The notes under the pieces: generated by a model
Seen by the model: the letters and a program-made list of their open reading frames with translations, nothing else
Told to the model about the DNA's origin: nothing
The model's database searches: none
NCBI RefSeq assembly: GCF_044324875.1
Contig: NZ_CP172185.1
Reading direction: 5' to 3' (one strand)
Source of the DNA: Escherichia coli
GTDB taxonomy: Bacteria > Pseudomonadota > Gammaproteobacteria > Enterobacterales > Enterobacteriaceae
DNA length: 64,000 nucleotides
Shown: positions 1 through 64,000 of the stretch, one piece after another
Position numbering within the stretch: the stretch's first letter is position 1
Layout: each line of letters starts with the position of its first letter
Made by a program: the position numbers and the translations under genes

Positions 1-144
1 TGTTTTACGCGAAATAACATCAATAATCAGGCTCATAATGGCATTCCTGATAAATGGCGCATATCCTTAGCGAGTCCATTTATCTAAATAAGACAAAGGT
101 AATCACTTAACAACGAGGCATACCTGATATTAATAATGGCAGGA

Positions 145-1500
145 TTATTTCAAGTCGGGTAAGTCGTTGTATAAGCCCTGTTTAATTCCCGCTAATGGAA
201 TAAGGTTATTCACCGCAGCGGCATAATTTACGGCGGCGACCCAGCCATCATAATTGGCATTTATTTCAGCCGATTGCGCCTGAAAGACATCTTGCTCGAC
301 GGTTAATAGATCATTCAGACTGCGTTTGCCCAATTTATATTCATTTTGGTACACATCTCGCGTTTTGTGCGCACTTTCGGATTGTGCTAAACCGGCTTCT
401 TCGCGACCCCGTGCGCCTGTCCAGTTGGCATATGCCACAGACGCTCGTTGCAGCACATCCAGTTTTGCCTGTTCGACCTGCGAGGCAGAGATTTTTTGTT
501 GCCCTTCGGCCTGTTGCACCTGGGCAGAAACCGCGCCGCCCTGATACAGCGGCGCGTTAACGTTCAGTTGTAACTGATCATCCCAATACGAGCGGTCGCT
601 GGTCTGGTAGCGCGTTTTACCCCCCTGAATACTGAGCGTTGGCCAGTATTGCGCTTTCGTTTTTTCCACGCCGTACTGTGCTGACTGGCGTAAGTTTTCT
701 GCCGCCAGCACCAGCGGGATGGACTGGTAATCAATATTTTTCAGCGATACCGACTGCTCGGCTAATTCAGCAGGTGGCGCGGCTATCGCCTCCGGCTGTA
801 CGCCAGTGAGCACCGCCAGTTGCGCTTTGGCGCTTGCCATCTGCGCCTGATATTGCTCCAGCGTTGAGCGCATTCCGGCAATGCGCGTCTGGGCCTGTAA
901 TTCATCCGACGATGAGTTCAGGCCAGCGTTAGCGCGCAATGCCGCCATGTTGTAGACGTTTTCCAGCGAGTGAATATTGCGTTGAGCCGCATCGCACAAA
1001 GCCTGATAACGACTGACTTCCATATAGGCAGTCGCCGTTTTCTCTGCAACATCGGTTAAGGTTGCCATCAATTTAAAGCGGTAGCTGTCACGGGCGGCAG
1101 TTTGCAGATTGATATCGTTGTTAGTTTTACCAAAGTCATACACCAGCTGTGTCAGGGTTATGCCATACGAAACGTTGTTATCAAGCCTGCCGCTGGAGTC
1201 CGTTTGTCGGGACGGCCCCGCGTTGCCGGTTAATCCAACGTGCGGATACCAGGCACTTTTGGCTTCATCAATTTGCGCTTCGCCAATACCTATCTGCGCC
1301 GCCTGTTGAGTGACGTCGGGATTTCGCGCAAAGGCGCGTAATATACTTTCCTGTAAAGATAATTGGGCAACTGGCGTTACCGCTGGGGCATTCGCCCATT
1401 GTGGCAGCGGTGCAGCAATTGCAGCTTCTCCCATCACCATAAAACTTATAAAAAAAATAAGTCCATTATTTTTACGGTTTTTAAACTGGAATCGCGCCAT
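145..1500 (-). CDS. TolC-family outer membrane channel protein (efflux / type I secretion outer membrane component), 451 aa with N-terminal signal peptide
   Basis: Translation has a hydrophobic signal-like N-terminus followed by a long region with TolC/OMF-type composition (Q/A/L-rich helical repeats, Y/N/G-rich strands). Not a gene I recall at this position in K-12. Confidence 0.75.
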   Translation of the reverse strand: MARFQFKNRKNNGLIFFISFMVMGEAAIAAPLPQWANAPAVTPVAQLSLQESILRAFARNPDVTQQAAQIGIGEAQIDEAKSAWYPHVGLTGNAGPSRQTDSSGRLDNNVSYGITLTQLVYDFGKTNNDINLQTAARDSYRFKLMATLTDVAEKTATAYMEVSRYQALCDAAQRNIHSLENVYNMAALRANAGLNSSSDELQAQTRIAGMRSTLEQYQAQMASAKAQLAVLTGVQPEAIAAPPAELAEQSVSLKNIDYQSIPLVLAAENLRQSAQYGVEKTKAQYWPTLSIQGGKTRYQTSDRSYWDDQLQLNVNAPLYQGGAVSAQVQQAEGQQKISASQVEQAKLDVLQRASVAYANWTGARGREEAGLAQSESAHKTRDVYQNEYKLGKRSLNDLLTVEQDVFQAQSAEINANYDGWVAAVNYAAAVNNLIPLAGIKQGLYNDLPDLK

Positions 1501-1803
1501 AGATAAGTCACTTCCTTCCAGGTCATTATTTTAACTGGTTTTTATAACCAGTCTCATTTTATTAAGAAGGGTAATAACTTGTGCATCTCTTTTGTCGATC
1601 TTTGATATGGGCAAAGAAATGCAGCTAAAAAGCTTATACGTTATTTATTTAGAATACACTACGACTTTTAGATTACCATCATACACATTAAGAATAATCC
1701 ACGGTAATAAGTGATTAGCATCACAGATTTATCGCGTATATATCATTTTTTTGTGACTTATTTATTAAAGGAATAAGAAAGGTAATTTGAATTAAAGACA
1801 AAG

Positions 1804-1826
1804 GCGCAGTACAGGCTGTACTGCGC
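1804..1826 (-). terminator. Perfect 10-bp stem / 3-nt loop hairpin just downstream of ybaT stop, U-rich tract on minus strand
   Basis: gcgcagtaca-ggc-tgtactgcgc palindrome read directly; located 12 nt 3' of the ybaT stop. Confidence 0.5.
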
Positions 1827-1837
1827 GCAGAGAGGTG

Positions 1838-3130
1838 TTATACGGTTTTATTGCGCTTCATGACCATTGCCACAATAAGGCTGAGTAAGATTGCACCAAT
1901 AATCCATATCAACGCACGGCTGCCCTGGGACCACAGGCTGTAGATAAAGCCAACGATCACCAACAACATCACCAACGTACCAACGATAAGAATCGGCAAC
2001 GAGGCGTGAATATCATGACGCAGGCGGATCGCCACCACAAACACCGCCAGATAGCAGATCAAAAAGGTGGCGCTGGCAACGCTGGCGAGTGAGCCTAAAT
2101 TCAGCGCCGCCGTCATCAGCATAATCAGCACCACGACAATGATGTTGCCCCAGGTACTCTGCCGCCACAGGGATTTATTCATTAGCTTCGGCAGTTCGCG
2201 TTCGCTGCCCATGTTGTCCATGATGTTAAACACGGCGAACAGGTTCGCGTTGATGGCTGAAGCCGTCGCCAGTAAAGCGCCGATGACGACGATCACATAA
2301 CCCACATGCCCGAGCAGCGGAGAAGCAGCCTGCGCTACGGCGGTATCGGCATATTTTTCTAACTCTAATGCCGATACATCGCTAAGCAAAACCAGCGCCA
2401 GCGAGATATAAAGCAACGTGGTAACGCCAATCGCCACCAGAAACGCCCGTGGCATAATGACCTGCGGATCTTTCACTTTATCCGCCGCGTTCGCCATCAT
2501 GCCAAAGCCCGCATAGGCAAGGAAGGTTATCCCGATACAGGAGAAGAACGCACCGGAGCTGGGGGGCGCAGAGACGGAAATATGCGCCGGTTGCAGCGAC
2601 CAGACACCGGCAATAATCAGCAATAACAGAATCATCATTTTAATGCCGACGAGGATCACTTCCAGCCGCCCTACCGCATGGTTGCTTAAGGAGTTGAAAA
2701 GCGTCATCACCGCAATGATTCCCAACGCGTAGAGCAAAATAAGGTGCTCCTCCTGGCTGCCTTCATGCAAAAACTGCACGGCATAAGCGCCAAAAGCACG
2801 GGCGACCATGGCGATGCTCACCGCCAGCGTCAACAGGTACAGTAACGAGAGCGCCAGCGAAAAGACGCCGTTGCCTAATCCGCGACGAAAGAAGTCGATA
2901 ATACCGCCATTGCTGGGATAGCTCGCCCCCAGGCGCGCATAGGCATAACCGGAAAACATCGCCACAATACCGCCAAAAGCAAAGGCGACCCAGGTCGAGG
3001 CTTCCATTAGCAACGCAGCCTGCCCCAGCAGCGCGAAGATCCCCGCCCCCACCATTGCCCCAATACCGATGGAAACGACGTTCCATAGACCGAGGGGTTT
3101 GTTATCGTTATTACCTTCCGTGTTCATCAT
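1838..3130 (-). CDS. ybaT: APC-family amino acid permease YbaT
   Basis: 430-aa polytopic membrane protein, synteny next to glsA as in E. coli. Confidence 0.9.
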   Translation of the reverse strand: MMNTEGNNDNKPLGLWNVVSIGIGAMVGAGIFALLGQAALLMEASTWVAFAFGGIVAMFSGYAYARLGASYPSNGGIIDFFRRGLGNGVFSLALSLLYLLTLAVSIAMVARAFGAYAVQFLHEGSQEEHLILLYALGIIAVMTLFNSLSNHAVGRLEVILVGIKMMILLLLIIAGVWSLQPAHISVSAPPSSGAFFSCIGITFLAYAGFGMMANAADKVKDPQVIMPRAFLVAIGVTTLLYISLALVLLSDVSALELEKYADTAVAQAASPLLGHVGYVIVVIGALLATASAINANLFAVFNIMDNMGSERELPKLMNKSLWRQSTWGNIIVVVLIMLMTAALNLGSLASVASATFLICYLAVFVVAIRLRHDIHASLPILIVGTLVMLLVIVGFIYSLWSQGSRALIWIIGAILLSLIVAMVMKRNKTV

Positions 3131-3132
3131 GA

Positions 3133-4065
3133 TCAGCCCTTAAACACGTTATAGCCGAGTTGCTTAGCGACCGATGCCACCATTTTTTGACCGCGAACAC
3201 TGTTGCCTTCTTCGTCCAGCGGTGGTGAGAACGCGGCAATTCCCATCACGCCAGGGACGACCGCCAGAATACCGCCACCTACACCGCTTTTGCCCGGTAA
3301 ACCAACGCGATACGCCCAGTCACCGGAGCGACCATACAGCCCTTCCATCATCATTTCAGCCAGAATGTACGGCACGTTGTCGGCCTGAAGAACGCGTTTA
3401 TGCGTCAGCGGATTCACACCACCCGCCGCCAGCGTCGCGCCAAGCGTTGCCAGTTCAACAGTATTGATGAGCGTGGAGCACTGACGGGTGTACACGTCAC
3501 AGGCTTCCATTGCATCACAATAGAGATATCCGGCGGAGTACAGCAGCCAGGCAATGGCCCGGTTATGGAAGTTGGTTGTTTGTTCCGACTGGTTTACTTC
3601 GTCAGAGAGCGCTACCTGCTCACCAGCCAGTTGTTGTTGGATATGTAAAATTCGCTGCCAGCGTTGTTCGGCATTTTCAGCGTTAATCAGGCTGGTGGTG
3701 GCAATAGCGCCAGCATTTACCAGTGGCGACAGCGGTTTGCCGCCATGCAACTCTAAGGCGATAACTGAGTTAAAGGGCAATCCGGTCGGGTCAGCGCCAA
3801 CTTTGTCCTGTACCGCCTGCGGGCCGACATCTTCTAACGCAAGGGCTAACGTACAGACTTTCGAGATGGATTCCAGCGCAAAGCGGTAATCACTCTCACC
3901 CGCGCGATAGATGTTGCCATCGCTGGTCACGATAGCCACTGCCGCCAGTTGACCAGGTACATTCGCCAGAAAGGGAATGTAGTCGGCATTTTGTCCGCCG
4001 TTAAGTGAGTGAAATTGGGTGTAAGCCTGATCCACTGCCTGCTGTAATTTGTTTGCATCTAACAT
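3133..4065 (-). CDS. glsA: Glutaminase 1
   Basis: 310-aa ORF; translation matches the glutaminase (YbaS/GlsA) family as recalled; synteny with ybaT. Confidence 0.92.
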   Translation of the reverse strand: MLDANKLQQAVDQAYTQFHSLNGGQNADYIPFLANVPGQLAAVAIVTSDGNIYRAGESDYRFALESISKVCTLALALEDVGPQAVQDKVGADPTGLPFNSVIALELHGGKPLSPLVNAGAIATTSLINAENAEQRWQRILHIQQQLAGEQVALSDEVNQSEQTTNFHNRAIAWLLYSAGYLYCDAMEACDVYTRQCSTLINTVELATLGATLAAGGVNPLTHKRVLQADNVPYILAEMMMEGLYGRSGDWAYRVGLPGKSGVGGGILAVVPGVMGIAAFSPPLDEEGNSVRGQKMVASVAKQLGYNVFKG

Positions 4066-4255
4066 CTTTTGTTAACTCCTTTTTATAGATGCGGGAGGTA
4101 ATTCCTCACCCCGGTGCCGATTTTCAGGCATCCTGATTTAACTTAGCACCCGCAACTTAACTACAGGAAAACAAAGAGATAAATGTCTAATCCTGATGCA
4201 AATCGAGCCGATTTTTTAATCTTTACGGACTTTTACCCGCCTGGTTTATTAATTT

Positions 4256-4275
4256 CTTGACCTTCCCCTTGCTGG
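4256..4275. repeat. attL core (direct repeat copy 1)
   Basis: 20/20 identity with 39269..39288; lies 70 bp downstream of the int stop. Confidence 0.8.
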
Positions 4276-4344
4276 GGACAAAGAACTGCGTGGTGTAAAA
4301 TAACACCACGCAATATCAATAAGTTACATAACCACTTTAACTCT

Positions 4345-5388
4345 CTACCTCCCTTTTTCCTCAAAATGTGGACACTCAATGGACATATCACATAGCGGAT
4401 TATGCATCACAGCATCGCTTAAATAATCCGGCGAAAAATGCGCATAAGTCATTGTCTGAGATATATCTGCATGACCGAGGATTTTTTGAAGAGAAATAAT
4501 ATTCCCCCCATTCATCATAAAATGGGTGGCAAATGTATGCCTCAATACATGAACCGCTTGACCGTCCGGCAAATTAGGCTTAGCCACCTTCAGTTTCAGC
4601 CTAAACCATTTATAACTCACCCGAAATAAACGCCCCTCCTTGCGATGTTTTACAAGCCTAACAACATCATCAGAAACAGGAACAACCCGACGCTTATTAT
4701 TTTTTGTGAAATTAAATACAACCTTATTACCGATAATATGTTCCCCCATTAGCTGATATGCTTCATTCCAGCGACAGCCTGTAGACAACAAAAGGACAGC
4801 CATTCGGTAATAATCTCCCGAACCCTTGCAGATAGAAAGAAACGCACCAATCTCTTCATGATTAAGATAAGCCATCTCTGGGGTTTTTTCCTTGAGGCGA
4901 GGAAGCGACAATACAGGGTTACTACCGTGATATTCACCAATCTCTGCCATAGCCTTTAACGCAGCGCTAAACGCAAAAAGATCATGGTTGATTGTAGATG
5001 CCTTAACCCCTTGATCGAGACGGCGCGATCTATATTCAGCAACCATGCGTTCATCAATCTCGTACATCATAGGGTCACCCATATCAAGACAAATACACTG
5101 GAGGTTATTCAGTCTACGATTCGCGTAATCCTTGTGACGACCTATCAGTAACCACCACGTCGCAATGAAATCGCTTAAATATCGCTTGTCCAGAAGATTA
5201 CCGAAAACATCAACAGAAGGGCGATCAGCAAGAACTTCGCGTTCAAATGCTACAGCCAGATTTTTTTTCTCAAACTTCCGACGAATGCGCCTTCCCTTAC
5301 TTCCGTCGGGTCGAATGTCCACAAAATAGCGACCATCTTCGAGCTTCTTAATTGACATAAGAAGACCCTCCAACAGTCCATTCTCCAT
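4345..5388 (-). CDS. int: Tyrosine integrase, P2 Int family
   Basis: 347 aa; N-terminus MSIKKLEDGRYFVDIRPDG...RRIRRKFEKK and C-terminal HxLRHTFATHF...GHADISQTMTYAHF catalytic region resemble P2 Int as recalled. Confidence 0.92.
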   Translation of the reverse strand: MENGLLEGLLMSIKKLEDGRYFVDIRPDGSKGRRIRRKFEKKNLAVAFEREVLADRPSVDVFGNLLDKRYLSDFIATWWLLIGRHKDYANRRLNNLQCICLDMGDPMMYEIDERMVAEYRSRRLDQGVKASTINHDLFAFSAALKAMAEIGEYHGSNPVLSLPRLKEKTPEMAYLNHEEIGAFLSICKGSGDYYRMAVLLLSTGCRWNEAYQLMGEHIIGNKVVFNFTKNNKRRVVPVSDDVVRLVKHRKEGRLFRVSYKWFRLKLKVAKPNLPDGQAVHVLRHTFATHFMMNGGNIISLQKILGHADISQTMTYAHFSPDYLSDAVMHNPLCDMSIECPHFEEKGR

Positions 5389-5427
5389 CTTGAAAACAGA
5401 TAGAGAAAACGTATTCCTTATAAAGAG

Positions 5428-5727
5428 TTAACCAGTCTGTTTCCCTGATTGGGGTGACGTTGTTTCGACGTGCCCACAGTGTGCGAGAGCCGGGGCTATT
5501 TGCCCGTGTTCTGGGTCGATGCGGTCATACATAAACCAATTCTGATACTTATGAAAACGGGGGTGACCAAATATCTTAATTGCAGATTCCAATGTCATCT
5601 TAGATTTGTCACGCTCATAGCCGTGATAGGTTGTGTAATTAAGCCCTACTAAATCAACAAATTGCTGTTTTGTTAGCCTTTCCGAATCTCGCATGATCGC
5701 TAACTTTTCACCTTGAGTATTTGACAT
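5428..5727 (-). CDS. C: Immunity repressor, P2 C family
   Basis: 99 aa, same length as P2 C; C-terminal QIAPALAH...ETTSP...G motif resembles P2 C as recalled; divergent from the cox-like gene. Confidence 0.85.
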   Translation of the reverse strand: MSNTQGEKLAIMRDSERLTKQQFVDLVGLNYTTYHGYERDKSKMTLESAIKIFGHPRFHKYQNWFMYDRIDPEHGQIAPALAHCGHVETTSPQSGKQTG

Positions 5728-5768
5728 ATTTACGAGTACTCCATATAGTTACGCAAAAACAACATTCC

Positions 5769-5810
5769 TAGCCTAAAACGGCAAAACACCGTCAAAGGCC
5801 GATTAGGCTA
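5769..5810. promoter_or_regulatory. Nested inverted repeat (tagcctaa ... ttaggcta) in the C / cox-like divergent promoter region; candidate repressor operator
   Basis: 8-bp perfect inverted arms at 5769..5776 and 5803..5810 with inner partial symmetry; sits in the lysogeny/lysis switch intergenic region. Confidence 0.4.
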
Positions 5811-5851
5811 AGCAAGCCTCAATCAATGGCAACCTTGGAGTGTATCAAAAA

Positions 5852-6340
5852 ATGGCAAAACAACGAGATTTTGAACAAATCACGACACATCAGCATTGCC
5901 GTCTCTATCCATTAGACGGCTACATCACGATGAACGTGTGCAAAATGAGTTCAACGCAGGCTGGACGCATACGTGATATGAGTCTGAGCGACTTACAACA
6001 ACAGGAGTTTGTTAGCCCAGAGGAGTTTGCATACATCACGGGGCGCACCTACAAAGCAGCCAAAAACATCATGGACCGAAACGAAAGCCTGCTTATTAAG
6101 GAATACGCCACGCCAGACGCAACACGACCTAAGCGATTTATCAGACTCCAGCACTACTGGGCCGCAATTATCAACAACAAAGCATCGCTGACACCACGCG
6201 AGCATCTATTTATCAATGAGATTCGAAACAACAAAACGCTTTACCGCGAGATGATGAAAATCAATCTCAAGATTCGCGAAGGGCGAGAAGTCTCGAAAAA
6301 AAAACCAAGATACTCCCATCAATCGCAATCAGCGGCATAA
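5852..6340 (+). CDS. Cox-like excisionase/regulator domain protein (162 aa from ATG at 5852; the ORF track opens at GTG 5840)
   Basis: Position equivalent to P2 cox; central region (EFAYITGRTYKAAKNIM...LQHYW) loosely resembles the Cox winged-helix; GGAG Shine-Dalgarno 11 nt upstream of ATG 5852. Confidence 0.5.
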   Translation: MAKQRDFEQITTHQHCRLYPLDGYITMNVCKMSSTQAGRIRDMSLSDLQQQEFVSPEEFAYITGRTYKAAKNIMDRNESLLIKEYATPDATRPKRFIRLQHYWAAIINNKASLTPREHLFINEIRNNKTLYREMMKINLKIREGREVSKKKPRYSHQSQSAA

Positions 6341-6500
6341 CACCAAAAGGAGTTTTCCCATGTGCGACCTGAGCAAAGCAGAGCTAATTGCAATCATATT
6401 GTTTGCCATAGATTTTGGTTTTCTTTTGAGCGGCGCAATTCTCCTTCCTGCAATTAACAGGAAAAATTAATCACCACTGCAAATAACAAGAGCCAACAAC

Positions 6501-6716
6501 ATGACCCCAAGACAAGTATTAATCTCCAAAAATGATGACATATTGCACTTTCAAGTAAAATACATAATAGCCACAACAAAGGTAGGAACATCAATCTATA
6601 TACACTATCAGAATTTCTATCTGGAGAGAGTCTTCGAAACGGAAGGAGAAGCCCAGAAGTTTTTGATACACATAAAAGATTGCATAGAAGGAAAAATAAG
6701 ACCAGGGGATCAATAA
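6501..6716 (+). CDS. Hypothetical early-region protein (71 aa)
   Basis: ORF in early operon orientation, abutting the next ORF; no recognisable motif. Confidence 0.4.
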   Translation: MTPRQVLISKNDDILHFQVKYIIATTKVGTSIYIHYQNFYLERVFETEGEAQKFLIHIKDCIEGKIRPGDQ

Positions 6717-7024
6717 TGCGAAAACATTATTCACAACCATATATCCGTAACAGTGCGCCACGCAGCAATAACCGCTGGAGCCTGCGCGAAACACACGCAA
6801 CACCAGGCGGTCACGTTGTAAAACAAACTGGGGAACACACCCGGCTGATTGAGCAGGCTGGACTCGTGATCCACAGATGCAACCGCAATCCGTTTACCGG
6901 AAACCGCATCTTTGCACTGAGCAGCGGCGACAACCAGTTCGGGCAGGATTTCACGCTACACGAAGCCCTGCGAACTGCCGACCGCTTAATCGCGGGGCGC
7001 AGCTTTCAGCACCCGGATTACTAA
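6716..7024 (+). CDS. Hypothetical early-region protein (102 aa from internal ATG)
   Basis: ORF 6680..7024 with likely start at ATG 6716 directly following the upstream stop. Confidence 0.4.
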   Translation: MRKHYSQPYIRNSAPRSNNRWSLRETHATPGGHVVKQTGEHTRLIEQAGLVIHRCNRNPFTGNRIFALSSGDNQFGQDFTLHEALRTADRLIAGRSFQHPDY

Positions 7025-7067
7025 AGAAAAGTCGGCTTAATAAGCCCTGAGCCAGTCTTAATAAGAC

Positions 7068-7325
7068 ATGAGAGGCGATAAGATGAAAAGAGCCTACAAA
7101 GAAATCGCTAACGACATACTTCAGAATTATCACCTAACCCTTGCGAGCAACGGTGTCGCCTATGATGAGCAATCGTTCCGCGCAATGCAGGGTGGGATTC
7201 TTGGGCTGTATATCGCCGCCACAGCCAGCGGCGACCTCGAAGCGCTGGCAGAATTAAAGGTTATCTATCCGAAAGAACTTGGCGAAGACCTGATTAAACC
7301 CTATCTCATTGAGGAGCTAGCATGA
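7068..7325 (+). CDS. Hypothetical early-region protein (85 aa)
   Basis: ORF in early operon orientation; its stop overlaps an unlisted 40-codon membrane-peptide ORF at 7322..7444. Confidence 0.4.
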   Translation: MRGDKMKRAYKEIANDILQNYHLTLASNGVAYDEQSFRAMQGGILGLYIAATASGDLEALAELKVIYPKELGEDLIKPYLIEELA

Positions 7326-7527
7326 ATATTCTTATCTCGTGGTTAATTCTCATCCTCGCCATTATTTGCGCGGTGGGAATCATGCGAATTATTAACGGCA
7401 TTAAAACCATCGAATCATTATTTACTGGCGACAAGCGCCATAAATAAATAACCGGAAATTACCAGAAAGCAAGAAAACATCCGCAACGGCGGAGGGATTC
7501 CCTTACGCCTGAAATAAGGAGCAGCGA

Positions 7528-7743
7528 ATGAGTAAACCACTAACCAGCATTGAGCGAAAAATTGTTTTTATGAATGTGGCAGGCGTGCAGTTCGAAGTGG
7601 ATAAGCAGGTCATCGTCTCCGAAACGAGATGCCCGGCAGCAGGTGAGCAATGCACCTACCTGACACTGGCAGACGGCACGCAAATAACCGCCGTCACCGA
7701 CACCATTCGCGAGCTTGTGATTATCAGAGGGGTTAAACGATGA
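7528..7743 (+). CDS. Hypothetical early-region protein (71 aa)
   Basis: ORF with AGGAG-type ribosome binding site; stop overlaps the next start (ATGA). Confidence 0.45.
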   Translation: MSKPLTSIERKIVFMNVAGVQFEVDKQVIVSETRCPAAGEQCTYLTLADGTQITAVTDTIRELVIIRGVKR

Positions 7744-7952
7744 CCAGCAAATACACCACCAACGCACGCAAGCCAGGCAAGGAGGCACGTCATCACATTG
7801 CCGTTCTGCGCAATCTCATCATGTGCGAAATCGACGACTTTGTGGCGGGACTGGGCCAGCCGGGCGAGCCAGCAACACCGGGCGAAATACACAAAGAACT
7901 ACGCCGCCGCATAGAAAGCGCGGTGGATTACGTCATGAACCCGAACGACTGA
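7740..7952 (+). CDS. Hypothetical early-region protein (70 aa)
   Basis: Translationally coupled to the preceding ORF. Confidence 0.45.
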   Translation: MTSKYTTNARKPGKEARHHIAVLRNLIMCEIDDFVAGLGQPGEPATPGEIHKELRRRIESAVDYVMNPND

Positions 7953-7992
7953 CCAGAACGCGAGCGCGCGCCGGATGACGCACGCATAACGC

Positions 7993-8478
7993 TTAGCGGG
8001 AAGCGCCAACCGTAAGGCTGGCAATGATTTTTTCGGAGAGTGAGAGAGATTCGCGATGATTAAGACCAAGAGCAGCACAAGCTTTATTGCGCGCCGGGTT
8101 GTCCATGCATTCAAGCACCGGAGAGTCCTGCTTCTCAATTTCCACCAGTCGCGCCAGCAACACCTCCGTGCTGAGACCGTCGCTTTCAGTAATCAGGACG
8201 TTATAGCGATGAGCCTGTTCTTTTGCAGCCTGAGCGCGTCGCCCAAATTTCCAGGCGATATTGCAGCCACTAAGCACAGCCACGATACCACCCAGCAACC
8301 AACTGAAATTGCTGCCTGCAAACACAGTAGCCCCAGACGTAAGGATGACAGCATTAATCACCGTATCCATACGGCGGTTAAACACCTCCGAAATATGTTC
8401 AATCCAGTAACTGTTCCAGAGACGAAACATGACCTCGTGTCGCCGTTCGGCATGATTTTCAGTTGGTTGTCTGTTCAT
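7993..8478 (-). CDS. Two-transmembrane-helix small membrane protein (161 aa), oriented against the early operon
   Basis: Two adjacent hydrophobic helices (VINAVILTSGATVFAG; FSWLLGGIVAVLSGCNIAW) followed by a charged helical tail; opposite strand to every neighbouring early gene; 243-bp upstream region of its own. Confidence 0.6.
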   Translation of the reverse strand: MNRQPTENHAERRHEVMFRLWNSYWIEHISEVFNRRMDTVINAVILTSGATVFAGSNFSWLLGGIVAVLSGCNIAWKFGRRAQAAKEQAHRYNVLITESDGLSTEVLLARLVEIEKQDSPVLECMDNPARNKACAALGLNHRESLSLSEKIIASLTVGASR

Positions 8479-8721
8479 TGCGGTTTAACCCTCCTCATCA
8501 TCTCGCCCCTGCCCTTTTTCAGGCGCGGGAGCCGGTTGCCGTGGCACATGAAATTTATCGCTATCAGACATTTATTTTTTCCCGTGTGTTGTTGAACAAA
8601 GTGCCCGCACAGTTTTGACGGAACGGCGGGCGCTTCAAGCGTAACACACCCTTCTTTTCCGGTTGAAGGCGAAAAAAACCGGACAGCTACCCGACACAAA
8701 CCAGACCAGCGGAGAACTGCC

Positions 8722-9276
8722 ATGTACGCACTTAAACCTATGGGGATACCAGGCAAAGCCCCGGCGCATGTGAAAGCCTGGACACAGCAGGAAGATGATT
8801 TGCTGATCACCCTGTACCCGCAGCACACAGCACGAGATATCGCCGGACGTCTGGGGCGCAGCTACGAAGGAGTTTGCGGCCGCATTTCTCGTCTGCGTGA
8901 ACAGGGCAGGATTGGCATCAAGCAGCAAAGACTAAGCGATGAGATGATCGCCACGCTCATCAGGAACCGCCACACCAGGTCCCTCAAGGAACTGGCACAC
9001 ATGGCGAAAGTTTCGACACGCACGGTAACCAACCGATTGAGGGCGCTGGGCTACAGCCTGATCAAATGCGGGGATCTGCATAAAAACACCGTCTACAGCG
9101 ACCGCATCGTTGAGATTATCAGACAGTTACACGACGAGGAGGGCCTGACGTTCAGGGAAATCGCACAGCGCCTTAGCCACGAACTACAGCCGAACCCTAC
9201 CCCGACACTGGCTCAACGTCTCTACTGGCGGTGCACAGCATCCGACGCCGTATTCCGTGAACTGTTACCAGATTGA
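8722..9276 (+). CDS. Putative DNA-binding protein with three tandem helix-turn-helix-like repeats (184 aa)
   Basis: Three ~40-aa segments each with a similar pattern (e.g. ...ARDIAGRLGRSYEGVCGRISRL / ...LKELAHMAKVSTRTVTNRLRALG / ...FREIAQRLSHE). Confidence 0.5.
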   Translation: MYALKPMGIPGKAPAHVKAWTQQEDDLLITLYPQHTARDIAGRLGRSYEGVCGRISRLREQGRIGIKQQRLSDEMIATLIRNRHTRSLKELAHMAKVSTRTVTNRLRALGYSLIKCGDLHKNTVYSDRIVEIIRQLHDEEGLTFREIAQRLSHELQPNPTPTLAQRLYWRCTASDAVFRELLPD

Positions 9277-9394
9277 GCAATCACCATGTACACACAAAAA
9301 AACCGCTTGCAACAACAAACCGGAACAGGGTACGCTTCCCCCGCACCTCATAAAGCGGGTGCCGGGTTTCGCAGCCTGCTGACTAGCAAAGCGC

Positions 9395-9417
9395 ACAACC
9401 GCGCCAGCGGTTTTTTT
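9395..9417 (+). terminator. Intrinsic terminator-like hairpin plus T7 within the 320-bp non-coding stretch after the 8722..9276 gene
   Basis: aaccgc-gcca-gcggtt followed by ttttttt. Confidence 0.45.
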
Positions 9418-9596
9418 GTGCGTACTGTATTGCCACGTCTTTTTCGCACACGAATTATGGCGGGGCGTACGGGGCCGACTTCGGTCGGGCCGGGTTCTTT
9501 GCTAGCCGGTACTGCGAACCTCGTACGTCTCGCCACCCACAGTTTCGCAGCTCTGGATGGTGAGTTTTTAAAACTTACTAGCAAAGAGGCCACACC

Positions 9597-9815
9597 ATGG
9601 CAAACCGCAAACAGCGCCGCGCTACTGCGGAGCATCACCACGTCCGCGCCCAAATCGACAAACGCCTTTTCCGCGCATCACGCGTTGCACGCATCATGCA
9701 CATCAACATGCTGCATGAACGCAGAGGGGCACTACCGAACACCTATATCGCCTCCGTTTTCAGCTATCTGGCGGACGATCTCGCCGAGCTGCAACGCCTC
9801 ATTAACCAGCACTGA
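9597..9815 (+). CDS. Hypothetical protein (72 aa)
   Basis: ORF preceded by an AAGAGG Shine-Dalgarno at 9584..9589. Confidence 0.45.
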   Translation: MANRKQRRATAEHHHVRAQIDKRLFRASRVARIMHINMLHERRGALPNTYIASVFSYLADDLAELQRLINQH

Positions 9816-9887
9816 TAAACATCCCGAAGCCATCCTGCGCCCGTTCGCGGGAGGCTTCCACACATCTGTAGTCGGGAGGATTGCGCC

Positions 9888-10256
9888 ATGATTCTGGCTG
9901 ACGATTTTCTGGAGTACCTGAACAACACCGAGCGCGACCTGTACGCGCGCGTTCTCACCCGTTACGAGAAATACAAACTTTCACTGCCAGAGCATCAACT
10001 CCGCGAAGGCGATATCGACATTGAAGGGCGCTACATCGTCAGGCGCCGCATAGCGGGCTACGGCATCTGGCGTGTCACCGGACGTGAGCATTCATTGCTG
10101 ACCATCTGCCAGAGTCCGTCCGGCGTGATAACGGAGATCGTCGCCGATAGTCTGCGACTCACCCATCACAGCGCCACCCCGGAAGAAACGCTGGCAGAAA
10201 CCCAGCGTCTGTGTCGCGTCATTGCCAACGCCGCCCTCCGCGCAGACAGGAGGTAA
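9888..10256 (+). CDS. Hypothetical protein (122 aa) immediately upstream of gene A
   Basis: ORF in early operon orientation, ends 4 nt before the A start. Confidence 0.5.
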   Translation: MILADDFLEYLNNTERDLYARVLTRYEKYKLSLPEHQLREGDIDIEGRYIVRRRIAGYGIWRVTGREHSLLTICQSPSGVITEIVADSLRLTHHSATPEETLAETQRLCRVIANAALRADRR

Positions 10257-10259
10257 GCG

Positions 10260-12749
10260 ATGGAGTTCGTCAGAGACTGGCAAAAACCGCGCCCCGCTAT
10301 CGGGCGCGAAGGCTTACCCGTACCTGAAACCGCACTGGATACCATCCTGAAGTGTTACCGCGCAGACGAAGAGCGCGCACTGCACGCTGAAGAGCAGGGT
10401 CATCCGCTTGCGGGCACAACCATCGGTAACGCGATCGACAAGTGGGAAGGCGCACAGGAGCGCCAGGAAGAGGCCATCACGCTCACACAGGAAGCGAGAA
10501 GACACCCGCCCACCCTTATTGAGGAAACCCTCAAAGAGCTGGACACCCTGCCCAAGTGGTTGAGGCTGCCGCTGATTAAGCACCTGAACTTTTTAAGGCG
10601 CAAACAGGAGGACGAACAGCAGAAAGGCAAGCGCGGCAAGGACACCCGCAAATATGAGCGCTTCCTGAAAAACGGCATCCCCGCACGTCTTCGCCGTATT
10701 CGTGAGATTAACGCTCGCTTTGCACCGTTAAGTTTTCAGGCCGCTGCCATGCGCGAGAGTCTGGAAGAACTGATCACACTGCCGAACCTGAGCCGTGAAC
10801 GCATCCAGAAAATAGCCGTACTGCTTGCCAGCGCCGTTAAAATGCATCTTGCCGACGCAATGGACAAGGCCCGCGAAATAACAGGGAACGACAAAGACGA
10901 CAACCTGAACAACTGGCTGATTGCCTACCAGTATATTGGTCGCCGTGTCCTGAAGCTGGGGATCACCCCACCATACTGGAGCGCCCTTGAACTCCGCCCC
11001 GACCGCAGAAGCCCCCCGGACGTGACACTGGTTCCGGGCGCTGTTTTGCGCCTGAACGACGCCGAATGGTGGAATAAAAAACTTCGCCAGATGCACGACG
11101 TCTGGCGTGAGGAACTTTTACGTGCAGCGGGCCTTGTATCCCGCCAGACCTCCGTTTATGTGAGCCGTGAAGCGCTGGCAGACTTCCGCGAAAAACAGGC
11201 CCGTACCCGCGATTTTCTCAAAGCGCACGACGTGGAGAACGAAGACGGCGAACGCATCAGTCTGGAAGATATCTACTACGCCAGTACATCCAACCCGCAT
11301 AACCGCCGCAACGAGATGATGGCGTGCGTTAAGGGAATGGAGCTTATCGCACAGGAACGCGGCGACGTGGCCTTCTTCGTCACGGTCACAGCCCCGTCTC
11401 GTTTTCACAGCGTCACCGACGCAGGCACGCTGAACCCGAAATACAAAGGCGCAACCGTAAAGGACGCCAGCGACTATCTGGTTTATAACTTCTTCGCCTC
11501 CGCCCGCAAACTCATCAAAAAAGAGAAGCGGGGCTGGTACGGCATTCGCACCGTGGAGCCTCACCACGACGGCACGCCCCACTGGCACATGCTGGTATTC
11601 ACAAGCCCTGAGAACGAAGAGCGCATCACGGAAATCATGTGCAATGCCGCCATTCGCGAAGACCGGGCAGAGCTGGGCGACGACATCACCCCGCGCTTCA
11701 AGTGCGAGAAGATAGATCCCGAAAAAGGCACGCCAACCAGCTACATCGCCACCTACATAGGCAAAGGCATTGACGCCGCTGCATTCGGCGACACGGATCC
11801 AAAAACAGGTAAACCGCCCGTTGACCACGAAAGCGGAAAACCTATGGCGGACACCGTGGAAAACGCCGTCGCCTGGGCGCGCCTGCATCGCATTCGCCAG
11901 TTCCAGTTCTTTGGCCTCCCTTCCCGTCAGGTGTGGCGTGAGTTCCGCCGCCTTGCCGGACAAATGGCACGCAACCCGAAGGGGCCGCAGGCACTGACCA
12001 ACCCCAAAGCCGACGCCCTCCTTGTTGCAGCCGATACGGGGTGTTTTGCCAGCTACATCATGCATCAGGGCGGTGTGCTCATTCCCCGTAGTGAATATCT
12101 GGCCCGCACAGCCTACGTCACCGCAGAAGAGCCGAACAATTACAGCGAATTCCCCGAGCGCATTTACGGTATCCGCATGCCGGAACTGGGGGAGGACTTC
12201 ACGTTATGCACCCACCCGGAAGAGTGGAAAATCGTCAGAAAGGAACCGGAACCAGACAACCGCACGGGCGAGGGTTTTGACCTTCAGGGCGGCCCCGCCG
12301 CCCCTTGGACTCGTGGCAATAACTGTCACCCTGACGAAAAAACAACCAACAACAGCACACAAACCGGACAGTCAGAGTGGGCAAAACTGCCCCCCTTACC
12401 CCCATCGTCGGACGGTTTTGTGAGCTGGTTTAAGTCGCTTAAGAGGCCGGACAGGAAAAAACTACAAAGATTGCTCAAAAAACGCACCGAAGAGAGTCGC
12501 CAGAACGCCAGCGGCGGCACCGACACACCCACCGACACCATTAACCTGGGCGTTGTGCTGCCGGAACTGCCGGAAATCGTGCAAGTCCGCCGCGATCTGG
12601 AAGCGCTGGGCGCGGACTTCCCCGAAGCAATGGCCCATTCCGTCTTTATGGGTGCCCGCGTTCGTCTGGGTAACGGTCGCACCGTTCACCGCGACGAGCA
12701 GACCGGGCGCATCACCGTCACCAGTCTGCAACCGGAGGCGAAACCATGA
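10260..12749 (+). CDS. A: Replication initiation protein, P2 gene A family (rolling-circle endonuclease)
   Basis: 829 aa; contains an HUH-type metal-binding motif (HDGTPHWHMLVF) and a downstream tyrosine motif (SYIATYIGKG), as in rolling-circle initiators; position as for P2 A. Confidence 0.85.
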   Translation: MEFVRDWQKPRPAIGREGLPVPETALDTILKCYRADEERALHAEEQGHPLAGTTIGNAIDKWEGAQERQEEAITLTQEARRHPPTLIEETLKELDTLPKWLRLPLIKHLNFLRRKQEDEQQKGKRGKDTRKYERFLKNGIPARLRRIREINARFAPLSFQAAAMRESLEELITLPNLSRERIQKIAVLLASAVKMHLADAMDKAREITGNDKDDNLNNWLIAYQYIGRRVLKLGITPPYWSALELRPDRRSPPDVTLVPGAVLRLNDAEWWNKKLRQMHDVWREELLRAAGLVSRQTSVYVSREALADFREKQARTRDFLKAHDVENEDGERISLEDIYYASTSNPHNRRNEMMACVKGMELIAQERGDVAFFVTVTAPSRFHSVTDAGTLNPKYKGATVKDASDYLVYNFFASARKLIKKEKRGWYGIRTVEPHHDGTPHWHMLVFTSPENEERITEIMCNAAIREDRAELGDDITPRFKCEKIDPEKGTPTSYIATYIGKGIDAAAFGDTDPKTGKPPVDHESGKPMADTVENAVAWARLHRIRQFQFFGLPSRQVWREFRRLAGQMARNPKGPQALTNPKADALLVAADTGCFASYIMHQGGVLIPRSEYLARTAYVTAEEPNNYSEFPERIYGIRMPELGEDFTLCTHPEEWKIVRKEPEPDNRTGEGFDLQGGPAAPWTRGNNCHPDEKTTNNSTQTGQSEWAKLPPLPPSSDGFVSWFKSLKRPDRKKLQRLLKKRTEESRQNASGGTDTPTDTINLGVVLPELPEIVQVRRDLEALGADFPEAMAHSVFMGARVRLGNGRTVHRDEQTGRITVTSLQPEAKP

Positions 12750-13156
12750 ACCGTTATCATTGTGTACTGCCGCGCCACTACTTCGGTCAGATTATGCGCT
12801 CGCGTATTCCGGCGGTCACGCTGCGAAACCTGAGCACGGTACCGCAGCCGGGCGATGAGCTGGAAATCGCCGTAGCAGGCCCTGACCGTTCAGCCAGCTG
12901 CGTGACCGCCGACGTGCTGAACGCCGTGCCCGTAGGTGGTGACTGGCTGGTTGCCATCCGCTTCCGCCAAGACCCGTTCGCACCTGAACCGCTCACCCCC
13001 GCAGGCCGCATCATGCAGAACTGGCGGGATGAAGGCGCGAAGGCGAACTGCGAAAAACTGATTAACAGGATTGCCACGACAAACCGACATGCCGCGCTGG
13101 CGCGCCGGATATACCCCGCAAAACCGACACAACCAACAGGAGTAAAACGCCCATGA
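12746..13156 (+). CDS. Hypothetical protein (136 aa), start overlaps the gene A stop
   Basis: ATGA overlap with A; unknown function. Confidence 0.5.
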   Translation: MNRYHCVLPRHYFGQIMRSRIPAVTLRNLSTVPQPGDELEIAVAGPDRSASCVTADVLNAVPVGGDWLVAIRFRQDPFAPEPLTPAGRIMQNWRDEGAKANCEKLINRIATTNRHAALARRIYPAKPTQPTGVKRP

Positions 13157-13292
13157 AAAGAATCGCCGGAACCCACAGAGACACAAAAAGACACCAAAAG
13201 CAGCAAAGACACATTGAATAAACGAAAACTGGTGATATGATTTGTTCAAAGATGTTATGATTTATTCATAAGTAACCTTTCAGGCTTAAGTT

Positions 13293-13667
13293 ATGAATAA
13301 ACAGGATTTTGGACTTGATACCCTTTTGAGTATGCATGGTTACCAGCATCACATGGATAACGGGTACTGGTGGAAAATTGAGGCTTACCGGGTAAGTCCA
13401 AGTCCGTTCAGACCTCACGGGATACGCTACAATCTGACGTTACATGACCGCTACAATTCGCGTGTGTTTGGTATGGACAACGCACATGGAATAAAACCGC
13501 CAAAGAAGGGAAGATTTACAGGAAAGTTAACTGTTTATGATCATGTGCACCGTACCCCGGTGGATAAAGGTTATCCCTATGAGTTTGTATCCGCAGAACA
13601 ATTGTTATCTGATTTCTTTGATAACGTTGATCGGCTCATTAACGAAGTTACAAAGGGGAAAGCATGA
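13293..13667 (+). CDS. Hypothetical small protein (124 aa), first gene of an overlapping two-gene module in the A-to-Q cargo region
   Basis: ORF with own upstream promoter-like region (direct repeats atgatttgtt / atgatttatt); stop overlaps the next start (ATGA). H/Y/W-rich; no motif I can assign with confidence. Confidence 0.6.
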   Translation: MNKQDFGLDTLLSMHGYQHHMDNGYWWKIEAYRVSPSPFRPHGIRYNLTLHDRYNSRVFGMDNAHGIKPPKKGRFTGKLTVYDHVHRTPVDKGYPYEFVSAEQLLSDFFDNVDRLINEVTKGKA

Positions 13668-14050
13668 AAGCCCGCATCGGGATCATCCCGGAAAAAGTCC
13701 TGCGTCAGCGCCTGATTGAAATTGCCAAGGGGGAGCGGAAACCACACCCCGACGAGCCAAGGGTATGGTTTTCATCCATCAATGCGGCGGGTCAGGCGCT
13801 GAGCAATGAAAATATCTCCCTTCTTCGTCTTATGGATGAGGAGAAACCGCAGACCATGACCGAACTTGCGGAGTTATCCGGCAGAAAACTGAGTAACCTG
13901 TCTGTAACCCTGAAAATGCTGAGCAGCTACGGTTTTGTCAGTCTGGAAAAGAAAGGAAATACCGTACACCCGAAGGCACTTTTTACCGATTTTGAAATCA
14001 TCGTTGATCCGTCCGTCGGTTCAGTACATCGCGCCACCGCCCGCCCCTGA
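13664..14050 (+). CDS. Putative winged-helix DNA-binding protein (128 aa), second gene of the two-gene module
   Basis: Central MarR/winged-helix-like segment (MTELAELSGRKLSNLSVTLKMLSSYGFVSLEKKG); translationally coupled to 13293..13667. Confidence 0.6.
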   Translation: MKARIGIIPEKVLRQRLIEIAKGERKPHPDEPRVWFSSINAAGQALSNENISLLRLMDEEKPQTMTELAELSGRKLSNLSVTLKMLSSYGFVSLEKKGNTVHPKALFTDFEIIVDPSVGSVHRATARP

Positions 14051-14063
14051 AGTGTGCAATAAA

Positions 14064-14090
14064 CAGCCCCGGTCGGGGCTGTTTTTTATT
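14064..14090. terminator. Bidirectional intrinsic terminator between the converging 13664..14050 and 14086..14460 genes
   Basis: cagcccc-ggtc-ggggctg hairpin followed by ttttttatt. Confidence 0.6.
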
Positions 14091-14460
14091 CCAGAATCAG
14101 CTGTTCAGGTGTGCAGCCGTACAGTCTGGCAAGGCGCTCAATATTTGCCCTGCGCGGGCGTTCTGTTCTTTCGAATTCGGACACGGTAGCCTGCCTGATA
14201 CCCAGCGCATCCGCCACCTGCTTTTGCGTCATTCCGCGATAGATTCGCCACGCCGCCTGCATGGTGCAGCCACGTTCCGAGAGGATGTTGACCACCTCGT
14301 TGGGATACAGCGTATCAGGCGATGCACTCGGTTCGTTCTGGACGTCCTCGTAGAGTTCGTCAAGGTCGCTGTCTCCTGCCAGTTTTTCAAACAACGCCAC
14401 TGGCAGAATGACGGATACCCTGTTACCCGCACCGTCAGTAATAAACTGAATCTGACTCAT
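14086..14460 (-). CDS. XRE-family helix-turn-helix protein (124 aa), candidate antitoxin
   Basis: C-terminal HTH_XRE-like segment (MTQKQVADALGIRQATVSEFERTERPRRANIERLARLYG); downstream of and co-oriented with a RelE/ParE-like ORF. Confidence 0.6.
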   Translation of the reverse strand: MSQIQFITDGAGNRVSVILPVALFEKLAGDSDLDELYEDVQNEPSASPDTLYPNEVVNILSERGCTMQAAWRIYRGMTQKQVADALGIRQATVSEFERTERPRRANIERLARLYGCTPEQLILE

Positions 14461-14533
14461 TTGCCCCTCCTGCTAAACATCGGTTTATTTTTTAATTTGC
14501 TGCCGGTGATAAAAAACGGCGGGTCGCCCCGCC

Positions 14534-14806
14534 TTAGTATGTTGTCGAGGTTCTCCGCTGAATACGGAGGATCCTGATAACCACTATCTGCCCTCCCTCA
14601 ATCGTGAACCTGACACGGTAATGATTTACCCTGAGTCTGTACTCCCCGCCCGAGTCAGTGAGCTTTTTAATATCCAGATTCTGGAACTTCGGATAGCCAT
14701 AAAGCGCGTTAACTTTCTCGCGTAAGGATTTCTGATCCCTCGCTGGCAAAACCCGTAAATCTTTGATTGCCCGAGGGGTCCACATGATTTCAGTCGTCAT
14801 AAACAC
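14534..14806 (-). CDS. RelE/ParE-superfamily toxin-like protein (about 88-90 aa; start GTG 14806 or ATG 14800)
   Basis: N-terminal ...WTPRAIKDLRVL... and C-terminal YRLRVNHYRVRF...IVVIRI segments resemble RelE/ParE/HigB-type toxins. Confidence 0.6.
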   Translation of the reverse strand: MFMTTEIMWTPRAIKDLRVLPARDQKSLREKVNALYGYPKFQNLDIKKLTDSGGEYRLRVNHYRVRFTIEGGQIVVIRILRIQRRTSTTY

Positions 14807-14851
14807 ACCGGAAGCAAATTATTAAAGAGCCGTGCCCGCTGGCACACCTTA

Positions 14852-14880
14852 AATATAGGTTTTAACCCCTATATTGTCAA
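14852..14880 (-). promoter_or_regulatory. Sigma70-like promoter (TTGACA-N17-TATATT on minus strand) with an embedded 7-bp inverted repeat operator, upstream of the RelE-like gene
   Basis: Minus-strand ttgaca / 17-bp spacer / tatatt; spacer contains atatagg...cctatat palindrome (plus 14853..14874). Confidence 0.55.
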
Positions 14881-15057
14881 ACAAAATCCCTATATCATGA
14901 AGTAAAAAAGCACCTCCCGCGACCTCCCTTTCCGGTGCACGAAAGTGCACAAATTTGCACAATTTTTTTGAACGACTTTTTGCCCTTCCGGCCCGTGTGG
15001 CGTCTGGATCCGTCGGGGATCCGTGCGTGCACGAAAAAAGGCCTTTTTCTGCGCGCA

Positions 15058-15076
15058 GGTGACGGGGGAACAGCCC
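15058..15076 (+). other. Candidate cos (cohesive end) 19-mer ggtgacgggggaacagccc
   Basis: GC-rich 19-mer in the non-coding region between early/cargo genes and the portal gene; matches 13 of 19 positions of the P2 cos sequence as I recall it (GGCGAGGCGGGGAAAGCAC). Tentative. Confidence 0.3.
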
Positions 15077-15389
15077 GCGTTTCAGGGGGTAAATAGCATT
15101 CCCTGAACGATGTTGCAGTGACACAACAGAATGGCTGTATTTCTCACGCTGAGCGTGAAAAAGACGTAAGGGCTTTTGATTTGATGGGGTGAAAGATAAG
15201 GCCGTCAAAATCGCACTGAGGCAGCGAGAATATGTCGTCAGAGTTGCGGGGTTGCGTAAGCATCCGCCCGGCGATGATGGCTACAGGGCTGGAGATGTTG
15301 TGAAATTATCTGAAGGAATAACCAGCTTGCAGGAGAACCCGGGCAAAGTCAGAATAGCGGCAGGCATCAACTCAAAAGAGGATAATGTC

Positions 15390-15893
15390 ATGAGCCACTT
15401 TAATGATTTATGCCAGATCAATCGTGAAGCTGAAGAAAAACGCGCTGAGGCAGCTCAAATTTTGCGGGATGAAGCGGCAAGGCTGATTGATTTCTATGAA
15501 GAATGGCTGGGGCTTCCATCCATGTACTGGGAAGACGATGATGGCGACCTGCACCGCTACGTGGAGACAGGCTTGCCATGTAAGACAGCGGCGGATTTTA
15601 GTCCTCTTTCAGTCCACAATATCGCATCTGCACCAGACAATATTTTCCGCATGGCCGTACGAACCTGGGTAAAGTCATCTGACAGCAGCTACCCGGTAAG
15701 CGTGGTTATTGCACTTGAATTATATTCAGTAGATGCGGAACGGGTGTCTCTGAGAGTCCGGGTGGAAGACGATATTTCTGTTCGCGTATTTATCAATAAA
15801 CCCAGCGAAGAAGCCTGGGGCGATGTTGTTATGCACATGAAAAAGCACATCGCTAATCACCTGAAAAAGCGAGCGCCATCAGCACTTCGTTAA
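15390..15893 (+). CDS. Hypothetical protein (167 aa from ATG 15390 with AAGAGG ribosome binding site), orphan gene next to the portal gene
   Basis: ORF 15189..15893 with best start at 15390; acidic, no recognisable motif; preceded by about 580 bp without credible coding potential. Confidence 0.55.
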   Translation: MSHFNDLCQINREAEEKRAEAAQILRDEAARLIDFYEEWLGLPSMYWEDDDGDLHRYVETGLPCKTAADFSPLSVHNIASAPDNIFRMAVRTWVKSSDSSYPVSVVIALELYSVDAERVSLRVRVEDDISVRVFINKPSEEAWGDVVMHMKKHIANHLKKRAPSALR

Positions 15894-15908
15894 GCAGAGC
15901 TGGAGAGT

Positions 15909-15933
15909 CGGGGCATAAATTTTTTATGCCCCG
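15909..15933. terminator. Bidirectional hairpin (11-bp stem cggggcataaa / tttatgccccg) between the orphan gene and Q
   Basis: Perfect 11-bp stem, 3-nt loop, A/T tracts on both sides. Confidence 0.6.
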
Positions 15934-15959
15934 GCGAAGCAGCAGACAAGCGAAGCGCG

Positions 15960-17015
15960 TCAGGATATGGGCCGGGTGTCTAACAGTGCGTAAGGGTTAA
16001 AACGGATCACCTCTTCGCCCAGCCAGTCGTTGACGTGTTTCATTGCTTCCATGACGGGCATCAGTTCGTTAATGGCAAACACACGGGCTGCCTTCTCCAC
16101 ATCCCCGAATGACCCCTTCTCACCCGGCATGGCCCCCATCAGCTGAGGTGGCACGCGGTGCACAGCCAGCACGTCATCACGCGATGCGGCCTTGACGTTC
16201 ATGAACTCATCCTTTGCGGTGATTTGCTGAAACGGCAAAATCTGTACGCCATCCTTACCACCTCCCGCCGCGTGGATGAGCAGATTTTTAAACGCCCCGC
16301 CACCACGCGCGCTTTGCAGCGTTTCCCGCAGTTTTTCCATGCTTTCACGGTCAACCTGCGCCGCACCGATGTAGACAATACAGCCCGCGTGTGAGCCGTT
16401 ATCGTAGTAGAGCTTGCGGAAGATATCGGCGGAATGTGACAGGCTGGCAGACAGCAGGCCGCCCAGGTAATCCGGCATCCCGTAAATCTCCTGGTTGATA
16501 TCAGGATTCATCAGGTGGCATATCGTCCCCTCACGAAAGCGGTACTCTTCCTGTCCTTCCTGTATATACCACCATGATTTCATATCGCTGCCACGTCGCA
16601 TGTATTTCGCCAGCGCCCGGCGCAGGGCCAGCGGTTCGCCAAGCATGTTGCGCCGCAGCTCAAGACAGGCATTACCGAACACAAACCAGTCCATCGCCAC
16701 CCCGGCGAACTCCTGGCGGGACAGCAGAGGATGTGGAATATAGCAGCCCAGCAGCACATTACGTTTGAAGCTGAGCGCCGACTGGTGCCAGGACGTCTGG
16801 CGGGCAGCCCGTGCCAGTCCGTACCAGTCAACGGGCGTTTCAAACCACCGCCCGTTGTCGGCGCAGTACATGCTGTCCAGCAGGTCGGCCCCTGACAGCC
16901 GGTAAGGTCCTTCAAACGTGAAGGCACTCAGTGTCGGGTCGCTTCGCAGGGAATCCGCAAGGCTGCCCTGCGCTGCGCGGGCGTTCGTACGTCGTTGTTT
17001 ATTTTTTCTGCTCAT
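15960..17015 (-). CDS. Q: Portal protein, P2 gpQ family
   Basis: 351 aa (P2 Q is about 344 aa as recalled); divergent from the O-N-M-L capsid operon and adjacent to P as in P2. Confidence 0.85.
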   Translation of the reverse strand: MSRKNKQRRTNARAAQGSLADSLRSDPTLSAFTFEGPYRLSGADLLDSMYCADNGRWFETPVDWYGLARAARQTSWHQSALSFKRNVLLGCYIPHPLLSRQEFAGVAMDWFVFGNACLELRRNMLGEPLALRRALAKYMRRGSDMKSWWYIQEGQEEYRFREGTICHLMNPDINQEIYGMPDYLGGLLSASLSHSADIFRKLYYDNGSHAGCIVYIGAAQVDRESMEKLRETLQSARGGGAFKNLLIHAAGGGKDGVQILPFQQITAKDEFMNVKAASRDDVLAVHRVPPQLMGAMPGEKGSFGDVEKAARVFAINELMPVMEAMKHVNDWLGEEVIRFNPYALLDTRPIS

Positions 17016-18766
17016 CAGAACTCCGTAACACTGAAGGGGGCGGCATCATGTTCACCGCCGACAGGTTCGTTGATAACGGCCAGCATGGTGGCCCATGCAA
17101 GATCGCCATGGCTTACGCCTCTTGCGCGATCTGTTTCGTAGGTGATAAATCCGGCCTGCGTTTTTGTTTTGCGTACCGCGTTAAAGGCGCTCACCAGTTC
17201 GCGCTCGCTGCGGTCGTACTCCCACCGCCCGGCGCGCATGAGCTGCAGCATCTTCAGAACCAGCGTGCGCTTTGATGACAGGGTGAAGGTGTAGGGAATG
17301 GCTGCCGGAAAAAAGCGCTTCACAATCTGATACACCGCATCCCCGTGACCGCCGGTTACGTCAATACCGATATGCTCAACGTTATAGCGAAAGGTGAACT
17401 CTTCAATGACCTTCGCCTGCGCCTCAAACTCCAGCCCCTGCACCCGCCGCGTCTCCACGGTGCGAAAACGCCCGCCCGGTACGGCTGGCGGCACCACCAC
17501 GACAACCGCCCCGCTGTCACCGTTCCCGCTACTGCCGTTGGCGTCGTACCCAATCCACACAGGGCGGTTCCCCATCGGACGCGGTGCAAACGGCTTCCAG
17601 TCCGGCCACTCGTCGTATCCGTCAACACCGCAGCCAATCAGGATATTCAGGTTAAATGCCGATTCCCCTTCGCGAGCAAATTCACACATGTAGAGATTGC
17701 GGAACTCGTCTTCAGTGTTATTGCGCCGGATTTTGTCAATGTTGGTTAACGTCCATCCCTGACTGACCACATCTTCCAGCGTCACAATTTGCCGCCAGAT
17801 ATAGTCAGGACAGATAAGGCCGTTATGAAGCGCATTCCAGCTCACATCAAAATGCTGACGTTTATGAGTACGAAGCCCTTCATTCCAGTGATCGCCGTTC
17901 CAGTATGCATACGCCTCATGTGTTTCACTTGATGGCGTGGAAAAATAGGTACACCGCAAACCATCCAGCGTTGCCATAGCAGCAGCCACCTTGCGCAGCT
18001 CTGCGAAACGCCCCGTCCAGAAAAACTCATCAAAATACAGATTCCCTGTGTACGCTTGCGCGGTGGCCGCAGAAGTGCCGAGAAAATGCAGCTCTGCACC
18101 GTTGGAGAGGATGACTTTATCGCCCCCTTTCAGTTCCACATCAACTTCAGATGCAGCCTTCTGAATAATGCTTTTAAACTGGAGCGCCTGACGACGAGAC
18201 GCAGACAAAAAAATCTGGTTACGCTGGTAAGGTTGTGCCACATCGTCACGCAGCGCCATCAGCAGCGCTTCCTGCGCAAAATACCAGGTCGCCCCAATCT
18301 GGCGGGATTTCAGGATCATCCTGTCAGTAATTCCGGCACGCTCACAGGCACCGATAGCATCAAGCCATTTGCGCTGGTGTCCGGCCAGCCTGTCGGTAAT
18401 TTTTTCCCGCAGCGCCGCGATCTGTTCCGGCGTGAAATGATTTTTGCGTTTTTTCGCCCGGCCTTTCTTTCCTGTTGCCGTCTCATCCGGCAGACCGTCA
18501 TGCAGCTTTTTAAGCTGACGGGTCAGCAAATCAATTTCCTTAAAGTCCCCGCCTGTTTTATTCTGTTTTTCCGTGAGCTGAATGAGTCGCGCATCCATGG
18601 ACTGCGTGACACGCTGAACCGGGGGCGTCTCATCCCACTGGTCGCGTTTTTTCCACGAATGGATCGTGTTCTGGTTGATACCCATAAGGCGGCAAATTTC
18701 CGCAACAGGGTAACCCTGCCAGTACAGCTGGCGTGCCCGCTGGCGAACAAATGTATCCTGAATCAT
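17015..18766 (-). CDS. P: Terminase large (ATPase) subunit, P2 gpP family
   Basis: 583 aa; N-terminal HTH-like segment and ATPase-sized body; Q-P pair on the strand opposite to the capsid operon. Confidence 0.85.
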   Translation of the reverse strand: MIQDTFVRQRARQLYWQGYPVAEICRLMGINQNTIHSWKKRDQWDETPPVQRVTQSMDARLIQLTEKQNKTGGDFKEIDLLTRQLKKLHDGLPDETATGKKGRAKKRKNHFTPEQIAALREKITDRLAGHQRKWLDAIGACERAGITDRMILKSRQIGATWYFAQEALLMALRDDVAQPYQRNQIFLSASRRQALQFKSIIQKAASEVDVELKGGDKVILSNGAELHFLGTSAATAQAYTGNLYFDEFFWTGRFAELRKVAAAMATLDGLRCTYFSTPSSETHEAYAYWNGDHWNEGLRTHKRQHFDVSWNALHNGLICPDYIWRQIVTLEDVVSQGWTLTNIDKIRRNNTEDEFRNLYMCEFAREGESAFNLNILIGCGVDGYDEWPDWKPFAPRPMGNRPVWIGYDANGSSGNGDSGAVVVVVPPAVPGGRFRTVETRRVQGLEFEAQAKVIEEFTFRYNVEHIGIDVTGGHGDAVYQIVKRFFPAAIPYTFTLSSKRTLVLKMLQLMRAGRWEYDRSERELVSAFNAVRKTKTQAGFITYETDRARGVSHGDLAWATMLAVINEPVGGEHDAAPFSVTEF

Positions 18767-18920
18767 TTCTCCCCCTCATGTGATTCAGGCAGTTTACTCA
18801 CCCCTTACAGGCCTCCTGCCATGCCCGGTGTTGTCGGCATTCGCTTACAACAAACGCACTTTGTCTGTCCCTGCCCCGTTTTGCCATCATGAGACAAACG
18901 ATCATCACGAGGGCCCGACA

Positions 18921-19757
18921 ATGCCTGAACAGAAAAAAACATCCCGTAAAACATTCCGCGTGGCCGTTTCCGGTCCCACCGCAGACGGTCGCGAAATCAG
19001 CGCCGCAGATTTGCGCGCGGCGGCCAGTAACTTCAACCCTGAGATTTACGGCGCACGCGTGAACGTGGAGCACTGGCTTTCACCGGTTCCGTCCAGTGAA
19101 TTTTCCGCCATGGGTGATGTGACGGCACTGAGCACAGAAGAAATCACCGAAGGTCCGCTGGCCGGTCGTACTGCGCTGTATGCGGAAATCGAACCCACCG
19201 ACCGCATGAAAAATCTGGTCTCCCGGGGTAAGAAAATTTACTCCAGTATTGAGCTGGCACGAAATTTCACCCCTACGGGCACCCCGTATCTTATTGGCCT
19301 TGCCATGACAGACACCCCGGCAAGCATCGGCACGGAGCGTCTTCAGTTCGCCCTGCAGCAGCGCCGTTCGGTCATGACCTTCAATAATCAGCAGACGGAA
19401 GCACCGATGTTCTCTGACGCCATTGAGGCTGAAGTGATCGAACTGACGGAGCGCCGCAGCGAGGAAGGTGCGCAGTGGTTTAACCGCGTGATGAACATGA
19501 TTGGGCGAGGACGCAGGGCTGACGACACCCGGTTCTCCCGCATTCATGACGCCGTTGAGGGGATAGCCTCATCGCATGCCGACCTTCTCGACCGCTTCAG
19601 TGCACTGGAATCGCGCCATCAGGCAGACAGACAGAAAGTCGCCACCCTGTCCACTGAGCTGGCAGAGCTGAAAAACAGACTGCGCGGACTGGACGCTGAT
19701 CAGCAAAGTCGTTTTACGGCAACCGGCGGGCAGTCCAGACAACTGGCTGACTACTGA
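18921..19757 (+). CDS. O: Capsid scaffolding protein, P2 gpO family (278 aa from ATG 18921)
   Basis: Position and size as P2 O; coiled-coil-rich C-terminus; ORF track start 18780 is a 5' over-extension. Confidence 0.8.
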   Translation: MPEQKKTSRKTFRVAVSGPTADGREISAADLRAAASNFNPEIYGARVNVEHWLSPVPSSEFSAMGDVTALSTEEITEGPLAGRTALYAEIEPTDRMKNLVSRGKKIYSSIELARNFTPTGTPYLIGLAMTDTPASIGTERLQFALQQRRSVMTFNNQQTEAPMFSDAIEAEVIELTERRSEEGAQWFNRVMNMIGRGRRADDTRFSRIHDAVEGIASSHADLLDRFSALESRHQADRQKVATLSTELAELKNRLRGLDADQQSRFTATGGQSRQLADY

Positions 19758-19785
19758 CAGAAATAACCACAAGAGGTGATAACCG

Positions 19786-20925
19786 ATGAATCTGATCATG
19801 AGCGATGCCGCGCGGGCCGAGCTTTTTGCTTACCAGGCACAACAGGCAGAGATGAATAACATCACGATATCTGCGCTCTCCTCCCGCTTTTCGGTACAAC
19901 CGGCAGTGCAGCAGAGATTTGAAAACGCATCAAAGGAAAGCCATGATTTTCTTCAGAAAGCCAACAGCATTGGTGTGACAGAGCAGAAAGGTGAAAAGGT
20001 ACTCCTGGACACCACCGGGCCGGTTGCGCGCACGAACAGCAGTTATGACGGTACAAATCGTCGTAACCCGCTGAATGTGGTGGACATGAAAGCGCGACGC
20101 TATGAGTGCGAGCAGGTGAACTACGACACCTTCATCTCCTACCCTCAGCTTGACATGTGGGCCGGACACCCTGACTTCCAGCTGCGTGTGAGTCGCCAGA
20201 TTGCCAGACAGGTGGCACTTGATCGCATCATGACAGGTTTTAACGGTACGCACCATGCGGAAGTCTCGGATATAAAAAAACACCCGCGACTTGAGGACGT
20301 CAATAAGGGGTGGCTGCAGGATATCAGGGACCAGGCCCCGCAACGCGTCATGAAAGACGTGATGCTGACTGCGCGCAATATGGACAATTCGGTGGCATAC
20401 ACCGGCAGATACGCCAATCCCGATGCACTGATCCAGGATGCACGCTCATCCCTGCTTGACGAATGGCACAAGGACGCAGACGACCTCGTTGTCATCATGG
20501 GGCGAAACCTCTTTAACTCCCTGCGCCTGCCGGTCCTGAACAGTATCAGCATGCAGAATGCGAATGCCGAACTGCTTGCCGGACAGCTCATTGTGTCAAC
20601 GCGGACCATTGGCGGCCTTGATGTGTACCTTGCGCCATTTTTCCCGGCTCAGTCAATGCTCATCACCTCATTCAGCAACCTGTCGGTTTACTGGCAGAAG
20701 GGGTCCATGCGTCGTCTCATGAAGGATGAGCCCGAATACAACCGTATCGCCATCTATCAGTCCGTTAACGACTGCTATGTGGTTGAGGACCATGGTAAGT
20801 GCGCACTGATTGAGAATATCAGCTTTGCCGAATATGACCATGACGCGCCGGACTGGTACCGGGACGCCACAAAAGCACTGTCAGCGCAGGCTGAAGACAG
20901 GGATGCAGGGGAAGAGGAGGATTAA
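19786..20925 (+). CDS. N: Major capsid protein, P2 gpN family
   Basis: Several collinear motifs shared with P2 N as recalled (YECEQVNYD, DFQLR, FNGT, LVVIMGR, PAQSMLIT, YVVEDH). Confidence 0.9.
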   Translation: MNLIMSDAARAELFAYQAQQAEMNNITISALSSRFSVQPAVQQRFENASKESHDFLQKANSIGVTEQKGEKVLLDTTGPVARTNSSYDGTNRRNPLNVVDMKARRYECEQVNYDTFISYPQLDMWAGHPDFQLRVSRQIARQVALDRIMTGFNGTHHAEVSDIKKHPRLEDVNKGWLQDIRDQAPQRVMKDVMLTARNMDNSVAYTGRYANPDALIQDARSSLLDEWHKDADDLVVIMGRNLFNSLRLPVLNSISMQNANAELLAGQLIVSTRTIGGLDVYLAPFFPAQSMLITSFSNLSVYWQKGSMRRLMKDEPEYNRIAIYQSVNDCYVVEDHGKCALIENISFAEYDHDAPDWYRDATKALSAQAEDRDAGEEED

Positions 20926-20927
20926 CC

Positions 20928-21710
20928 ATGCTGACACCGGCACAGGCTCATTTCCAGCGCGTGATGGCTTTACGGGCAGGAACGGCAGCAGAAAACGAGG
21001 ATATCGTGGCCCGCACGGCTCATGAGCAGGTCCTTCACCGTCTGCGCCTGGCACAGCAACGCATAAAGGGCGTCCAGGCAAAAGCGGCAAAGGCCGCGCT
21101 CAAGCGTGAAATGCTGCCGGGTTTTGCAGGCTGGATAGACGGCACGCTGGAAGCCGACGGCGGACAGCAGGATGAGGTGATAGCCACACTCATGGTGTGG
21201 GCCGTGGACTGTGGCGACCTGGCGCTTGCACTGCGCATCGGGGATTATGTGGTTCGCCACAACCTCACGATGCCTGACAACTTCGGGCGTACGGCAGCCA
21301 CGGTACTGACCGAGGAAATCTGCAACCCTGTTCTGACACAGGCCGGAACGGATGCACACGCCGATTTGTCCGGCTACATCGAACCGCTGGACACCCTCTG
21401 GCAAATTGTCGCGAACCGGGACATGCCCGATGAGGTCCGCGCCAAGCTGTGCAAGGCATGCGCCTTTGCCCGTCGTGGCCTGACCGATGCCGACAGCATG
21501 GCGGTGAGTCTGAAGCTGTTCCGTGAGGCAATGCACCTTAACCCGAATGCGGGGGTAAAACGTGAGATTGCCACGCTTTCACGGGCCCTGAAAAAGGCCG
21601 GACAGGATGAAGCCGCTGCCGCACAGGAGCCTGCGGCACAGAAAGATACAACCAGAGAACAGACCACGACGCCGAAGGCGAAAGCGAAAGCGAAGGCGAA
21701 ACGTGGTTAA
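20928..21710 (+). CDS. M: Terminase small (endonuclease) subunit, P2 gpM family
   Basis: 260 aa, position after N; Lys/Ala-rich C-terminal tail. Confidence 0.8.
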   Translation: MLTPAQAHFQRVMALRAGTAAENEDIVARTAHEQVLHRLRLAQQRIKGVQAKAAKAALKREMLPGFAGWIDGTLEADGGQQDEVIATLMVWAVDCGDLALALRIGDYVVRHNLTMPDNFGRTAATVLTEEICNPVLTQAGTDAHADLSGYIEPLDTLWQIVANRDMPDEVRAKLCKACAFARRGLTDADSMAVSLKLFREAMHLNPNAGVKREIATLSRALKKAGQDEAAAAQEPAAQKDTTREQTTTPKAKAKAKAKRG

Positions 21711-21812
21711 CGGCTGACCCCGTCAGAAGGCGGCGTGCCGGGCGTTCCGGTTACGGTTTTCCGTTCCCCTTACACCCGGCACCCACCGCTTTTTTTTCTG
21801 AAGGAGCGATTT

Positions 21813-22307
21813 ATGAGCATGGTCGCAAGACCGGAAGCCGCCCCTGCGCGGGACGACATCACCGACACCGACGACGGCGACGCCACCATCACCGCCGGGG
21901 CATTCTGGCCGGAGATTGTGCTGCGGGAGCTGCGCCTTGCAGTACGCCTGCCGGGCCGCATCACCTCCACACGTCTGGCGCACGTTGCCACGGGAGCCGT
22001 GGCTCACGTCACGCGGGAGCTGGAAGAGTGGCAGCAGGCGCAAATCGCCGCAGGATTCAGCACGCTGACAGACGTACCTGCCGCCACCATCAACGGTGAG
22101 AGCGTCAACGCCTGGCATTACCGGCACGCCGTCTACAGCGCCACCCGTGCCCTGATTCTGGAGCGCTGGCGGGATGTGGACACCACCGACAAGGGGGACC
22201 GCAGGGCTGACGCACTGGATGAGCAGGTGGAGGACCTGTGGCGCGACGTGCGCTGGGCGATTTCCGATATTCTCGGCTTTCCCCGTCTTTTTGTGGAGCT
22301 TGTGTGA
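21813..22307 (+). CDS. L: Capsid completion protein, P2 gpL family (164 aa from ATG 21813)
   Basis: Position after M, size as P2 L; stop overlaps the X start. Confidence 0.75.
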   Translation: MSMVARPEAAPARDDITDTDDGDATITAGAFWPEIVLRELRLAVRLPGRITSTRLAHVATGAVAHVTRELEEWQQAQIAAGFSTLTDVPAATINGESVNAWHYRHAVYSATRALILERWRDVDTTDKGDRRADALDEQVEDLWRDVRWAISDILGFPRLFVELV

Positions 22308-22504
22308 TGAAAGTGAGGGCACTTCAGGGGGACACCGTCGATTTACTCTGTTTCCGGCACTACGGCACCACGCAGGGGGTGACCGCACAGGTACTTGATG
22401 CCAATCCAGGGCTCTGCCGCCAGGTAATTCTGGAAGCGGGACAGGAGGTGGAGATGCCGGAGCCGGAAAGGAAACAGCAACGCGAAAAGGTAAAGCTATG
22501 GTGA
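22307..22504 (+). CDS. X: Tail protein X (65 aa)
   Basis: Small ORF MKVRALQGDTVDLLCFRHYG... at the position of P2 X. Confidence 0.7.
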   Translation: MKVRALQGDTVDLLCFRHYGTTQGVTAQVLDANPGLCRQVILEAGQEVEMPEPERKQQREKVKLW

Positions 22505-22788
22505 CGGGATTTTTTCAGCGCGTCAGTGACTGGATCACCTTCTGGGCGTCAGTGACGGCAACAACCATTGGTGTTATGACCATCAGCGAAAAAATTGCGC
22601 TGGCCGGGCTGCTTCTGGGGTCACTTTCCGCCATCCATGCCTGGTGCCACCGCAGGCGTACGGAGCAGGCAATGAAGCGCCGCAATGACCTTATCGCCCG
22701 CATCCTGGCACGTTCAGAAAACCGCGAGCTTCACGACGGTGAGAGACGGGCACTGGACAGCGTGAGACAGGACGGAGAAGAGCGGTGA
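22498..22788 (+). CDS. Putative holin (96 aa)
   Basis: Small protein with hydrophobic segment(s) immediately upstream of the endolysin. Confidence 0.5.
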   Translation: MVTGFFQRVSDWITFWASVTATTIGVMTISEKIALAGLLLGSLSAIHAWCHRRRTEQAMKRRNDLIARILARSENRELHDGERRALDSVRQDGEER

Positions 22789-23330
22789 AACTGCCGGTAA
22801 AACGTTATGCGGTGGCGGCCATTGTGGCGCTGGGCGTCTCCATGGCACCCGGTGAACTGAGAACCTCACGGGAAGCACAGATAAAAATCGCCACCCGGGA
22901 AGAGTGCCGGGCGACACCGTACCGGGATATTGCAGGAGTAATGACCGTGGGATGTGGTTCAACAGGGGGCGTGGAGAACCGGGTTTACGGAGAAAAGGAG
23001 GTGGCCCGCCGCTGGGTGAATGACCTGCGGCACGCGGAAAACTGTATCAACCAGAACTTCAGCGGTGCCGCCATGCCCCAGTCCGCCTTTGAGGCGATGA
23101 CCGACGCGGCGTTCAACGTCGGCTGTACCGGCCTGATGTGGTACCGGGACAGGAGCGGCAACCGGCAGCGCACCACCATCTGGAAGCACGCACAGGCGCA
23201 CCGCTGGGTGGCGATGTGCGGGAGACTGACCGATTTTGTCAACAGTGGCGGACGCCGCTCACAGGGGCTGGTTAACCGCCGGGAGGAGTTCAGACAGTGG
23301 TGTCTTCGCGACACGGGAGGCAGCACATGA
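22785..23330 (+). CDS. Endolysin (lysozyme-type), possibly a signal-anchor-release form
   Basis: 181 aa with hydrophobic N-terminal segment (YAVAAIVALGVSMAPG) followed by a lysozyme-like region (TPYRD...GVMTVGCGSTGGV). Confidence 0.7.
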   Translation: MKLPVKRYAVAAIVALGVSMAPGELRTSREAQIKIATREECRATPYRDIAGVMTVGCGSTGGVENRVYGEKEVARRWVNDLRHAENCINQNFSGAAMPQSAFEAMTDAAFNVGCTGLMWYRDRSGNRQRTTIWKHAQAHRWVAMCGRLTDFVNSGGRRSQGLVNRREEFRQWCLRDTGGST

Positions 23331-23734
23331 GACCGGTTTACGCCGTGATTGTTGCCCTCATGGTGACCACCCTGACGGCGGCGGCCATGTGGCAGTCATA
23401 CCGGCTGGGGCGTGCCGGTGAGGCACGTGACGCCGCAGAGCAGCAGCTGGGCGAATACAGCCGGGCGCTGCGTGAGTCCTCCGCCGTTATCAGCGATGCC
23501 TCCGCCGTACTGCATGAGGTGATGACGCAGCGACAGAAAAGGGCACAGGAAGGAGAAGTCAGACGTGAACAGCTTCGCGAAATTGCTGCGACGGATGAGT
23601 GCGCCGGCACTCTTCCTGACCACCGTTTTACTGACCGGCTGCGCGAACACACGGAACGCGCCACTGCCCGCGCCCTCCTTCCGGTTCATTCCGGCGGGAC
23701 TGACGACGGGAACACGGCCCCCGCCCTTCCCTGA
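23327..23734 (+). CDS. Spanin inner-membrane subunit (Rz/LysB-like)
   Basis: N-terminal transmembrane helix then coiled-coil-type charged region; contains the embedded lipoprotein ORF in another frame. Confidence 0.65.
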   Translation: MRPVYAVIVALMVTTLTAAAMWQSYRLGRAGEARDAAEQQLGEYSRALRESSAVISDASAVLHEVMTQRQKRAQEGEVRREQLREIAATDECAGTLPDHRFTDRLREHTERATARALLPVHSGGTDDGNTAPALP

Positions 23735-23879
23735 ACACCCCACATGGGGAAATATCGGGATATGGAGCGACAGCCTCCTGGATGCACTGGAAACCTGCAA
23801 CGCAGACAAACAGGCCATTGAGGCGCTGGAGCGCCGGAGACTCAACCGACAGAACGGAGGGGGACATGCTGAAAAGTAA
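23565..23879 (+). CDS. Spanin outer-membrane lipoprotein subunit (Rz1/LysC-like), embedded in and extending past the i-spanin gene
   Basis: Lipobox LLTGC after a signal-like N-terminus, Pro-rich mature region; out-of-frame overlap with 23327..23734. Confidence 0.65.
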   Translation: MNSFAKLLRRMSAPALFLTTVLLTGCANTRNAPLPAPSFRFIPAGLTTGTRPPPFPEHPTWGNIGIWSDSLLDALETCNADKQAIEALERRRLNRQNGGGHAEK

Positions 23880-24330
23880 ATCCCTGAGCACACACATGAG
23901 TACAGCGTGCCGGTGGTGCAGGGCCAACCCGGAAAAGTTCACCGTGTTCATTGAACGTGGCGGGATAGAGACCACCGGCGAGACGCCGACGTTCGTGTAC
24001 AACTACCGGCTCGTGATGTTCGTCATGGACTACACGGGCGACCTGGACGACCTGACGCTTCCACTGATTGTCTGGCTGGCAGAGAACCAGCCGCAGTTGC
24101 TGCTTAATCCTGAGCGCAACGGCGATATTCAGTTCACGGCGGCCATTAACGACGACGACAGTGCGGACGTGCTTTTTGAGCTGCCGCTGCGCGAGCGCGT
24201 GCGCGTCACCCGCAGGGATGACGGCACCCTCACAACGGAACATCTGCCGGAGCCGAAATCGCGCATCCCGCAGGACGGCGACTGGTCGCACATTCTGGAG
24301 GATGTGACGTGGGAGGTGACCGGTGACTGA
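23866..24330 (+). CDS. R: Tail completion protein, P2 gpR family (from ATG 23866)
   Basis: Position after the lysis genes as in P2; GGAGGGGG ribosome binding site before ATG 23866. Confidence 0.7.
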   Translation: MLKSKSLSTHMSTACRWCRANPEKFTVFIERGGIETTGETPTFVYNYRLVMFVMDYTGDLDDLTLPLIVWLAENQPQLLLNPERNGDIQFTAAINDDDSADVLFELPLRERVRVTRRDDGTLTTEHLPEPKSRIPQDGDWSHILEDVTWEVTGD

Positions 24331-24964
24331 CAGGGCTTTCACTGAACTGGACCGCACAATGCGGACCATCAGCAGCGGACTTTCCCCGCAGGCACTGAGC
24401 CGCATTGCCGGACAGCTTGCCAGAGAGGTTCGCCGCAGCCAGCAACAGCGTATGCGCGCACAGAAAGCGCCGGACGGTACACAGTGGGAGCCGCGCAGAC
24501 GGCGCATCAGCCGCCTGCAGCAGCGTATCCGCTTCATCCGGAACAACGAAACCCGCACGCTGAAAAACTGGCATCACGACGTGAGCAGACACGGACGCAC
24601 CATCACCGGCTGGGATGAGGATAAGGGAGGCCTGCGCACCTTCTACCGGGAGGATATCACCCGTTATCTTGAAATCAGCACCCGCCGCATCAGCCGCAAC
24701 GCCACAAAGACCGTACCGATGTTTGCGAAGCTGCGCACGGCACGCTACCTGAAAGCCAGAGGCGATGCGGGCGGTCTGACCGTCGGTTATGACGGCGTGG
24801 CGGCACGCATTGCCCGCGTTCACCAGTTCGGGGAGCGCGACCGGGTGGCCGCAGGGGTGTATACGGATTATCCGGCCCGTGAACTTCTTGGAATAACACC
24901 GGCAGATGAACGGCTGATTGCCGACAGGCTACTGAACCGCATTGCGGGAGAAATATCATCATGA
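24323..24964 (+). CDS. S: Tail completion / virion morphogenesis protein, P2 gpS family
   Basis: Position between R and V; overlapping starts and stops. Confidence 0.7.
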   Translation: MTDRAFTELDRTMRTISSGLSPQALSRIAGQLAREVRRSQQQRMRAQKAPDGTQWEPRRRRISRLQQRIRFIRNNETRTLKNWHHDVSRHGRTITGWDEDKGGLRTFYREDITRYLEISTRRISRNATKTVPMFAKLRTARYLKARGDAGGLTVGYDGVAARIARVHQFGERDRVAAGVYTDYPARELLGITPADERLIADRLLNRIAGEISS

Positions 24965-25542
24965 ACGCGGAGCTTATGCGCCTTATCAGCAACATTATCA
25001 GAACCGGCGTGATTTTCGACGTGAACCCGCAGACCTGGGAGGTCCGGGTGCGCAGTGGCGGACTGGAGACAGGGTGGCTTCGCTGGAGCACCGCGCGGGC
25101 GGGCGCGTTCAGTGTCTGGGTGCCGCCAGCCACCGGTGAACAGGTGGCGTTCGTCTGTATCGGTGGTAATCCCGAAACCGCGATAATCATCGGCAGCCTC
25201 TGGAGCGATGATATCCCGGCACCGGGCAGCACACTGAAGGAAATCATCATGACAGCACCGGACGGTGCGGTATTCCGCTACGATGCAGACGCCGGTGCAC
25301 TGGAGGTTAAGGGGATTAAAACAGCCAGCATTCAGGCCGACACGCGCATCACCCTGGACACGCCGGAGGTGGTGTGTACCCGCAAACTTATCACCGCCAC
25401 CCTGGAGGTGCAGAACGGCGGCGAGATGCGCGGCAGCATATCCCACAGCGGCGGCAGCCTGACATCCAACGGTATCACCGTTCATACGCACACCCACGGT
25501 GGCGTCAGGACGGGCCCGGGCACCACGGGAGGCCCGCAATGA
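24961..25542 (+). CDS. V: Baseplate spike protein, P2 gpV family
   Basis: 193 aa, position and size as P2 V; Gly-rich C-terminus. Confidence 0.8.
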   Translation: MNAELMRLISNIIRTGVIFDVNPQTWEVRVRSGGLETGWLRWSTARAGAFSVWVPPATGEQVAFVCIGGNPETAIIIGSLWSDDIPAPGSTLKEIIMTAPDGAVFRYDADAGALEVKGIKTASIQADTRITLDTPEVVCTRKLITATLEVQNGGEMRGSISHSGGSLTSNGITVHTHTHGGVRTGPGTTGGPQ

Positions 25543-25889
25543 CCGCTGTTTACAGGGGGATGAACCCGCAGGGAACCGGCACGCTGAGCGACAGCGAACA
25601 CCTGAAAAACAGCGTGCGGGATATCCTGACCACACCGCCAGGCAGCCGGGTGATGCGCCGCGAATACGGCAGCCTGTTACCGGACCTCATCGACGAGCCC
25701 ATGAACGACACCACGCGTTTACAGTGCATGAGCGCCACGGTGACTGCGCTGGCGCGCCATGAACCCCGTATAGCACTGCAGAACGTCGATGTGAACTGGC
25801 GGGCTGGCGGACGCGCCGTGGTGACGTTATCCGGCATCATCACCGAAACCATGCAGAACATCACATTCAGTATCACCCTGAGGGAGTAA
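25539..25889 (+). CDS. W: Baseplate protein, P2 gpW family (116 aa from ATG 25539)
   Basis: Position after V with ATGA overlap. Confidence 0.8.
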   Translation: MTAVYRGMNPQGTGTLSDSEHLKNSVRDILTTPPGSRVMRREYGSLLPDLIDEPMNDTTRLQCMSATVTALARHEPRIALQNVDVNWRAGGRAVVTLSGIITETMQNITFSITLRE

Positions 25890-25892
25890 ATC

Positions 25893-26789
25893 ATGCCTTC
25901 CGTTGACCTGTCACAGTTACCGGAACCGGCCATCATCGCGCAGCCGGATTTTGAGTCCATCCTGGCAGACATTAAAACCATGATGGTGAGCTCCTTCCCG
26001 GAAGAATACCGCGCCGCCGTCACCCGTGCCCTTACTCTGGAATCCGAGCCATTGAACATCATTTCCCAGGCCATGGCCTTTCGTGAAATGCTGCTTCGCC
26101 AGCGCATCAATGAAGCCGCCCGCGCCTGCATGCTCAGCCACAGCCGGGGCAGTGACCTGGACAATCTGGCCGCCAACAACAACACCCGCCGCCTGGTCAT
26201 TCATCCGGCCACTGATACCACGGAAGCAGTGATGGAAAGCGACACATCGCTGCGTCTGCGTGCCCAGTCAGCCTGGGACGGCCTGAGTGTGGCCGGACCG
26301 TCCGGCGCGTATGAGTATTTTGCCCGGAGCGCAAGCGGTCTTGTCCGTGATGCGCGCGCCATCAGCCCGTCACCGGCCACAGTCACCGTCTCCATCCTGT
26401 CAGCAGACGGTGACGGCACCGCCGGTGAGGCGTTACTGAACACGGTGCGGACCGCCCTGAATGCCGAGAACGTGCGCCCGGTTGCCGACCGCCTGACTGT
26501 GCAGAGTGCTACCATCGTGAACTGGGAAATGGAAGCGAAGCTGTATTTTTATCCAGGGCCGGAGTCTGAACCCATGCTTGCGGCCGCTGACGCCGCTTTC
26601 CGTGCATGGCTGGCAGACCAGGGCCGTATCGGTCAGGACGTGGCCCTGTCAGCCATCACTGCAGCGCTGCATGTTCACGGTGTCCAGCGCGTTGAGGTCA
26701 TAAAACCCACGCAGAACATCACCATCAGTGACACTCAGGCAGCCAGATGTACCACATTCAGCATCAGCGAAGGAGGACGCAATGAGTGA
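25893..26789 (+). CDS. J: Baseplate assembly protein, P2 gpJ family
   Basis: 298 aa (P2 J about 302 aa as recalled), position after W. Confidence 0.8.
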   Translation: MPSVDLSQLPEPAIIAQPDFESILADIKTMMVSSFPEEYRAAVTRALTLESEPLNIISQAMAFREMLLRQRINEAARACMLSHSRGSDLDNLAANNNTRRLVIHPATDTTEAVMESDTSLRLRAQSAWDGLSVAGPSGAYEYFARSASGLVRDARAISPSPATVTVSILSADGDGTAGEALLNTVRTALNAENVRPVADRLTVQSATIVNWEMEAKLYFYPGPESEPMLAAADAAFRAWLADQGRIGQDVALSAITAALHVHGVQRVEVIKPTQNITISDTQAARCTTFSISEGGRNE

Positions 26790-27345
26790 CAGGAAAAAAA
26801 CAGACAGCGCACAGCACAGTACATCACTGCTTCCACCGTCCGCAGGGCCATTCATGCGCGCCACAGAGGCGACAGGAGTACGCATCAGTGCCATACCGGT
26901 GGACGCCGACACCCTGTGGTCGCCGGACCGCTGCCCTGCTCACCTCCTGCCCTACCTTGCATGGGCATGTTCCGTTGACAGCTGGGACCGCAACTGGCCG
27001 GAAGAGACCAGGCGACAGGTGATTCGGGACGCATGGATGATACATCGCCACAAAGGGACCATCAGTGCACTCCGCCGCATCGTTGAACCACTGGGCTACC
27101 TCATCCGTGTATCAGAATGGTGGGAGTTTGACGGCTCGCCCGGGACCTTCACCATTGAGATTGGCACACTTGAAACCGGAGTAAGTGAAGAGGTGCATGA
27201 AGAAATGGAGCGTCTGATTGCCGATGCGCGCCCCGTCAGCCGCCACCTCGTGGGGCTTAGTATCATCCAGGAAATACACGGTGCCATTTACGCCGCTGCC
27301 GCAGGTTACGACGGCGACATCATCACCATTTACCCGGAAGACTGA
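26782..27345 (+). CDS. I: Baseplate protein, P2 gpI family (187 aa from ATG 26782)
   Basis: Position between J and the tail fibre gene. Confidence 0.8.
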   Translation: MSDRKKTDSAQHSTSLLPPSAGPFMRATEATGVRISAIPVDADTLWSPDRCPAHLLPYLAWACSVDSWDRNWPEETRRQVIRDAWMIHRHKGTISALRRIVEPLGYLIRVSEWWEFDGSPGTFTIEIGTLETGVSEEVHEEMERLIADARPVSRHLVGLSIIQEIHGAIYAAAAGYDGDIITIYPED

Positions 27346-27348
27346 ACC

Positions 27349-29229
27349 ATGAGCACGAGAAAATTCAGAACCCTTATCACCGACATCGGGCTGGCAAAGC
27401 TGGCCGCAACAACGGCGCCTGGCGGTAGACCTGTACGCCTTACGCACATGGCTGTAGGGGACGGCAATGGAGAGCTTCGTCAGCCGCAGAAAAACCAGAC
27501 ATCGCTTTACAATGAGGTTTGGCGCCAGTCTGTCAACCGCGTCTTCACCGACCCGGAGAACCCGAACCGCCTCATCGCCGAACTGGTCATTCCTCCTGAA
27601 ACCGGCGGATTCTGGGTGCGTGAAATTGGTGTGTTTGATGATACAGGTACAATGATTGCAGTAGGAAATACCGCTGAAAGTTACAAGCCCACCAGAGAGG
27701 AAGGTTCAGGGCGGGCGCAGATATTCCGTGCAGTAATCACCGTCACCTCCGACGCCGTGGTGGAACTGGTCATGGACACAACAACAATTCTGCCGACCAC
27801 GGACTACATTGATGAGAAAATAGCGGAACACGCACGTTCCCGTAACCACCCTGACGCGACACTGACAGAAAAAGGATTCACCCAACTGAGCAGCGATACA
27901 AACAGCAATTCCGAAACGCTGGCGGCCACACCAAGAGCCGTCAAGGCTGCATATGACCTTGCAGCCCGTAAAGCACCCGCCAGCCACACCCACCCGTGGA
28001 ATCAGATAACTGGTGTGCCATCAGCCTCGCTGACGGCAAAAGGCATCGTACAGCTGAGCAGCGATACAAACAGCAATTCCGAAACGCTGGCGGCCACACC
28101 AAGAGCCGTCAAGGCTGCATATGACCTTGCAGCCGGTAAAGCACCCGCCAGCCACACCCACCCGTGGAATCAGATAACAGGTGTGCCATCAGCCTCGCTG
28201 ACGGCAAAAGGCACCGTACAGCTGAGCAGCGCCACAAACAGTGAGTCAGAGACTGAGGCCGCCACCCCCAAAGCGGTTAAAGCCTTACACGATATGCTGA
28301 CGAGCAAGTATACAGGACAGGATGCAACCACCGGACGCAAAGGCATCGTACAGCTGAGCAGCGCCACAAACAGCAATTCCGAAACGCTGGCGGCCACACC
28401 AAGAGCCGTCAAGGCTGCATATGACCTTGCAGCCAGTAAAGCCTCTGCCAGCCACACCCATCCGTGGAATCAGATAACAGGTGTTCCATCAGCCTCGCTG
28501 ACGGCAAAAGGCATCGTACAGCTGAGCAGCGCCACAAACAGCAATTCCGAAACGCTGGCGGCCACACCAAGAGCTGTTAAAGCTGCGTATGACCTTGCCA
28601 ACAGCAAAGCCGCGGCAGCCCACACTCATCGCTGGGCTCAGATCACAGACGCCCCTGTTTTTTCGTCTGTTGCCCGCGTCATCATGGGTAAACAAAGCAT
28701 AAAAGATATTCTTGATTACCTTGGTTTAGGAGAAGGCTCGACGCTGCCAGTTGGCGTACCCGTTCCGTGGCCTTCGTCAAGACCACCTGAAGGGTGGTTA
28801 CAGTGCAATGGTGCCGCATTCACGCGTACAAAATACCCAAAACTGGCAGTGGCCTACCCTGACCTAAGGCTACCAGATTTGCGCGGGGAATTTATTCGTG
28901 GATGGGATGACCTGCGAATGATTGACAGGGGACGCTTATTGTTATCCACACAGGAAGCAACATATATTTGTACCGCCATACAGGCGTACCACGGCGTAGC
29001 GGGAGGTGCAGATATTCAGGCAGGGATTTCATTTGCATCACATGATAACGACATCATAAACATAACCCCTGATCAACCCAGAACCGGTAACGGCATCCTG
29101 TACGGCAGAAAACCAGTTGACAGATGGGCAATAGCCAGAGCCGGTAAGCTGGTGAGTAATGAAAAAGACAGATGGATAGCGATCAGACCGCGCAATATCG
29201 CTTTTAATTATATTGTGAGGGCAGTTTAA
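27349..29229 (+). CDS. H: Tail fibre protein (gpH-like) with internal 56-aa tandem repeats and C-terminal tail-collar-like domain
   Basis: 626 aa; about five repeats of G(I/T)VQLSS(A/D)TNSNSETLAATPRAVKAAYDLA...SHTHPWNQITGVPSASLTAK; position before the fibre assembly gene. Confidence 0.85.
   Translation: MSTRKFRTLITDIGLAKLAATTAPGGRPVRLTHMAVGDGNGELRQPQKNQTSLYNEVWRQSVNRVFTDPENPNRLIAELVIPPETGGFWVREIGVFDDTGTMIAVGNTAESYKPTREEGSGRAQIFRAVITVTSDAVVELVMDTTTILPTTDYIDEKIAEHARSRNHPDATLTEKGFTQLSSDTNSNSETLAATPRAVKAAYDLAARKAPASHTHPWNQITGVPSASLTAKGIVQLSSDTNSNSETLAATPRAVKAAYDLAAGKAPASHTHPWNQITGVPSASLTAKGTVQLSSATNSESETEAATPKAVKALHDMLTSKYTGQDATTGRKGIVQLSSATNSNSETLAATPRAVKAAYDLAASKASASHTHPWNQITGVPSASLTAKGIVQLSSATNSNSETLAATPRAVKAAYDLANSKAAAAHTHRWAQITDAPVFSSVARVIMGKQSIKDILDYLGLGEGSTLPVGVPVPWPSSRPPEGWLQCNGAAFTRTKYPKLAVAYPDLRLPDLRGEFIRGWDDLRMIDRGRLLLSTQEATYICTAIQAYHGVAGGADIQAGISFASHDNDIINITPDQPRTGNGILYGRKPVDRWAIARAGKLVSNEKDRWIAIRPRNIAFNYIVRAV
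27880..28640 (+). repeat. Tandem 168-bp (56-codon) direct repeats inside the tail fibre gene
   Basis: Repeat unit recurs at 28021, 28189, about 28357 and about 28486 at nucleotide level. Confidence 0.8.
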
Positions 29230-29840
29230 TGAGTAACACTGCAGTTCTGGATGAAAACGGTATCGCCACTTTCGCAGGCGATATCACTGTATATCACTAT
29301 GATGAGGAAACCCGGGAATACACCTCATCCTCTGTGGAGTATCTGGCCCTGGGGGTGGGTACCCCGGCACATTCATGCGCCGATGCCCCGCCAGAGGCAA
29401 TGCCGGGTTACGTGATTTGCCGGACGTCCACGCTGGACGGGTGGGAGTATGTCCCCGATCATCGTGGAGAGACGGTATACAGCACAGAGAACGGTAATCC
29501 GGTCCAGATTACCCAACCAGGTGACTACCCGGAAGGGACAACGACAAAACAGCCTGCCACACCATGGGATACCTGGAACGGTGAGGCGTGGGTAACCGAT
29601 ACAGAACGGCAGCAAGCCGAAGAGCTGGAGGTTGCCAGACAGCAACGCCAGGAACGGGTGGATCAGGCGATGAAGTCCATCGACCTCATCAACCTTAAGT
29701 TGCGGGCAGGTCGCAGTCTGACACCAGAAGAAACGGCAAAACTGAATGCCGTGCTGGATTATATCGACGAGCTGAACGCACTGGATATCAGCACGGGGCC
29801 TGAAATAACCTGGCCGGAAACACCACCAGGAATGGAATGA
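29229..29840 (+). CDS. G: Tail fibre assembly chaperone (gpG/Tfa-like)
   Basis: 203 aa directly after the tail fibre gene. Confidence 0.8.
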   Translation: MSNTAVLDENGIATFAGDITVYHYDEETREYTSSSVEYLALGVGTPAHSCADAPPEAMPGYVICRTSTLDGWEYVPDHRGETVYSTENGNPVQITQPGDYPEGTTTKQPATPWDTWNGEAWVTDTERQQAEELEVARQQRQERVDQAMKSIDLINLKLRAGRSLTPEETAKLNAVLDYIDELNALDISTGPEITWPETPPGME

Positions 29841-29883
29841 GCGGGGAAAAGGAACGGGCATTCATAAATAATTCATCATGCAG

Positions 29884-29903
29884 GTGCCGCAAGAATGCGG
29901 CAC
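29884..29903. terminator. Hairpin (gtgccgc-aagaat-gcggcac) between the converging G and U genes
   Basis: 7-bp perfect stem in the 70-bp gap between convergent gene ends. Confidence 0.45.
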
Positions 29904-29910
29904 ATTACCT

Positions 29911-30399
29911 TCACATCAGATCATTTACGCCGCTTACTGTGGTATTCCAGACCGAACTTAACTTCCCTTTCATTCCCGAAAGCATATCAGACACCGGCGA
30001 CGAGGCCATACTCTCCCGCAAATCCTCATCACAGCGTTCCAGACTGACAGTGAACTCAATTTTTTTGGCCTTACCGTGGCGGTCAAGTTCGCTTCGCGTT
30101 GTGCGGACAGCCGTTATCACATACATGCCGTATATCTGCCCCACACCGTCAATCAGCGGCCATGGGCGACCAGTGTAAGCCTGCGTCGTTAAAAGGCTGA
30201 GGGAAACCTCACCGCCGGTAATTTCGGGATAAAGCACACCGGACAACGTGATCTGGTCGTCACCCGCCCCGATATACTGCCAGCTGGCCGAACGATTGAT
30301 GCGTTCATTTTTAACGTGGCGCCAGGTTTTATTATGTTGCAGTTGTTGATGAGGCAGCGTACGCAACTCAAAAACAAACATGCCGTAAATCATCATCAT
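29911..30399 (-). CDS. U: Tail protein, P2 gpU family
   Basis: 162 aa (P2 U about 159 aa); N-terminus MMMIYGMFVFELRTLPHQ... resembles gpU as recalled. Confidence 0.8.
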   Translation of the reverse strand: MMMIYGMFVFELRTLPHQQLQHNKTWRHVKNERINRSASWQYIGAGDDQITLSGVLYPEITGGEVSLSLLTTQAYTGRPWPLIDGVGQIYGMYVITAVRTTRSELDRHGKAKKIEFTVSLERCDEDLRESMASSPVSDMLSGMKGKLSSVWNTTVSGVNDLM

Positions 30400-30410
30400 G
30401 CGAGGTACTC

Positions 30411-33400
30411 CTAATCTCTGTCACGGAAACTACCGACTGTCTGGCGGATACGGCGTTCCATTTCCGCACGGACGGCATCACCCACCATTTTTGCCAGTTC
30501 GCGCGGGTTTTGCGTGTGAACATCATGCAGGTGAATATGCAGTTCGCCAGTTAATCCCCATGGTGCCGGATCACTCTGACGCGGTCGGGGCGATGCGGGG
30601 GATATGGGCTGGCGTACAGCCTCAACCACCGGACGGGATGTTGCCGTTACGACGGGTGTCATTACCGGCGCAATATTGCCGGACACGACCGGTTTAATTA
30701 CCGGGGAGAGCGTCGGTATAACATCGCCAGCCATAACCGGTTTGATCGCTGGCGAAATAACCGGAGCAACAGACTCAGCCATGACGGAACTGACAGGCTG
30801 AGGCGCTCTCACTATGCCAGCATCGATAACCAGCATGAGCTCGCGTACTGCCTCAAGGACAGGACGGGATATTGCCGCCATCACTGGTGTCATTAGCGGG
30901 GAGAACGTCGGCATGACATCGTGAGTCATAACCGGTTTGATCACCGGCGAAACCACTGGCGTAATATTACCGGACAGTACCGGACGGACGACCGGAGGAA
31001 TAACCGGCACATTATTCACGGACACCACCGGCTTCACGACCGGCGACACGTTCGCCGTGGTGGATATCAGCGGCGAAACACTGACAGGCGGTGGCGCTGG
31101 CAGCGGTGGCAACGAAGGCACACTGACCGACGGCACCTGCGGCAGTCTGACAGGTGGCTCACTGACACTACCCGGTAACAGGGAAGCTGCGCGGTTAAAG
31201 CGTTCCTCCTTCCACTCACCACGAACGGCCAGCGCTTCCGGCAGGTTTTTAAAGATAATATCGCCGGGACCAGTGCGTTTTTTCGCCTGTTTCGCCTCAT
31301 CCAGCAGGCCACCGGTGTTATCGACGATTTTATTCAGGCGACGCATGGTGCCGGTATTCTCCCCCGTCAGCGGAGCAGTTGCTGCAGGTGCAGGTACTGG
31401 CGGCTTTTTGTCTTTGTCATTTTGCGGCGGATTAATGACATTAACATCCGCCAGGAGCATGGCGGCTTTCTCGTTCAGCAGCTCCTTCTGCTTCAGCTCT
31501 TCCGCCTTTTTCCGGGCGCGCTCAACCGCCGACGGAATCAGCCCGAGTTTTTCCAGCACCCGGGTTAACGAGTCAACCAGCAGCGTGACCGGACCGGTCA
31601 CCAGATTGCTGATAAACTCCCCGACCTTCTGCCCGAACGTCCGCCCGGCTTCCGTGCACTTGTCCAGCTCATCCTTTGTTGTGCTTACCGGCGCGAACAG
31701 GTCCACGAACCACTGCCACACACGCCCGATTGTCTGCCCGACGTACTCAAATATCGGTCCCAGCGGTGCCACAGCCTCGCGCAGTGGCGTAAGCCCCTGC
31801 CACAGGCCGGACAGATACCCACCCACGACAGCCTTCAGCTGGTCCCAGTGCCGCCAGATAAGCACTGCCGCACCGACCAGTGCCGCCACCACGAGGCCCA
31901 CCGGACTTAACAGAAAACCCAGCGCCCCGCCAAGTGCGCCCACCGCACCACTCACCATTCCCCACAGCGCAGGCAGACCTGACAGTCTGAGCGCCAGCAT
32001 ACCGATACCGCGCCCCAGAGAAAGCAGAGCACCGCCCGGGGAAGTGAACGCAGCCAGCAGACCACCACGCAGCGTACCGAGTAGTCCGCGCACGCCACGA
32101 AGCCGGACCGCAAGCCGTCCCGCACCGGTATCAAGACCGGCAAACAGCACACGCCAGCCGCCAATACCACTCATCGACCCACCGAGTACGCCGCGCAGCT
32201 GCGTCAGTAACGGCAGCGCACGACCGAGGCCGGATGTGCCGGTCAGCAGGGAAAAGCCAAGACGCAGTTTTGCCAGCGGCCCCAGCAACACGCCGGTAGC
32301 CAGTGACAGCGCCCCCGTGGCCGCAACCGCAGCCAGCAGTGCACCACCGGCAATCAGCAGTTGTTTTGTCAGTTCAGGGTGCGCCTGGGCCAGCGCGGTG
32401 ACTTTCGCAATAACCCGGGTGAACGACTGCGTGACAGAACGCAGCGGCCCGTCAACGAGGTCAGCGACACGGATACGCAGCCCTTCCCATGCGCTGTTCA
32501 GTGATTTCAGGTCGCCGTCCAGGTTGTCCGCCATGATTCTGGCGTTTTCTTCCAGTTCGCCGTTCGCTGCCTGAATCTCACGCGTCAGGCGCGGCAGGTT
32601 TTTTTCGCCTGCCTGTTCAACCAGGCTCATCAGGGAGACATACGCCTCCTGCCCGGCAATATCTGAAAAGAACGAGACTTTTGCCGCGTTACCGTATTTA
32701 CGGGTGGCCTGATACAGCTCATACAGGATATCTTCCATCGGGCGCATGTTCCCGTAAGCATCCTGCGTTTCCACGCCCAGCTGTTTCAGCGCCTTTGCTG
32801 CCGCTTTAGGCGGGTTCACAAGGCGGGACAGACTGGAGCGCAGCGCCGTACCAGCATCACTGCCACGTATCCCCATCGACCCAAGCAACCCGGTCATGGC
32901 TGCGGTCTGTTCAAGAGACAGACCGAGTGAGGCGGCGACCGGTCCCGTATATTTCATCGTCTCACCAAGCCCGCGCAGGTCGGTATTGGTGCGGGTGAAC
33001 GTTGCGGCCAGCGTGTCACCCACGCGGTTCATCTGGTCGGCAGACAACCCGAACTGCGTAAGGATATTTGAGCTGATATCGGCCGTCTGACCGAGGTCCA
33101 TGCCGCTGGCCGTTGCCAGATTCAGCACGCCGGGAAGAGCCGCCTGTATCGCCTGCGGCGTGAACCCCGCCATGGCAAGGAACGCCTGACCGCTGGCAGC
33201 ATCACCTGCGGTAAACTGCGTTTCGGAGCCGAGTTTAAGCGCCTGTTCGCGCAGCGCCTTAAACTGCGGACTGTTTTTGTCAATACGGGTCAGCGCCTGG
33301 ACGCGCGACATCTCCTTACCAAAACTGACCGCCGGTTGCAGGAAACGCCCGGCCGCATAGCCACCTGCCGCTGCCGTGCCGACTGCCGTAAATCCACCCG

Positions 33401-33932
33401 CTTTCAGTTTTCCCGCCATCTCCTGAGCGCGGAAATATTGCTGGCGTGCCTGCGTGACGCGTGCCAGAGTCTGCCGTTCACGTTCCAGCTGTTCGTTGTA
33501 TTGCTGTGTTCGCCGTATGGCCTGTTGAATGGTGTTGTCACTGCCGGAAAGCGCAATACCGTGACGCCGCAGCTCACCACCCAGTTCGCGCATTCGCTGA
33601 ACTTCACGCGCACGGACCTCATTGAGACGCTCAAGTTTGAGGCTCAAATCGTTCATCAGCTTTTTCTGTTTGTCAGACAGCACGGTTCCGGCGCGCTGAA
33701 TTTGCTGAAGTGCGCTTAACTGGCGTTGTGCCCGGGCAATGCCGTTTCCGGCCTTGTTTGCAGCCTCGCGGGCGCGATCAAATGAACGGGCGTGGCGTTC
33801 CAGGTTTTTGATCGCACCCTGCGTTCTCTGTATGGAGTCGCCAAGCTGGCCCATCATGCGACGGGCGTTTTCGGTGGGACGGGTCAGCCTGTCAACAGCG
33901 CTGAAGGCGACCCGTATATCAAGCGTTTTCAT
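30411..33932 (-). CDS. T: Tail tape measure protein (gpT-like), 1173 aa from the ATG overlapping the E' stop, with Pro/Val-rich repetitive C-terminus
   Basis: Very long Ala/Gly/Leu-rich ORF following the E/E' chaperone pair; the ORF track start at 33968 is an over-extension. Confidence 0.85.
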   Translation of the reverse strand: MKTLDIRVAFSAVDRLTRPTENARRMMGQLGDSIQRTQGAIKNLERHARSFDRAREAANKAGNGIARAQRQLSALQQIQRAGTVLSDKQKKLMNDLSLKLERLNEVRAREVQRMRELGGELRRHGIALSGSDNTIQQAIRRTQQYNEQLERERQTLARVTQARQQYFRAQEMAGKLKAGGFTAVGTAAAGGYAAGRFLQPAVSFGKEMSRVQALTRIDKNSPQFKALREQALKLGSETQFTAGDAASGQAFLAMAGFTPQAIQAALPGVLNLATASGMDLGQTADISSNILTQFGLSADQMNRVGDTLAATFTRTNTDLRGLGETMKYTGPVAASLGLSLEQTAAMTGLLGSMGIRGSDAGTALRSSLSRLVNPPKAAAKALKQLGVETQDAYGNMRPMEDILYELYQATRKYGNAAKVSFFSDIAGQEAYVSLMSLVEQAGEKNLPRLTREIQAANGELEENARIMADNLDGDLKSLNSAWEGLRIRVADLVDGPLRSVTQSFTRVIAKVTALAQAHPELTKQLLIAGGALLAAVAATGALSLATGVLLGPLAKLRLGFSLLTGTSGLGRALPLLTQLRGVLGGSMSGIGGWRVLFAGLDTGAGRLAVRLRGVRGLLGTLRGGLLAAFTSPGGALLSLGRGIGMLALRLSGLPALWGMVSGAVGALGGALGFLLSPVGLVVAALVGAAVLIWRHWDQLKAVVGGYLSGLWQGLTPLREAVAPLGPIFEYVGQTIGRVWQWFVDLFAPVSTTKDELDKCTEAGRTFGQKVGEFISNLVTGPVTLLVDSLTRVLEKLGLIPSAVERARKKAEELKQKELLNEKAAMLLADVNVINPPQNDKDKKPPVPAPAATAPLTGENTGTMRRLNKIVDNTGGLLDEAKQAKKRTGPGDIIFKNLPEALAVRGEWKEERFNRAASLLPGSVSEPPVRLPQVPSVSVPSLPPLPAPPPVSVSPLISTTANVSPVVKPVVSVNNVPVIPPVVRPVLSGNITPVVSPVIKPVMTHDVMPTFSPLMTPVMAAISRPVLEAVRELMLVIDAGIVRAPQPVSSVMAESVAPVISPAIKPVMAGDVIPTLSPVIKPVVSGNIAPVMTPVVTATSRPVVEAVRQPISPASPRPRQSDPAPWGLTGELHIHLHDVHTQNPRELAKMVGDAVRAEMERRIRQTVGSFRDRD

Positions 33933-34445
33933 GCTCTGCGTTCCCGCTGCGAAGGGCCGCCCGCTCACGCCAGGCGACCACCTCGCCGGGATCCATCAGG
34001 AAGATTTCAGCGGGAGACCAGTTGAAAATAACGGCGATATCCGCCACAAAGTCTTCAATATGCTCAAAGGGCACGACGGTTATCAGCCTGCCGTCGCCGC
34101 CACGCTCTTCCCGCCAGAGTCCTGACCGGCCAAAAAATTAACCGCCACCCCGCACAGCTGAATAAAATCAGCGGACCCCATGCGCTTAAGCATAACCTCG
34201 TCCAGTCGCGGCGAAGTGACGCGCGGGAGTAACTCAAACATCGCGTCCGTTTTCATGTTCAGCACGTCAAGCAGTGACAGCCCGCGCAGTGAACCGGCCT
34301 GCTGTACAGCAGGCGTGATTTCCACATACGTGATTTTTTTGTTACCGAGCACAAGGGGTGTTTTCAGTGTCACGCCGCGCTCACTGGTCACGTCAGCCAC
34401 ATCAGCACCGTCAGTAACAGGGGCAACAACCGGATTTTCTTTCAT
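33919..34445 (-). CDS. Tail assembly chaperone frameshift product E+E' (programmed -1 frameshift at 34131..34137)
   Basis: Manual translation in the -1 frame after T_TTT_TTG gives an extended product ending at TGA 33919..33921, overlapping the tape measure start. Confidence 0.7.
34083..34445 (-). CDS. E: Tail assembly chaperone, P2 gpE family (zero-frame product)
   Basis: 120-aa ORF upstream of the tape measure gene; carries the slippery heptamer near its 3' end. Confidence 0.8.
   Translation of the reverse strand: MKENPVVAPVTDGADVADVTSERGVTLKTPLVLGNKKITYVEITPAVQQAGSLRGLSLLDVLNMKTDAMFELLPRVTSPRLDEVMLKRMGSADFIQLCGVAVNFLAGQDSGGKSVAATAG
34131..34137 (-). promoter_or_regulatory. Programmed -1 ribosomal frameshift heptamer T TTT TTG (E to E')
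   Basis: Heptamer in frame as (AA)T TTT TTG in the last part of E; conserved mechanism in tail chaperone genes. Confidence 0.7.
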
Positions 34446-34494
34446 GAATAAAACCTCAAATCAGGGGCGACGCCACGCGCCGCCGTGGAAAACA

Positions 34495-35013
34495 TTAACC
34501 ACCAAGACCAATCGCCGAGCGCACGCGGTCCGGGAAGACGCTTTTGCCGTCCTTGCGTTCGATGTGGTTCAGTAAATCAATCTCCAGCACCGGACGGTCG
34601 TTAATGCTGAGTTTGTAGTAGGTACTTTTGACCGCATAGGTGTGAGACGTGACCTCACCCTGTTTGGCCTCCCCGGTATCAATTTCCGTCACGCGACCGC
34701 GAAGCTCAATCTCGTACAGGTCACTCTGTTCTTCATCGTTGTAGTACTCACCGACAAAGCGCAGCAGCGTACCGTCAATCGTGCCGCCGTACTTGAGGAA
34801 CAGTTCGCGGGTCGGCCCGCCCATGGTGAAACTCGCATCCAGCGCGCCGTCATCCAGGCCAAGGTCGATATTTACTGCACCGGCCATACCACCACCGCGA
34901 TAGGCTTCCGTTTTACGGGTCAGTTTGGGGGGCGTGAAGCCGGTCACCCTGCCAATCTGGTTCACCCCGTCAGTAAACAGCGTGAACACCCTGAGATTTT
35001 TTGGTACGGCCAT
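34495..35013 (-). CDS. FII: Tail tube protein, P2 gpFII family
   Basis: 172 aa between the sheath and E genes. Confidence 0.8.
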   Translation of the reverse strand: MAVPKNLRVFTLFTDGVNQIGRVTGFTPPKLTRKTEAYRGGGMAGAVNIDLGLDDGALDASFTMGGPTRELFLKYGGTIDGTLLRFVGEYYNDEEQSDLYEIELRGRVTEIDTGEAKQGEVTSHTYAVKSTYYKLSINDRPVLEIDLLNHIERKDGKSVFPDRVRSAIGLGG

Positions 35014-36296
35014 TAAGCACCTCCAAGCGTCGCAAATGCAGGACCAAAGAATTCATCAGTAAACGTCTGGTAAAGTTCCATATCCTCAAGCGGCGGAACG
35101 GGCGTGTACTTGTAGCGGATACGCACGCGTCCCTGACGAAGTTCCGTGGTGCTGTTATCCACCACGTCATACCAGCACTCCGCACCAACGAGACGTCCTG
35201 ACGTAACCAGCGCATCCAGTTTTGCGCGAATTGCGCTTAACACGTCTTTCACATTAGCAGGGGTCAGCGGGGCATCAATCGTTTCAAACTGCGCTTCCGC
35301 AACAGAATCAGCCAGCACCTGAGCGGTTCGCGTGTACACCTCAAAGATATACGCCTTCGTTTCCGGCGTACGGTTGCCCCAGAAGCGGAAACCGTTACGG
35401 CGAATGATGGTGGTGATTTCCTTGTTGTTGAGATTGTTGGCATCGCTGTCTTCGGACTGAAGGGACCAGAACACCCGGCTGGAAATACCCAGCACATTTC
35501 TTACCGGCACGTTGGACAGCGATTTATGCCAGCCCTGTTCGTGGTCAATACGTGCACGTAAACCGCAGGCGTACGCCGCAGCCGGGAAGACCTCATTAGC
35601 GCCGGATTTCGGGTTATAGGCGATGAAGTCAGGCCAGAGCAGCATAAGTTCGCGCTCGTTAAATCTGGCGCGGTAGCTGATTGCATCAGCGGGCTTCTTG
35701 CAGTTGTGACAGCCCGCGTAGACAAATGCGCGAAGTTTTTCTGCAATTACACACAGGGATTTTGTGACAGCTTCAGTATCCAGTCCGGGAGCTGCGATGA
35801 TGCGCGGACGGTAACCGATGGCATCATCCTGTTCAGCTATCAGAAGTGCATACATACCGGTATAATTACCGTCGCCATCCGTGCCACCAATGACATACTG
35901 GTCCTGCGTTTTGTGTGGGTATACAGGATGTGCATCTTCAGACTCATCAATACCAAAAAATGCCCTGTCTTCAGGATCCAGATGACCGAATGATGTAACT
36001 CCTGTATCCGGGGCGCCCTGAGAACTGGCATCAGGAACGCGCACCACAATCACCTTCGTGCTCACCTGGTCGGCGACAGCCTTAAGCGATTTGTAAAGCG
36101 TCCCCTTTGTGCCGGCCTTACCCAGCACATCACTGACGCGGGTCAGCAGTGTGGGTTTGTTCAGCGGGAACAGAGTTTCATCCGCGTCATCTGCCGTAGC
36201 CACAATACCAATAACACTGGAATCCACATCATTAATGGCGGTGGCAAGGCCGGTACTTTCCCTTACGCGCGCACCATGAAAGCGTGTTTCACTCAT
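35013..36296 (-). CDS. FI: Tail sheath protein, P2 gpFI family (427 aa from ATG 36296)
   Basis: Motifs collinear with P2 FI as recalled (LNKP, KGTLY, EQGWHK, GFRFWGNRT, NYTRTAQV, YTPVPPLE); the ORF track start at 36443 is an over-extension. Confidence 0.88.
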   Translation of the reverse strand: MSETRFHGARVRESTGLATAINDVDSSVIGIVATADDADETLFPLNKPTLLTRVSDVLGKAGTKGTLYKSLKAVADQVSTKVIVVRVPDASSQGAPDTGVTSFGHLDPEDRAFFGIDESEDAHPVYPHKTQDQYVIGGTDGDGNYTGMYALLIAEQDDAIGYRPRIIAAPGLDTEAVTKSLCVIAEKLRAFVYAGCHNCKKPADAISYRARFNERELMLLWPDFIAYNPKSGANEVFPAAAYACGLRARIDHEQGWHKSLSNVPVRNVLGISSRVFWSLQSEDSDANNLNNKEITTIIRRNGFRFWGNRTPETKAYIFEVYTRTAQVLADSVAEAQFETIDAPLTPANVKDVLSAIRAKLDALVTSGRLVGAECWYDVVDNSTTELRQGRVRIRYKYTPVPPLEDMELYQTFTDEFFGPAFATLGGA

Positions 36297-36369
36297 ATGT
36301 TTCACCCTTGTCTGGCTGGTTGATTTTGCGTAATCATTACCCACACACGCGGTAATCTCACCCCTTTGA

Positions 36370-36393
36370 TGTTGTCTCCTGACAGCGACAACA
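36370..36393. promoter_or_regulatory. Perfect dyad TGTTGTC-N10-GACAACA containing TGT-N12-ACA, candidate Ogr-dependent late promoter element shared by divergent FI and D
   Basis: Read directly; fits the TGT-N12-ACA dyad characteristic of P2 late promoters; lies in the 160-bp FI/D divergent region. Confidence 0.5.
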
Positions 36394-36457
36394 AAACAGC
36401 CATTCAACGCCGCTACGGTGCATGAAACCATTACAGAACGCACCAGGAGAGAACACC

Positions 36458-37549
36458 ATGAAAGAGCTGTCAGTTACCGTTCCGTCACCGGATATCGACA
36501 TCACCATCAACAACAACACACTGGCAAACCTCACAGAGCGACTCATGACGCTGACCCTGACGGATAACCGGGCCTTTGAGGCAGACCGCGTCACCCTCAC
36601 CCTTGACGATACGGACGGGCAGTTACAGTTGCCACCACGTGGCGCACGCCTGAGAGTGATGATTGGCTGGCGCGGGGAGGCGCTGGTTAACAAGGGTGTC
36701 TACATCGTTGATGAAGTGACGTGGGAAGGCCCGCCGGACAAACTGACCATCACCGCCAGCAGCGCCGATTTTCGCGAAGAGTTCAACGTGAAGCGTGAAG
36801 TCTCCTGGCACGACGTGACGGTAAAACAGGTTGTGTCAGCCATCGCGCACCGCTACGGCCTGAAAGCACAGATAAGCGATATCCTCATGGATATCGAAAT
36901 TGACCACGCAGACCAGACCGAAGAGAGTGATATATCCTTCCTGACCCGCATGGCTGAAATGCTGGGTGCGATTGCCACCGTAAAAAACGGCAGCCTGTTA
37001 TTCATTCTGCCGGGTGGCGGAACCGGGCCGGACGGAAAAGCCCTGCCTTCGTTCGCCATTACCCGCAGCAGCGGCGACAGTCACCGCTTTCGCATTGCTG
37101 ACCGTGATGCGTATACGGGGGTCCGGGCGCACTGGCTCGATCTGAAGTTCGGGCAAAAGAAAAAAGTGAACGTGAAGCGACGCAGGGAAGCCGGGAAACA
37201 GAAACAGGAGAAGAGCAGCAGCCGGGAAGGTGATTACATGGAAGGCGCGGAAGGTAACGTCTACGTTCTGCGCAGGACTTACCAGAATGAAGAAACCGCA
37301 CGACGTGCAGCAGCTGCAAAGTGGCAGGAACTACAGCGGGGCGCGGCATCATTCTCCATCACGCTGGCGCGCGGTCGTGCCGACCTGTACCCTGAAATGC
37401 ACGGCAGGGTAACAGGTTTTAAAAGCGAGGTGGACAATCAGGACTGGATTATTGCCAGGGTGGAGCACAGCATAGATGAAAGCGGCTTCACCACACAACT
37501 GGAGCTGGAAGCGAAAATCCCCGAATGGATAGCAGATTCAGGCGGATAA
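36458..37549 (+). CDS. D: Tail protein D (gpD-like), 363 aa from ATG 36458
   Basis: Size and position before ogr as P2 D; AGGAGA ribosome binding site upstream of ATG 36458. Confidence 0.8.
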   Translation: MKELSVTVPSPDIDITINNNTLANLTERLMTLTLTDNRAFEADRVTLTLDDTDGQLQLPPRGARLRVMIGWRGEALVNKGVYIVDEVTWEGPPDKLTITASSADFREEFNVKREVSWHDVTVKQVVSAIAHRYGLKAQISDILMDIEIDHADQTEESDISFLTRMAEMLGAIATVKNGSLLFILPGGGTGPDGKALPSFAITRSSGDSHRFRIADRDAYTGVRAHWLDLKFGQKKKVNVKRRREAGKQKQEKSSSREGDYMEGAEGNVYVLRRTYQNEETARRAAAAKWQELQRGAASFSITLARGRADLYPEMHGRVTGFKSEVDNQDWIIARVEHSIDESGFTTQLELEAKIPEWIADSGG

Positions 37550-37592
37550 AATTAAAATGAGCCATCTCCACTCAGCCAGATAAGGAGAAGCC

Positions 37593-37844
37593 ATGTTCCG
37601 TTGTCCCCTGTGCGGTGCATCCGCACGTATCCGCACCAGTCGCAATGAAAATGATTCAGGCACAGTTCGCCTGAAGTACTACCAGTGCAATAACCTCGAA
37701 TGCGGGATCGGCTTTACCACACTGGAGGGTTTTAACAAATTCACATCAAAACGCGCCCCGTCGCCGCAGGGTACAGAGCGGATACCGTGGGAAGATTTTC
37801 CGGGATCTCACAGGGGGAATGCTCAGATGAATCTTGATATTTAA
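37593..37844 (+). CDS. ogr: Zinc-finger late gene activator, Ogr/Delta family
   Basis: 83 aa with CPLC...C-x4-C zinc-finger spacing and N-terminus MFRCPLCG resembling P2 Ogr (MFHCPLC...). Confidence 0.88.
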   Translation: MFRCPLCGASARIRTSRNENDSGTVRLKYYQCNNLECGIGFTTLEGFNKFTSKRAPSPQGTERIPWEDFPGSHRGNAQMNLDI

Positions 37845-37962
37845 GAACAATAATCAGGTTGAGAGGACATCATAAGGCAAGTAGATTAACGGCAGATACT
37901 TTCCCGCAACCACGGGCAAGTATTTAATTATCCATGATGAAATATGACCTAAATTGTTTTTT

Positions 37963-37988
37963 GCCCGCCGGAAAGCGGGCATTTTTTT
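37963..37988 (+). terminator. Intrinsic terminator 1 of the ogr-attR array (gcccgc-cggaaa-gcgggc plus T8)
   Basis: Hairpin and T-run read directly. Confidence 0.75.
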
Positions 37989-38202
37989 ATTCTTTTGTGG
38001 TTATGGGGTCATCAGGAACCACGTGCAGATTATATTTTTGTTTTTTTGGCGTTCCTCCGGCAGCAACGAGTTCATCAATAAGACACTGACACGCCTGAAC
38101 ATCCCGGGCATGTCTTAGTTTCACCTTTATTGATTTAACCTTATCCTCACCGGAGGAGAAATGCAGTTCAATCTCAATATCGTTTCTTCGGAACAATCTC
38201 AT
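37987..38202 (-). CDS. Hypothetical small protein (71 aa) between ogr and attR
   Basis: ORF on the minus strand; no recognisable motif. Confidence 0.4.
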   Translation of the reverse strand: MRLFRRNDIEIELHFSSGEDKVKSIKVKLRHARDVQACQCLIDELVAAGGTPKKQKYNLHVVPDDPITTKE

Positions 38203-38429
38203 ACGCCCCCCTGAATATATCAGAAATGCTAGTATCGAAAAATGAGAAAACAGTTAGACAGGAGAAACATATTAACACAAATCATTTATACCTATAGATG
38301 AAATTATAATTTCATTCATGAATATGATAGATAACTATATTGTGAACAAAATGAAAAATGGCTAAATTAAAAATGGGCATGGAGGAATGCCTCGTAATCA
38401 GTAATACATGATCCATACTTCCTTGTTTT

Positions 38430-38455
38430 GCCCGCCGGAAAGCGGGCATTTTTTT
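38430..38455 (+). terminator. Intrinsic terminator 2 of the array (identical hairpin gcccgc-cggaaa-gcgggc plus T8)
   Basis: Identical stem-loop to terminator 1. Confidence 0.75.
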
Positions 38456-38631
38456 GGCGGTTACCATCGCCTCACCTTCCTGGTTCACACAAAGCAACCC
38501 TGATTTTCCATGAAAACTTCAGGGTTGAGCCAAAAGCACAAAGACAGTAGATTAACCAAGGGTACCCGCCACCTGCCAACAGGAACGGTATCCAGTACGT
38601 ATTAATGACTGACAATTCACATTGCTGTTTT

Positions 38632-38657
38632 GCCCGCCAGAAGGTGGGCATTTTTTT
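38632..38657 (+). terminator. Intrinsic terminator 3 of the array
   Basis: gcccgcc-agaa-ggtgggc hairpin plus T7. Confidence 0.7.
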
Positions 38658-38834
38658 GGCAGTTATCATGGACGCACCTTCATGACACATATTAAGCAGA
38701 CCTGATTTTTCCATGAAAAATTCATGGTTGAGACAAAAGCACAAAAACAGTAGATTAACCACGGGTGCCTGCCACCTGACAACAGGAAGGGGTGTCCATT
38801 ATCCATGATATACAAACGAAAAGTCTTGTCTTTT

Positions 38835-38861
38835 GCCCGCCGTTGCGCGGGCTTTTTTTTT
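38835..38861 (+). terminator. Intrinsic terminator 4 of the array
   Basis: gcccgc-cgttgc-gcgggc hairpin plus T9. Confidence 0.7.
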
Positions 38862-38890
38862 GCCACCCTCACCAGTGAGGGTACCATCAT

Positions 38891-39178
38891 TCAGAGGCGC
38901 GTAAGCCACCCGGCGTTAACATCCTGCCCGTCAACCCTGACCGCAGAGTCTGAACGGCAGGCACCGGAAGCAGTACCAAAAACACCTCTGACAAGTTCCG
39001 CCACCTTCCCGATATCATCAGGCGCCACATTCCTCACCTCGACAGTGATCCGTGGCGTACCATCATCGTTAACAAGCGTGGCTTTAAGGCTGGTACGACG
39101 GGCAAATAACATCAACACCCCCTCCCTTCGGTTCGTTGCACTGGCAGCACGATACCACCAGGAAAAAGAAAAGCCCAC
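38891..39178 (-). CDS. Hypothetical protein (up to 95 aa) adjacent to attR
   Basis: ORF on minus strand; several possible starts; no motif recognised. Confidence 0.35.
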   Translation of the reverse strand: MGFSFSWWYRAASATNRREGVLMLFARRTSLKATLVNDDGTPRITVEVRNVAPDDIGKVAELVRGVFGTASGACRSDSAVRVDGQDVNAGWLTRL

Positions 39179-39203
39179 AACGTCAGGATTGCGGGCTTTT
39201 TTT
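39172..39203 (+). terminator. Intrinsic terminator 5, last phage element before the copA promoter
   Basis: gcccacaa...ttgcgggc hairpin followed by ttttttt. Confidence 0.6.
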
Positions 39204-39268
39204 CTTCAAAAATGGACACTACGTGGACACTGATTAAATAATCCTTTCTTAATCAGACTGTTAAAATG

Positions 39269-39288
39269 CTTGACCTTCCCCTTGCTGG
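39269..39288. repeat. attR core (direct repeat copy 2)
   Basis: Identical to 4256..4275. Confidence 0.8.
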
Positions 39289-39300
39289 AAGGTTTAACCT
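39270..39300 (+). promoter_or_regulatory. copA promoter with CueR-type dyad (TTGACC -35 followed by CCTTCC-N7-GGAAGG)
   Basis: ccttccccttgctggaagg dyad read directly about 50 bp upstream of the copA ATG; matches the MerR-family copA operator as recalled. Confidence 0.75.
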
Positions 39301-39340
39301 TTATCACAGCCAGTCAAAACTGTCTTAAAAGGAGTGTTTT

Positions 39341-41845
39341 ATGTCACAAACTATCGACCTGACCCTGGACGGCCTGTCCTGCGGTCACTGCGTTAAACGC
39401 GTGAAAGAAAGTCTCGAACAGCGCCCGGATGTTGAGCAGGCGGATGTGTCTGTCACTGAAGCGCACGTTACCGGGACTGCCAGTGCAGAACAGCTGATCG
39501 AAACCATCAAACAAGCGGGTTATGACGCATCTGTAAGCCACCCAAAGGCTAAACCGCTGGCGGAGTCATCAATCCCGTCGGAAGCACTGACAGCGGTTTC
39601 TGAGGCGCTTCCGGCAGCGACCGCCGATGACGATGACAGCCAGCAGTTGCTGCTGAGCGGCATGAGCTGCGCCAGCTGTGTCACCCGCGTACAAAATGCG
39701 TTGCAAAGCGTACCGGGCGTCACTCAGGCACGGGTAAACCTGGCGGAGCGTACTGCGCTGGTGATGGGCAGTGCCTCCCCACAAGATTTAGTGCAGGCGG
39801 TGGAAAAAGCGGGCTACGGCGCGGAAGCGATTGAAGATGACGCTAAACGCCGCGAGCGCCAGCAGGAAACCGCCGTCGCTACGATGAAGCGCTTCCGCTG
39901 GCAGGCAATTGTCGCACTGGCGGTGGGTATCCCGGTGATGGTCTGGGGGATGATCGGCGATAACATGATGGTCACCGCTGACAACCGCAGCTTGTGGTTA
40001 GTTATCGGCCTGATAACCCTGGCAGTGATGGTTTTCGCCGGCGGCCATTTTTACCGTAGTGCATGGAAAAGCCTGCTGAACGGTGCAGCGACGATGGATA
40101 CGCTGGTGGCGCTGGGTACTGGCGTGGCGTGGCTCTATTCGATGAGCGTCAACCTGTGGCCGCAGTGGTTCCCGATGGAAGCGCGACATCTTTATTACGA
40201 AGCCAGCGCGATGATTATCGGTCTGATCAATCTCGGTCATATGCTGGAAGCGCGCGCACGTCAGCGTTCTTCAAAGGCGCTGGAGAAATTACTCGATTTA
40301 ACCCCACCGACGGCGCGCCTGGTCACCGACGAAGGTGAAAAAAGCGTGCCGCTGGCGGAAGTGCAGCCAGGTATGTTGCTGCGCCTGACGACCGGCGATC
40401 GCGTGCCGGTAGATGGCGAGATTACCCAGGGCGAAGCATGGCTGGATGAAGCGATGCTGACGGGCGAACCAATCCCGCAGCAAAAAGGCGAAGGCGATAG
40501 CGTCCATGCCGGGACAGTGGTACAGGACGGCAGTGTGCTGTTTCGTGCCAGTGCGGTCGGCAGCCATACTACGCTGTCACGAATCATTCGCATGGTGCGC
40601 CAGGCCCAGAGCAGCAAGCCTGAAATCGGCCAACTGGCGGATAAAATCTCCGCTGTGTTTGTGCCGGTGGTGGTAGTCATTGCGCTGATCAGTGCGGCAA
40701 TCTGGTATTTCTTTGGTCCGGCACCGCAGATTGTCTATACCCTGGTGATTGCCACCACGGTGCTGATTATCGCCTGTCCGTGTGCGCTGGGACTGGCGAC
40801 GCCGATGTCGATTATTTCGGGCGTCGGGCGGGCGGCTGAGTTTGGTGTGCTGGTGCGGGACGCCGACGCGCTGCAACGCGCCAGTACGCTCGACACCGTG
40901 GTGTTCGATAAAACCGGGACGCTGACCGAAGGGAAGCCGCAGGTTGTCGCAGTAAAAACATTTGCTGATGTTGATGAAGCGCAAGCATTGCGTCTGGCGG
41001 CGGCGCTGGAGCAAGGTTCCAGCCACCCGCTGGCACGGGCGATCCTCGATAAAGCAGGTGATATGCAGCTACCGCAGGTCAACGGTTTCCGCACATTGCG
41101 CGGGCTGGGTGTGAGCGGTGAAGCTGAAGGTCATGCGGTATTGCTGGGCAATCAGGCGCTGTTAAATGACCAGCAAGTTGATACTAAAGCGATTGAGGCA
41201 GATATTTCAGCTCAGGCATCGCAAGGTGCAACGCCTGTGCTGCTGGCGGTTGACGGGAAAGCGGTAGCCCTGCTGGCTGTACGCGATCCGTTGCGTAGTG
41301 ATAGCGTGGCGGCGCTGCAACGCCTGCATAAAGCGGGATATCGTCTGGTGATGTTGACCGGGGATAACCCAACCACCGCCAATGCGATCGCCAAAGAAGC
41401 AGGGATTGATGAGGTGATAGCCGGCGTGCTGCCGGACGGTAAAGCCGAAGCGATCAAACGTCTTCAAAGTGAAGGACGTCAGGTGGCAATGGTGGGCGAC
41501 GGCATTAACGATGCGCCAGCGCTGGCTCAGGCGGATGTCGGTATTGCGATGGGTGGCGGCAGTGATGTTGCCATTGAAACCGCGGCGATTACCCTGATGC
41601 GCCATAGCCTGATGGGTGTTGCAGATGCGCTCGCGATTTCCCGCGCAACGCTGCGCAATATGAAGCAGAACCTGCTCGGTGCGTTTATCTACAACAGCAT
41701 TGGTATTCCGGTCGCCGCCGGTATTTTGTGGCCGTTCACTGGAACACTGCTTAACCCGGTGGTTGCCGGAGCGGCAATGGCGCTCTCGTCGATTACCGTA
41801 GTGAGTAACGCCAACCGGTTACTGCGGTTTAAACCGAAAGAGTGA
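39341..41845 (+). CDS. copA: Copper-exporting P-type ATPase
   Basis: 834 aa; two N-terminal GxxCxxC metal-binding motifs, CPC, DKTGT and GDGINDAP motifs. Confidence 0.97.
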
Positions 41846-42273
41846 TTGGTATTTACTTAATGCGTTTGTGAGATCCAGTTCTTGTTGCGCTCCTTTTATG
41901 AGTCATGCCATATAAAGTGACTGGCGCAGGGAGCGCGCAGGGGGCGGCCAATCGCCGCCGCCCCCTGCCCCCCCGGGCTCTGGCGAACAAAATCGCCGCT
42001 GCGCGGTACCCTCAGCTTATCCCTTGCGGCTACCGGGTCGGGCGCGAGGTAACATCCCTGTAAAACGCGCCCTCAGCCCACATCCATGTGGGCTGCCCCG
42101 GCCTTCAGGGAACGCCTCGGCGATTTTGACGCCACCAACACCGGTGCAGTCTTTCGTTTCAAAGCAAAAACAATTTTTCGATCATATTTAAGCTACCACT
42201 GAACAAGCCTCATAACTCCATTTGCGCCATCCCTCCCCGCGCGCTAGCATGATATTTCACAAAGGGAGGTCGT

Positions 42274-43068
42274 ATGGATCTGTTGTACCGGGTAAAAACG
42301 CTTTGGGCCGCGCTGCGCGGTAATCATTACACCTGGCCTGCTATCGATATCTCTCTTCCCGGCAATCGCCATTTTCATCTGATTGGCAGTATTCATATGG
42401 GTAGCCACGATATGGCTCCCCTGCCCACCCGTTTGCTCAAAAAGCTCAAAAACGCCGATGCGCTGATCGTCGAGGCGGATGTTTCCACCAGCGATACGCC
42501 TTTTGCTAATTTGCCTGCCTGCGAGGCGCTGGAAGAGCGCATTAGCGAGGAGCAACTCCAAAATCTGCAGCACATTAGCCAGGAGATGGGCATTTCTACC
42601 TCACTCTTTTCTACCCAACCGCTGTGGCAAATCGCGATGGTTCTTCAGGCGACGCAGGCACAAAAACTGGGGCTGCGGGCAGAATACGGTATCGATTACC
42701 AGCTATTGCAGGCGGCGAAGCAACAACATAAACCCGTGATTGAACTGGAAGGGGCTGAAAACCAGATTGCCATGTTGCTCCAGCTCCCTGACAAAGGACT
42801 GGCGCTGCTGGACGATACGCTGACCCACTGGCACACCAATGCACGGTTGCTGCAACAAATGATGAGCTGGTGGCTGAATGCGCCGCCGCAAAATAATGAA
42901 ATAACGCTGCGTAATACGTTCAGTCAATCGCTGTACGATGTGCTGATGCATCAGCGAAATCTCGCCTGGCGGGACAAATTATGCGCCATGCCGCCGGGGC
43001 GCTATGTGGTCGCAGTCGGTGCACTACACCTGTATGGAGAAGGGAATTTGCCGCAGATGTTGCGCTAA
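42274..43068 (+). CDS. ybaP: TraB-family protein YbaP
   Basis: 264 aa, synteny between copA and ybaK. Confidence 0.85.
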   Translation: MDLLYRVKTLWAALRGNHYTWPAIDISLPGNRHFHLIGSIHMGSHDMAPLPTRLLKKLKNADALIVEADVSTSDTPFANLPACEALEERISEEQLQNLQHISQEMGISTSLFSTQPLWQIAMVLQATQAQKLGLRAEYGIDYQLLQAAKQQHKPVIELEGAENQIAMLLQLPDKGLALLDDTLTHWHTNARLLQQMMSWWLNAPPQNNEITLRNTFSQSLYDVLMHQRNLAWRDKLCAMPPGRYVVAVGALHLYGEGNLPQMLR

Positions 43069-43256
43069 AAAAATGGCCAATATCGCTATTGGCCCGTCAA
43101 AGAGGAATTTCATATTTTTATTATTATGCCGTCACTTTAAGCGACGGTGTAACTCGATTGTCGCTCAATCTCACCATCCTGCCAATACTCTTAGGCAAGA
43201 TGACTCTTTTTTTTGGACCGCCATCAGGCGTATGCTTGCTTCGTTTTTTTGTTTAA

Positions 43257-43751
<495 letters not shown>

Positions 43752-43787
43752 GCATTGTGCCGGATGCGAACATCCGGCACTTTCGGA

Positions 43788-45440
43788 TTACTGCCAGCTC
43801 ACCTCACCTTTCGGTTCATAGACACTCACATCCAGCGGCGAGCTCTTCTGGATATACGCTTTCAGCACTTCGGCATCAATAAAGCCGGTATTCACATAGC
43901 CCGGTTTGTTATCAAGGCGCGGATAGCCATCACCGCCGGTGGCATTGAAGTTTAATGTCGCCATACGGTAAGTTTTCGCTGGATCGACCGGTTCGCCTTT
44001 GATTTTAAGGTCGTTCAGTTTGCCGTCTTTCGCCACAAAGCTAACGTTGGCAAATTGCGGGTAGGCACCTGAATCTGGCTTCATTTGTGCGACGGCGGTC
44101 AGGTAATCAATCACCTCTTTACCGGTCATGTCGGCATACACCACCACATTGCCGAATGGCTGCACTTTCAGCACGTTTTTATAGCTGATATCGCCTGCTT
44201 CGATAGAATCACGAATTCCGCCTCCACTCATCACCGCAAAGTCAGCACCAGTGCGATCCATTTGTGCTGCCAGAATTAACCGCCCCATATTGGTCTGTAC
44301 AAAACGCACTTTGTCACGATCGCCTTCCAGACGACCATTGGTTTCGCCTATTTTCACGTCCAGCTGCGCTTTGCCTTTGTTCTGGAACGGCGATAACAGC
44401 GAGATCATTTGCTGGTTTTCAGCGATTTCAGGAGTGTAAAGCACGCGCTCGCTTTTCCCGTCTTCCCAGGTAACTTTCTTCTTCAGGTTCACCGGAATCA
44501 GCTGGTAGTTAACCATTTTCATTTCGCCATTACGAAACTCAAAATCAGCCCGTCCCACGTATTTGCCCCACTCATGCGCCTGCACAATCCAGATGCCGTT
44601 TTGTTGATCCGGTTTGCATGGCGTACCCGGCACGTAATCGACCTGTTTTTTGTTTTCTGCCGCCATGCAGACCGGATCTTGCGAGTGACCACCGACGATC
44701 ATCGCCAGCGATCCGGCAGGCAGCGCGCGCGCCATCTCCACATCGCCCGGTGCGTTAGAGCCGTGCTCACCATTGTCGTAATGCCCCATATGGGTCGCCG
44801 CGATAATAATGTCTGGCTTTTCTGTCTGTTGCAGCTCCTGAATCACCAGCTTCGCTTCATCGGCGGGCTTACGGAACTCAATATCGGTGAAGTTTTCTGG
44901 GTTGCCTAACTTCGCTGTGTCATCCGTCGTCAGGCCAATAACGGCAATTTTCAGATCCTGACGCTTAAACAGCGCCCATGGTTTAAACAGGCGCTCGCCG
45001 GTACTTTTCTGGTAGATATTGGCAGAAAGTAACGGGAACTTTGCCCACTTTTCCTGCTGGCGTAATACGGTGAGCGGGTTATCAAATTCATGATTACCGA
45101 TTGCCATCGCATCGTAACCCACCAGATTCATGCCGCGAAAATCAGGTTCGGCATCCTGTAAGTCAGACTCGGGCACGCCAGTGTTAATGTCGCCACCGGA
45201 AAGTAGCAGCACGCTACCGCCTTCAGCCGCAACCTCTTTGCGGATACCATCCACCAGCGTTTTTTGCGCCGCCAGACCATATTCGCCATATTCATTGCGC
45301 CAAAAATGCCCATGATGATCATTGGTGTGCAGAACTGTAATTTTGTAGGTTTTATCCTGCTCATACGCCAGAGCAGTTTCACTCGCCAGTGTAAATGTGG
45401 TTAACAGTGCTAACGCCACGCCCCGCTGCAATAATTTCAT
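43788..45440 (-). CDS. ushA: UDP-sugar hydrolase / 5'-nucleotidase (periplasmic)
   Basis: 550 aa with signal peptide and metallophosphoesterase motifs (DHHG, GNHEFD). Confidence 0.95.
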   Translation of the reverse strand: MKLLQRGVALALLTTFTLASETALAYEQDKTYKITVLHTNDHHGHFWRNEYGEYGLAAQKTLVDGIRKEVAAEGGSVLLLSGGDINTGVPESDLQDAEPDFRGMNLVGYDAMAIGNHEFDNPLTVLRQQEKWAKFPLLSANIYQKSTGERLFKPWALFKRQDLKIAVIGLTTDDTAKLGNPENFTDIEFRKPADEAKLVIQELQQTEKPDIIIAATHMGHYDNGEHGSNAPGDVEMARALPAGSLAMIVGGHSQDPVCMAAENKKQVDYVPGTPCKPDQQNGIWIVQAHEWGKYVGRADFEFRNGEMKMVNYQLIPVNLKKKVTWEDGKSERVLYTPEIAENQQMISLLSPFQNKGKAQLDVKIGETNGRLEGDRDKVRFVQTNMGRLILAAQMDRTGADFAVMSGGGIRDSIEAGDISYKNVLKVQPFGNVVVYADMTGKEVIDYLTAVAQMKPDSGAYPQFANVSFVAKDGKLNDLKIKGEPVDPAKTYRMATLNFNATGGDGYPRLDNKPGYVNTGFIDAEVLKAYIQKSSPLDVSVYEPKGEVSWQ

Positions 45441-45657
45441 ACTTCTCTCCCTGACCTGATTTCAACGTGTTGAAAAATAGTATGACGCGACATCATAGAC
45501 AAGTCTGCGTCCGGTGAAGATAAATCTGCATCCAGATTAGAAATTCTGTATTCAGCGTTGAGACTTCCTTCAGGCGACGCATACAGGTATGTTAGTCGGG
45601 TAATAATCACAAATAAGATCATTCTTTACATCGCAACCCTGAAAAAGTGACTTTCCT

Positions 45658-46878
45658 ATGGCAATGAGTGAACAAACCCAGCCTGTGGCGGGCGCGGCTG
45701 CGTCAACGACCAAGGCCCGAACATCGTTTGGTATTTTAGGTGCTATCAGCCTCTCACATCTGCTGAACGACATGATCCAATCGCTGATTCTGGCGATTTA
45801 TCCGCTGCTTCAGTCAGAATTTTCTCTGACATTTATGCAGATTGGCATGATAACCCTCACCTTCCAGCTCGCCTCTTCGCTACTGCAACCAGTGGTCGGC
45901 TACTGGACCGATAAATATCCGATGCCGTGGTCGTTGCCAATTGGCATGTGCTTTACCTTAAGTGGTCTGGTGCTGCTGGCGCTGGCGGGCAGTTTTGGCG
46001 CAGTTCTGCTGGCGGCGGCGCTGGTCGGTACCGGTTCATCGGTCTTTCATCCGGAATCTTCTCGCGTAGCCCGTATGGCTTCCGGCGGGCGGCATGGCCT
46101 GGCGCAATCTATCTTCCAGGTCGGCGGCAACTTTGGCAGTTCCCTGGGACCCTTGCTGGCGGCGGTGATTATCGCGCCTTATGGCAAAGGCAACGTTGCC
46201 TGGTTTGTGCTTGCGGCACTGCTGGCGATCGTGGTGTTGGCGCAAATCAGCCGTTGGTACTCGGCACAGCACCGAATGAATAAAGGAAAACCCAAAGCGA
46301 CGATTATCAATCCGCTGCCGCGCAACAAAGTGGTACTGGCGGTCAGCATTCTGTTAATCCTCATTTTCTCGAAATATTTCTATATGGCGAGCATCAGCAG
46401 CTATTACACCTTTTATCTGATGCAAAAATTCGGATTATCTATCCAGAATGCTCAGCTTCATCTGTTTGCCTTCCTGTTTGCCGTTGCGGCAGGTACGGTG
46501 ATCGGCGGGCCTGTAGGGGATAAAATTGGGCGAAAATATGTGATTTGGGGCTCTATCCTCGGCGTTGCGCCGTTTACGCTGATTTTACCCTACGCCAGCC
46601 TGCACTGGACGGGGGTTTTAACGGTGATTATTGGATTTATCCTCGCTTCGGCATTCTCTGCCATTCTGGTCTACGCTCAGGAGCTACTTCCGGGACGTAT
46701 CGGTATGGTTTCTGGACTCTTTTTCGGTTTTGCTTTTGGCATGGGAGGTCTGGGAGCGGCAGTTCTGGGGCTTATCGCCGATCACACCAGCATCGAGTTA
46801 GTCTATAAAATCTGTGCTTTCCTGCCACTATTGGGGATGTTGACCATATTCCTGCCTGATAACCGGCATAAAGACTGA
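45658..46878 (+). CDS. fsr: MFS transporter Fsr (fosmidomycin resistance)
   Basis: 406-aa polytopic MFS protein, synteny. Confidence 0.9.
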   Translation: MAMSEQTQPVAGAAASTTKARTSFGILGAISLSHLLNDMIQSLILAIYPLLQSEFSLTFMQIGMITLTFQLASSLLQPVVGYWTDKYPMPWSLPIGMCFTLSGLVLLALAGSFGAVLLAAALVGTGSSVFHPESSRVARMASGGRHGLAQSIFQVGGNFGSSLGPLLAAVIIAPYGKGNVAWFVLAALLAIVVLAQISRWYSAQHRMNKGKPKATIINPLPRNKVVLAVSILLILIFSKYFYMASISSYYTFYLMQKFGLSIQNAQLHLFAFLFAVAAGTVIGGPVGDKIGRKYVIWGSILGVAPFTLILPYASLHWTGVLTVIIGFILASAFSAILVYAQELLPGRIGMVSGLFFGFAFGMGGLGAAVLGLIADHTSIELVYKICAFLPLLGMLTIFLPDNRHKD

Positions 46879-47115
46879 TTTCATTGCAGCCAAAGGCAAA
46901 CTTTGGCTGCATCATTTTACAGTCGCCATAAGCCTTTCCTCTGTTAAACCGCCTTCAGTTTTCCGATCCGTGCTTTTTTTGCAGCTAATTCCATTTTTCT
47001 GCAAAATTCAACAATTATTCATAAACATCATCAATGAAATTGTCATAAACTATTACCTGTAATTTTGGTTTTCCCGGCCAAAAATGGACAATAACCACCA
47101 GGAAAAGGAGACGGA

Positions 47116-48792
47116 ATGCATCACGCCACCCCGCTTATCACCACCATTGTTGGCGGCCTTGTGCTCGCCTTTATCCTCGGCATGCTGGCCAATAAACTAC
47201 GTATTTCTCCTCTGGTGGGATATCTGTTAGCGGGTGTGCTGGCAGGACCATTCACTCCGGGCTTTGTTGCCGATACCAAGCTTGCGCCGGAACTGGCTGA
47301 ACTGGGCGTCATTCTGTTGATGTTTGGCGTGGGTCTGCACTTTTCGCTGAAGGATTTGATGGCGGTAAAGGCCATCGCCATTCCCGGCGCGATCGCCCAG
47401 ATAGCCGTGGCGACGCTGCTGGGTATGGCGCTCTCCGCCGTGCTGGGCTGGTCGTTAATGACCGGTATCGTGTTCGGCTTATGCCTTTCCACCGCCAGTA
47501 CCGTGGTGTTACTGCGCGCACTTGAAGAACGGCAATTAATAGACAGTCAGCGTGGGCAAATCGCCATCGGTTGGTTGATTGTGGAAGACCTGGTAATGGT
47601 TCTGACGCTGGTGTTGCTGCCCGCAGTTGCAGGAATGATGGAACAAGGCGATGTGGGCTTTGCCACTCTTGCTGTCGATATGGGGATCACCATCGGCAAG
47701 GTGATCGCATTTATCGCCATTATGATGCTGGTAGGTCGCCGTCTGGTGCCGTGGATTATGGCACGCAGCGCAGCAACCGGTTCCCGTGAGCTGTTTACCC
47801 TGTCGGTGCTGGCGCTGGCGTTAGGGATTGCCTTTGGTGCGGTGGAGCTGTTTGATGTCTCCTTTGCACTCGGTGCGTTCTTTGCCGGGATGGTACTGAA
47901 CGAGTCTGAACTGAGTCACCGTGCCGCCCACGATACGCTGCCATTGCGCGATGCGTTTGCGGTGCTGTTTTTTGTCTCCGTCGGGATGTTGTTTGATCCG
48001 TTAATTCTGATTCAGCAACCGCTGGCAGTGCTGGCGACGCTGGCGATTATTCTGTTTGGTAAGTCGTTAGCCGCTTTTTTCCTGGTGCGACTGTTTGGTC
48101 ACTCCCAACGTACGGCATTAACTATCGCCGCCAGCCTGGCGCAAATTGGTGAGTTCGCGTTTATCCTGGCGGGACTGGGCATGGCGCTGGATCTGTTGCC
48201 GCAAGCCGGGCAGAACCTGGTACTGGCAGGGGCGATTTTGTCGATTATGCTCAACCCGGTCCTGTTTGCGCTGCTGGAGAAATATCTGGCGAAGACCGAA
48301 ACGCTGGAAGAGCAGACGCTGGAAGAGGCTATCGAAGAAGAGAAGCAGATCCCAGTGGATATTTGCAACCATGCGCTACTGGTAGGTTACGGTCGTGTAG
48401 GCAGCCTGCTGGGGGAGAAATTGCTCGCCTCTGATATTCCGCTGGTGGTGATTGAGACGTCACGAACCCGTGTTGATGAACTGCGAGAGCGCGGGGTCCG
48501 CGCAGTATTGGGCAATGCAGCGAACGAAGAAATTATGCAACTGGCGCATCTGGAATGTGCTAAATGGCTGATCCTGACGATTCCCAACGGTTATGAAGCG
48601 GGCGAGATTGTGGCATCTGCCCGCGCGAAAAATCCGGATATTGAGATTATCGCCCGCGCCCATTATGACGATGAAGTGGCGTATATCACCGAACGTGGCG
48701 CGAATCAGGTAGTGATGGGTGAGCGTGAAATTGCTCGTACTATGCTAGAACTGCTGGAAACACCACCGGCGGGTGAAGTGGTGACGGGGTAA
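47116..48792 (+). CDS. ybaL: CPA2-family cation:proton antiporter YbaL with C-terminal TrkA-N domain
   Basis: 558 aa; membrane domain followed by a Rossmann-like GYGRVG segment. Confidence 0.92.
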   Translation: MHHATPLITTIVGGLVLAFILGMLANKLRISPLVGYLLAGVLAGPFTPGFVADTKLAPELAELGVILLMFGVGLHFSLKDLMAVKAIAIPGAIAQIAVATLLGMALSAVLGWSLMTGIVFGLCLSTASTVVLLRALEERQLIDSQRGQIAIGWLIVEDLVMVLTLVLLPAVAGMMEQGDVGFATLAVDMGITIGKVIAFIAIMMLVGRRLVPWIMARSAATGSRELFTLSVLALALGIAFGAVELFDVSFALGAFFAGMVLNESELSHRAAHDTLPLRDAFAVLFFVSVGMLFDPLILIQQPLAVLATLAIILFGKSLAAFFLVRLFGHSQRTALTIAASLAQIGEFAFILAGLGMALDLLPQAGQNLVLAGAILSIMLNPVLFALLEKYLAKTETLEEQTLEEAIEEEKQIPVDICNHALLVGYGRVGSLLGEKLLASDIPLVVIETSRTRVDELRERGVRAVLGNAANEEIMQLAHLECAKWLILTIPNGYEAGEIVASARAKNPDIEIIARAHYDDEVAYITERGANQVVMGEREIARTMLELLETPPAGEVVTG

Positions 48793-48826
48793 ACGGTGGT
48801 TGCCGGATGTAAAATATGAAAAATAT

Positions 48827-48910
48827 GTAGGCATGATAAGACGCGCCAGCGTCGCATCAGGCATTGAGAGCAAAATGCCAGATGCGGCGTGAACGCCTTA
48901 TCTGGCCTAC
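48827..48910. repeat. BIME / REP elements (two inverted REP units)
   Basis: gtaggcatgataagacgcgccagcgtcgcatcaggc and gccagatgcggcgtgaacgccttatctggcctac match REP consensus types. Confidence 0.8.
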
Positions 48911-48924
48911 GAACCGACGATAAC

Positions 48925-50229
48925 TTAACGATCCCAGTAAGACTCTTCCAGGCTGTCTTCACGCTCCGGCAAGCCGCGCGTTAAACGAGGTGAATGCTGG
49001 TTCAGTACCTGATAGCTCACACGGTTAGCATATTTACACACCTGCGCTAACGATGAATAAGTTAACCAGGTGAATTTATGTTTGCTGGAGTTTGGTACGT
49101 TGCTACGGTGGTAGCTGTTGGCGGTAATATCATGCAGCAACGCTGCCAATGCGCCATCCCCTGCTCCGTTAGTGTTCATGATTTTTTCCGGCCCGCCCAT
49201 GTACGGCGCAATGTGCGAATAGACACGCAGCGGATTCTGGCAATCCTTGTGGCGCATGGCGCGGCTAAACTCATACTGGTTAAATTCCGCTATAGCGCCC
49301 GGCAGCAGTGGATGCTGGGTTTTACGTTTCGCTTCGTCTTCAGTAAAGCCCGCCATATACAAGCCGATTGGCCCGGCGGTGCACAGCACCAGATCAACCC
49401 AGTCCAGCGCCTTGTCAGATGCCAACAACGGATCGCTTTCTCCGGTCAACGCTTCGGCCTCATCTTCGTTCATCGCAAGGATAGAGACGTGATCTTTGAG
49501 GAATTGCTGCCACCACTGCGGATTCTCGGCAATGACAAACTTGGTGCCCAGCGTCAGCACCACCGGTACGTTATATTTCTTCGCGTACTCAATGGCTTTC
49601 ATGGTTGCTTCCGGCATGGGTTCACCCGGCTTGCAACGCACCAGATAAGAAGTGAGAACCAGTGCCGAGGCTCCGGCAATCACATCTTCCGGAATACTTT
49701 CAGCCCGCAGCTGGTTCATGTGGCCAGGGCTGATAGCAAAGGTACGTTCCCCGGACTCGCCAATCAGCGTAAAGCAACGACCTATCGGGCCATCCACGCC
49801 TTGTAGATAGTTAAGATCGGTACGGCTGGAGGTGTTACACAGGTAACGATAGGCATAGCTGCCAATTTCAATATTGCTGCACATGACGCCCAGCAGCACC
49901 TAACGGTCGTCCGCGAGCACCGAGTAGTTGTGCATGGTGTTACCAATAGTGCCACCCGCAAACTGATGGGTAATCAGGTTTTTCTGTTTTAGTTCCTGAT
50001 AAAGCGCTTCGGCTACGTCATCCTCAATCACCAGTGAATGCCCGGCGCTTAATCCATAACGCTCAATGAATTCATCATCCACTTTCGCTTCAATATCGAC
50101 CAGCGTTTGATCGATACCCACTACCCAGGCGGCGCTGGTTTCGTTTTCTGGCTGGAACTGCTGAAGCAGCGGATCGCGTGCATTTACAGGGAAGTAATGT
50201 TTGGATTTACGTTTACCGGGAAATTTCAT
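48925..50229 (-). pseudogene. gsk: Inosine-guanosine kinase gene interrupted by an in-frame TAG at codon 110 (minus-strand stop = plus 49900..49902)
   Basis: Two adjacent same-frame ORFs (109 aa + 324 aa) separated by a single TAG; combined length 434 codons equals full-length Gsk. Confidence 0.8.
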
Positions 50230-50380
50230 GGTTGTTTTTACGGGTGGTTAACTGAGCGGCGAATGTTAACACAATCTGACGGGAGCGCGCGAGACGCAGC
50301 CAGTTTCAATATCAGCAGGCGGGATCGCATTTTCATGGCAGTGGTTCCTTACAATGACGTAATTTGAAAGGAGTTTTTGC

Positions 50381-51340
50381 ATGAAGCCGGAAAACCAATT
50401 ACCCGTTCTGGACCTTATTTCTGCTGAAATGAAGACCGTTGTGAATACTCTTCAGCCGGATTTACCGCCCTGGCCCGCTACGGGAACGATTGCTGAGCAA
50501 CGACTGTATTACGCGCTTGAGCGCCGATTCTGGAATGCGGGCGCTCCAGAAATGGCAACCAGAGCTTACATGGTTCCAACAAAATATGGGCAGGTGGAAA
50601 CACGTCTCTTTTGTCCGCAGCCAGATAGTCCGGCGACGCTATTTTATTTGCATGGCGGCGGTTTTATTCTCGGCAATCTCGATACCCACGATCGCATCAT
50701 GCGCCTGCTGGCAAGCTACAGCCAATGTACGGTGATTGGCATTGATTACACCCTTTCACCTGAAGCGCGTTTTCCGCAAGCAATAGAGGAAATTGTGGCT
50801 GCCTGTTGTTATTTCCACCAGCAGGCGGAAGATTATCAAATCAATATGTCCCGCATTGGCTTTGCCGGTGATTCCGCAGGTGCCATGTTGGCGCTCGCCA
50901 GTGCGTTGTGGTTGCGTGATAAACAGATCGATTGCGGTAAAGTTGCGGGCGTTTTGCTGTGGTATGGGCTTTACGGATTACGGGATTCCGTGACTCGTCG
51001 TCTGTTGGGCGGTGTCTGGGATGGCTTAACGCAACGGGATTTACAGATGTATGAAGAGGCGTATTTAAGCAACGACGCGGACCGCGAGTCGCCGTATTAC
51101 TGCCTGTTTAATAATGATCTCACTCGCGAAGTCCCGCCCTGTTTTATTGCCGGGGCGGAGTTCGATCCGCTGCTGGATGACAGCCGTCTGCTTTACCAGA
51201 CGTTAGCGGCGCATCAGCAGCCCTGTGAGTTCAAACTCTACCCAGGCACGCTGCACGCCTTTTTGCATTATTCACGGATGATGAAAACCGCCGACGAGGC
51301 TCTTCGCGACGGCGCTCAATTCTTTACCGCTCAGCTTTAG
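50381..51340 (+). CDS. aes: Acetyl esterase
   Basis: 319 aa with HGGG and GDSAG esterase motifs. Confidence 0.95.
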
Positions 51341-52299
51341 CGATACGCGGCAACAAGATTAGCCATCATTTCAATATGTTCCGGCGTGGCATTAAGCGCC
51401 GGAATATATTCGTATTTTTTCCCGCCCGCACCGAGGAAGACCTCACGGTTTTGCTCGGCAATCTCTTCCAGCGTCTCCAGACAATCCGCAGCAAAGCCCG
51501 GGCACATCACCTGAATATGACCTACGCCTTTTTCTCCGAGCATTTTCAGCGTTTCGTCGGTATAAGGCATCAGCCAGGGTTCCCGCCCAAAGCGCGACTG
51601 AAAGGTCATCATCACTTTTTCCGGTGCCATCCCCAGTGCGGAAGCCAGTTCGCGAGTCGTTGTGCGGCAACGCTGTGGGTAATCATCACCTTCATCTGCA
51701 TAACGTTGAGGAATGCCGTGATAAGAGAGCAGCAGCAGATCCGGCTCGCCATGTTTGGCAAAAGAAGCGCGTACGCTGTTCGCCAGTGCATTAATGTAAT
51801 CGTGGTTATCGGCGTAATCACGAATAAACGATATCCCCGGAATGCTACGTTTGCGCGCCAGAATGCGTGCCAGTTCATCCCATACCGCACCGACCGTTGA
51901 ACAGGAGTATTGCGGATAAAGCGGCAGCACCACAATATGATCTACATGCTCTGCCAGGAGTTCATCTACGGCGCTTTCCAGTGATGGCGAGCCGTAGCTC
52001 ATTCCCAGCGCTACGGGCGTCTCCGGTAAACGTTGTGCCAGCGCCTGCTGTTGCTGGCGGCTGTAAACCATCAGCGGCGAGCCACCTTCCATCCAGACAG
52101 AGGCATACAGCTTCGCCACACGCGGCGAGCGCAGCGGCAAAATCACGCCGCGCAGCAACGGCCACCATAACAACCGTGAGGTATCAACCACGCGTCTGTC
52201 GCTTAAAAATTGTTTCAGATAGCGTTTTACCGCTTCAGGTGTGGGGGCATCGGGCGTACCCAGGTTTGCCAGCAGGATACCGGTTTTAGTCTGACGCAT
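51337..52299 (-). CDS. hemH: Ferrochelatase
   Basis: 320 aa, synteny between aes and adk. Confidence 0.95.
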
Positions 52300-52430
52300 T
52301 ACCGCCTCTTATCGATTCAACTTGTTGATAATTGTAGCGGAAAAGTGAAGAAGAAGAACTAATTGCTGTGAGAGGTATTGCCTGAGGAGGATGAGCAGAC
52401 CTGCCCGAAAGCAGATCTGCTGCGGCTTGA

Positions 52431-53147
<717 letters not shown>

Positions 53148-53255
53148 TCAAGAAAGGCACCTGGGGCTGAAACGGTTAATGGCGAGATAATTTGCGGAAA
53201 GTGCAGATAATGAAAAGAAAAATGCCGGATGACACGAAGGTCATCCGGCATGACA

Positions 53256-55130
53256 TCAGGAAACCAGCAGCTGGTTCATACGACGAATAAACAGGTTCGG
53301 ATCTTCCAGCGTGCCGCGTTCTGCCAGCAGCGCCTGATCCAGCAGCAGTTCTACCCACTCGCTGAACTTCGCTTCATCTTCAGTATCTGCCGCACGTTTC
53401 ACCAGTACGTGATCCGGGTTCAGTTCGAAGATGTATTTCACTTCTGGCACTTTCTGGCCCGCCGCAGCGAACAGTTTCGCCATCTGAGTGCTCATTTCGT
53501 CCGCGTCGGTAGAGACAATCGCTGGCGTATCGGTCAGACGGTGAGTCAGACGGACATCTTTCACGCGCTCGCCGAGCAGGGCTTTCACACGGTCGATGAA
53601 CGGAGTCAGGGCTTTCTCCGCTTCTTTCGCGCTCTCATCAACTTCGTCAGCCAGTTTTTCCAGCGACTCGTCAACTTTAGACACAGACTGGAACGGTTTA
53701 CCGTCGAACTCAGTCAGATAGTTCATCATCCACTCATCGATGCGGTCGGAAAGCAGCAGAACTTCGATGCCTTTCTTACGCAGCAGTTCCAGGTGCGGGC
53801 TGCTCTTCGCTGCCGCATAGCTGTCTGCGGTGATGTAGTAAATTTTCTCCTGCCCTTCTTTCATGCGGGAAACGTAGTCTTCCAGAGACACGGTCTGCGC
53901 AGAAGAATCGGTATGAGTAGACGCAAAACGCAGCAGTTTGGCGATCGCTTCCTGGTTAGCGAAATCTTCCGCCGGACCTTCTTTCAGTACCAGGCCAAAC
54001 TGTTGCCAGAAGGTCTGGTATTTTTCCGCGTCGTCTTTCGCCAGTTTTTCCAGCATTTGCAGCACACGCTTGGTCAGCGCATTGCGCAGGTTACGCGTTA
54101 CCGTGCTGTCCTGGAGGATTTCACGGGAAACGTTCAGCGGCAGATCGCTGGAGTCAATCAGACCACGCACGAAGCGCAGATAGTTCGGCATGAACTGTTC
54201 TGCGTCGTCCATGATGAACACACGCTGGACGTACAGTTTCAGGCCATGTTTATGATCGCGGTTCCACATATCCCACGGAGCCTGGGACGGAATGTACAGC
54301 AGGCTGGTGTACTCCTGCTTACCTTCAACACGGTTGTGGCTCCAGGTCAGCGGATCGTTAAAGTCGTGGGCGATGTGTTTGTAGAACTCTTTGTACTCTT
54401 CATCGGTGATTTCCGACTTGTTACGGGTCCACAGCGCCTGCGCTTTGTTGATTTTCTCCCAGGAGATAACGGTTTCGCCGTCTTTCTCTTCGCGTTTTTC
54501 GATCTCTACCGGCAGCGCGATATGGTCGGAATATTTGCTGATGATGGAACGCACACGCCAGTCATCGAGGAACTCGTCTTCGCCTTCACGCAGATGCAGG
54601 GTGATTTCAGTACCACGATCTTCTTTAGTGATGTCGGCAACGGTGTATTCACCTTCGCCAGCCGATTCCCAGAAGACGCCGTTTTCTGGTTTTTCGCCTG
54701 CCGCGCGAGTACGCACGGTCACTTTGTCAGCCACGATAAAAGCAGAGTAGAAACCAACACCAAACTGACCGATCAGCTGGCTGTCTTTCGCCTGGTCAGA
54801 ACCCAGGGATTCGAGGAATGATTTGGTGCCGGATTTAGCGATAGTCCCCAGATGGTCAATCACTTCGTCGCGGGTCATCCCCACGCCGTTATCGGAGATG
54901 GTCAGCGTGCGCTTGTCTTTATCGAAAGAGACACGAACGCGCAGTTCGCCATCACCTTCGTACAGGTCCGGGTTAGAGAGCGCGCGGAAACGCAGCTTGT
55001 CCGCCGCATCGGAGGCGTTAGAGATAAGCTCACGCAGGAAGATTTCTTTATTGGAATAGAGAGAATGGATCATCAGGTGCAGAAGCTGTTTCACTTCTGA
55101 CTGAAAACCACGAGTTTCTTGTCCTTTCAT
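53256..55130 (-). CDS. htpG: Hsp90-family chaperone HtpG
   Basis: 624 aa; translation matches E. coli HtpG as recalled. Confidence 0.97.
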
Positions 55131-55181
55131 GTAGGTCTACCTCAATAATGCCATTTTAAGGTTAAAAACAGGATGTGGGAG

Positions 55182-55210
55182 AGATGGGGACAAGGGAGAA
55201 TAATTTCAAG
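55182..55210 (-). promoter_or_regulatory. Sigma32 heat-shock promoter of htpG (CTTGAAA-N14-CCCCATCT on minus strand)
   Basis: Minus-strand cttgaaattattctcccttgtccccatct about 50 nt upstream of the htpG ATG; matches the sigma32 consensus. Confidence 0.8.
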
Positions 55211-55239
55211 CGAGAGCAGGTGATCCTGCTCTCGTTTGC

Positions 55240-55844
55240 TTAAAAACGAATCTTATGACGCCCGGCAAGGGAGTGTGACAGCGTGGTGCCATCGACCATT
55301 TCCAGCTCGCCGCCAACCGGTACGCCATGAGCGATTCGGCTGGCTTCCACGTCATATTGCGCGCAAAGCTCGGCAATGTAGTTAGCGGTAGCTTCACCTT
55401 CAACCGTGGGGTTGGTGGCGAGGATCACTTCAGTGATTTTTTCCTCTGCCAGACGCTGTTCCAGACGATCAAGCCCGATATCATCCGGACCGATGCCGTC
55501 CAGCGGTGACAGGTGTCCCATCAACACAAAATAACGGCCTGAAAACTGCCCCGTCTGCTCAATGGCGTAGATGTCCGCCGGACTCTCCACCACGCAGATT
55601 TGACCGTTTTCCTGACGACGCGGATTCGAACAGATGTTACAGACTTCCTGTTCGGTGAAGGTGCGGCAATCGGCGCAGTGGCCGATTTCCGACATCGCCC
55701 GGGTGAGCGCCTGCGCCAGACGCATCCCGCCGCTACGATCGCGCTGAAGCAGCGTGAACGCCATACGCTGCGCCGACTTCGGGCCAACGCCCGGCAGACA
55801 GCGCAGTGCTTCCATAAGCTGTGTTAACAGCGGGCTGGTTTGCA

Positions 55845-55845
<1 letters not shown>
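55240..55845 (-). CDS. recR: Recombination protein RecR
   Basis: 201 aa with C4 zinc finger (CADCRTF...CNIC) and Toprim region. Confidence 0.97.
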
Positions 55846-56189
<344 letters not shown>

Positions 56190-56226
56190 TCACGTTAAGG
56201 ATGACGAACGTAAGCTGTGCTTACGA

Positions 56227-58158
56227 TCAAATGGGGCGGATACTTTCTTCATCCAGCTCCGCATCGAAGAATCGACGCAGGGTCTGAATATTATTATCCG
56301 CAATAATGGACTCGCGCGCCTGCGCAAGTTTTTCTTCGTATATCGCCTGACGCCATTCCAGCGGCGTACGCACCGCGGGATTATCATCTTCAACGATAGT
56401 CAGTTCAACCGTTGAACCTTTTAACGTGCTCAACGCTTCAGCCAGTTTTTGCTGTGCGCCGCGGTTGTTCAAATGCCGCTGAGAGGAGCGCAAATGCAGA
56501 CATACTGCGTTGTCGCTCTCCTCTTTCCAGGCATTTAACGCCACCTGTTCGACCAGTTTTGGTAGCGAAAGTTGACTCACCTGAGCCGCCCACGGGTCGC
56601 GCTCAATGGCTTCTGCCGCCAGCTTCGCCGCCAGTTCCGGCGTTTTTTCATGTTCCAGCGCTTTTTTTAGCGCCTTCGGCGTGGCGACCACTTCTTTTTG
56701 CTGCATCACTGGAGTGGTAGCCTTCCAGCGATACGCTTCTTTTTTGGCTGGCGCTTTTTCCAGCGCCGATGGCACCGGACGCGCCTGAACGCGATCGGTG
56801 ACCGAAGCCAGTCTTTCCAGCGCAGCGTTATTCACCGGCCGCGCGCGGGTAGCGGCTGCCGGTTCACTCTTTTTTGCTTTGGTTGCTCCCTGCACGCGCT
56901 GCAACTGCTGGCGCGCCGCCAGCACCTGGCTGGTGGTTTCCGGGAGCGGTACAGTCGGTGCCTGCTGCGGCGCTGATTGCGGTTGTGGCGGCACCTGGGT
57001 TGGCGTCATTACTGCCGTTGGCGCAACGAGCGCAAAGGACTGGCGTGGCACTTCTGGCTCAGGCAGAGGCATACGCGGATGGAACGCCAGCGCGCGCAGC
57101 AGCGTCATCTCAACACCCATACGGCGGTCTGGCGCATACGGTAATTCTTTGCGACCAATCAACAGCGTCTGATAGTAAAGCTGAATATCCGTCGGCGGTA
57201 TGGTGCGCGCCAGTTCACGCATCCGCAGCTCAATGGCGGCCATGTCGTTGCCAAGAGCAGCAGGCGAAAGTTGTACCATCGCAATACGATGCAACAGACC
57301 GAGCATTTCCACCAGCAACGCTTCCCACTCGATACCACGGGCAGCAGCTTCATTAATTAGCGCCATTACGCGCTCGCCGTTGGCCTCGACCATCGCTTCA
57401 ACCAGCGATAACGCCTGATCGTCGTCAAGCGTACCCAGCATCGCACTGACCGCCTGGGTTGAAACCTGGCCGTCACCGCTGGCAATCGCCTGGTCGGTCA
57501 GACTTAAGGCATCTCGCAGGCTGCCTTCAGCGGCGCGTGCCAACAATTGCAGCGCCCGCGGCTCGTGAGCGATATGTTCTTCGTTGAGGATGTGCTCAAG
57601 CTGATGGCGAATTTGCTCGACATCCAGCGCCTTGAGATGAAATTGCAGACAGCGTGACAAAATCGTCACCGGCAATTTCTGCGGATCGGTCGTCGCCAGC
57701 AAAAACTTAACGTGCTCTGGCGGCTCTTCAAGGGTTTTTAACAGTGCGTTAAAGCTGTGACGCGACAGCATATGCACTTCGTCGATGAGATAAACTTTGA
57801 AACGACCACGCGCCGGAGCGTACTGGACGTTATCCAGCAGGTCGCGAGTGTCTTCAACTTTAGTGCGCGAGGCGGCGTCGATTTCAATCAGATCGACAAA
57901 GCGCCCCTGCTCGATTTCACGACAATTATCGCACACGCCGCACGGCGTCGCGGTAATGCCGGTTTCGCAGTTTAGCCCCTTCGCCAGCAGTCGGGCGATA
58001 GAGGTTTTTCCGACGCCACGGGTACCGGAAAAAAGATAAGCATGATGAATACGCCCTAACGACAAGCCGTTCGCCAGTGCGGTCAGCACATGTTCCTGGC
58101 CGACGACGTCAGCAAAGGTTTGTGGGCGCCATTTTCGGGCTAAGACCTGATAACTCAT
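56227..58158 (-). CDS. dnaX: DNA polymerase III tau subunit (gamma produced by frameshifting)
   Basis: 643 aa with AAA+ motifs; contains the A AAA AAG slippery site. Confidence 0.97.
   Translation of the reverse strand: MSYQVLARKWRPQTFADVVGQEHVLTALANGLSLGRIHHAYLFSGTRGVGKTSIARLLAKGLNCETGITATPCGVCDNCREIEQGRFVDLIEIDAASRTKVEDTRDLLDNVQYAPARGRFKVYLIDEVHMLSRHSFNALLKTLEEPPEHVKFLLATTDPQKLPVTILSRCLQFHLKALDVEQIRHQLEHILNEEHIAHEPRALQLLARAAEGSLRDALSLTDQAIASGDGQVSTQAVSAMLGTLDDDQALSLVEAMVEANGERVMALINEAAARGIEWEALLVEMLGLLHRIAMVQLSPAALGNDMAAIELRMRELARTIPPTDIQLYYQTLLIGRKELPYAPDRRMGVEMTLLRALAFHPRMPLPEPEVPRQSFALVAPTAVMTPTQVPPQPQSAPQQAPTVPLPETTSQVLAARQQLQRVQGATKAKKSEPAAATRARPVNNAALERLASVTDRVQARPVPSALEKAPAKKEAYRWKATTPVMQQKEVVATPKALKKALEHEKTPELAAKLAAEAIERDPWAAQVSQLSLPKLVEQVALNAWKEESDNAVCLHLRSSQRHLNNRGAQQKLAEALSTLKGSTVELTIVEDDNPAVRTPLEWRQAIYEEKLAQARESIIADNNIQTLRRFFDAELDEESIRPI
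56869..56875 (-). promoter_or_regulatory. dnaX programmed -1 frameshift heptamer A AAA AAG (tau/gamma)
   Basis: Plus-strand ctttttt at 56869..56875 = minus aaaaaag within ...GCA AAA AAG AGU GAA..., encoding the ...AKKSE... region of tau. Confidence 0.85.
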
Positions 58159-58286
58159 TGGCAGGCTCTGAAACGCTGGAAGGTGGATTCACGAAGGGGT
58201 AATGCTAACACAGCCCCGTCAGAACGGCGAGGCTGAATGCACATCTTGTGCTGTCCGTAGCGTGGGCAGCACAAGACTGGCGATAA

Positions 58287-58838
58287 TTAATGGCCCGGGA
58301 ACGGGACAAGGCTGTAGCTGGTAATGCCCTGTTTTTCGAGACGCTGTTCGCCGCCGAGATCGAACAGGTTGATAATGAACGCAGCGTCAGCCACTTCACC
58401 ACCCAGACGACGGATCAGTTTAACGGTCGCTTCGATAGTGCCGCCGGTTGCCAGCAGATCGTCCACCACCAGAACTTTGTCGCCCGGTTTGATGGCATCA
58501 ACGTGGATTTCCAGCTGATCGGTGCCGTATTCCAGATCGTAAGTTTCACTGATGGTCTCACGCGGCAGTTTGCCCGGTTTACGGACCGGTACAAAGCCAA
58601 CGCCCAGACCCAGAGCTACCGGAGCGCCAAACAAGAAGCCACGCGCTTCGGTGCCGACAACTTTGGTAATGCCCGCATTTTTGTAACGCTCAACCAGCAA
58701 GTCGATGCTGAGAGCGTAAGCTTTCGGGTCTTCCAGTAAGCTGGTGACATCACGGAAAAGAATGCCGGGTTTTGGGTAGTCCTGAATGCTTTTGATGCTA
58801 TTTTTGAGATACTCAAGCTGCTGTGCAGTCGCGGTCAT
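58287..58838 (-). CDS. apt: Adenine phosphoribosyltransferase (183 aa from [11 protein letters not shown])
   Basis: PRTase motif [13 protein letters not shown]; ORF track start 58892 is an over-extension. Confidence 0.95.
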
Positions 58839-58990
58839 AAGTGTATGCCTGCTTGTTACGGTGGTACTCACGGCGCGTTTTAAACGTATCAAAAGTAACA
58901 GTTGTTTAACCTTTGACCGCCTGCGCCTGTGCTCGAAAACGCCAGAATGTACTGGCTGTACGCAATAATTGCAACTGCGATTGTTGTGCT

Positions 58991-59368
58991 TCAGTGCTTT
59001 TCTTGCTTTTCATCAATCACCGGAATTCGCCACATATAAAAAAGCAAACAGGCGAGAATTACCAGCAACATGATGCGCACCCATGGCATCTGGACGAACC
59101 ACAGAGAAATTGCAAACGTGAGCAAAATAAGCAAAATCGCCCGCGGTTTGACGCCGCGCGGCATCGCATGATGTTTCTGCCAGAAACGTAGATAGCTGCC
59201 AAACCATGAGCGGTACAGCAACCAGGCGTGAAAGCGCGGGGAAGAACGGGCAAAGCACCAGGCCGCCAGCAGGATAAACGGCGTCGTCGGTAATACCGGT
59301 AATACCACGCCCAGCGTACCCAGCACTACCGCCAGCCAGCCAATGATGATTAAAATGATTCGTTGCAT
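58991..59368 (-). CDS. ybaN: Inner membrane protein YbaN (DUF454 family)
   Basis: 125-aa membrane protein, synteny between apt and priC. Confidence 0.85.
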
Positions 59369-59437
59369 ATTGAGTGTTGTCAGCTTACAGAGTGGCTACC
59401 TTAGCATAACAATTATCATTTTCATTGAGGTCTTATC

Positions 59438-59965
59438 GTGAAAACCGCCCTGCTGCTGGAAAAACTGGAAGGACAGCTCGCCACGCTGCGCCAGCGTTGT
59501 GCCCCGGTAGCGCAATTTGCCACGCTAAGTGCGCGTTTTGACAGGCACCTTTTTCAAACCCGTGCGACAACACTACAGGCTTGTCTCGATGAGACGGGCG
59601 ATAATCTGGCTGCGCTTCGTCATGCCGTTGAGCAACAGCAACTGCCGCAAGTCGCCTGGCTGGCAGAACATCTGGCGGCGCAACTGGAAGCCATCGCGCG
59701 TGAAGCCACAGCCTGGTCGCTACGCGAGTGGGACAGCGCGCCACCAAAAATTGCCCGCTGGCAGCGTAAACGTATTCAGCATCAGGATTTTGAGCGGCGG
59801 CTACGTGAGATGGTAACCGAACGTCGAGCCCGCCTGGCGCGGGTGACCGATCTCGTGGAACAGCAAACGCTGCATCGTGAAGTGGAAGCCTATGAAGCGC
59901 GCCTGGCACGCTGCCGCCATGCGCTGGAAAAAATCGAAAACAGGTTAGCGCGTTTAACCCGCTAG
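59438..59965 (+). CDS. priC: Primosomal replication protein N'' (PriC)
   Basis: 175 aa, synteny. Confidence 0.9.
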
Positions 59966-59978
59966 CAATGGAGAGAGT

Positions 59979-60140
59979 ATGTCACTGGAAAATGCCCCTG
60001 ACGATGTCAAACTGGCTGTCGATTTGATTGTGCTGCTGGAAGAAAATCAGATCCCAGCGCGCACCGTGCTGCGCGCGCTGGATATTGTAAAACGCGATTA
60101 TGAAAAGAAATTAACGCGCGATGATGAGGCGGAAAAGTGA
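59979..60140 (+). CDS. ybaM: Small protein YbaM (53 aa; not in ORF track because under 60 aa)
   Basis: Manual translation [53 protein letters not shown] from ATG 59979 to TGA 60138..60140. Confidence 0.8.
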
Positions 60141-60193
60141 AAAATAAATGGGGCCGCTAAATGTCCCCTAAGATTGCGGGCAAACGCAAAACT

Positions 60194-60291
60194 GCCTGAT
60201 GCGCTACGCTTATCAGGCCTACACCGCTCCTGCAATATATTGAATTCTTGCGGTTTCGTAGGCCGGATAAGGCGGTCACGCCGCATCCGGC
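60194..60291. repeat. BIME / REP elements (two inverted REP units)
   Basis: gcctgatgcgctacgcttatcaggcctac and gtaggccggataaggcggtcacgccgcatccggc. Confidence 0.8.
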
Positions 60292-60351
60292 ATGAACAAC
60301 GCGCACTTTGTCAGTAATCTCGGGGCAACTAAATGTCGCCCCCTTTGGTTA

Positions 60352-63300
60352 TTACCCAACCGCTGGTGTCGGATCGTCGCCTTTGTAGTCGCGTTTTACT
60401 TCCGTCACCTCATCGCCCTTCTCGTTGTGCAGATGCACTTCAAGCTGGTTAAAGGCAATGTTGATGTCGTTTTCACGGCACAGCTGATCGATAGTACGGT
60501 TCAGCTCATCGACAGTACGACTACGGTCACGCAGTTCACGCACATACAGACGCAGCTCATGATCCAACGTGCTGGCACCAAACGCCGTAAAGAAGACTTC
60601 CGGCATTGGTTCGTGCATCACCCTTGGGTGCTCAGTCGCCGCCTTCAGTAACACTTTACGCACTTTTTCCAGATCGGAGCCATAGGCCACGCCGAGACGG
60701 ATCACCAGACGCGTAGTTGTGTCAGTCAACGACCAGTTGATCAGACGCTCGGTAACAAACGCTTTATTCGGGATGATCACTTCTTTGCGATCGAAATCGG
60801 TAATCGTTGTCGCACGAATACGGATCTTACTTACCGTCCCCGAGAAGCTACCAATGGTTACCGTATCACCAATGCGTACCGGACGTTCGAACAGAATGAT
60901 CAAACCGGAGACGAAGTTACCGAAGATCTCTTGTAAACCAAAACCAAGACCTACGGATAATGCTGCCGCCAGCCACTGGAGTTTATCCCACGAGACGCCC
61001 AGCGATCCGAACACCGTCATCGCACCAACGGCAATAATGATGTAGTTAAGGATGGTAGTAATGGCATACGACGCGCCCTGGCGCATGTTCAGGCGCGAGA
61101 GCACCAACACTTCCAGCAAACCAGGCAGGTTGCGAATCAACGCCCAGGCTACCATTGAGGCGATAATCGCAAACAACAGACTGCCCATGGTGACGTTTTT
61201 CACCACCGCAGCGCCAGCTTCAGTGCCGTTGTAATGCCAGAGCGTGATGCTGTCGAGATAGCTGAACACGGTGATCAAATCGGACCAAATTGCCCAGAAC
61301 ATGACACCGAACAGCGCAAACATCAGCAACATGGTAATACGCAGCGTCTGCTGGTTAACCTGCTCCAGTGCAATGGTGGGTTCTTCCGGCGGTTCAGCAC
61401 CTTCCGCGCCCTCTTTCACCAGATTCTGCCGACGCGCCAGCGCACGACGCCAGGCGATACGCCGCGCCGCTACGCTTAAGCCACGCAGTACTGTCTGGTA
61501 CAGCAGGTTCCAGATGATCACCAAATAAACGGTTTCAATCCAACGCCCGGAGAGACGCAGCGTGGTGTAGAAATAACCCGTGGCGGTCAGCACCATCAAC
61601 GCAATCGGGATAATCGACAGCACGGTAATGGTGACCAGTCGCATGGTGTGCGACTCTTTATCACGCCAGCTTTCGCGGCACATCGGCCATACCAGGAAGG
61701 CAATCAGCAGCAGGTTGAAGAAAATCATCGCCTGCCCCAGCACATCATCCATCAGATGCAGCGGGGAAAGTTCTGCCACCACAGACCAGAAATGGATAGG
61801 CAGCAACGCGAGACTGATGCGGACAATTTGCCGACGCCAGTGGCTGGTCTGCTGTTCCGGCATACCAAAGTGACGCACGGCAACGCCGTTTTTCTCCAGT
61901 ACCTTCCAGCACAGGCCAAACACCAGCCAGAAAATCGCCAGTTTTTTACTGAACGACCATAGCAGTTCGCTGATGTTGAGCTGCATGGTCAACAGAATCA
62001 GGCCAACCGCGAGAATAATCAGGCACACCGGCAGCGCACGGATCAGGTCGATAAGGATCGCTTTTGGTGTGTTGAGCTGGCTGTCGTTACGCAGGGAACC
62101 CACAGCGGAAGCCAGTTTTTGTTGATACGCTTTCAGCCAGCCCAGACGCCAGTGGATCAGCCCGGCAATCAACAGCAGCGGCAAACCGGCGAGGAAAGCG
62201 ATAAAAACGGCAGGCCAGGCTTTTTCCCAGTTCACCGTGATTTTCATCGACTTAAATTCATCTTTCAGGCTTTGCGGGAACGCTTTGATCCAGTCCCAGT
62301 CCATTGGACGGTTACTGTTCACCCAAAAGATTTGCTGAGTCAGGATGGATTTCAGGTTTTTCGACACACTCATTAACTGCTGCTGGTTGATTTGCAGGTT
62401 AATGGCCATCATCAGCTGGTTACCCAACTGTTTGTTAAGCTGATCCAGCAATTCGCGACGCATATCAACTACTTGCAATAACGCATCGTGAACTTCGCTG
62501 TTGACTTCGTTGGTGTGACCTTCTTCCAGTTTGTTGACGAACGCATCGCTCTGGAAGAGTGCATCACGCTGCTGGTTAACTTCAAACTGTTCGAGACGCA
62601 AATCCGCGATGCGGTTGGTCATGTTTTCCAGTTCATCCGCCGAGGGCAGCGTTTGTTGTTGCTGGTAAAGGATACGAGACAACAGCAGGCTGCCCTTCAG
62701 GACGGCAATCTGCTCTTTAATATTGCGTTCCGATTGCAGCGCCCGCTCCAGCCAGTTTTTGACTTTAATGTTTTGCTGCATCAACTGATTACCGTTTTCA
62801 GTCGCGGTAATCAGACGCTGACTTAACTGCTGGTTAATTTCCAGTTCCTGCTTCACCAGCGGATTAGCCTGAATACGCGCGGCTTCATCCGGGGAGACGG
62901 CCTCCTGCGCCGTTTTTTCGGTTAAAGTCAGGCGCTTGCTGTTTACCGCTTCTTGCAACAGCTGCAACTGGTGCTCCAGACGGGCGCTGTTCGCCGTCAC
63001 GTAATCCCGTTGCTTTTGCAAGGTATCCTGTAAGACTGTGTTCCCTTCCAGGCTTTTACGCTGCTGGTCAATCTCCGCATTCAGCAACGCCTGCTGGGCC
63101 TGCATTAACACTTTCTGGCTGGGACGTAAGGCAGTCTCGCCGACATCAGTCCCATCCAGACGACTGCGAATTTGTTGCAGCTGCTGCGAAGCGTTATACA
63201 TCGCATTTTGCACGCGTTCGGGCTGCGTCTGTAACGAAACCAGCTGGCTGTTATAAGACGCCAGATCGTTTTGTGCGTTTTGCAAATCGTCCAGCGCCTG

Positions 63301-63714
63301 GGCAACGCGAGTTTCCAGCTGGCGCAACGAAAGTGTGCTCAGAATTTTGCGCGTTTCTTCGTCATTATCGACATCGCTAAGTGCAGTTAACGCCGCGGTC
63401 GCCTGGCGCATTTTTTCCGGCGCTTCAGCGACTTTTTGCCGTAGCTGAACTGTCTCTTCTTTTACGCGATCGATTTTATCGAGGGTAGCTAATGTATCTG
63501 TCAGATCCTGCTGCACCAGTTTGTCCTGAGCAGAAAGATCTTTTTGTTTATTCAGTGAGTCAAGTTGTGCCTGCAGGTCCGCTTTTGTCGGCAGATCACC
63601 ATTCGATGACGCCCGCGCAAACGCCGTGTTCTGGCATAACAAGACAAAAACAAAAGCAATAAATGCTGAAAAAACAAAATGCCGTGATCGTTTGTAATAC
63701 TGGAACATAGTCAT
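60352..63714 (-). CDS. mscK: Potassium-dependent mechanosensitive channel MscK
   Basis: 1120 aa; signal peptide, long coiled-coil periplasmic domain, multi-TM region and MscS-like C-terminal domain. Confidence 0.95.
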   Translation of the reverse strand: MTMFQYYKRSRHFVFSAFIAFVFVLLCQNTAFARASSNGDLPTKADLQAQLDSLNKQKDLSAQDKLVQQDLTDTLATLDKIDRVKEETVQLRQKVAEAPEKMRQATAALTALSDVDNDEETRKILSTLSLRQLETRVAQALDDLQNAQNDLASYNSQLVSLQTQPERVQNAMYNASQQLQQIRSRLDGTDVGETALRPSQKVLMQAQQALLNAEIDQQRKSLEGNTVLQDTLQKQRDYVTANSARLEHQLQLLQEAVNSKRLTLTEKTAQEAVSPDEAARIQANPLVKQELEINQQLSQRLITATENGNQLMQQNIKVKNWLERALQSERNIKEQIAVLKGSLLLSRILYQQQQTLPSADELENMTNRIADLRLEQFEVNQQRDALFQSDAFVNKLEEGHTNEVNSEVHDALLQVVDMRRELLDQLNKQLGNQLMMAINLQINQQQLMSVSKNLKSILTQQIFWVNSNRPMDWDWIKAFPQSLKDEFKSMKITVNWEKAWPAVFIAFLAGLPLLLIAGLIHWRLGWLKAYQQKLASAVGSLRNDSQLNTPKAILIDLIRALPVCLIILAVGLILLTMQLNISELLWSFSKKLAIFWLVFGLCWKVLEKNGVAVRHFGMPEQQTSHWRRQIVRISLALLPIHFWSVVAELSPLHLMDDVLGQAMIFFNLLLIAFLVWPMCRESWRDKESHTMRLVTITVLSIIPIALMVLTATGYFYTTLRLSGRWIETVYLVIIWNLLYQTVLRGLSVAARRIAWRRALARRQNLVKEGAEGAEPPEEPTIALEQVNQQTLRITMLLMFALFGVMFWAIWSDLITVFSYLDSITLWHYNGTEAGAAVVKNVTMGSLLFAIIASMVAWALIRNLPGLLEVLVLSRLNMRQGASYAITTILNYIIIAVGAMTVFGSLGVSWDKLQWLAAALSVGLGFGLQEIFGNFVSGLIILFERPVRIGDTVTIGSFSGTVSKIRIRATTITDFDRKEVIIPNKAFVTERLINWSLTDTTTRLVIRLGVAYGSDLEKVRKVLLKAATEHPRVMHEPMPEVFFTAFGASTLDHELRLYVRELRDRSRTVDELNRTIDQLCRENDINIAFNQLEVHLHNEKGDEVTEVKRDYKGDDPTPAVG

Positions 63715-63841
63715 GATGAATGAAGGTTTCTGAACCTGAAGAACGACCTGAAAAAGTCAAACCGCAAGAATATCACGACGCAGTGAACCAGAATAGCAAC
63801 GACGAAAATGTCCAGGAAAAATCCTGGAGTCAGATTCAGGG

Positions 63842-64000
63842 TTATTCGGTAATGGCAGGGTTACGAAGCGTGGGACATAGGAGATACATCTCCAGTAAGA
63901 TGGCGACGTAATCGCGGGCTTCTTTTTTAAGATCAAAAGATTGCGGGGCAAAGAGCCAGTTTTCCATCAGGCCGGAAATATAGCCGCGCATAATAATTGC
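63842..64000 (-). CDS. acrR: TetR-family repressor AcrR, 3' portion only (gene continues past the window end)
   Basis: Manual minus-strand translation from the window edge gives [52 protein letters not shown]-stop, matching the AcrR C-terminus as recalled. Confidence 0.85.

What the first reader, a model, noticed from the sequence alone, without database searches (positions are those of the whole stretch)
13157..14090. Overlapping two-gene module: uncharacterised 124-aa protein plus 128-aa winged-helix DNA-binding protein
Two translationally coupled genes (ATGA overlap) with their own promoter region containing direct repeats and a strong terminator. Small protein plus DNA-binding partner is the architecture of type II TA and small two-component defence modules. 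I have a vague recollection of a TA pairing of this shape (a DUF-type small toxin with a small winged-helix partner) but cannot confirm it from sequence. This is the best candidate in the window for an undescribed system.
Basis: inference. Interest (0 to 1): 0.7.

Follow-up and report, generated by a model that had tools for sequence, protein, structure and literature searches.

The report
TumE toxin–antitoxin pair in P2 prophage
The two overlapping genes are a member of the TumE toxin–antitoxin family described in 2023, carried as cargo in the variable region of a P2-like prophage and partnered with a DNA-binding protein that probably shuts off its own promoter; it is a real but ordinary module of a known kind.

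Summary
Genes at 13293-13667 (124 aa) and 13664-14050 (128 aa) overlap by ATGA. Upstream are 16-nt direct repeats, and a strong terminator follows.

The system is not undescribed. RefSeq names the identical proteins "toxin-antitoxin system TumE family protein" and "HVO_A0114 family putative DNA-binding protein". TumE (DUF6516/PF20126) is a translation-inhibiting toxin validated in 2023 (PMC10584680).

The query itself misses the Pfam and NCBIfam models. Its 50-87% identical homologues hit PF20126, and its predicted fold matches the published description.

In 83 of 83 independently sampled loci from other species, a homologue of the winged-helix gene directly follows TumE. In 76 of 84 loci (those 83 plus the window) a 17-bp palindrome overlaps the -10 promoter element; here it is TTATGA-N5-TCATAA at 13255-13271. 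That fits an autorepressing antitoxin.

Three E. coli prophages keep the winged-helix gene but have lost tumE. The reverse was never seen.

The pair sits between the replication gene (gpA) and the portal gene (gpQ) of a P2-like prophage, a known anti-phage defence hotspot. No defence role is shown.

This toxin-first pairing with a winged-helix partner has not been tested experimentally. Verdict: new member of a known kind, modest interest.

The parts
13214..13241 (+). Promoter-like site P1: TTGAAT, 16-nt spacer, TATGAT, with TG before the -10
   Evidence: Consensus scan, 9 of 12 matches plus TG. This is a consensus match only.
13232..13261 (+). Promoter-like site P2: GTGATA, 18-nt spacer, TATGAT, with an extended -10 (TGTTATGAT). 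Its -10 hexamer is the left arm of the palindrome.
   Evidence: In 47% of 83 related loci a -35 with at least 4 of 6 matches lies 16-18 nt upstream of the palindrome's TAT, against 12% of control positions.
13233..13268 (+). Two 16-nt direct repeats (13233-13248 and 13253-13268), 14 of 16 identical, 20 nt apart
   Evidence: the repeat finder family D1.
13255..13271 (+). Predicted operator: the 17-bp palindrome TTATGA-TTTAT-TCATAA
   Evidence: The same dyad, xTATxx-N5-xxATAx with at most 1 mismatch between arms, lies upstream of tumE in 76 of 84 loci against 61 of 2520 control windows. It occurs in two classes that change symmetrically in both arms. Binding by the protein is inferred, not shown.
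13293..13667 (+). tumE: 124-aa TumE/DUF6516-family protein, the putative translation-inhibiting toxin
   Evidence: RefSeq name. Homologues carry PF20126. AF2 model has pLDDT 89 with a helix / beta-sheet / helix layout. AFDB matches are DUF6516 or uncharacterised proteins only. Toxicity was not tested.
13664..14050 (+). 128-aa HVO_A0114-family winged-helix protein, the putative TumA-type antitoxin and autorepressor
   Evidence: Pfam PF25212 E=3.8e-16. A homologue lies immediately downstream of TumE in 83 of 83 loci. Structural neighbours are ArsR/SmtB/MarR repressors.
14061..14090 (+). Intrinsic terminator (stem 14061-14084 plus T-run), shared tail-to-tail with the convergent gene that ends at 14086
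   Evidence: z = -3.5.

Best explanation
This is a type II toxin-antitoxin module of the TumE-TumA superfamily in toxin-first order. It is carried as horizontally acquired cargo in the variable region between the replication gene (gpA) and the portal gene (gpQ) of a P2-like prophage of E. coli.

Gene 1 encodes a TumE (DUF6516) protein. By homology to validated family members, it arrests growth by inhibiting translation. A conserved His/Asp/Arg cluster (PHG, H51, R57, DNAH, DHxH) suggests a hydrolase or nuclease activity, but this is unproven.

Gene 2 is translationally coupled to gene 1 and has a much stronger ribosome-binding site. It encodes an ArsR/MarR-like winged-helix protein that I infer has two functions:
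- It neutralises TumE by forming a complex with it.
- As a dimer, it binds the 17-bp palindrome TTATGA-N5-TCATAA, which overlaps the -10 element, and so represses the operon.

Shown here: family membership by homology and fold, strict gene linkage, a conserved operator, and the asymmetry of loss. Inferred: toxicity, neutralisation, DNA binding, and any benefit to the prophage (stabilisation of the cargo, or abortive infection against competing phages).
For: Identity and family:
- RefSeq names the identical proteins TumE family and HVO_A0114 family.
- Nearly all of the 120 listed homologue clusters carry PF20126 in the precomputed Pfam annotation.
- 59 of the 119 sequences in the alignment (the query plus 118 homologues) hit the Pfam TumE model, best E 9e-11.
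- The AF2 model (pLDDT 89, pTM 0.82) has an N-terminal helix, an antiparallel sheet and a long C-terminal helix, as published for TumE.
- There are 135 AFDB50 matches at E<=1e-3. All 50 listed are uncharacterised or DUF6516 proteins apart from two generically named entries; there is no PDB match, as the paper also reported.
- Six TumE toxins were toxic in E. coli and were neutralised by their partners. One of them was assayed by metabolic labelling and reduced 35S-methionine incorporation (PMC10584680).

Linkage to the partner:
- In 83 of 83 loci chosen only by a TumE match, a homologue of the winged-helix protein follows on the same strand. 43 of 82 scored gene junctions have the 4-nt overlap.
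- The pairing still holds at 41%/41% identity on an IncR plasmid.
- Pairwise identities of the two proteins correlate with r=0.85.

Operator:
- The dyad operator is present in 76 of 84 loci against 2.4% of control windows. It has symmetric G-class and C-class variants and overlaps the -10.

Interaction and loss pattern:
- A fused model built on a paired alignment gave pTM 0.74 despite a disordered 25-residue linker.
- Asymmetry of loss: three E. coli prophages and V. parahaemolyticus keep the winged-helix gene without tumE. The reverse was not seen.
Against: - The query itself gives no hit to Pfam TumE even at E<=10, and none to NCBIfam, so membership rests on transitive homology and fold.
- The validated pairs all belong to subcluster 1a. 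Their antitoxins are small (synthetic constructs of 289-388 bp), and the paper describes a cluster-1 partner as a RelB-like remote homologue and places TumE downstream of its partner in cluster 1. This partner type and gene order have never been tested.
- The fused-chain pTM is only an indirect sign of an interface. I could not see PAE or contacts.
- The link between recognition-helix residue 81 and operator class is confounded by phylogeny.
- No toxicity, binding or phage data exist for this pair.
Confidence: 0.75

Rival explanations
1. The pair is primarily an anti-phage abortive-infection system. TumE is released or activated when a competing phage infects the lysogen, and it kills or arrests the cell. 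This overlaps with the toxin-antitoxin reading but makes defence the selected function.
For: The pair lies between gpA (10260-12749) and the portal gene (15960-17015, minus strand) of a P2-like prophage. Rousset et al. 2022 showed this locus to be a hotspot of anti-phage systems (PMC9122126). That paper's inventory lists the arrangement containing the identical winged-helix protein WP_029400441. A second allele (about 80% / 82% identity) sits in the same hotspot of other P2-like prophages. GC content drops to 0.46-0.52 across the hotspot, against 0.55-0.64 in the flanking phage genes.
Against: TumE has no match to any PADLOC defence model, and the papers searched contain no defence data. None of the 83 loci from other species has P2 gpA or portal genes within 5 kb, so most copies are outside prophage hotspots. 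In Serratia the flanking genes shown are ordinary chromosomal genes. No TumE homologue was found in 50,697 deposited phage genomes. The hotspot arrangement was catalogued but is not among the systems the text reports as tested.
Confidence: 0.3
2. The pair is not a toxin-antitoxin system. It is a small autoregulated operon in which the winged-helix protein is just the repressor of a non-toxic enzyme or binding protein of unknown function.
For: The operator evidence shows regulation only, not neutralisation. This subfamily lies at the edge of the Pfam model, and its partner type is unlike the validated TumA proteins.
Against: Strict 83 of 83 linkage, tight translational coupling, occurrence in unrelated and often mobile contexts, and one-sided loss (toxin gene lost, partner kept) are typical of toxin-antitoxin modules rather than metabolic operons. 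All six TumE toxins tested by Durairaj et al. were toxic.
Confidence: 0.12
3. The module is an inactive remnant in this prophage: the genes are intact but no longer functional or expressed.
For: The module is rare: 6 of 5,426 complete E. coli genomes carry it. In 3 further genomes tumE has already been deleted.
Against: Both ORFs are full length. The query carries all 14 residues that are invariant across the 119-sequence alignment. The operator matches the consensus at 12 of 12 arm positions. The six copies are 99.8-100% identical.
Confidence: 0.08

Closest known systems
TumE-TumA toxin-antitoxin superfamily (DUF6516 / Pfam PF20126; Durairaj et al., Nature 2023, PMC10584680)
   Same: The toxin belongs to the same protein family, by homology and by predicted fold (two helices packed against an antiparallel sheet, no relative in the PDB). 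It is a bicistronic, overlapping two-gene module. The partner is predicted to bind DNA. The paper itself states that TumE is neutralised by diverse, unrelated antitoxins in different subclusters.
   Different: The six validated pairs are from subcluster 1a. Their antitoxins are small, and the paper describes a RelB-like partner and a partner-first gene order for cluster 1. Here the toxin gene comes first and the partner is a 128-aa HVO_A0114 winged-helix protein. The query sequence is too divergent to hit the Pfam model directly. I could not tell which of the paper's seven subclusters it belongs to.
Toxin-first type II modules with an HTH antitoxin, such as HigB-HigA and MqsR-MqsA (from general knowledge)
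   Same: The toxin gene is upstream, the DNA-binding antitoxin is downstream and coupled to it, and a palindromic operator overlaps the promoter.
   Different: The toxin and antitoxin folds are unrelated to these systems. The window carries a separate RelE-family toxin with an HTH partner next door, at 14086-14806.
ArsR/SmtB and MarR-type dimeric winged-helix repressors
   Same: These are the best structural neighbours of the partner protein. The predicted binding site is a 17-bp dyad with half-sites about one helical turn apart.
   Different: The partner has an extra N-terminal strand-helix-strand and a conserved EPKVWF motif. No metal-sensing or ligand-sensing function is implied. It belongs to the separate Pfam family HVO_A0114 (PF25212).
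Cargo of the P2 gpA-gpQ hotspot (old, tin and other defence systems; Rousset et al. 2022, PMC9122126)
   Same: It occupies the same position in a P2-like prophage and has the same low-GC cargo character.
   Different: It has no homology to any of those systems or to any PADLOC model, and no defence phenotype is known.

Membership tests
TumE toxin family (Pfam PF20126 / DUF6516) | Direct match of the protein to the family profile HMM | tested here: not met
   No Pfam hit even at E<=10, and no NCBIfam hit (part A).
TumE toxin family (Pfam PF20126 / DUF6516) | Homology to proteins that are members of the family (transitive) | tested here: met
   Homologues at 50-87% identity, E 1e-34 to 1e-72, almost all carry PF20126 in the precomputed annotation. 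59 of the 119 aligned sequences hit 'Toxin TumE' at E<=1e-3. RefSeq names the identical protein as TumE family.
TumE toxin family (Pfam PF20126 / DUF6516) | Alpha+beta fold: two helices packed against an antiparallel sheet of about seven strands, with no confident PDB relative | tested here: met
   AF2 model with pLDDT 89: H6-13, strands 18-20, 26-33, 44-51, 57-62 and 84-86 plus short bridges, then H101-123. No PDB match. AFDB matches are DUF6516 or uncharacterised proteins, with TM-scores of 0.7-0.94 among the 50 listed.
TumE toxin family (Pfam PF20126 / DUF6516) | Toxic on expression, through inhibition of translation | not testable with these tools
   Known only for family members from other species (PMC10584680).
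Type II toxin-antitoxin module | Conserved two-gene operon in which the toxin is never found without its partner | tested here: met
   83 of 83 loci selected by TumE alone have the winged-helix gene immediately downstream. Orphan winged-helix genes exist.
Type II toxin-antitoxin module | Autoregulation through an operator in the promoter | tested here: inconclusive
   A conserved 17-bp dyad overlaps the -10 in 76 of 84 loci against 2.4% of controls. The site is shown; binding and repression are not.
Type II toxin-antitoxin module | Antitoxin neutralises the toxin by direct complex formation | tested here: inconclusive
   The fused-chain AF2 model with a paired alignment gave pTM 0.74 and pLDDT 82, and pairwise identities of the two proteins co-vary with r=0.85. 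No interface or PAE information was available.
HVO_A0114 family (Pfam PF25212) winged-helix proteins | Match to the family profile and a winged-helix fold | tested here: met
   PF25212 E=3.8e-16 over residues 30-105. The model shows three helices followed by a beta-hairpin wing. ArsR/SmtB/MarR structures are the neighbours.
Known anti-phage defence systems (PADLOC-DB 2.0) | Match of either protein to a defence-system model, other than a generic HTH match | tested here: not met
   TumE has 0 families. The winged-helix protein gives only weak wHTH-domain matches to CasR/Csa3-type regulators.

The most novel reading that the evidence does not exclude
The TumE / winged-helix pair is selected in the P2 gpA-gpQ hotspot because it acts as an abortive-infection defence. 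Infection by a competing phage would remove or titrate the winged-helix antitoxin, for example through host transcription shut-off, and free TumE to stop translation. That would make it the first TumE-family module with an anti-phage phenotype, and the first validated TumE pair with a winged-helix antitoxin.
Probability: 0.25. Interest if true: 0.5.

Novelty: new member of a known kind. Interest (0 to 1): 0.3.

Why it matters
The finding adds little that is conceptually new, because the family is published and the genes are already named in RefSeq.

Three modest points go beyond the annotation:
- The toxin-first arrangement with an HVO_A0114 winged-helix partner is strictly conserved: 83 of 83 sampled loci, drawn from at least 459 relatives found in a scan of 100,044 species genomes. 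It has not been validated experimentally.
- There is a concrete, testable operator, TTATGA/TTATCA-N5-TCATAA/TGATAA, overlapping the -10. Its symmetric changes between clades come with a candidate specificity residue in the recognition helix (V/T/A against R at position 81).
- The module is rare cargo of the P2 defence hotspot, which makes it a reasonable candidate for a phage-challenge test.

The result also exposes a sensitivity gap: the Pfam TumE and NCBIfam models miss this protein outright.

Tried and rejected
- **Leader hairpin.** The perfect 11-nt inverted repeat (13261-13271 / 13291-13301) covers the tumE start codon and could form a leader hairpin that controls toxin translation. The fold (-12.9 kcal/mol) is no better than shuffles (z = -0.46), so I dropped the idea.
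- **A recurring third component.** Genes of about 290 aa lie next to the module in Yersinia, Shewanella and Vibrio loci. Pairwise BLASTP shows they are unrelated.
- **Alternative toxin in the tumE-less strains.** The 193-aa gene that replaces tumE in three E. coli strains has no PADLOC or PHROG match. A terminator-like hairpin and a remnant of the tumE 3' end separate it from the winged-helix gene. Replacement that leaves an orphan partner gene is the simpler reading.
- **Non-coding RNA antitoxin.** No Rfam match in 12500-16000 at E<=1.
- **Solved structure for TumE.** None found by sequence profile or by Foldseek.
- **Direct comparison with the six validated TumE proteins.** The supplement gives accession numbers only, no sequences, so I could not assign the paper's subcluster. 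The text does not mention winged-helix partners.
- **Integrase association.** Only 7 of 83 loci showed a tyrosine-integrase match with my three queries. The search was insensitive, so I draw no conclusion from it.
- **Follow-up literature.** I found no papers on TumE function or on HVO_A0114.

Full report
**1. What is in the sequence**

They overlap by ATGA, and a strong Shine-Dalgarno sequence (AAGGGGA) for the second gene lies inside the end of the first.

The 136-nt region upstream contains:
- two 16-nt direct repeats 20 nt apart, at 13233 and 13253, 14 of 16 identical;
- an 11-nt perfect inverted repeat, 13261-13271 / 13291-13301;
- two promoter-like sites with an extended -10.

The terminator at 14061-14084 plus its T-run is strong (z = -3.5). 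It is shared tail-to-tail with a convergent gene.

**2. Identity of the proteins**

The 934-nt region is 99.8-100% identical in six of 5,426 complete E. coli genomes. There RefSeq names the proteins "toxin-antitoxin system TumE family protein" or "DUF6516 family protein" (WP_029490435.1), and "HVO_A0114 family putative DNA-binding protein" or "transcriptional regulator" (WP_029400441.1).

TumE-TumA was defined by Durairaj et al. (Nature 2023, PMC10584680). DUF6516 proteins from six gammaproteobacteria were toxic in E. coli and were neutralised by their adjacent partners. One of them, the A. tepidum toxin, lowered 35S-methionine incorporation. An RNase activity was proposed but not proven.

The window protein gives no hit to Pfam or NCBIfam directly. 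However:
- its homologues at 50-87% identity nearly all carry PF20126;
- 59 of the 119 aligned sequences hit Pfam "Toxin TumE" when scanned individually.

An AlphaFold2 model built on that alignment is confident (pLDDT 89, pTM 0.82). It shows an N-terminal helix, an antiparallel sheet and a long C-terminal helix, as published for TumE. It has no PDB relative by sequence or fold. It has 135 AFDB50 matches at E<=1e-3, and the 50 listed are almost all uncharacterised or DUF6516 proteins.

A profile search finds 1,033 50%-identity clusters at E<=1e-3 among 1.84 billion representatives.

Invariant or near-invariant residues form a His/Asp/Arg-rich set: P41-H42-G43, H51, R57, D62-N63-A64-H65, D83-H84-x-H86. 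This set is retained at 41% identity. It is compatible with a hydrolase site but proves nothing.

The second protein matches Pfam HVO_A0114 (E 3.8e-16) and weakly MarR. Its model is a winged helix with an extra N-terminal strand-helix-strand. Its nearest solved structures are ArsR/SmtB/CzrA/MarR repressors.

**3. Linkage of the two genes**

A scan of 100,044 species genomes with patterns from the TumE alignment found at least 459 relatives, and 80 loci were kept. Three earlier loci bring the total to 83.

- In 83 of 83, a homologue of the winged-helix protein begins within 0-47 nt of the end of the TumE match, on the same strand.
- 43 of 82 scored gene junctions have the same 4-nt overlap.
- The selection used TumE only, so this is an unbiased test of linkage.
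- The pairing persists at 41%/41% identity on an IncR plasmid.
- Pairwise identities of the two proteins correlate with r = 0.85.

The genomic contexts are unrelated to one another:
- next to integrases in Shewanella and Legionella;
- among ordinary chromosomal genes in Yersinia and Serratia;
- on 31 plasmids;
- none in 50,697 phage records.

None of the 83 loci has P2 gpA or portal genes nearby.

**4. A conserved operator**

Upstream of tumE, 76 of 84 loci carry a 17-bp dyad, xTATxx-N5-xxATAx, with at most one mismatch between arms. Only 61 of 2,520 control windows do. The median position is 33 nt before the start codon.

In the window it is TTATGA-TTTAT-TCATAA at 13255-13271, a 12 of 12 match to the enterobacterial consensus.

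There are two classes: TTATGA...TCATAA (33 loci) and TTATCA...TGATAA (40 loci). The change is the same in both arms, as expected for a site read by a symmetric dimer.

The left arm doubles as the -10 hexamer (TATGAT or TATCAT). A -35 with at least 4 of 6 matches lies 16-18 nt upstream in 47% of loci, against 12% of controls.

Residue 81 of the partner lies in the predicted recognition helix (residues 76-88). It is V, T or A in the G class and invariantly R in the C class. This is suggestive, but it is confounded by phylogeny, since several other columns separate the same two clades.

I infer autorepression by promoter occlusion. The binding itself is not shown.

**5. Evidence bearing on neutralisation**

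A single-chain model of TumE-(GGGGS)5-partner, built on a 42-row paired alignment, gave pTM 0.74 and pLDDT 82, with only the linker disordered. That value is higher than I would expect for two independently placed domains. It is an indirect indication only, because I could not inspect the interface.

More telling is the asymmetry of loss. In three other E. coli P2-like prophages the winged-helix gene (92-97% nt identity) is retained together with the last ~65 nt of tumE. The rest of tumE and its promoter have been replaced by unrelated genes that end in a terminator-like hairpin. V. parahaemolyticus carries an orphan winged-helix gene. A TumE gene without the partner was never seen.

**6. Genomic setting**

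The module lies in a P2-like prophage, between the replication endonuclease gene gpA (10260-12749) plus a conserved 136-aa ORF on one side, and the portal and terminase genes (15960-18766, minus strand) on the other.

This gpA-gpQ interval is the P2 hotspot of anti-phage systems described by Rousset et al. 2022 (PMC9122126). That paper's inventory lists an arrangement containing the identical WP_029400441 as "hypothetical". The text does not report it among the systems tested.

GC content falls to 0.46-0.52 across 13000-15800, against 0.55-0.64 in the flanking phage genes. A second allele (about 80% / 82% identity) occupies the same hotspot in other prophages.

TumE matches no PADLOC model. 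A defence role is therefore plausible from position alone and is otherwise unsupported.

**7. Comparison with what is known, and verdict**

The pair works like, and by homology belongs to, the TumE-TumA superfamily. It differs from the validated subcluster 1a pairs in two ways:
- gene order: here the toxin gene comes first, while the paper places TumE downstream of its partner in cluster 1;
- antitoxin type: here a 128-aa winged-helix protein, while the validated antitoxins are small and the cluster-1 partner is described as RelB-like.

The paper already anticipates diverse antitoxins. I could not assign its subcluster.

Its hope of an undescribed system was not borne out. I rate this as a new member of a known kind with modest interest. 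The value added is the strict linkage statistics, the operator prediction and the hotspot location.

Noticed in passing
window 14086-14806 (minus strand): A second toxin-antitoxin-like pair lies directly next door and converges on the same terminator. It consists of a RelE/StbE-family toxin (14534-14806; TIGR02385 E 1e-4, below the curated cut-off; RefSeq 'RelE family toxin') followed by a 124-aa HTH protein (14086-14460). This is a HigB/HigA-like order. The hotspot therefore carries two toxin-first modules back to back.
   Followed up: partly
window 15189-15893 (+) and 12746-13156 (+): Two further ORFs of unknown function lie in or at the edge of the hotspot. The 234-aa ORF matches phrog_5091 (E 3.5e-52) and is annotated shorter in RefSeq. 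The 136-aa ORF after gpA matches phrog_14984 (E 3.9e-40). Neither has a PADLOC or NCBIfam match.
   Followed up: partly
L002 3123-4449 and L093 2737-3949 (E. coli Br_112_kylling and 24A16CRGN010): In three E. coli P2-like prophages tumE and its promoter are replaced by a small ORF plus a 193-aa ORF with no family match. A terminator-like hairpin follows, then the last ~65 nt of tumE and an intact winged-helix gene. This looks like a cargo-swap scar that leaves an orphan antitoxin gene.
   Followed up: partly
window 13293-13667: The Pfam TumE (PF20126) and NCBIfam models fail to detect this protein at all (no hit at E<=10), although RefSeq names it TumE family. Only 59 of the 119 aligned sequences (the query and its close homologues) hit the model. 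The current profile under-covers this enterobacterial branch.
   Followed up: yes
PMC9122126, supplementary file 4: In Rousset et al.'s HHpred table, the DUF2290 protein of the validated 'Helicase+DUF2290' anti-phage system has a weak hit to DUF6516 (probability 87.8, E 2.9, over residues 74-185). This hints at a remote link between the TumE fold and a known defence effector. PADLOC models did not match TumE here.
   Followed up: no
L091 2175-3237 (Enterobacter hormaechei IncR plasmid pCAV1668-85): A distant variant of the module (41%/41% identity) forms a run of overlapping genes: a 105-aa hypothetical protein, TumE, the winged-helix protein, then a large recombinase. It lies next to the conjugation genes. 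The role of the extra upstream gene is unknown.
   Followed up: partly
L094 1714-2510 (E. coli P2-like prophage, second allele): The other P2-hotspot allele of the module is preceded by small genes with weak MarR_2 and SSB Pfam hits. This is different accessory cargo in the same hotspot.
   Followed up: no
window 13515-13544 (+): A promoter-like site (TTTACA, 18-nt spacer, GATCAT; 9 of 12 matches) lies inside tumE. It could give antitoxin-only transcripts, as in some toxin-first modules. This is a consensus match only, and I did not check conservation.
   Followed up: no
window 13187-13212 (+): Two copies of AAAGACAC, 18 nt apart, lie in an A-rich stretch just after the stop codon of the 136-aa ORF. 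Their significance is unknown and they may be chance.
   Followed up: no
L097 3001-3387 (Vibrio parahaemolyticus): An orphan HVO_A0114 winged-helix gene (51% identical to the window protein) has no TumE gene and lies next to a tyrosine integrase. The index lists it in 78 blocks of the sequence collection. No obvious dyad operator lies upstream.
   Followed up: partly

Follow-up and report, generated by a model that had tools for sequence, protein, structure and literature searches.

A RelE-type toxin-antitoxin operon in a P2-like prophage hotspot with a covarying long-range helix that may hide the toxin ribosome-binding site

[quoted passage not shown] In the window, i.e., the whole 64-kb stretch of DNA that was analysed, a 21-nt inverted repeat (I1, matched at 18/21 positions) brackets the toxin gene, with one arm over the ribosome-binding site and the other after a GC hairpin. 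Arm A, mRNA UUUAAUAAUUUGCUUCCGGUG (14806..14826, minus strand), lies in the toxin 5'UTR, ends 6 nt before the toxin ATG and contains the weak Shine-Dalgarno (SD) sequence (GGUG) together with part of the conserved box GYTCTTTAAMAATTTRC. Arm A', mRNA CACCGGCAGCAAAUUAAAAAA (14488..14508, minus strand), lies in the toxin-antitoxin spacer, and its sequence complements that of arm A and of the toxin SD. Judged from the comparison of related loci, the long-range helix is very probably real and under selection, and sequestration of the toxin ribosome-binding site is somewhat more likely than not to be its function. The system is of a known kind, with a regulatory RNA architecture that is apparently undescribed.

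Of 5426 complete E. coli genomes, 9 have 100% identical copies of the module, located between the genes for the replication endonuclease and the portal protein, and this replication-gene-to-portal site has been documented as a hotspot of defence systems (PMC9122126, PMC9519451). The location suggests a role in phage exclusion, abortive infection or element stabilisation. Among about 48 relative loci examined, most carry a homologous toxin upstream of the antitoxin, the exceptions being a few orphans and a Xenorhabdus lineage with the order reversed; the carriers are P2-like phages, a P4-like satellite, phage-plasmids, plasmids and chromosomes. Across these relatives the toxin diverges faster than the antitoxin. 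The family-wide counts given below refer to 36 distinct related loci, and close relatives are the 21 loci with a toxin at least 50% identical. The search of genome contigs with an antitoxin profile returned 10 true full-length relatives among the 80 loci listed. Querying the phage collection with the DNA of the module gave no match, so that a protein-level search was needed. No Rfam family was detected at positions 13900-15100, and of the PADLOC-DB v2 models none matched the toxin and only generic HTH models (E at least 6.7e-6) matched the antitoxin. A P2-type cos site was suspected just upstream of the promoter; the search went no further than locating the point, at about 14936, where the conserved P88-like backbone sets in again.

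The toxin gene (14534-14800, minus strand) starts with the ATG at 14800, encodes 88 aa and ends with the TAA stop at 14534-14536; the longest open reading frame begins at a GTG and covers 14534-14806, and the ATG is the start consistent with the family. An identical 267-nt coding sequence is named 'type II toxin-antitoxin system RelE family toxin' in RefSeq. The protein matches Pfam ParE_toxin (PF05016, i-Evalue 4.7e-9, residues 7-81) and phrog_1213 'RelE-like toxin' (1.2e-14), while its score against NCBIfam RelE_StbE (TIGR02385) is 22.6 bits, below the curated cut-off of 27.9. The AF2 model predicts the RelE microbial RNase fold, a beta-alpha-alpha unit followed by a four-stranded sheet, with pLDDT of 85-95 over the toxin part. 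Foldseek against the PDB places RelE3, RelE1, RelE2, Pyrococcus horikoshii RelE and YoeB on top, and ParE at rank 17 or lower. By sequence as well as by fold, the best solved relative is Methanocaldococcus jannaschii RelE3 (3bpq), followed by Mycobacterium tuberculosis RelE1/RelE2, P. horikoshii RelE and YoeB. Residues R55, R57, Y61, R62, R82, R83 and Y88 are invariant or nearly so in the family, and five of them (R55, R57, R62, R82 and Y88), invariant or at least 90% conserved in 30 family members, correspond in a phmmer alignment to RelE of 4v7k to EcRelE K52, K54, R61, R81 and Y87. The latter we take to be the basic and tyrosine active-site residues that are absent from gyrase-poisoning ParE. 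By fold and active-site residues the modelled protein is thus of the RelE type, and mRNA interferase activity is predicted.

The antitoxin gene (14086-14460, minus strand) encodes 124 aa, arranged as a RelB-like N-terminal beta-beta-alpha unit (residues about 4-30), an acidic linker (31-52) and an XRE HTH (54-121). Over its full length the protein matches phrog_7241 (1.3e-29), and its C-terminal part matches HTH_3 (residues 72-121, 8.6e-11) and HTH_31 (4.4e-10). The first-pass annotation had described a toxin-first pair of a RelE/ParE-like and an XRE-HTH gene, which the PF05016 and HTH_3 matches and the gene order bear out. It had also called for a profile search with the N-terminus of the XRE protein; this search, now run, matched the RelB-like Pfam family PF18506 in 10 of 22 members at E<=1e-3, whereas the N-terminal profile gave only spurious repeat-protein matches among PDB sequences. 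In a fused chain of toxin and antitoxin, which is not a true complex model, the pLDDT of residues 31-52 rises from about 52, when modelled alone, to about 80, and a strand is gained at residues 37-39 of the antitoxin in the same fused chain. Taken together, sequence matches and models make it highly likely that the pair is a RelE-type toxin-antitoxin module. The strong antitoxin SD AGGAGGGG (14464..14471, minus strand), read from the sequence, has a predicted anti-SD duplex of -10.8 kcal/mol, compared with -3.0 kcal/mol for the toxin site. A 7-codon reading frame overlapping the antitoxin ATG (MFSRRGK*) has neither an SD nor a counterpart in relatives and was taken as a chance occurrence.

The module has HigBA-type traits, namely the upstream toxin, a single detected promoter located upstream of it and an antitoxin with an XRE/Cro-type HTH; nevertheless, the toxin matches only PF05016 in Pfam and not HigB (Gp49, PF05973), and Proteus vulgaris HigB ranks 19th by fold against the toxin model. 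Vibrio cholerae HigBA2 shares the toxin-first order, a RelE-like rather than classical HigB toxin and a modular antitoxin, HigA2, whose N-terminal segment neutralises the toxin and whose C-terminal XRE-type HTH domain serves dimerisation and DNA binding (PMC5416850). The C-terminal position of the HTH was thus correctly noted in the earlier annotation, but it is not novel, HigA2 being alike in this respect (PMC5416850). Unlike V. cholerae HigBA2, the present pair has a 73-nt structured spacer between the genes, and its antitoxin N-terminus is predicted to be a folded RelB-like beta-beta-alpha unit with an acidic linker, not a disordered segment forming a helix and then a strand. Similarity to HigBA2 in sequence was not detectable: PDB sequence searches with the toxin and the antitoxin at E<=1 retrieved no HigB or HigA2 chains, those of V. 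cholerae HigBA2 included. M. jannaschii RelBE3 (PDB 3BPQ) offers the closest solved toxin (sequence E 3.7e-4; Foldseek E 3e-4, TM 0.68 on target), and the antitoxin N-terminus is RelB-like as well, by its match to PF18506, a family that we believe to be built on the archaeal M. jannaschii RelB. In contrast to relBE, the gene order here is reversed, and the antitoxin is not a small wrap-around protein but has an XRE HTH.

Transcription of the pair is expected from a sigma-70 promoter (14880-14852, minus strand; TTGACA-17-TATATT) in which the promoter scan found 11/12 consensus positions, with the -35 element TTGACA at 14880-14875 and the -10 element TATATT at 14857-14852. A palindrome with fully complementary (8/8) arms, AATATAGG / CCTATATT, at 14852-14859 and 14868-14875 (inverted repeat I8) provides an operator-like inverted repeat, ATATAGG(G)-N8-CCTATAT, which fills the promoter spacer and overlaps the -10 element. 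The exact sequence ATATAGGG is present in only two copies in the 64-kb window, both in the toxin promoter (14867-14874 and 14888-14895), and an inverted 7/8 copy lies at 14853-14860, so the promoter is embedded in three ATATAGGG-type half-sites. The upstream direct half-site (14888..14895, minus strand) has one or two counterparts in close relatives, and the ATATAGGG / CCCTATAT layout is kept in E. coli, Klebsiella, Morganella, Serratia, Citrobacter and Enterobacter copies, while distant relatives with a diverged HTH have other half-sites (ATAAG.., TTATAAC..). A near-consensus promoter with a palindrome in its spacer, as first annotated, is therefore present, and its autoregulation-type layout persists in relatives. 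These data support an autoregulation-type operator in the promoter, with putative repression by the antitoxin. Among the at least 120 metagenome stretches listed with the palindrome ATATAGGG-N3-8-CCCTATA, none encoded the toxin or antitoxin. The promoter scan detected no sigma-70-like promoter belonging to the antitoxin gene, a non-consensus promoter being of a kind that it could miss. Region-wide, promoter-like sites (5 vs 2.5 in shuffles) and terminator-like sites (7 vs 2.6) are only in modest excess, and the reality of these particular sites consequently rests mainly on their conservation in relatives.

The intergenic GC hairpin, GGCGGG-GCGA-CCCGCC (14533-14518, minus strand; -14.0 kcal/mol), is a genuine conserved element. 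It lies directly 3' of the toxin TAA and 73 nt upstream of the antitoxin ATG, and is kept in 27 of the 36 distinct family loci, mostly with GNRA loops; 87% of its cells are paired, compared with 42-64% when the structure is slid along the alignment, and five of the six pairs show double changes. In the window it is followed by the T-run GTTTTTTAT (14517-14509, minus strand; terminator scan), which makes it intrinsic-terminator-like in this copy. The hairpin and minus-strand T-run between the genes were already recorded in the first-pass annotation, which had missed the 21-nt arm downstream of the T-run that is complementary to the toxin 5'UTR and ribosome-binding site.

The same annotation suggested that the hairpin acts by partial termination, and a reading built on this alone would have the frequency of read-through at a leaky intrinsic terminator set the toxin:antitoxin ratio, with the flanking complementarity being functionless. 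The window element does satisfy the standard description of an intrinsic terminator (six G-C pairs, a 4-nt GNRA loop, -14 kcal/mol, then one G and UUUUUU), and with no separate antitoxin promoter detected, read-through must occur. The T-run, however, is not kept: only 3 of the 27 family hairpins have at least five T in the next 8 nt and only 6 have at least four, and the tails after most of them are C-rich, e.g., GCCCTTCT and CCGTCAAC. Conservation of the hairpin without that of the T-run indicates that termination is not its family-wide function, so partial termination stands as a possibility for this copy and falls for the family. Termination alone would, moreover, leave toxin in excess of antitoxin, the opposite of what a viable module needs, and it does not account for the covarying arms. 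We therefore consider the leaky terminator an improbable sole explanation.

The evidence for the helix comes first from the complementarity of its arms. In the window the arms align with a Smith-Waterman z of 7.3 (0/200 shuffles) and their duplex has an energy of -21.7 kcal/mol. RNAduplex applied to the whole UTR and spacer was not discriminating, as large energies appeared in shuffles too, and local complementarity tests were used instead. By these tests the bracket is significant against shuffles in 17 of the 21 close relatives and in one distant locus (L241), giving 18 of 36 distinct loci. The 18 loci in which it is not significant are mostly distant relatives and loci with short spacers, and include Photorhabdus, Pantoea, a Pasteurella phage, L232 and L109. 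Nor is there a significant bracket in the Xenorhabdus variant with reversed gene order; an apparent anti-SD sequence after its toxin stop was not beyond chance (101/500). In all significant loci the arms occupy the same places, -32..-6 in the UTR and +25..+54 in the spacer, while their sequences differ between loci. The helices of relatives comprise 23-27 aligned positions with bulges and mismatches at varying places, and cognate arms are more complementary to each other than non-cognate ones (0/20000 permutations).

Covariation points in the same direction. The RNAalifold consensus helix has 12 pairs, nine of them compensatory. In the slid and shuffled tests, for which the structure was derived from the very same alignment, 88% of helix cells are paired (30-53% when slid), double-change cells number 35 (13.8 +/- 2.7 in shuffles) and the covariation score is 0.564 vs 0.253 (0/500). 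The two measures most robust to relatedness are borderline, with 9 vs 6.5 double-change pairs (16/500) and 20 vs 17.1 further pair types (33/500).

A segment that can invert or move would likewise be expected to show an inverted repeat round a single gene, and the bracket might be a DNA-level feature: either the repeats were left by a toxin cassette that inverts or is mobile, or the two arms are a pair of sites recognised by a DNA-binding protein. The faster divergence of the toxin and the reversed gene order in one lineage would suit such an origin, as would the null strand-bias test in looser, extended alignments, with 16 G.U and 14 A.C cells. In the in-register alignment, however, G.U cells outnumber A.C cells 21 to 9, which favours pairing on the mRNA strand. 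One arm always lies over the toxin SD; the arms differ among loci with the same HTH and operator and hence are not antitoxin sites; the adjoining hairpin has GNRA loops, as RNA would have; and no recombinase or transposase is consistently linked to the relative loci across phage, plasmid and chromosomal contexts. A DNA-level origin thus appears highly unlikely.

Hardly more plausible is the reading in which the stem-loops serve as mRNA stabilisers only, the one at the 5' end against RNase E and the 3'/internal GC stem-loop against exonucleases, with the complementarity a by-product of an A/T-rich box that occurs twice. Stem-loops at 5' termini and between cistrons are well-known mRNA stabilisers, and both are found here. 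The predicted transcript 5' end folds into a hairpin (GUGCC-AGCG-GGCAC core; 14831..14846, minus strand; -10.8 kcal/mol, z -2.15), and hairpins of differing sequence occupy the equivalent place in 18 loci (mean z -2.0). Support for this hairpin is per-sequence, since RNAalifold returned no consensus for the region, the arms not being alignable and the loops differing in length. Furthermore, the box GYTCTTTAAMAATTT keeps its sequence among relatives and is in part a palindrome (AACAATTTGTT). Nonetheless, the complementarity reaches past the box into a non-palindromic, locus-specific part beside the SD, in pairs such as CCGGUG/CACCGG, ACAGGGGA/UCCCUCUGU and CAUGGAGAGGC/GCCUCUCCAUG, and cognate partners outscore non-cognate ones.

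Folding of the 409-nt transcript places the helix in both the MFE and the centroid structure. The predicted probability that the toxin SD of the window is paired to the spacer is 0.88; the corresponding probability of an unpaired SD rises from 0.12 in the full transcript to 0.41 when it is truncated at the hairpin. The thermodynamic shuffle control is weak, as shuffling the spacer of the window still leaves a pairing probability that averages 0.37 and reaches 0.89 at most.

The same helix might, alternatively, be a processing stalk for RNase III: cleavage of the 21-27 bp duplex would remove the toxin 5'UTR with its ribosome-binding site and separate the cistrons, inactivating the toxin message and releasing a separate antitoxin mRNA. 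All the comparative evidence is common to this reading and to sequestration. In favour of cleavage, the duplex has the necessary length and is close to perfect (18/21 matches in the window; in relatives, 23-27 aligned positions), it encloses exactly one cistron, and stable ends would be set by the 5' hairpin and by the one that follows the stop. The complementary flanks and a duplex of about 20 bp or more recall the stalks of rRNA genes and phage early mRNAs; here, unlike in those, the bracketed unit is a 267-nt protein-coding cistron, one arm contains the SD and the cleavage is hypothetical. The bulges and mismatches at varying positions speak against a cleavage substrate, and plain occlusion of the ribosome-binding site already accounts for an arm conserved over the SD. 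Processing by RNase III therefore seems unlikely, though it deserves more weight than the alternatives considered above.

Under the sequestration reading, the antitoxin, alone or with the toxin, would repress the promoter at the ATATAGGG operator. In a read-through transcript, arm A' would pair with the 5'UTR arm (with the duplex energy given above) and occlude the already weak toxin ribosome-binding site, limiting toxin translation to the brief period in which the spacer has yet to be transcribed. The strong antitoxin ribosome-binding site would stay open, so antitoxin could exceed toxin despite the toxin-first order. Transcripts ending at the GC hairpin would not contain the silencing arm and would be toxin-competent; the hairpin would thus mark the boundary between the toxin-off and toxin-on forms of the mRNA. 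For this E. coli copy, termination at the T-run could produce such ends, and for relatives 3' trimming could. As the T-run is placed exactly between the GC hairpin and arm A' in this copy, the toxin:antitoxin ratio may nevertheless be set by termination here, through the choice between transcripts with and without the silencing arm. Against our main reading, efficient termination at the hairpin and T-run in this copy would make it hard to explain sufficient synthesis of an antitoxin for which no promoter of its own was detected. Transcription of the pair as one unit, without processing, would not contradict translational sequestration.

A more tentative extension, which we consider possible but doubtful, likens the operon to hok mRNA logic, with a toxin-silent full-length mRNA and a stable toxin-only mRNA serving as an RNA-level timer. 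If transcription ended at the hairpin, or if the antitoxin cistron and arm A' were trimmed away 3'-to-5' as far as the GC hairpin, what remained would be a toxin-only mRNA with an open ribosome-binding site and hairpins capping both ends, which should be long-lived. Once transcription stopped, through phage-induced shut-off or loss of the element, toxin would still be made while antitoxin would not be replenished, so that the timer would act on top of the usual labile-antitoxin mechanism. Such a timer would account for the conservation of the hairpin without the T-run and for its constant place between the toxin stop and the silencing arm. In fold-back inhibition (fbi) of type I toxin mRNAs of the hok/sok kind, long-range pairing of the 5' leader closes the toxin ribosome-binding site (PMC3874152). 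The features shared with hok would be the pairing between the 5' leader and a downstream segment over the toxin ribosome-binding site, opening of that site on removal of the partner and stable terminal hairpins. In contrast to hok/sok, this is a protein-antitoxin (type II) operon in which no antisense RNA or promoter for one was found; the downstream partner lies between two cistrons instead of at the 3' end, and activation by processing is only proposed.

Toxin-first type II modules pose an unsolved dosage problem, as antitoxin must exceed toxin although transcription and translation both reach the toxin gene first. The solutions reported to date are extra promoters, translational coupling and differential decay. 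Like the present locus, parD (kis-kid) of plasmid R1, mqsRA, hicAB and some higBA operons keep antitoxin above toxin from one locus, and they do so by limited degradation of polycistronic mRNA, translational coupling or internal promoters; the present operon differs from those with extra antitoxin promoters in that no internal promoter was detected. A covarying helix bracketing the toxin cistron is, to our knowledge, described for none of the parD, mqsRA, hicAB and higBA-type operons, and we know of helices hiding a toxin ribosome-binding site only from RNA-antitoxin (type I) systems. If true, the helix clamp would be a further solution to the dosage problem, physically linked to a stop-adjacent hairpin that marks a possible message end, and would place a type I hallmark inside a protein-antitoxin operon. 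Because the family often occupies a proven anti-phage hotspot, such an RNA switch could sense transcription shut-off during infection.

Two divergent E. coli copies were also examined, H9 with 16 substitutions and H8 with 8, and none of these substitutions falls inside the regulatory elements. At its end the operon shares a bidirectional terminator (14061..14084; terminator scan) with the convergent upstream gene pair, with energies of -17.9 and -17.4 kcal/mol (z -4.8 and -3.7) on the two strands.

The toxin gene is flanked in the window by a 21-nt inverted repeat (18/21 matches in a repeat search). Arm A of this bracket (14806–14826, minus strand) lies in the toxin 5'UTR and ends 6 nt upstream of the ATG, while arm A' (14488–14508, minus strand) lies in the toxin–antitoxin spacer and begins directly after the T-run. 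Complementarity between UTR positions −32 to −6 and spacer positions +25 to +54 (z 3–10) was found in 17 of the 21 loci with a toxin at least 50% identical, as well as in the distant L241. The arm sequences vary by locus (CCGGUG/CACCGG in the window, ACAGGGGA/UCCCUCUGU in Citrobacter, CAUGGAGAGGC/GCCUCUCCAUG in Leclercia), and complementarity was higher between cognate than between non-cognate arms (0/20000 permutations). RNAalifold independently returned a helix of 12 pairs, of which 9 were compensatory. Pair counting gave 88% paired cells versus 30%–53% with the partners slid, double-change cells numbered 35 versus 13.8 ± 2.7 in shuffles (0/500), and the covariation score was 0.564 versus 0.253 (0/500); the two covariation measures most robust to relatedness were borderline (16/500 and 33/500). 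G.U cells outnumbered A.C cells in the RNAalifold alignment (21 to 9), a strand bias that was null in a looser count. Half of the 36 distinct loci, mostly distant relatives, lack the bracket or show no detectable one; the sample is modest, and the family comprises at least these loci. No Rfam family matched, and the substitutions in divergent E. coli copies spare every regulatory element.

When the 409-nt transcript was folded, the MFE structure and the centroid both contained the helix. The predicted probability that the toxin SD is paired to the spacer was 0.88 in the window and similar in 16/25 relatives, with an only moderate shuffle control. The arm duplex has a predicted energy of −21.7 kcal/mol, and predicted anti-SD pairing is weak at the toxin ribosome-binding site (−3.0) and strong at that of the antitoxin (−10.8). 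For a transcript ending at the hairpin, the predicted probability of an unpaired toxin SD rises from 0.12 to 0.41. A box G(C/T)TCTTTAA (14827–14835), located after the 5' hairpin and resembling the anti-SD end of 16S rRNA, is kept at this position in all relatives, even distant ones with different operators and arms; the predicted window fold places its GCUCUUU against the antitoxin SD GAGGGGC, with three G.U pairs.

The first-pass annotation had placed a GC hairpin and a T-run between the two genes, and both are there: the terminator scan identified GGCGGG-GCGA-CCCGCC (14533–14518, minus strand) directly followed by GTTTTTTATC (T-run, 14517–14509). In 27/36 distinct loci, a perfect GC-rich hairpin, usually GGCGGGG-GNRA-CCCGCC, lies no more than 42 nt from the toxin stop. 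In an alignment of 22 sequences, 87% of its cells were paired versus 42%–64% with the partners slid, and 5/6 pairs showed double changes, e.g., in Ewingella and a Pasteurella phage; the outer stem, which includes the stop codon, looks compensatory by eye (TAAAG/CTTTA, TGATG/CGTCA, TGAAG/CTTCA). However, at least five T follow only 3/27 of the family hairpins (at least four T, 6/27), which argues, at the level of sequence, that termination is a trait of the window copy and not of the family.

The proposed near-consensus promoter with a palindrome in its spacer was likewise recovered, as TTGACA-17-TATATT (11/12; 14880–14852, minus strand) with an 8/8 inverted repeat, AATATAGG/CCTATATT. Exact copies of ATATAGGG occur twice in the 64-kb window, both within the toxin promoter. 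Close relatives have a common layout of one or two upstream ATATAGGG followed by TTGACA-AT-ATAGGG-N4-6-CCCTAT-ATT, the last arm being the −10 element, and distant relatives with a diverged HTH keep the operator geometry with different half-sites. The repeat cluster looks like an autoregulated operator.

In the window copy, one promoter was detected, with a repeat cluster resembling an operator; the transcript has a 5' hairpin, a co-varying helix over the toxin SD, a conserved stop-adjacent hairpin, and a strong antitoxin SD, and a copy-specific T-run sits exactly between the GC hairpin and the silencing arm. We infer the function of helix, hairpin, and operator throughout. In read-through RNA, the helix would block the toxin ribosome-binding site and leave antitoxin translation unhindered; an RNA that stops at the GC hairpin would lack the silencing arm, so that toxin could be made. 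Variants of this mechanism would be RNase III cleavage of the arm duplex or a hok-like activation through 3' trimming. Under termination at the hairpin, the toxin:antitoxin ratio would depend on whether transcription reaches the silencing arm, and not on gene dosage past the terminator. The earlier idea that termination sets this ratio may hold in part, in that form, for the window copy. The protein pair is a member of the RelE + HTH (HigBA2-like) kind already present in RefSeq annotation. For type I systems, it is textbook knowledge that distant parts of one RNA can pair and so sequester a ribosome-binding site (PMC3874152), which the mechanism proposed here for a type II operon resembles. 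Full-text literature searches, which were not exhaustive, returned no description of such sequestration for a type II operon.

The toxin matches PF05016 (4.7e-9) and phrog_1213 ('RelE-like toxin'); its NCBIfam RelE_StbE score (22.6) is under the curated cut-off of 27.9. Its nearest solved sequence is M. jannaschii RelE3. A toxin–antitoxin fused-chain model (pLDDT 78.6, pTM 0.72) retrieved RelE and YoeB on top and ParE further down, and the family-conserved R55, R57, R62, R82, and Y88 align with E. coli RelE K52, K54, R61, R81, and Y87. The toxin is therefore read as a probable mRNA interferase and not as a gyrase poison. In the antitoxin, the XRE HTH occupies residues 72–121 of 124, C-terminal as first described, and the suggested profile search of the N-terminus gave a Pfam RelB-like match to the first 54 residues in 10/22 family members (E ≤ 1e-3; best 3.7e-8). 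Modelled alone, the antitoxin has a beta-hairpin and helix at residues 4–30; confidence at residues 31–52 rises from ~52 alone to ~80 in the fused model, with a new strand, which suggests toxin-dependent ordering. The domain order is that of the solved V. cholerae HigA2 (PMC5416850), although PDB sequence searches found no similarity of the window proteins to HigBA2.

The toxin ORF opens at a GTG (14534–14806, minus strand), and family alignment supports the ATG at 14800 (14534–14800, 88 aa); one E. coli genome (L245), whose copy carries A20V, is annotated from the internal ATG 14785 (83 aa). The antitoxin ORF spans 14086–14460 (minus strand, 124 aa). The 851-bp module is present in 9/5426 complete E. 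coli genomes (identity 98.7%–100%), named there 'type II toxin-antitoxin system RelE family toxin' and 'helix-turn-helix domain-containing protein'. It lies in a P2-like prophage between a replication endonuclease and portal/terminase/capsid genes, a hotspot of anti-phage cargo (PMC9122126, PMC9519451), with the P88-like backbone resuming at ~14936. PADLOC defence models matched neither protein except as a generic HTH. A second two-gene unit in this hotspot (13293–14050, plus strand) is convergent with the pair and shares its terminator. It encodes a 124-aa protein (DUF6516 in RefSeq; no match in the Pfam copy searched, NCBIfam, PHROGs, or PADLOC), whose gene overlaps by 4 nt that of a winged-helix protein of 128 aa (phrog_11214; 'HVO_A0114 family', with a weak ArsR-type match), and could be another toxin–antitoxin-like or defence pair. 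Two further plus-strand ORFs on either side of the cargo, 12746–13156 (phrog_14984, 3.9e-40) and 15189–15893 (phrog_5091, 3.5e-52; 198 aa from a later start in RefSeq), had no NCBIfam or PADLOC match.

About 40 antitoxin homologues (identity 51%–79%) were found across Enterobacterales, while a word-based search with the toxin returned E. coli copies only. The homologue loci carry, upstream of the antitoxin, a diverged toxin homologue with a C-terminal RRTS.TY. Toxins diverge much faster than antitoxins (54%–70% identical where antitoxins are 69%–79%), and the antitoxin hardly varies in its HTH half. Klebsiella and Serratia P2-like prophages carry the pair at the same hotspot; further contexts are a P4-like satellite, plasmids, other phages, and chromosomal sites.

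Gene order is reversed in three Xenorhabdus bovienii loci (L097, L107, L108), on an element with a TelK protelomerase. There the antitoxin is driven directly by the ATATAGGG-operator promoter and followed by a true terminator, and 228 nt further on comes the toxin (50% identical), which has an AT-rich upstream region of its own and neither a GC hairpin nor a detected bracket; a Gp49/HigB + HTH_37/HigA pair adjoins. Six loci (L002, L004, L005, L011, L099, L242) have antitoxin homologues without an intact toxin, which could be anti-addiction or immunity genes. L002 (Rahnella bruchi) retains the C-terminal two-thirds of the toxin, with hicA/hicB-like genes upstream by eye, and in two Photorhabdus loci the remnant is the last toxin codons plus the hairpin. 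In a subgroup with spacers of 168–186 nt (L085–L094, L102), the spacer holds an ORF of 16–19 codons, for which the window spacer has no counterpart. This ORF has a strong SD (AAGGAG/TTAGGAG), always ends 38–43 nt upstream of the antitoxin ATG, is followed by an AT hairpin, and encodes a peptide that usually has a basic C-terminus, R(R)RI(S/R) (e.g., MPKIISSGLRSRRRIS); the product could be a leader peptide or else a third component.

What the first reader, a model, noticed from the sequence alone, without database searches (positions are those of the whole stretch)
14881..15942. Orphan 167-aa gene next to the portal gene, preceded by about 500 bp of palindrome-rich non-coding DNA
As I recall, P2 has nothing between cos and Q. 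Here a gene of unknown function with a good ribosome binding site and a strong bidirectional terminator is inserted. The upstream region (about 14890..15389) has no credible ORF but many palindromes (gtgcac repeats, aaaaaggccttttt, ggatcc...ggatcc, tcacgc-tga-gcgtga). It may contain cos and packaging sites, a promoter, and/or a structured RNA.
Basis: seen in the sequence. Interest (0 to 1): 0.55.

Follow-up and report, generated by a model that had tools for sequence, protein, structure and literature searches.

The report
Accessory gene beside prophage cos site
The non-coding stretch is the DNA-packaging (cos) site of a P2-like prophage, and the 167-aa gene next to it is a self-contained add-on gene of unknown function sitting in a known cargo slot, so it is a reasonable but unsurprising candidate for a phage-versus-phage conflict gene.

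Summary
The window holds a P88-like (Xuanwuvirus) P2-type prophage. By alignment with phage P2, the 19-nt cohesive-end sequence lies at 15058-15076 (GGTGACGGGGGAACAGCCC, 13/19 identical to P2). Four TGCAC boxes sit at -122, -112, -102 and -30, almost exactly where P2 has TGCAT boxes.

The ORF at 15390-15893 is a real gene (dN/dS 0.11-0.25). It has its own conserved sigma-70-type promoter (TTGCAG-17-CAGAAT, 15327-15355), a ribosome binding site and a -28.9 kcal/mol hairpin. Its GC3 is 0.46, against 0.61-0.68 in the phage core genes. P88 itself and most relatives lack it.

It is not an orphan. It belongs to PHROG 5091 (unknown function). A divergent paralogue fills the same cos-portal gap in 397 of 5426 complete E. 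coli genomes; the window's type is in 31.

It has no Pfam, NCBIfam, PADLOC or PDB match. The confident AlphaFold model (pLDDT 92.7) has no informative structural neighbour.

The cos-to-terminator gap is already described as a cargo hotspot of P2-like phages (retrons Ec67/Ec86, the phiCTX toxin).

I found no structured RNA and no credible small ORF upstream.

Most likely this is a prophage-expressed, non-enzymatic phage-conflict factor, but that function is inferred, not shown.

The parts
14852..14905 (-). Promoter and operator of the neighbouring RelE-type toxin / HTH antitoxin operon.
   Evidence: TTGACA-17-TATATT matches 11 of 12 positions on the minus strand at 14880-14852. Two 21-nt direct repeats lie at 14864-14905. 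AATATAGG/CCTATATT forms an inverted repeat. This stretch is not conserved in P88.
14936..14960 (+). Three TGCAC boxes spaced exactly 10 bp apart, at -122, -112 and -102 from cos. I read them as a terminase-recognition array.
   Evidence: P2 has TGCAT boxes at -123, -111 and -101 from its experimentally known cos. The boxes are conserved in P88, Salmonella and Edwardsiella relatives. They form a conservation peak across 107 unique sequences. Their function is inferred.
15006..15022 (.). GGATCC-N5-GGATCC palindrome.
   Evidence: It is present in the window and in P88 but not in the Salmonella or Edwardsiella relatives. It is therefore probably not essential.
15028..15057 (+). Fourth TGCAC box (-30), an A-tract/T-tract palindrome and CTGCGCGCA, lying immediately left of the cohesive-end sequence.
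   Evidence: P2 has a TGCAT box at -29 followed by an inverted repeat (CCGCCC..GGGCGG) in the same place. This is the most conserved block of the region.
15058..15076 (+). Predicted 19-nt cohesive-end sequence (cos cleavage region): GGTGACGGGGGAACAGCCC.
   Evidence: It is 13/19 identical to P2 cos GGCGAGGCGGGGAAAGCAC, and an intermediate form in L013 is 15/19 identical. Similarity to a hybrid prophage (L014) and to Enterobacter phage phiT5282H stops at 15078-15079. The ends have not been mapped experimentally.
15077..15313 (.). Spacer right of cos, conserved in the P88 lineage, role unknown. It contains TGT-N12-ACA (15111-15128) and TCACGC-TGA-GCGTGA (15144-15158).
   Evidence: It is about 88% conserved in about 1100 E. 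coli genomes but not in Salmonella or Edwardsiella relatives. The 42-codon GTG ORF annotated here in P88 is truncated in 12 of 62 sequences. There is no conserved RNA fold.
15327..15355 (+). Sigma-70-type promoter of the 167-aa gene: -35 TTGCAG (15327-15332), 17-nt spacer, -10 CAGAAT (15350-15355). The predicted transcription start is about 15362.
   Evidence: cTTGC(A/C/T)(G/A)-N17-CA(A/G/C)AAT is found upstream of seven further genes of the family in six other loci (L009, L007, L017, L015 with two genes, L122, L021). The spacer sequences are unrelated and the distance to the ATG varies from 30 to 39 nt. The pattern occurs only twice in the 64-kb window. Activity has not been tested.
15377..15382 (+). 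Ribosome binding site AGAGGA, 7 nt before the ATG.
   Evidence: Read directly from the sequence.
15390..15893 (+). 167-aa accessory gene, PHROG 5091, function unknown.
   Evidence: Matches phrog_5091 at E = 3e-52. dN/dS is 0.11-0.25 against five homologues. GC3 is 0.46, against 0.61-0.68 in portal, terminase and gpA. The AlphaFold model has pLDDT 92.7. No Pfam, NCBIfam, PADLOC or PDB match.
15907..15935 (.). 13-bp perfect hairpin shared by the 167-aa gene (plus strand) and the terminase-portal operon (minus strand). It occupies the same position as P2 tQ.
   Evidence: -28.9 kcal/mol, z = -6.1. P2 annotates terminator tQ between cos and Q. The hairpin is present in P88, which lacks the gene. 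No U-tract follows it on either strand.
15936..15959 (-). Conserved motif GAAGCAGCAGACAAGCGAAGCGCG just beyond the portal stop codon (3' UTR of the portal operon).
   Evidence: It is conserved in P88, in Edwardsiella (where the hairpin sequence differs), in L010 and in L026.
15960..17015 (-). Portal gene (gpQ homologue), the right-hand boundary of the slot.
   Evidence: ORF list. PGAP names it 'phage portal protein'.

Best explanation
The interval is the cos region of a P88-like (Xuanwuvirus) P2-type prophage, with a 'moron' lodged between cos and the terminator of the terminase-portal operon.

Anatomy, shown by comparison:
- Four TGCAC boxes and a palindrome lead up to a 19-nt cohesive-end sequence at 15058-15076.
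- About 240 bp of lineage-specific spacer follows.
- Then comes a self-contained cassette: a sigma-70 promoter (15327-15355), a ribosome binding site, a 167-aa ORF (15390-15893) and a strong hairpin.
- The cassette is absent from P88 itself and from most close relatives.
- It has a foreign base composition and is under purifying selection.
- It belongs to PHROG 5091. Different members of that family occupy this same cos-portal slot in about a third of the E. coli genomes that carry this cos region.

Mechanism, inferred:
- The gene is transcribed from its own constitutive promoter in the lysogen, independently of the phage late operons.
- It makes a small, soluble, mildly acidic helix-sheet-helix protein with no conserved catalytic residues.
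- This protein most likely acts by binding another protein in phage-versus-phage conflict, as the single-protein P2 conversion genes tin and fun do (superinfection exclusion or defence).
- It probably entered, or is lost from relatives, by recombination at short repeats next to the cohesive end.
For: cos:
- The alignment with P2 places GGTGACGGGGGAACAGCCC on P2's cohesive end, 13/19 identical.
- The TGCA(C/T) boxes lie at -122/-112/-102/-30 here and at -123/-111/-101/-29 in P2.
- This block is the conservation maximum of the region.
- Similarity to L014 and to phiT5282H ends at 15078-15079.

A real gene:
- dN/dS is 0.11-0.25.
- All eight homologues found align from the same Met.

A moron:
- Relative to P88, about 570 bp (15346-15915) is extra.
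- The cos region is in 1140 of 5426 E. coli genomes, the gene in 31.
- GC3 is 0.46 against 0.61-0.68.
- The promoter TTGCnn-17-CAnAAT is conserved upstream of seven further family genes despite unrelated spacers.
- The hairpin folds at -28.9 kcal/mol.

A slot-specific family:
- 22 of the 108 IMG/VR contigs that carry this cos motif and a full-length portal match have a PHROG 5091 member between cos and portal. Two further loci, L015 and L016 (found through homologue P0008), carry two members in tandem.
- The paralogue WP_000236495 is in 397 E. coli genomes.

A known hotspot:
- PMC5694545 states that the cosL-gpQ position is a suggested hotspot for foreign genes, citing Dodd & Egan 1996 on retrons Ec67/Ec86 between cos and a terminator.
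- Rousset et al. 2022 show that the gpA-gpQ locus is a reservoir of anti-phage systems. They list WP_000236495 at least 167 times as 'hypothetical' there.

Non-enzymatic:
- Only L40, W47, Y57 and G61 are invariant across 33 sequences.
- pI is about 5.4 and the protein is hydrophilic overall (GRAVY -0.36).
Against: - There is no experimental evidence for the cos ends, for promoter activity or for any phenotype.
- No phage record begins at the predicted cos. Record LR595891 starts at the equivalent of 14981.
- Neither the window protein nor nine divergent relatives match any of 5027 PADLOC defence models.
- A 167-aa protein without an enzymatic or membrane domain is unusual for a stand-alone defence gene and equally fits an inhibitor (counter-defence).
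- Distant family members lie elsewhere in other phages: inside a tail-gene cluster, overlapping a Dit-like gene by 8 nt (L141), and between the lysis genes and terminase (L142).
- In L010-L012 the gene has no promoter of its own and follows parM-stbB.
- The promoter is weak by consensus (7 of 12) and was not picked up by the generic scan.
Confidence: 0.55

Rival explanations
1. It is a counter-defence (inhibitor) protein rather than a defence protein. The gene sits about 330 bp from the left cohesive end with its own host-type promoter. It would be expressed as soon as the phage DNA enters a cell, or continuously in the lysogen, and would bind and neutralise a host or rival-phage immunity component.
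For: - The protein is small, soluble, mildly acidic and non-enzymatic, and its only weak fold neighbours are binding or dimerisation modules.
- Family members at the same position are only 17-30% identical, which suggests rapid diversification.
- It has a promoter independent of the phage regulatory circuits.
- It matches no known defence model.
Against: - I could not establish which P2 end enters the cell first.
- The protein is not strongly acidic like the DNA mimics (pI 5.4).
- Cargo so far characterised at this locus is mostly defence.
Confidence: 0.2
2. It is a packaging-related accessory or anti-satellite factor. The protein would act at cos or on terminase, capsid or portal, for example to modulate packaging or to block piracy by P4-like satellites that use the same cos.
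For: - The family sits persistently next to cos and the portal-terminase operon in P88-like phages.
- A distant member lies a few genes upstream of a lambda-type terminase in another phage.
- P2 and P4 share the cos core and are in conflict.
Against: - About 62% of the E. coli genomes with this cos region carry no detected member in the slot, and P88 itself lacks one. It therefore cannot be needed for packaging.
- The L010-L012 copies sit after parM-stbB and are separated from the portal gene by two other genes.
- Its own sigma-70 promoter argues for expression outside the late programme.
- It has no DNA-binding motif.
Confidence: 0.1
3. It is a host-directed lysogenic conversion or fitness gene (as ctx is in phiCTX), or a nearly neutral passenger with no role in phage conflict.
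For: - The same slot carries a cytotoxin in phiCTX and a Vgr-like gene in phiRSY1.
- The window's allele occurs mainly in poultry-associated E. coli.
Against: - The predicted protein is cytoplasmic: hydrophilic overall (GRAVY -0.36) with an N-terminal amphipathic-looking helix and no hydrophobic leader.
- Purifying selection (dN/dS 0.11-0.25) across genera, and a conserved promoter, argue against neutrality.
- The family is spread over many non-pathogenic Gammaproteobacteria.
Confidence: 0.1
4. It is a conserved virion or tail-assembly component that annotation has missed.
For: - One AFDB relative is named 'Phage tail protein'.
- A distant member lies inside a tail-gene cluster and overlaps the next gene.
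Against: - It is absent from P88 and from the majority of closely related prophages, which are otherwise complete.
- It is transcribed convergently to the head genes from a sigma-70 promoter.
- tblastn finds nothing in 50,697 phage records.
Confidence: 0.03

Closest known systems
cos region of phage P2 (NC_001895): cosL 1-19, terminator tQ 160-181, portal gene Q from 187; 55-bp cos core of Ziermann & Calendar 1990
   Same: - The order is the same: right-arm cargo, TGCA(C/T) boxes at about -122/-112/-102/-30, an inverted repeat, a 19-nt G-rich cohesive-end sequence (13/19 identical), then a hairpin and the convergent portal gene.
   Different: - The cohesive-end sequence differs at 6 of 19 positions.
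- The interval from cos to the hairpin is about 270 bp in the P88 lineage, against about 140 bp in P2.
- Here that interval additionally holds a gene.
- The ends are not experimentally mapped for this lineage.
Cargo hotspot between cos and the first terminator/portal gene of P2-like phages: retrons Ec67 and Ec86 in 186-like prophages (Dodd & Egan 1996), ctx in phiCTX (Nakayama 1999), ORF1-4 of phiRSY1 (PMC5694545)
   Same: - Foreign DNA is lodged between cosL and the gpQ homologue or its terminator without disturbing the phage operons.
- The cargo is patchily distributed among close relatives. More than 90% of phiCTX-like prophages lack ctx.
   Different: - The cargo here is a different, uncharacterised protein family.
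- The same family recurs in this slot across E. coli, Salmonella, Edwardsiella and other phages, sometimes in tandem.
P2 gpA-gpQ defence hotspot (Rousset et al. 2022, PMC9122126) and the P2 conversion genes old, tin and fun
   Same: - The gene lies within the locus as they define it, between gpA and gpQ.
- Its paralogue WP_000236495 appears in their table of arrangements, and so does a possible equivalent, WP_024211219, whose identity I did not verify.
- It is a single gene expressed from a prophage, like tin and fun. That comparison rests on my general knowledge of P2.
   Different: - It lies on the portal side of cos, whereas old and tin lie on the other side.
- No anti-phage activity has been reported or tested.
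- It has no similarity to any PADLOC model.
PHROG 5091 (unknown function)
   Same: - The window protein matches at E = 3e-52 over the full length. All nine divergent relatives tested match the same PHROG.
   Different: - Nothing differs; it is a member. The family carries no function, Pfam domain or solved structure.
'Morons' of lambdoid phages (an extra gene with its own promoter and terminator between two phage genes; concept of Juhala/Hendrix, from general knowledge)
   Same: - It has its own promoter and a terminator-like hairpin.
- It is absent from close relatives and has a deviant base composition.
   Different: - The hairpin is shared with the portal operon and pre-exists in relatives that lack the gene. 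The cassette proper is therefore promoter plus ORF.

Membership tests
P2-type cos site | 19-nt G+C-rich cohesive-end sequence related to GGCGAGGCGGGGAAAGCAC | tested here: met
   GGTGACGGGGGAACAGCCC at 15058-15076 is 13/19 identical. It is the only match of 15/19 or better in the 64-kb window; three 14/19 matches lie on the minus strand elsewhere. An intermediate 15/19 form occurs in L013.
P2-type cos site | Position between the right-arm cargo (after gpA) and the convergent portal gene, with conserved flanking core | tested here: met
   The order gpA - cargo - cos - portal holds. TGCA(C/T) boxes lie at the same four distances as in P2. This block is the conservation peak.
P2-type cos site | Virion DNA ends with 5' overhangs at this sequence | not testable with these tools
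   No phage record in the collection starts or ends at this position.
Moron (autonomous accessory cassette) | Absent from closely related phages at the same site | tested here: met
   P88 lacks 15346-15915. 31 of about 1140 E. coli genomes with this cos region have the window's type of gene.
Moron (autonomous accessory cassette) | Own promoter | tested here: met
   In silico only. TTGCnn-N17-CAnAAT is conserved upstream of the window gene and seven further family genes, with unrelated spacers. Transcription has not been measured.
Moron (autonomous accessory cassette) | Own terminator | tested here: inconclusive
   A strong hairpin follows the stop codon. It has no U-tract, and it is also present in relatives that lack the gene, where it serves the portal operon.
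Moron (autonomous accessory cassette) | Base composition different from the phage backbone | tested here: met
   GC3 is 0.46, against 0.68 (portal), 0.61 (terminase) and 0.675 (gpA).
PHROG 5091 | Full-length match to the family profile | tested here: met
   E = 3.1e-52, residues 1-166 on profile positions 2-163 of 164.
Known anti-phage defence system | Match to a model of a known or candidate defence protein | tested here: not met
   No PADLOC hit for the window protein (E <= 0.01) or for nine divergent relatives (E <= 0.1).
Known anti-phage defence system | Location in a recognised defence hotspot | tested here: met
   It lies in the gpA-gpQ locus of P2-like phages and in the cos-gpQ slot.
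Known anti-phage defence system | Protection against phage infection when expressed | not testable with these tools
   No report found for WP_001354611, WP_000236495 or phrog_5091.
Intrinsic (rho-independent) terminator | G+C-rich stem-loop followed by a U-tract | tested here: not met
   The stem is met (13 bp, -28.9 kcal/mol). No run of T follows it on either strand, and the terminator scan did not report it.
Structured non-coding RNA | Rfam match, or a conserved fold better than shuffled alignments | tested here: not met
   The only Rfam hit is gyrA RNA at 22.2 bits against a gathering score of 45, and it lies on the hairpin. Alifold gave z = -1.4 (plus strand) and -1.0 (minus strand) for 15077-15321 across 15 sequences.
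Ogr/Delta-dependent P2 late promoter | TGT-N12-ACA about 55 bp upstream of a start site with a usable -10 | tested here: inconclusive
   TGT-N12-ACA at 15111-15128 is kept in 61 of 62 P88-like sequences, with changes inside the N12. The motif is not enriched in the window (12 found against about 16 expected), and no convincing -10 lies at the right distance.
Conserved virion structural gene | Present in all members of the phage lineage | tested here: not met
   Absent from P88 and from 86 of the 108 sampled contigs that carry this cos motif and a full-length portal match.

The most novel reading that the evidence does not exclude
PHROG 5091 is a previously unrecognised family of single-protein, non-enzymatic phage-conflict factors, either exclusion or anti-defence. 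It has specialised in the cosL-portal slot of P2-like phages. It is carried by roughly 8% of complete E. coli genomes. It diversifies by cassette swapping at the cohesive end, and may be the first gene expressed from the incoming left end of the genome.
Probability: 0.3. Interest if true: 0.55.

Novelty: new member of a known kind. Interest (0 to 1): 0.3.

Why it matters
- The work gives a testable position for the cos site of the P88/Xuanwuvirus lineage, which is present in about a fifth of complete E. coli genomes.
- It shows that the short gap between cos and the portal gene is a cargo slot of its own, repeatedly filled by one uncharacterised protein family that carries a conserved promoter.
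- That family (PHROG 5091; WP_000236495 and WP_001354611 in E. coli) is common, compact and easy to clone. It is a cheap candidate for phage-exclusion or anti-defence screens.
- Homology to two relatives breaks exactly at the right edge of the cohesive-end sequence. This gives sequence-level support to the published idea that cohesive ends drive cargo exchange in P2-like phages.
- None of this overturns current views.

Tried and rejected
- Small ORF upstream. The GTG ORF from 15189, annotated as a 42-aa protein in P88 and fused in frame to the 167-aa ORF here, is truncated in 12 of 62 P88-like sequences and has no Shine-Dalgarno sequence. I rejected it as coding. The 197-aa and 234-aa gene models are therefore over-extended.
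- Structured RNA. Rfam in permissive mode gave one sub-threshold hit on the hairpin. Alifold on 15 sequences was no better than column shuffles. A first, larger run timed out.
- Function by homology. All of these gave nothing: Pfam on the protein and on all 33 aligned members, NCBIfam, PADLOC, a PDB sequence profile and tblastn against 50,697 phage records.
- Experimental cos ends from database records. No record starts at the predicted site. LR595891 starts 77 nt upstream of it, probably an arbitrary linearisation.
- Late promoter. TGT-N12-ACA is conserved, but I left it as inconclusive.
- The search for related loci with the broad alignment failed because no stretch was conserved enough.
- cos in the L010-L012 lineage could not be located with the P2/P88 motif.
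- The literature search for the direction of P2 packaging and injection gave nothing usable.
Full report
**What is at the coordinates**

The window carries a P2-type prophage. In order it holds:
- the replication gene gpA (10260-12749);
- about 2 kb of cargo;
- a non-coding stretch (14807-15389);
- a 167-aa ORF (15390-15893, plus strand);
- a hairpin (15907-15935);
- the convergent portal gene (15960-17015) and large terminase gene (17015-18766).

The closest phage records are Escherichia phage P88 and other Xuanwuvirus members of the Peduoviridae. The ORF, its ribosome binding site (AGAGGA, 7 nt before the ATG), the hairpin and all the listed palindromes are present as described. Perfect inverted repeats are modestly enriched: 5 observed against 1.35 expected, and 4 of 300 shuffles reach 5.

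**The non-coding DNA is mostly the cos region**

I aligned the window with the experimentally defined cos region of P2 (cosL 1-19 and cosR in NC_001895).
- The alignment places GGTGACGGGGGAACAGCCC (15058-15076) on P2's GGCGAGGCGGGGAAAGCAC, with 13/19 identical. A 15/19 intermediate occurs in another E. coli P2-like prophage, L013.
- The surrounding architecture matches closely. The window has TGCAC boxes at -122, -112, -102 and -30 from the cohesive-end sequence. P2 has TGCAT boxes at -123, -111, -101 and -29. In both, an inverted repeat sits just before the cleavage region.
- These elements are also the best-conserved columns among 107 unique related sequences, and they persist in Salmonella and Edwardsiella relatives.
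- Two relatives share the left side and then diverge exactly at 15078-15079. They are a hybrid prophage, L014, and Enterobacter phage phiT5282H. This is the pattern expected if exchange happens at the cohesive end.
- Papers on other P2-like phages assign cos by the same kind of analogy to the 55-bp core (PMC3931495; PMC5694545).
- The ends are not mapped experimentally here, and no database record begins at this site.

**What else is in the non-coding stretch**

- 14807-14935 is not conserved in P88. It holds a near-consensus minus-strand promoter (TTGACA-17-TATATT) with operator-like repeats for the adjacent RelE-type toxin / HTH antitoxin operon.
- 15077-15313 is conserved at about 88% in about 1100 E. 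coli genomes but not in other genera. I could not assign it a role.
  - The 42-codon ORF annotated there in P88 is truncated in 12 of 62 sequences.
  - It shows no conserved RNA fold and no Rfam family.
  - A TGT-N12-ACA motif, the Ogr/Delta-type activator site by my recollection of the P2 literature, is kept in 61 of 62 sequences. It lacks a convincing -10.

**The gene is a real, autonomous accessory cassette**

- Homologues in E. coli, Salmonella and Edwardsiella are 62-87% identical. Five of the eight found are 167 aa, and all eight align from the same Met (MSHF/MGHF).
- Pairwise dN/dS is 0.11-0.25.
- Relative to P88, about 570 bp (15346-15915) is extra. It is bounded by an imperfect direct repeat: GGAGAACCCGGGCA at 15333-15346 and GGAGAGTCGGGGCA at 15902-15915. 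Either insertion or deletion by short-repeat recombination is therefore possible (this is inference).
- GC3 is 0.46, against 0.61-0.68 in the phage core genes.
- Upstream of the ATG lies TTGCAG-17-CAGAAT (15327-15355).
  - The same TTGCnn-N17-CAnAAT arrangement precedes seven further family genes in six other loci that I examined, including proteins only 20-30% identical.
  - The spacer sequences are unrelated and the distance to the ATG varies from 30 to 39 nt.
  - The pattern occurs only twice in the whole window, with about one expected by chance. Its recurrence at the same relative place is therefore good comparative evidence for a promoter, although the generic scan missed it.
- The hairpin is very stable at -28.9 kcal/mol, and it occupies the position of P2's tQ. 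It has no U-tract and exists in relatives without the gene, so it primarily belongs to the portal operon.

**It is not an orphan**

- The protein matches PHROG 5091 (unknown function) at E = 3e-52.
- A profile search of 1.8 billion representative proteins found 31 matches at E <= 0.001. I aligned 27 of them, all 143-210 aa long, in A5. All nine divergent ones that I tested also fall in PHROG 5091.
- I collected 108 IMG/VR contigs that carry this cos motif and a full-length portal match, and sorted them by the distance from cos to the portal gene:

| Contigs | cos-portal distance | Content of the gap |
|---|---|---|
| 66 | about 320-330 bp | no gene (P88-like) |
| 18 | about 260 bp | no gene |
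| 19 | about 954 bp | a 174-aa PHROG 5091 paralogue, inserted after the hairpin with its own canonical terminator |
| 3 | 710-905 bp | the window's type, or a 31%-identical type |
| 2 | 384 and 512 bp | no family member |

- Two loci found through homologue P0008, L015 and L016, carry two members in tandem between cos and portal.
- In complete E. coli genomes the cos region is in 1140 of 5426, the paralogue (WP_000236495) is in 397, and the window's type is in 31, many of them poultry isolates.
- In another P2-like lineage (L010-L012) the ORF follows parM-stbB. It has travelled together with the hairpin and a stub that looks like the 3' end of a portal gene, which would show the cassette has moved between lineages.
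- More distant members lie at other typical cargo positions in unrelated phages: between the lysis genes and terminase, and inside a tail-gene cluster.

**What it might do**

- No Pfam, NCBIfam, PADLOC or PDB-sequence match exists for the protein or its relatives.
- AlphaFold with the 33-sequence alignment gives a confident model (pLDDT 92.7, pTM 0.86). It has a 38-residue N-terminal helix, an antiparallel sheet and a C-terminal helix.
- Only L40, W47, Y57 and G61 are invariant. pI is about 5.4 and the protein is hydrophilic overall. This points to a binding protein, not an enzyme.
- The cos-to-portal position has been named a hotspot for foreign genes in P2-like phages. Examples are retrons Ec67/Ec86 between cos and a terminator of a 186-like prophage, ctx in phiCTX, and ORF1-4 in phiRSY1 (PMC5694545).
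- The wider gpA-gpQ locus is a documented reservoir of anti-phage systems (PMC9122126; 2026 preprint).
- Rousset et al. list WP_000236495 at least 167 times. They also list WP_024211219 with several different neighbouring cargos; I did not verify that this accession is the window-type protein. Both appear as 'hypothetical'. If the equivalence holds, the gene is independent of the cargo on the other side of cos. No paper mentions these accessions or the PHROG.
- I therefore favour a prophage-expressed phage-conflict factor that acts by binding. Counter-defence is the main rival. This step is inference.

**Verdict**

- The main reading holds: an inserted gene next to cos, with cos and a promoter in the upstream DNA.
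- 'Orphan', 'structured RNA' and 'bidirectional terminator' do not hold as stated.
- The finding is an uncharacterised but common member of a known kind (a moron in a known P2 hotspot). It is of moderate-to-low interest unless a phenotype is found.

Noticed in passing
window 14852-14905 (and genes 14534-14800 and 14086-14460, minus strand): A RelE/ParE-type toxin gene is followed by an HTH antitoxin gene (toxin first, a HigBA-like order). The operon has a near-consensus promoter, TTGACA-17-TATATT. The promoter is overlapped by two 21-nt direct repeats and an AATATAGG/CCTATATT inverted repeat, which is probably the autoregulation operator.
   Followed up: partly
window 13293-14050 (+): An overlapping gene pair encodes a DUF6516 protein and an HVO_A0114-family winged-helix protein (PGAP names). 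The second protein has weak PADLOC hits to CasR/CARF-associated HTH models. The pair sits in the P2 defence hotspot and could be a two-gene toxin-antitoxin or defence module. The HVO_A0114-family gene (WP_029400441) is listed as 'hypothetical' in a similar six-gene hotspot arrangement in Rousset et al. Table S5; the window's DUF6516 accession is not in that table.
   Followed up: partly
window 15111-15128: TGT-N12-ACA, the motif of Ogr/Delta-activated P2 late promoters, is conserved in 61 of 62 P88-like sequences, with substitutions inside the N12. No clear -10 lies downstream. A second copy at 18832-18849 lies between the divergent terminase and scaffold genes, where late promoters are expected.
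   Followed up: partly
window 15077-15313: About 240 bp to the right of cos is conserved at about 88% in about 1100 E. coli genomes, but it is neither coding nor foldable as RNA, and it is absent from Salmonella and Edwardsiella relatives. Its role is unexplained; it may be a packaging accessory site.
   Followed up: partly
L014 6001-6144 (E. coli H1827/12) and L145 3501-3645 (Enterobacter phage phiT5282H): Homology to the window runs through the TGCAC boxes and cos and then stops at the right edge of the cohesive-end sequence (window 15078-15079). This fits the published speculation that cohesive ends seed recombination and cargo exchange.
   Followed up: partly
L015 5001-6175 and L016 243-1417: Two PHROG 5091 genes lie in tandem between cos and portal. 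Each has its own TTGCnn-17-CAAAAT promoter, and the conserved hairpin separates them. Cassettes can therefore stack in this slot.
   Followed up: partly
L010 5001-5600 (also L011, L012): In a different P2-like lineage the same ORF follows parM-stbB with no promoter of its own. It is followed by the same hairpin, the conserved 3'-UTR motif and what looks like a stub of a portal 3' end, then a 209-aa gene, an ogr/delta gene and the portal gene. I could not locate cos in that lineage.
   Followed up: partly
window 15189-15389; L006 5501-6094: Public gene models over-extend the N-terminus. PGAP gives WP_001354611.1 as 197 aa from GTG 15300. A JGI model gives 234 aa from GTG 15189. AFDB holds 197-aa and 236-aa versions. 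Homologues support the ATG at 15390.
   Followed up: yes
E. coli genomes listed: The window's allele of the gene (>=99% identical) is found in 26 complete genomes. A large share of these are chicken or poultry isolates, which may simply reflect one circulating prophage lineage.
   Followed up: no
L088 7130-7620: An IMG/VR contig has an intact P88-type cos region and hairpin, but the sequence that aligns with the portal gene's 3' end breaks off about 20 nt beyond the stop-codon position. It is probably a decayed prophage.
   Followed up: no
L004 1 (LR595891, Xuanwuvirus P884B11): This linear phage record begins at the equivalent of window 14981. That is 77 nt left of the predicted cos and between the TGCAC boxes and cos. 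It is likely an arbitrary start rather than a mapped end.
   Followed up: partly
window 46979-47007 (+): This is the only other match in the window to the promoter pattern TTGCnn-N17-CAnAAT (TTGCAG...CAAAAT). I did not examine it.
   Followed up: no

What the first reader, a model, noticed from the sequence alone, without database searches (positions are those of the whole stretch)
15058..15076. Candidate cos 19-mer
ggtgacgggggaacagccc matches 13 of 19 positions of the P2 cohesive-end sequence as I recall it, in the orientation expected relative to Q. Defining cos matters for deciding which cargo genes sit at which genome end.
Basis: partly seen in the sequence, partly recalled or inferred. 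Interest (0 to 1): 0.3.

Follow-up and report, generated by a model that had tools for sequence, protein, structure and literature searches.

The report
Cohesive-end site of P88-like prophage
The 19 bases at 15058-15076 are very probably the site where a P2-family (P88-like) E. coli prophage cuts its DNA for packaging, an ordinary and expected phage feature, but the evidence is its conserved surroundings, because the 13-of-19 match occurs by chance elsewhere in the window.

Summary
The sequence is as described. GGTGACGGGGGAACAGCCC lies at 15058-15076 and matches the P2 cos, read from the P2 record, at 13 of 19 positions. It is left of portal gene Q in the P2 orientation.

That match alone is at chance level: 16 sites in the window score at least 13/19.

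- **Repeat scaffold:** P2, 186 and P4, whose records start at their cohesive ends, have TGCAT repeats at -123/-124, -111, -101 and -29 from the cos start. The window has TGCAC at -122, -112, -102 and -30 from 15058. This is the only such array in the window.
- **Intermediate sequences:** relatives with the same scaffold carry GGTGACGGGGGGAAAGCCC (15/19 to P2) or GGCGAGGCGGGGGAGCAAG (first 12 bases identical to P2) at the same spot.
- **Satellite:** a satellite-like island lacking portal and terminase shares only 14936-15100 with the prophage, as P4 shares only cos with P2.
- **Packaging genes:** homologues of portal, large and small terminase are intact.

The functional cos is probably about 14936-15100. 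Nick positions are uncertain by 1-2 nt, and virion ends were not tested. On this placement a 167-aa unknown ORF sits at the left genome end, and a toxin-antitoxin-like pair and other ORFs at the right. This is a new member of a known kind, of low interest.

The parts
14936..14960 (+). Three direct TGCAC repeats at 10-bp spacing (14936-14940, 14946-14950, 14956-14960), at -122, -112 and -102 from the predicted cos start. Proposed terminase recognition element, cosB-like by inference.
   Evidence: This is the only cluster of at least 3 TGCAC within 30 nt in the window on either strand. P2, 186 and P4 have TGCAT at -123/-124, -111 and -101. The repeats are highly conserved among relatives and present in the satellite L010.
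15028..15032 (+). Fourth TGCAC repeat, 72 nt after the third and 30 nt before the 19-mer. It marks the start of the counterpart of the P2-family 55-bp cos core.
   Evidence: the fourth repeat is at -29 in P2, 186 and P4, -30 here, and -31 in P88, L009 and L010. The interval from repeat 3 to repeat 4 is 72 nt in all of them. The BLAST match to the divergent prophage L009 starts here, at 15027 (H78).
15033..15050 (+). Spacer with an A-run and a T-run (GAAAAAAGGCCTTTTTCT). Its centre varies in sequence and length among relatives.
   Evidence: Folding as a hairpin is no better than shuffled sequence, so no structural role is claimed.
15051..15057 (+). GCGCGCA, the conserved left flank abutting the predicted top-strand nick.
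   Evidence: At least 90% conserved in 105 unique contexts. Present in L009, L010, P88 and the L133 class.
15058..15076 (+). GGTGACGGGGGAACAGCCC, the predicted 19-nt cohesive-end sequence (5' overhang by analogy with P2 and 186). The register is uncertain by 1-2 nt.
   Evidence: The identical 19-mer occurs left of Q in phages whose portal is only 65-99% identical. With an anchor independent of the 19-mer it is the majority variant (77 loci) at this position.
15077..15092 (+). Conserved right flank GCGTTTCAGGGGGTAA. The similarity shared with the satellite ends at about 15100.
   Evidence: The H78 match ends at 15096 and the H77 match at 15100.
15390..15893 (+). Cargo ORF of 167 aa with unknown function, lying between cos and Q. 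It would sit at the left end of the packaged genome.
   Evidence: phrog_5091, E 3e-52; no Pfam or PADLOC hit. Absent from P88, P88_4B11 and 500465-2, whose sequence diverges from the window from about column 514 of alignment A1 (about 15320-15330). The tQ-like hairpin shared with P88 resumes at 15901-15935.
15960..17015 (-). Portal protein, gpQ homologue.
   Evidence: PF04860; 44% identity to P2 gpQ.
17015..18766 (-). Terminase large subunit, gpP homologue, with an N-terminal HTH-type Terminase_5 domain.
   Evidence: PF03237, PF17289 and PF06056; 46% identity to P2 gpP.
20928..21710 (+). Terminase small subunit, gpM homologue.
   Evidence: PF05944; 37% identity to P2 gpM.
10260..12749 (+). Replication endonuclease, gpA homologue. 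It forms the left border of the cos-proximal variable region.
   Evidence: PF05840, E 5e-102.
12746..14806 (.). Cargo block that would sit at the right end of the packaged genome. It holds ORFs 12746-13156 (+), 13293-13667 (+), a wHTH protein 13664-14050 (+), an HTH_3 protein 14086-14460 (-) and a RelE/ParE-like toxin 14534-14806 (-).
   Evidence: A sigma-70-like promoter at 14880-14852 (-) faces the toxin gene.

Best explanation
15058-15076 is the cohesive-end (nicking) sequence of the cos site of a P88-like (Xuanwuvirus-type) P2-family prophage. The whole packaging signal is about 165 bp, 14936-15100. It comprises three TGCAC repeats, a 67-nt gap, a fourth TGCAC, an A/T-run spacer, GCGCGCA, the 19-mer, and GCGTTTCAGGGGG. 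By analogy with P2 and 186, the phage terminase (gpP at 17015-18766 and gpM at 20928-21710) recognises this region. It makes nicks staggered by about 19 nt, leaving 5' overhangs, and the DNA is threaded through the gpQ portal. What is shown here is the sequence, its position and orientation, the shared repeat scaffold, the intermediate sequences, the sharing with a satellite, and the intact packaging genes. What is inferred is the nicking itself, the overhang length and polarity, and the idea that the TGCAY repeats are what terminase binds. On this placement the linear virion genome starts with the 19-mer, then about 250 bp of conserved non-coding DNA, the unknown 167-aa ORF and Q. It ends with gpA, four or five cargo ORFs including a RelE/ParE-like toxin with an HTH partner, the TGCAC repeats and the 19-mer.
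For: 1) Repeat scaffold. TGCAY repeats lie at -123/-124, -111, -101 and -29 from the annotated cos start of P2 and 186 and from the cohesive-end sequence that opens the P4 record. They lie at -122, -112, -102 and -30 from 15058, and at -123, -113, -103 and -31 in P88 and L010. The composite pattern occurs once in the window. With 1.1e-4 + strand sites per position reaching 13/19, a match at one of three allowed offsets from the fourth repeat has a chance of about 3e-4.
2) Bridging sequences at the same position. L009 has GGTGACGGGGGGAAAGCCC, 15/19 to P2 and 17/19 to the window. When loci are retrieved by the repeat anchor alone, the position holds GGTGACGGGGGAACAGCCC in 77 loci and GGCGAGGCGGGGGAGCAAG in 25. 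The latter has its first 12 nt identical to P2 and is followed by CGCGCGC as in P4. One locus has GGCGCGGCGGGGCTACCAC, 15/19 to P2.
3) Local conservation. The only non-coding similarity to the divergent prophage L009 is 15027-15096 (H78), the counterpart of the 55-bp P2/P4 core cited in PMC5694545 and PMC9594776.
4) Satellite. L010, L029 and L033 encode a toprim protein, an integrase and an Ogr/Delta protein; L010 and L033 also encode a divergent P2-family capsid, which the short contig L029 does not reach. No portal or terminase homologue was found in any of them. L010 shares 14936-15100 with the window at 79% identity. This parallels P2 and P4, which share only cos.
5) The exact 19-mer lies left of Q in phages whose Q is 65-99% identical to the window's.
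6) Q, P and M are full-length homologues of the P2 proteins.
7) The reported cos of Ralstonia phage phiRSA1 begins GGTGAGGCGGGG, so GGTGA is an attested start in the family.
Against: The 13/19 match alone is at chance level. No physical-end evidence was obtained. No GenBank phage record, IMG/VR contig or metagenome contig in the samples examined starts or ends exactly at the site. An un-anchored MAFFT alignment places the P2 cos start 2 nt left of 15058, because the spacer is 1-2 nt longer here, so the register could be off by 1-2 nt. The flanks also differ from P2: GCGCGC precedes the 19-mer here but follows it in P2, 186 and P4. Whether this particular prophage is inducible is unknown.
Confidence: 0.85

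Rival explanations
1. The cos region is right, but the nicks lie elsewhere in it. One option is the 19 nt just before TGCGCGC (15031-15049), if TGCGCGC is aligned with the TGCGCGC that follows cos in P2 and 186. Another is around 14981, where the GenBank record of P88_4B11 starts.
For: P2 and 186 have TGCGCGC directly after cos, and the window has TGCGCGC at 15050-15056. LR595891 begins at the equivalent of window 14981.
Against: 15031-15049 overlaps the fourth TGCAC. It would lie 3 nt rather than 29 nt from that repeat's start, and it is the least conserved and length-variable part of the core. It also has no similarity to any known P2-family cohesive end. The authors of LR595891 state that nt 1 was chosen relative to reference genomes after trimming contig-end repeats, so it is not an experimental end (PMC6969025). 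The record's end and start are contiguous in P88.
Confidence: 0.08
2. The 19-mer is a chance resemblance and has no role in packaging.
For: Sixteen equally good matches to P2 cos exist in the window.
Against: None of the other matches sits next to a TGCAY scaffold. This one is invariant across phages with 65-99% portal identity and is shared with a satellite. At the same position, relatives carry sequences up to 15/19 identical to P2 cos, or identical to it over the first 12 nt.
Confidence: 0.03
3. The site is the cos, but the ends differ in kind from P2, for example an overhang of 17-22 nt or a shifted register, so the 19-mer as delimited is only approximate.
For: The spacer from the fourth repeat is 25-26 nt here against 24 nt in P2. 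The alignment register is ambiguous by 2 nt. The right-flank GCG motif starts at +20 here but at +21 in P2.
Against: In the candidate register, identity to P2 is 13/19 for the window and 15/19 for L009. In the -2 register my hand count from the sequences gives 10/19 and 9/19. P2, 186, P4 and phiRSA1 are all described with ends of about 19 nt.
Confidence: 0.15

Closest known systems
cos of coliphage P2 (NC_001895, cosL 1-19) and of its satellite P4
   Same: The position is the same, between the gpA-side accessory genes and portal Q, and so is the orientation. Both have a G-rich 19-mer (13/19 identical), four TGCAY repeats at nearly the same distances, and a core running from the fourth repeat to just past the 19-mer. 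The terminase and portal are homologous. Both are shared with a satellite.
   Different: The repeats are TGCAC rather than TGCAT. Six of the 19 positions differ. The spacer is 1 nt longer. GCGCGC lies on the left rather than the right flank. There are 883 nt between cos and the Q stop instead of 167, because of a lineage-specific conserved block plus an inserted ORF. The terminase proteins are only 37-46% identical.
cos of coliphage 186 (NC_001317, 1-19)
   Same: The scaffold is the same (TGCAT at -124, -111, -101 and -29), with a 19-nt end annotated as cut at the 5' end of the top strand.
   Different: Only 11/19 positions are identical. The repeats are of the TGCAT type.
cos of Ralstonia P2-like phage phiRSA1 (reported cos, cited in PMC5694545)
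   Same: It begins GGTGAGGCGGGG. The GGTGA start is as in the window, and cargo ORFs also lie between cosL and the gpQ homologue.
   Different: The 3' half of the 19-mer is unrelated, and the host and lineage are distant. Its flanks were not examined here.
Lambda cos (cosQ-cosN-cosB)
   Same: The general logic is shared: a nicking site flanked on one side by repeated elements that would serve terminase recognition.
   Different: The sequences and terminase families are unrelated, the overhang is 12 nt, and the repeats (R sites) lie on the side where packaging starts. This is an analogy only, drawn from general knowledge.

Membership tests
P2-family (Peduoviridae) cos site | Lies in the non-coding gap between the replication-gene (gpA) side accessory region and the portal gene Q, in the orientation where the overhang sequence reads toward Q | tested here: met
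   gpA is at 10260-12749 (+), the 19-mer at 15058-15076 (+), and Q at 15960-17015 (-). This is the same layout as P2 and as described in PMC9122126.
P2-family (Peduoviridae) cos site | A G-rich 19-nt sequence related to the known cohesive ends (P2, 186, P4) | tested here: inconclusive
   Identity is 13/19 to P2 and 11/19 to 186, which is at chance level on its own. Bridging variants make it convincing: 15/19 in L009, the first 12 nt identical to P2 in the L133 class, and 15/19 in L137, all at the same position.
P2-family (Peduoviridae) cos site | A conserved core of about 55 bp around the cohesive end (Ziermann and Calendar 1990, as cited in PMC5694545 and PMC9594776) | tested here: met
   The stretch from the fourth TGCAY through the 19-mer to the GCG flank is conserved: 15027-15096 is the only non-coding match to the divergent prophage L009 (H78). 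The identification of this stretch with the published 55-bp core is my inference from the P2/P4 comparison. The original paper could not be read.
P2-family (Peduoviridae) cos site | An upstream TGCAY repeat array at fixed distances (-123, -111, -101, -29). This feature was observed here in P2, 186 and P4 and is not taken from the literature. | tested here: met
   The window has repeats at -122, -112, -102 and -30, and the array is unique in the window.
P2-family (Peduoviridae) cos site | Cognate packaging proteins are present: terminase gpP and gpM, and portal gpQ | tested here: met
   Pfam hits and 46%, 37% and 44% identity to the P2 proteins; all are full-length ORFs.
P2-family (Peduoviridae) cos site | The region is shared with dependent satellites that lack packaging genes | tested here: met
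   L010 shares window 14936-15100 at 79% identity, and L029 and L033 carry the same satellite-type 19-mer. No terminase or portal homologue was found in any of them. Actual dependence on a helper is inferred.
P2-family (Peduoviridae) cos site | Virion DNA carries complementary 19-nt 5' single-stranded ends produced by staggered nicking at this sequence | not testable with these tools
   No record or contig in the samples examined ends at the site, and most are prophage-derived. Sequencing of virion DNA ends is needed.

The most novel reading that the evidence does not exclude
The TGCAY repeat array may be the recognition element of P2-family terminases, with its sequence setting packaging specificity. 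E. coli P2-like phages would then fall into at least two cos specificity groups. The TGCAT group contains P2, 186 and the P4-like satellites. The TGCAC group contains the P88-like phages and a so far undescribed small satellite that encodes its own divergent P2-family capsid protein and lacks sid, psu, portal and terminase. That satellite is found in 56 of 5426 complete E. coli genomes.
Probability: 0.3. Interest if true: 0.5.

Novelty: new member of a known kind. Interest (0 to 1): 0.2.

Why it matters
Placing cos fixes the ends of the packaged genome of a very common E. coli prophage type. The 181-nt region is found in 1139 of 5426 complete genomes. It therefore says which accessory genes lie at which end of the virion DNA. 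The unknown 167-aa ORF lies at the left end. The toxin-antitoxin-like pair, the wHTH gene and two unknown ORFs lie at the right end. Both sides fall in the cos-proximal hotspot already described for P2-like phages (PMC9122126; PMC5694545). A defined cos of about 165 bp is also what one would need to build cosmids or to recognise satellites mobilised by P88-like helpers. None of this is surprising to a specialist.

Tried and rejected
1) A search for P2 cos with up to 3 mismatches found nothing in the window.
2) I counted all matches of at least 12-13/19.
3) The start of GenBank record LR595891 (equivalent to window 14981) looked like a rival end. I rejected it because the authors chose nt 1 by comparison with reference genomes.
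4) I considered aligning the window TGCGCGC with the TGCGCGC that follows cos in P2. I rejected this on spacing and conservation.
5) I tested the A-run/T-run spacer as a hairpin. It is no more stable than shuffled sequence in any of eight phages, with z from -1.5 to +1.4, so no structure is claimed.
6) Rfam on 14400-16050 gave only one sub-threshold hit, gyrA RNA at 22 bits against a gathering score of 45, at the tQ-like hairpin.
7) I looked for contigs ending exactly at the site in IMG/VR and in metagenomes. None was found. The nearest locus ends are 3-22 nt away and may be storage-block boundaries, as L138 and L023 proved to be, so this is uninformative.
8) PADLOC found no known defence system among the cargo ORFs, only weak HTH-type hits.
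9) The original cos paper (PubMed id 2265763) and the P2 review are not held. The 55-bp core is therefore cited second-hand.

Full report
**Observation.** Window 15058-15076 reads GGTGACGGGGGAACAGCCC. I did not rely on a recalled P2 sequence. The annotated record NC_001895 gives cosL 1-19 as GGCGAGGCGGGGAAAGCAC, and NC_001317 (phage 186) gives GGCGTGGCGGGGAAAGCAT. The window 19-mer matches P2 at 13/19 and 186 at 11/19. The orientation claim is also right. A portal gene (PF04860, 44% identical to P2 gpQ) lies at 15960-17015 (-), and a large terminase (46% identical to gpP) at 17015-18766 (-). Both are to the right of the 19-mer, as in P2.

The number offered is not evidence, however. Sixteen sites in the window reach at least 13/19 to P2 cos on the two strands, and nothing is within 3 mismatches.

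**What the element is.** The region belongs to a P88-like (Xuanwuvirus-type) member of the P2 family (Peduoviridae). The non-coding stretch 14936 to about 15320 is 87-90% identical to phages P88, P88_4B11, 500465-2 and others. The 181 nt around the site occur in 1139 of 5426 complete E. coli genomes, with a 100% match in strain LH50-c. The gene order is:
- gpA (10260-12749);
- a block of accessory ORFs (12746-14806);
- the non-coding region;
- a 167-aa ORF (15390-15893);
- Q and P;
- further right, the small terminase gpM (20928-21710; 37% identical to P2 gpM).

**Evidence that the 19-mer is the homologue of the P2 cohesive end.**

First, a repeat scaffold. I joined the right and left ends of P2, 186 and P4, whose linear records begin with the cohesive-end sequence (annotated as cos in P2 and 186). 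In all three, TGCAT repeats lie at -123/-124, -111, -101 and -29 from the first base of cos. In the window, TGCAC repeats lie at -122, -112, -102 and -30 from 15058. In P88 and L010 they lie at -123, -113, -103 and -31. The interval from repeat 3 to repeat 4 is 72 nt in every case. The composite pattern occurs once in the window, at 14936-15032 (+). Sites reaching 13/19 on the + strand occur at 1.1e-4 per position. Finding one at one of three allowed offsets from the fourth repeat therefore has a chance of about 3e-4.

Second, bridging sequences.
- A divergent P2-like prophage (L009, E. coli AMSCJX04) has GGTGACGGGGGGAAAGCCC at the same position. This is 15/19 to P2 and 17/19 to the window. 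Its only non-coding similarity to the window is 15027-15096.
- To avoid selecting on the 19-mer, I retrieved IMG/VR loci by the repeat anchor TGCACAAATTTGCACAA. At the homologous position, 77 loci carry the window's 19-mer.
- Twenty-five loci carry GGCGAGGCGGGGGAGCAAG. Its first 12 nt are identical to P2 cos, and it is followed by CGCGCGC as in P4.
- One locus carries GGCGCGGCGGGGCTACCAC, 15/19 to P2.
- The reported cos of Ralstonia phage phiRSA1 starts GGTGAGGCGGGG (PMC5694545).

Third, conservation. In 105 unique contexts the best-conserved flanking columns are:
- the three repeats and the T-run after them (14936-14975);
- the fourth repeat with its A-run (15026-15038);
- GCGCGCA (15051-15057);
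- GCG...CAGGGGGT (15077-15091).

The spacer centre and everything beyond about 15095 vary. The exact 19-mer sits left of Q in phages whose portal is only 65-99% identical to the window's.

Fourth, a satellite. L010 (E. coli OkiPb01677), and L029 and L033 in IMG/VR, encode a toprim protein, an integrase and an Ogr/Delta zinc finger. L010 and L033 also encode a 236-aa protein and a divergent P2-family capsid protein, which the short contig L029 does not reach. No homologue of the portal, the terminase or gpA was found in any of them. L010 shares window 14936-15100 at 79% identity, and all three carry the 19-mer GGTGACGGGGGAACAGCAC. P2 and P4 likewise share only their cos (PMC9122126). This bounds the cis-acting signal to about 165 bp.

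**How it most likely works.** By analogy with P2 and 186, terminase (gpP and gpM) recognises the region and makes nicks staggered by about 19 nt, at 15057/15058 on the top strand and 15076/15077 on the bottom strand. The DNA is then packaged through the gpQ portal. After injection the 5' overhangs anneal and are ligated.

The anatomy and homology are shown. The nicking, the overhang polarity and length, and the role of the TGCAY repeats as the terminase binding site are inferred. One published observation fits a role for sequences outside the 55-bp core. Lengthening the flanks of the cos region raised P2 cosmid transduction by about 10^4-fold (PMC9594776).

The register is uncertain by 1-2 nt. 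The spacer is 25-26 nt here against 24 nt in P2, and an un-anchored MAFFT alignment places the P2 cos start 2 nt to the left. Sequence identity favours the candidate register. It gives 13/19 for the window and 15/19 for L009. For the -2 register, my hand count from the sequences gives 10/19 and 9/19.

**Rivals.**
- *GenBank record LR595891 starts at the equivalent of 14981.* Its authors chose nt 1 relative to reference genomes (PMC6969025), so this is not an end.
- *The window's TGCGCGC aligns with the TGCGCGC that follows cos in P2.* This would put the overhang at 15031-15049, which overlaps the fourth repeat and is the least conserved, length-variable part.
- *Pure chance.* This is excluded by the context evidence above.

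No physical-end evidence could be obtained. No phage record, IMG/VR contig or metagenome contig in the samples ends at the site, and most are prophage-derived.

**Consequence for cargo.**
- *Left end of the packaged genome:* the 19-mer, about 250 bp of lineage-conserved non-coding DNA, the 167-aa ORF (phrog_5091, function unknown), a tQ-like hairpin at 15901-15935, then Q. The ORF is absent from P88. It lies in the cos-to-Q insertion hotspot already noted for 186-related prophages, phiCTX and Ralstonia phages (PMC5694545).
- *Right end:* gpA, ORF 12746-13156 (phrog_14984), ORF 13293-13667, a wHTH protein 13664-14050 (PF25212), an HTH_3 protein 14086-14460 (-) and a RelE/ParE-like toxin 14534-14806 (-). 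The toxin gene is preceded by a strong sigma-70-like promoter at 14880-14852. The TGCAC repeats and the 19-mer follow.

**Comparison and novelty.** This is a member of the P2-family cos sites. Every defining feature testable in silico is met, and the one that defines a cos physically, the virion ends, is untested. The P88-type variant is not annotated in the P88, P88_4B11 or 500465-2 records, and I found no paper that describes it. It is best called a new member of a known kind, and interest is low. The more novel reading is that the TGCAY array defines packaging-specificity groups, each with its own satellites. That reading is open but unproven.

Noticed in passing
L010 586-8002 (E. coli OkiPb01677, NZ_AP042483.1 about 146063-153479); also L029 and L033: A satellite-like island of about 8 kb next to hpt/can. 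It encodes a toprim protein (889 aa), a tyrosine integrase, GGTTACA iteron-like repeats, a P88-type cos, an Ogr/Delta zinc finger, a 236-aa unknown protein and a divergent P2-family major capsid protein (34% identical to the window's gpN). It has no sid, psu, portal or terminase. The ogr-to-capsid segment occurs in 56 of 5426 complete E. coli genomes. Its gene content is not P4-like, and I found no description of it in the papers searched.
   Followed up: partly
window 15093-15322: A non-coding block of about 230 bp right of cos is conserved among P88-like phages; P88 annotates two tiny ORFs there. It is not shared with the satellite, so it is probably not needed for packaging. Its function is unknown and it has no Rfam match.
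   Followed up: partly
window 14086-14900 (- strand): A RelE/ParE-like toxin gene (14534-14806) is followed by an HTH_3 gene (14086-14460). A near-consensus promoter (TTGACA-17-TATATT, 14880-14852) and an inverted repeat AATATAGG...CCTATATT lie upstream. This is a toxin-first toxin-antitoxin-like cargo pair abutting the cos repeats.
   Followed up: partly
window about 15323-15900: The 167-aa ORF (phrog_5091; no Pfam or PADLOC hit) is an insertion relative to P88, lying between the conserved block and the tQ-like hairpin at 15901-15935. This is the classical cos-to-Q hotspot for accessory (moron) genes.
   Followed up: partly
IMG/VR loci L133, L140, L135, L158, L180 (cos regions): A second class of phages has P88-type TGCAC repeats but the 19-mer GGCGAGGCGGGGGAGCAAG, a P2-like left half flanked by GCGCGC on both sides. 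The repeat type and the cohesive-end sequence therefore assort independently.
   Followed up: no
L001/L004 (LR595891.1, Escherichia virus P88_4B11): Nucleotide 1 of this public record lies 77 nt upstream of the predicted cohesive end, inside the cos region between repeat 3 and repeat 4. It was set by comparison with reference genomes and should not be read as a genome terminus.
   Followed up: yes
window 13664-14050: A small wHTH protein (PF25212 HVO_A0114-like; weak CasR/CARF-associated HTH hits in PADLOC) follows two unknown ORFs in the gpA-to-cos variable region. This could be part of an uncharacterised accessory or defence module.
   Followed up: no
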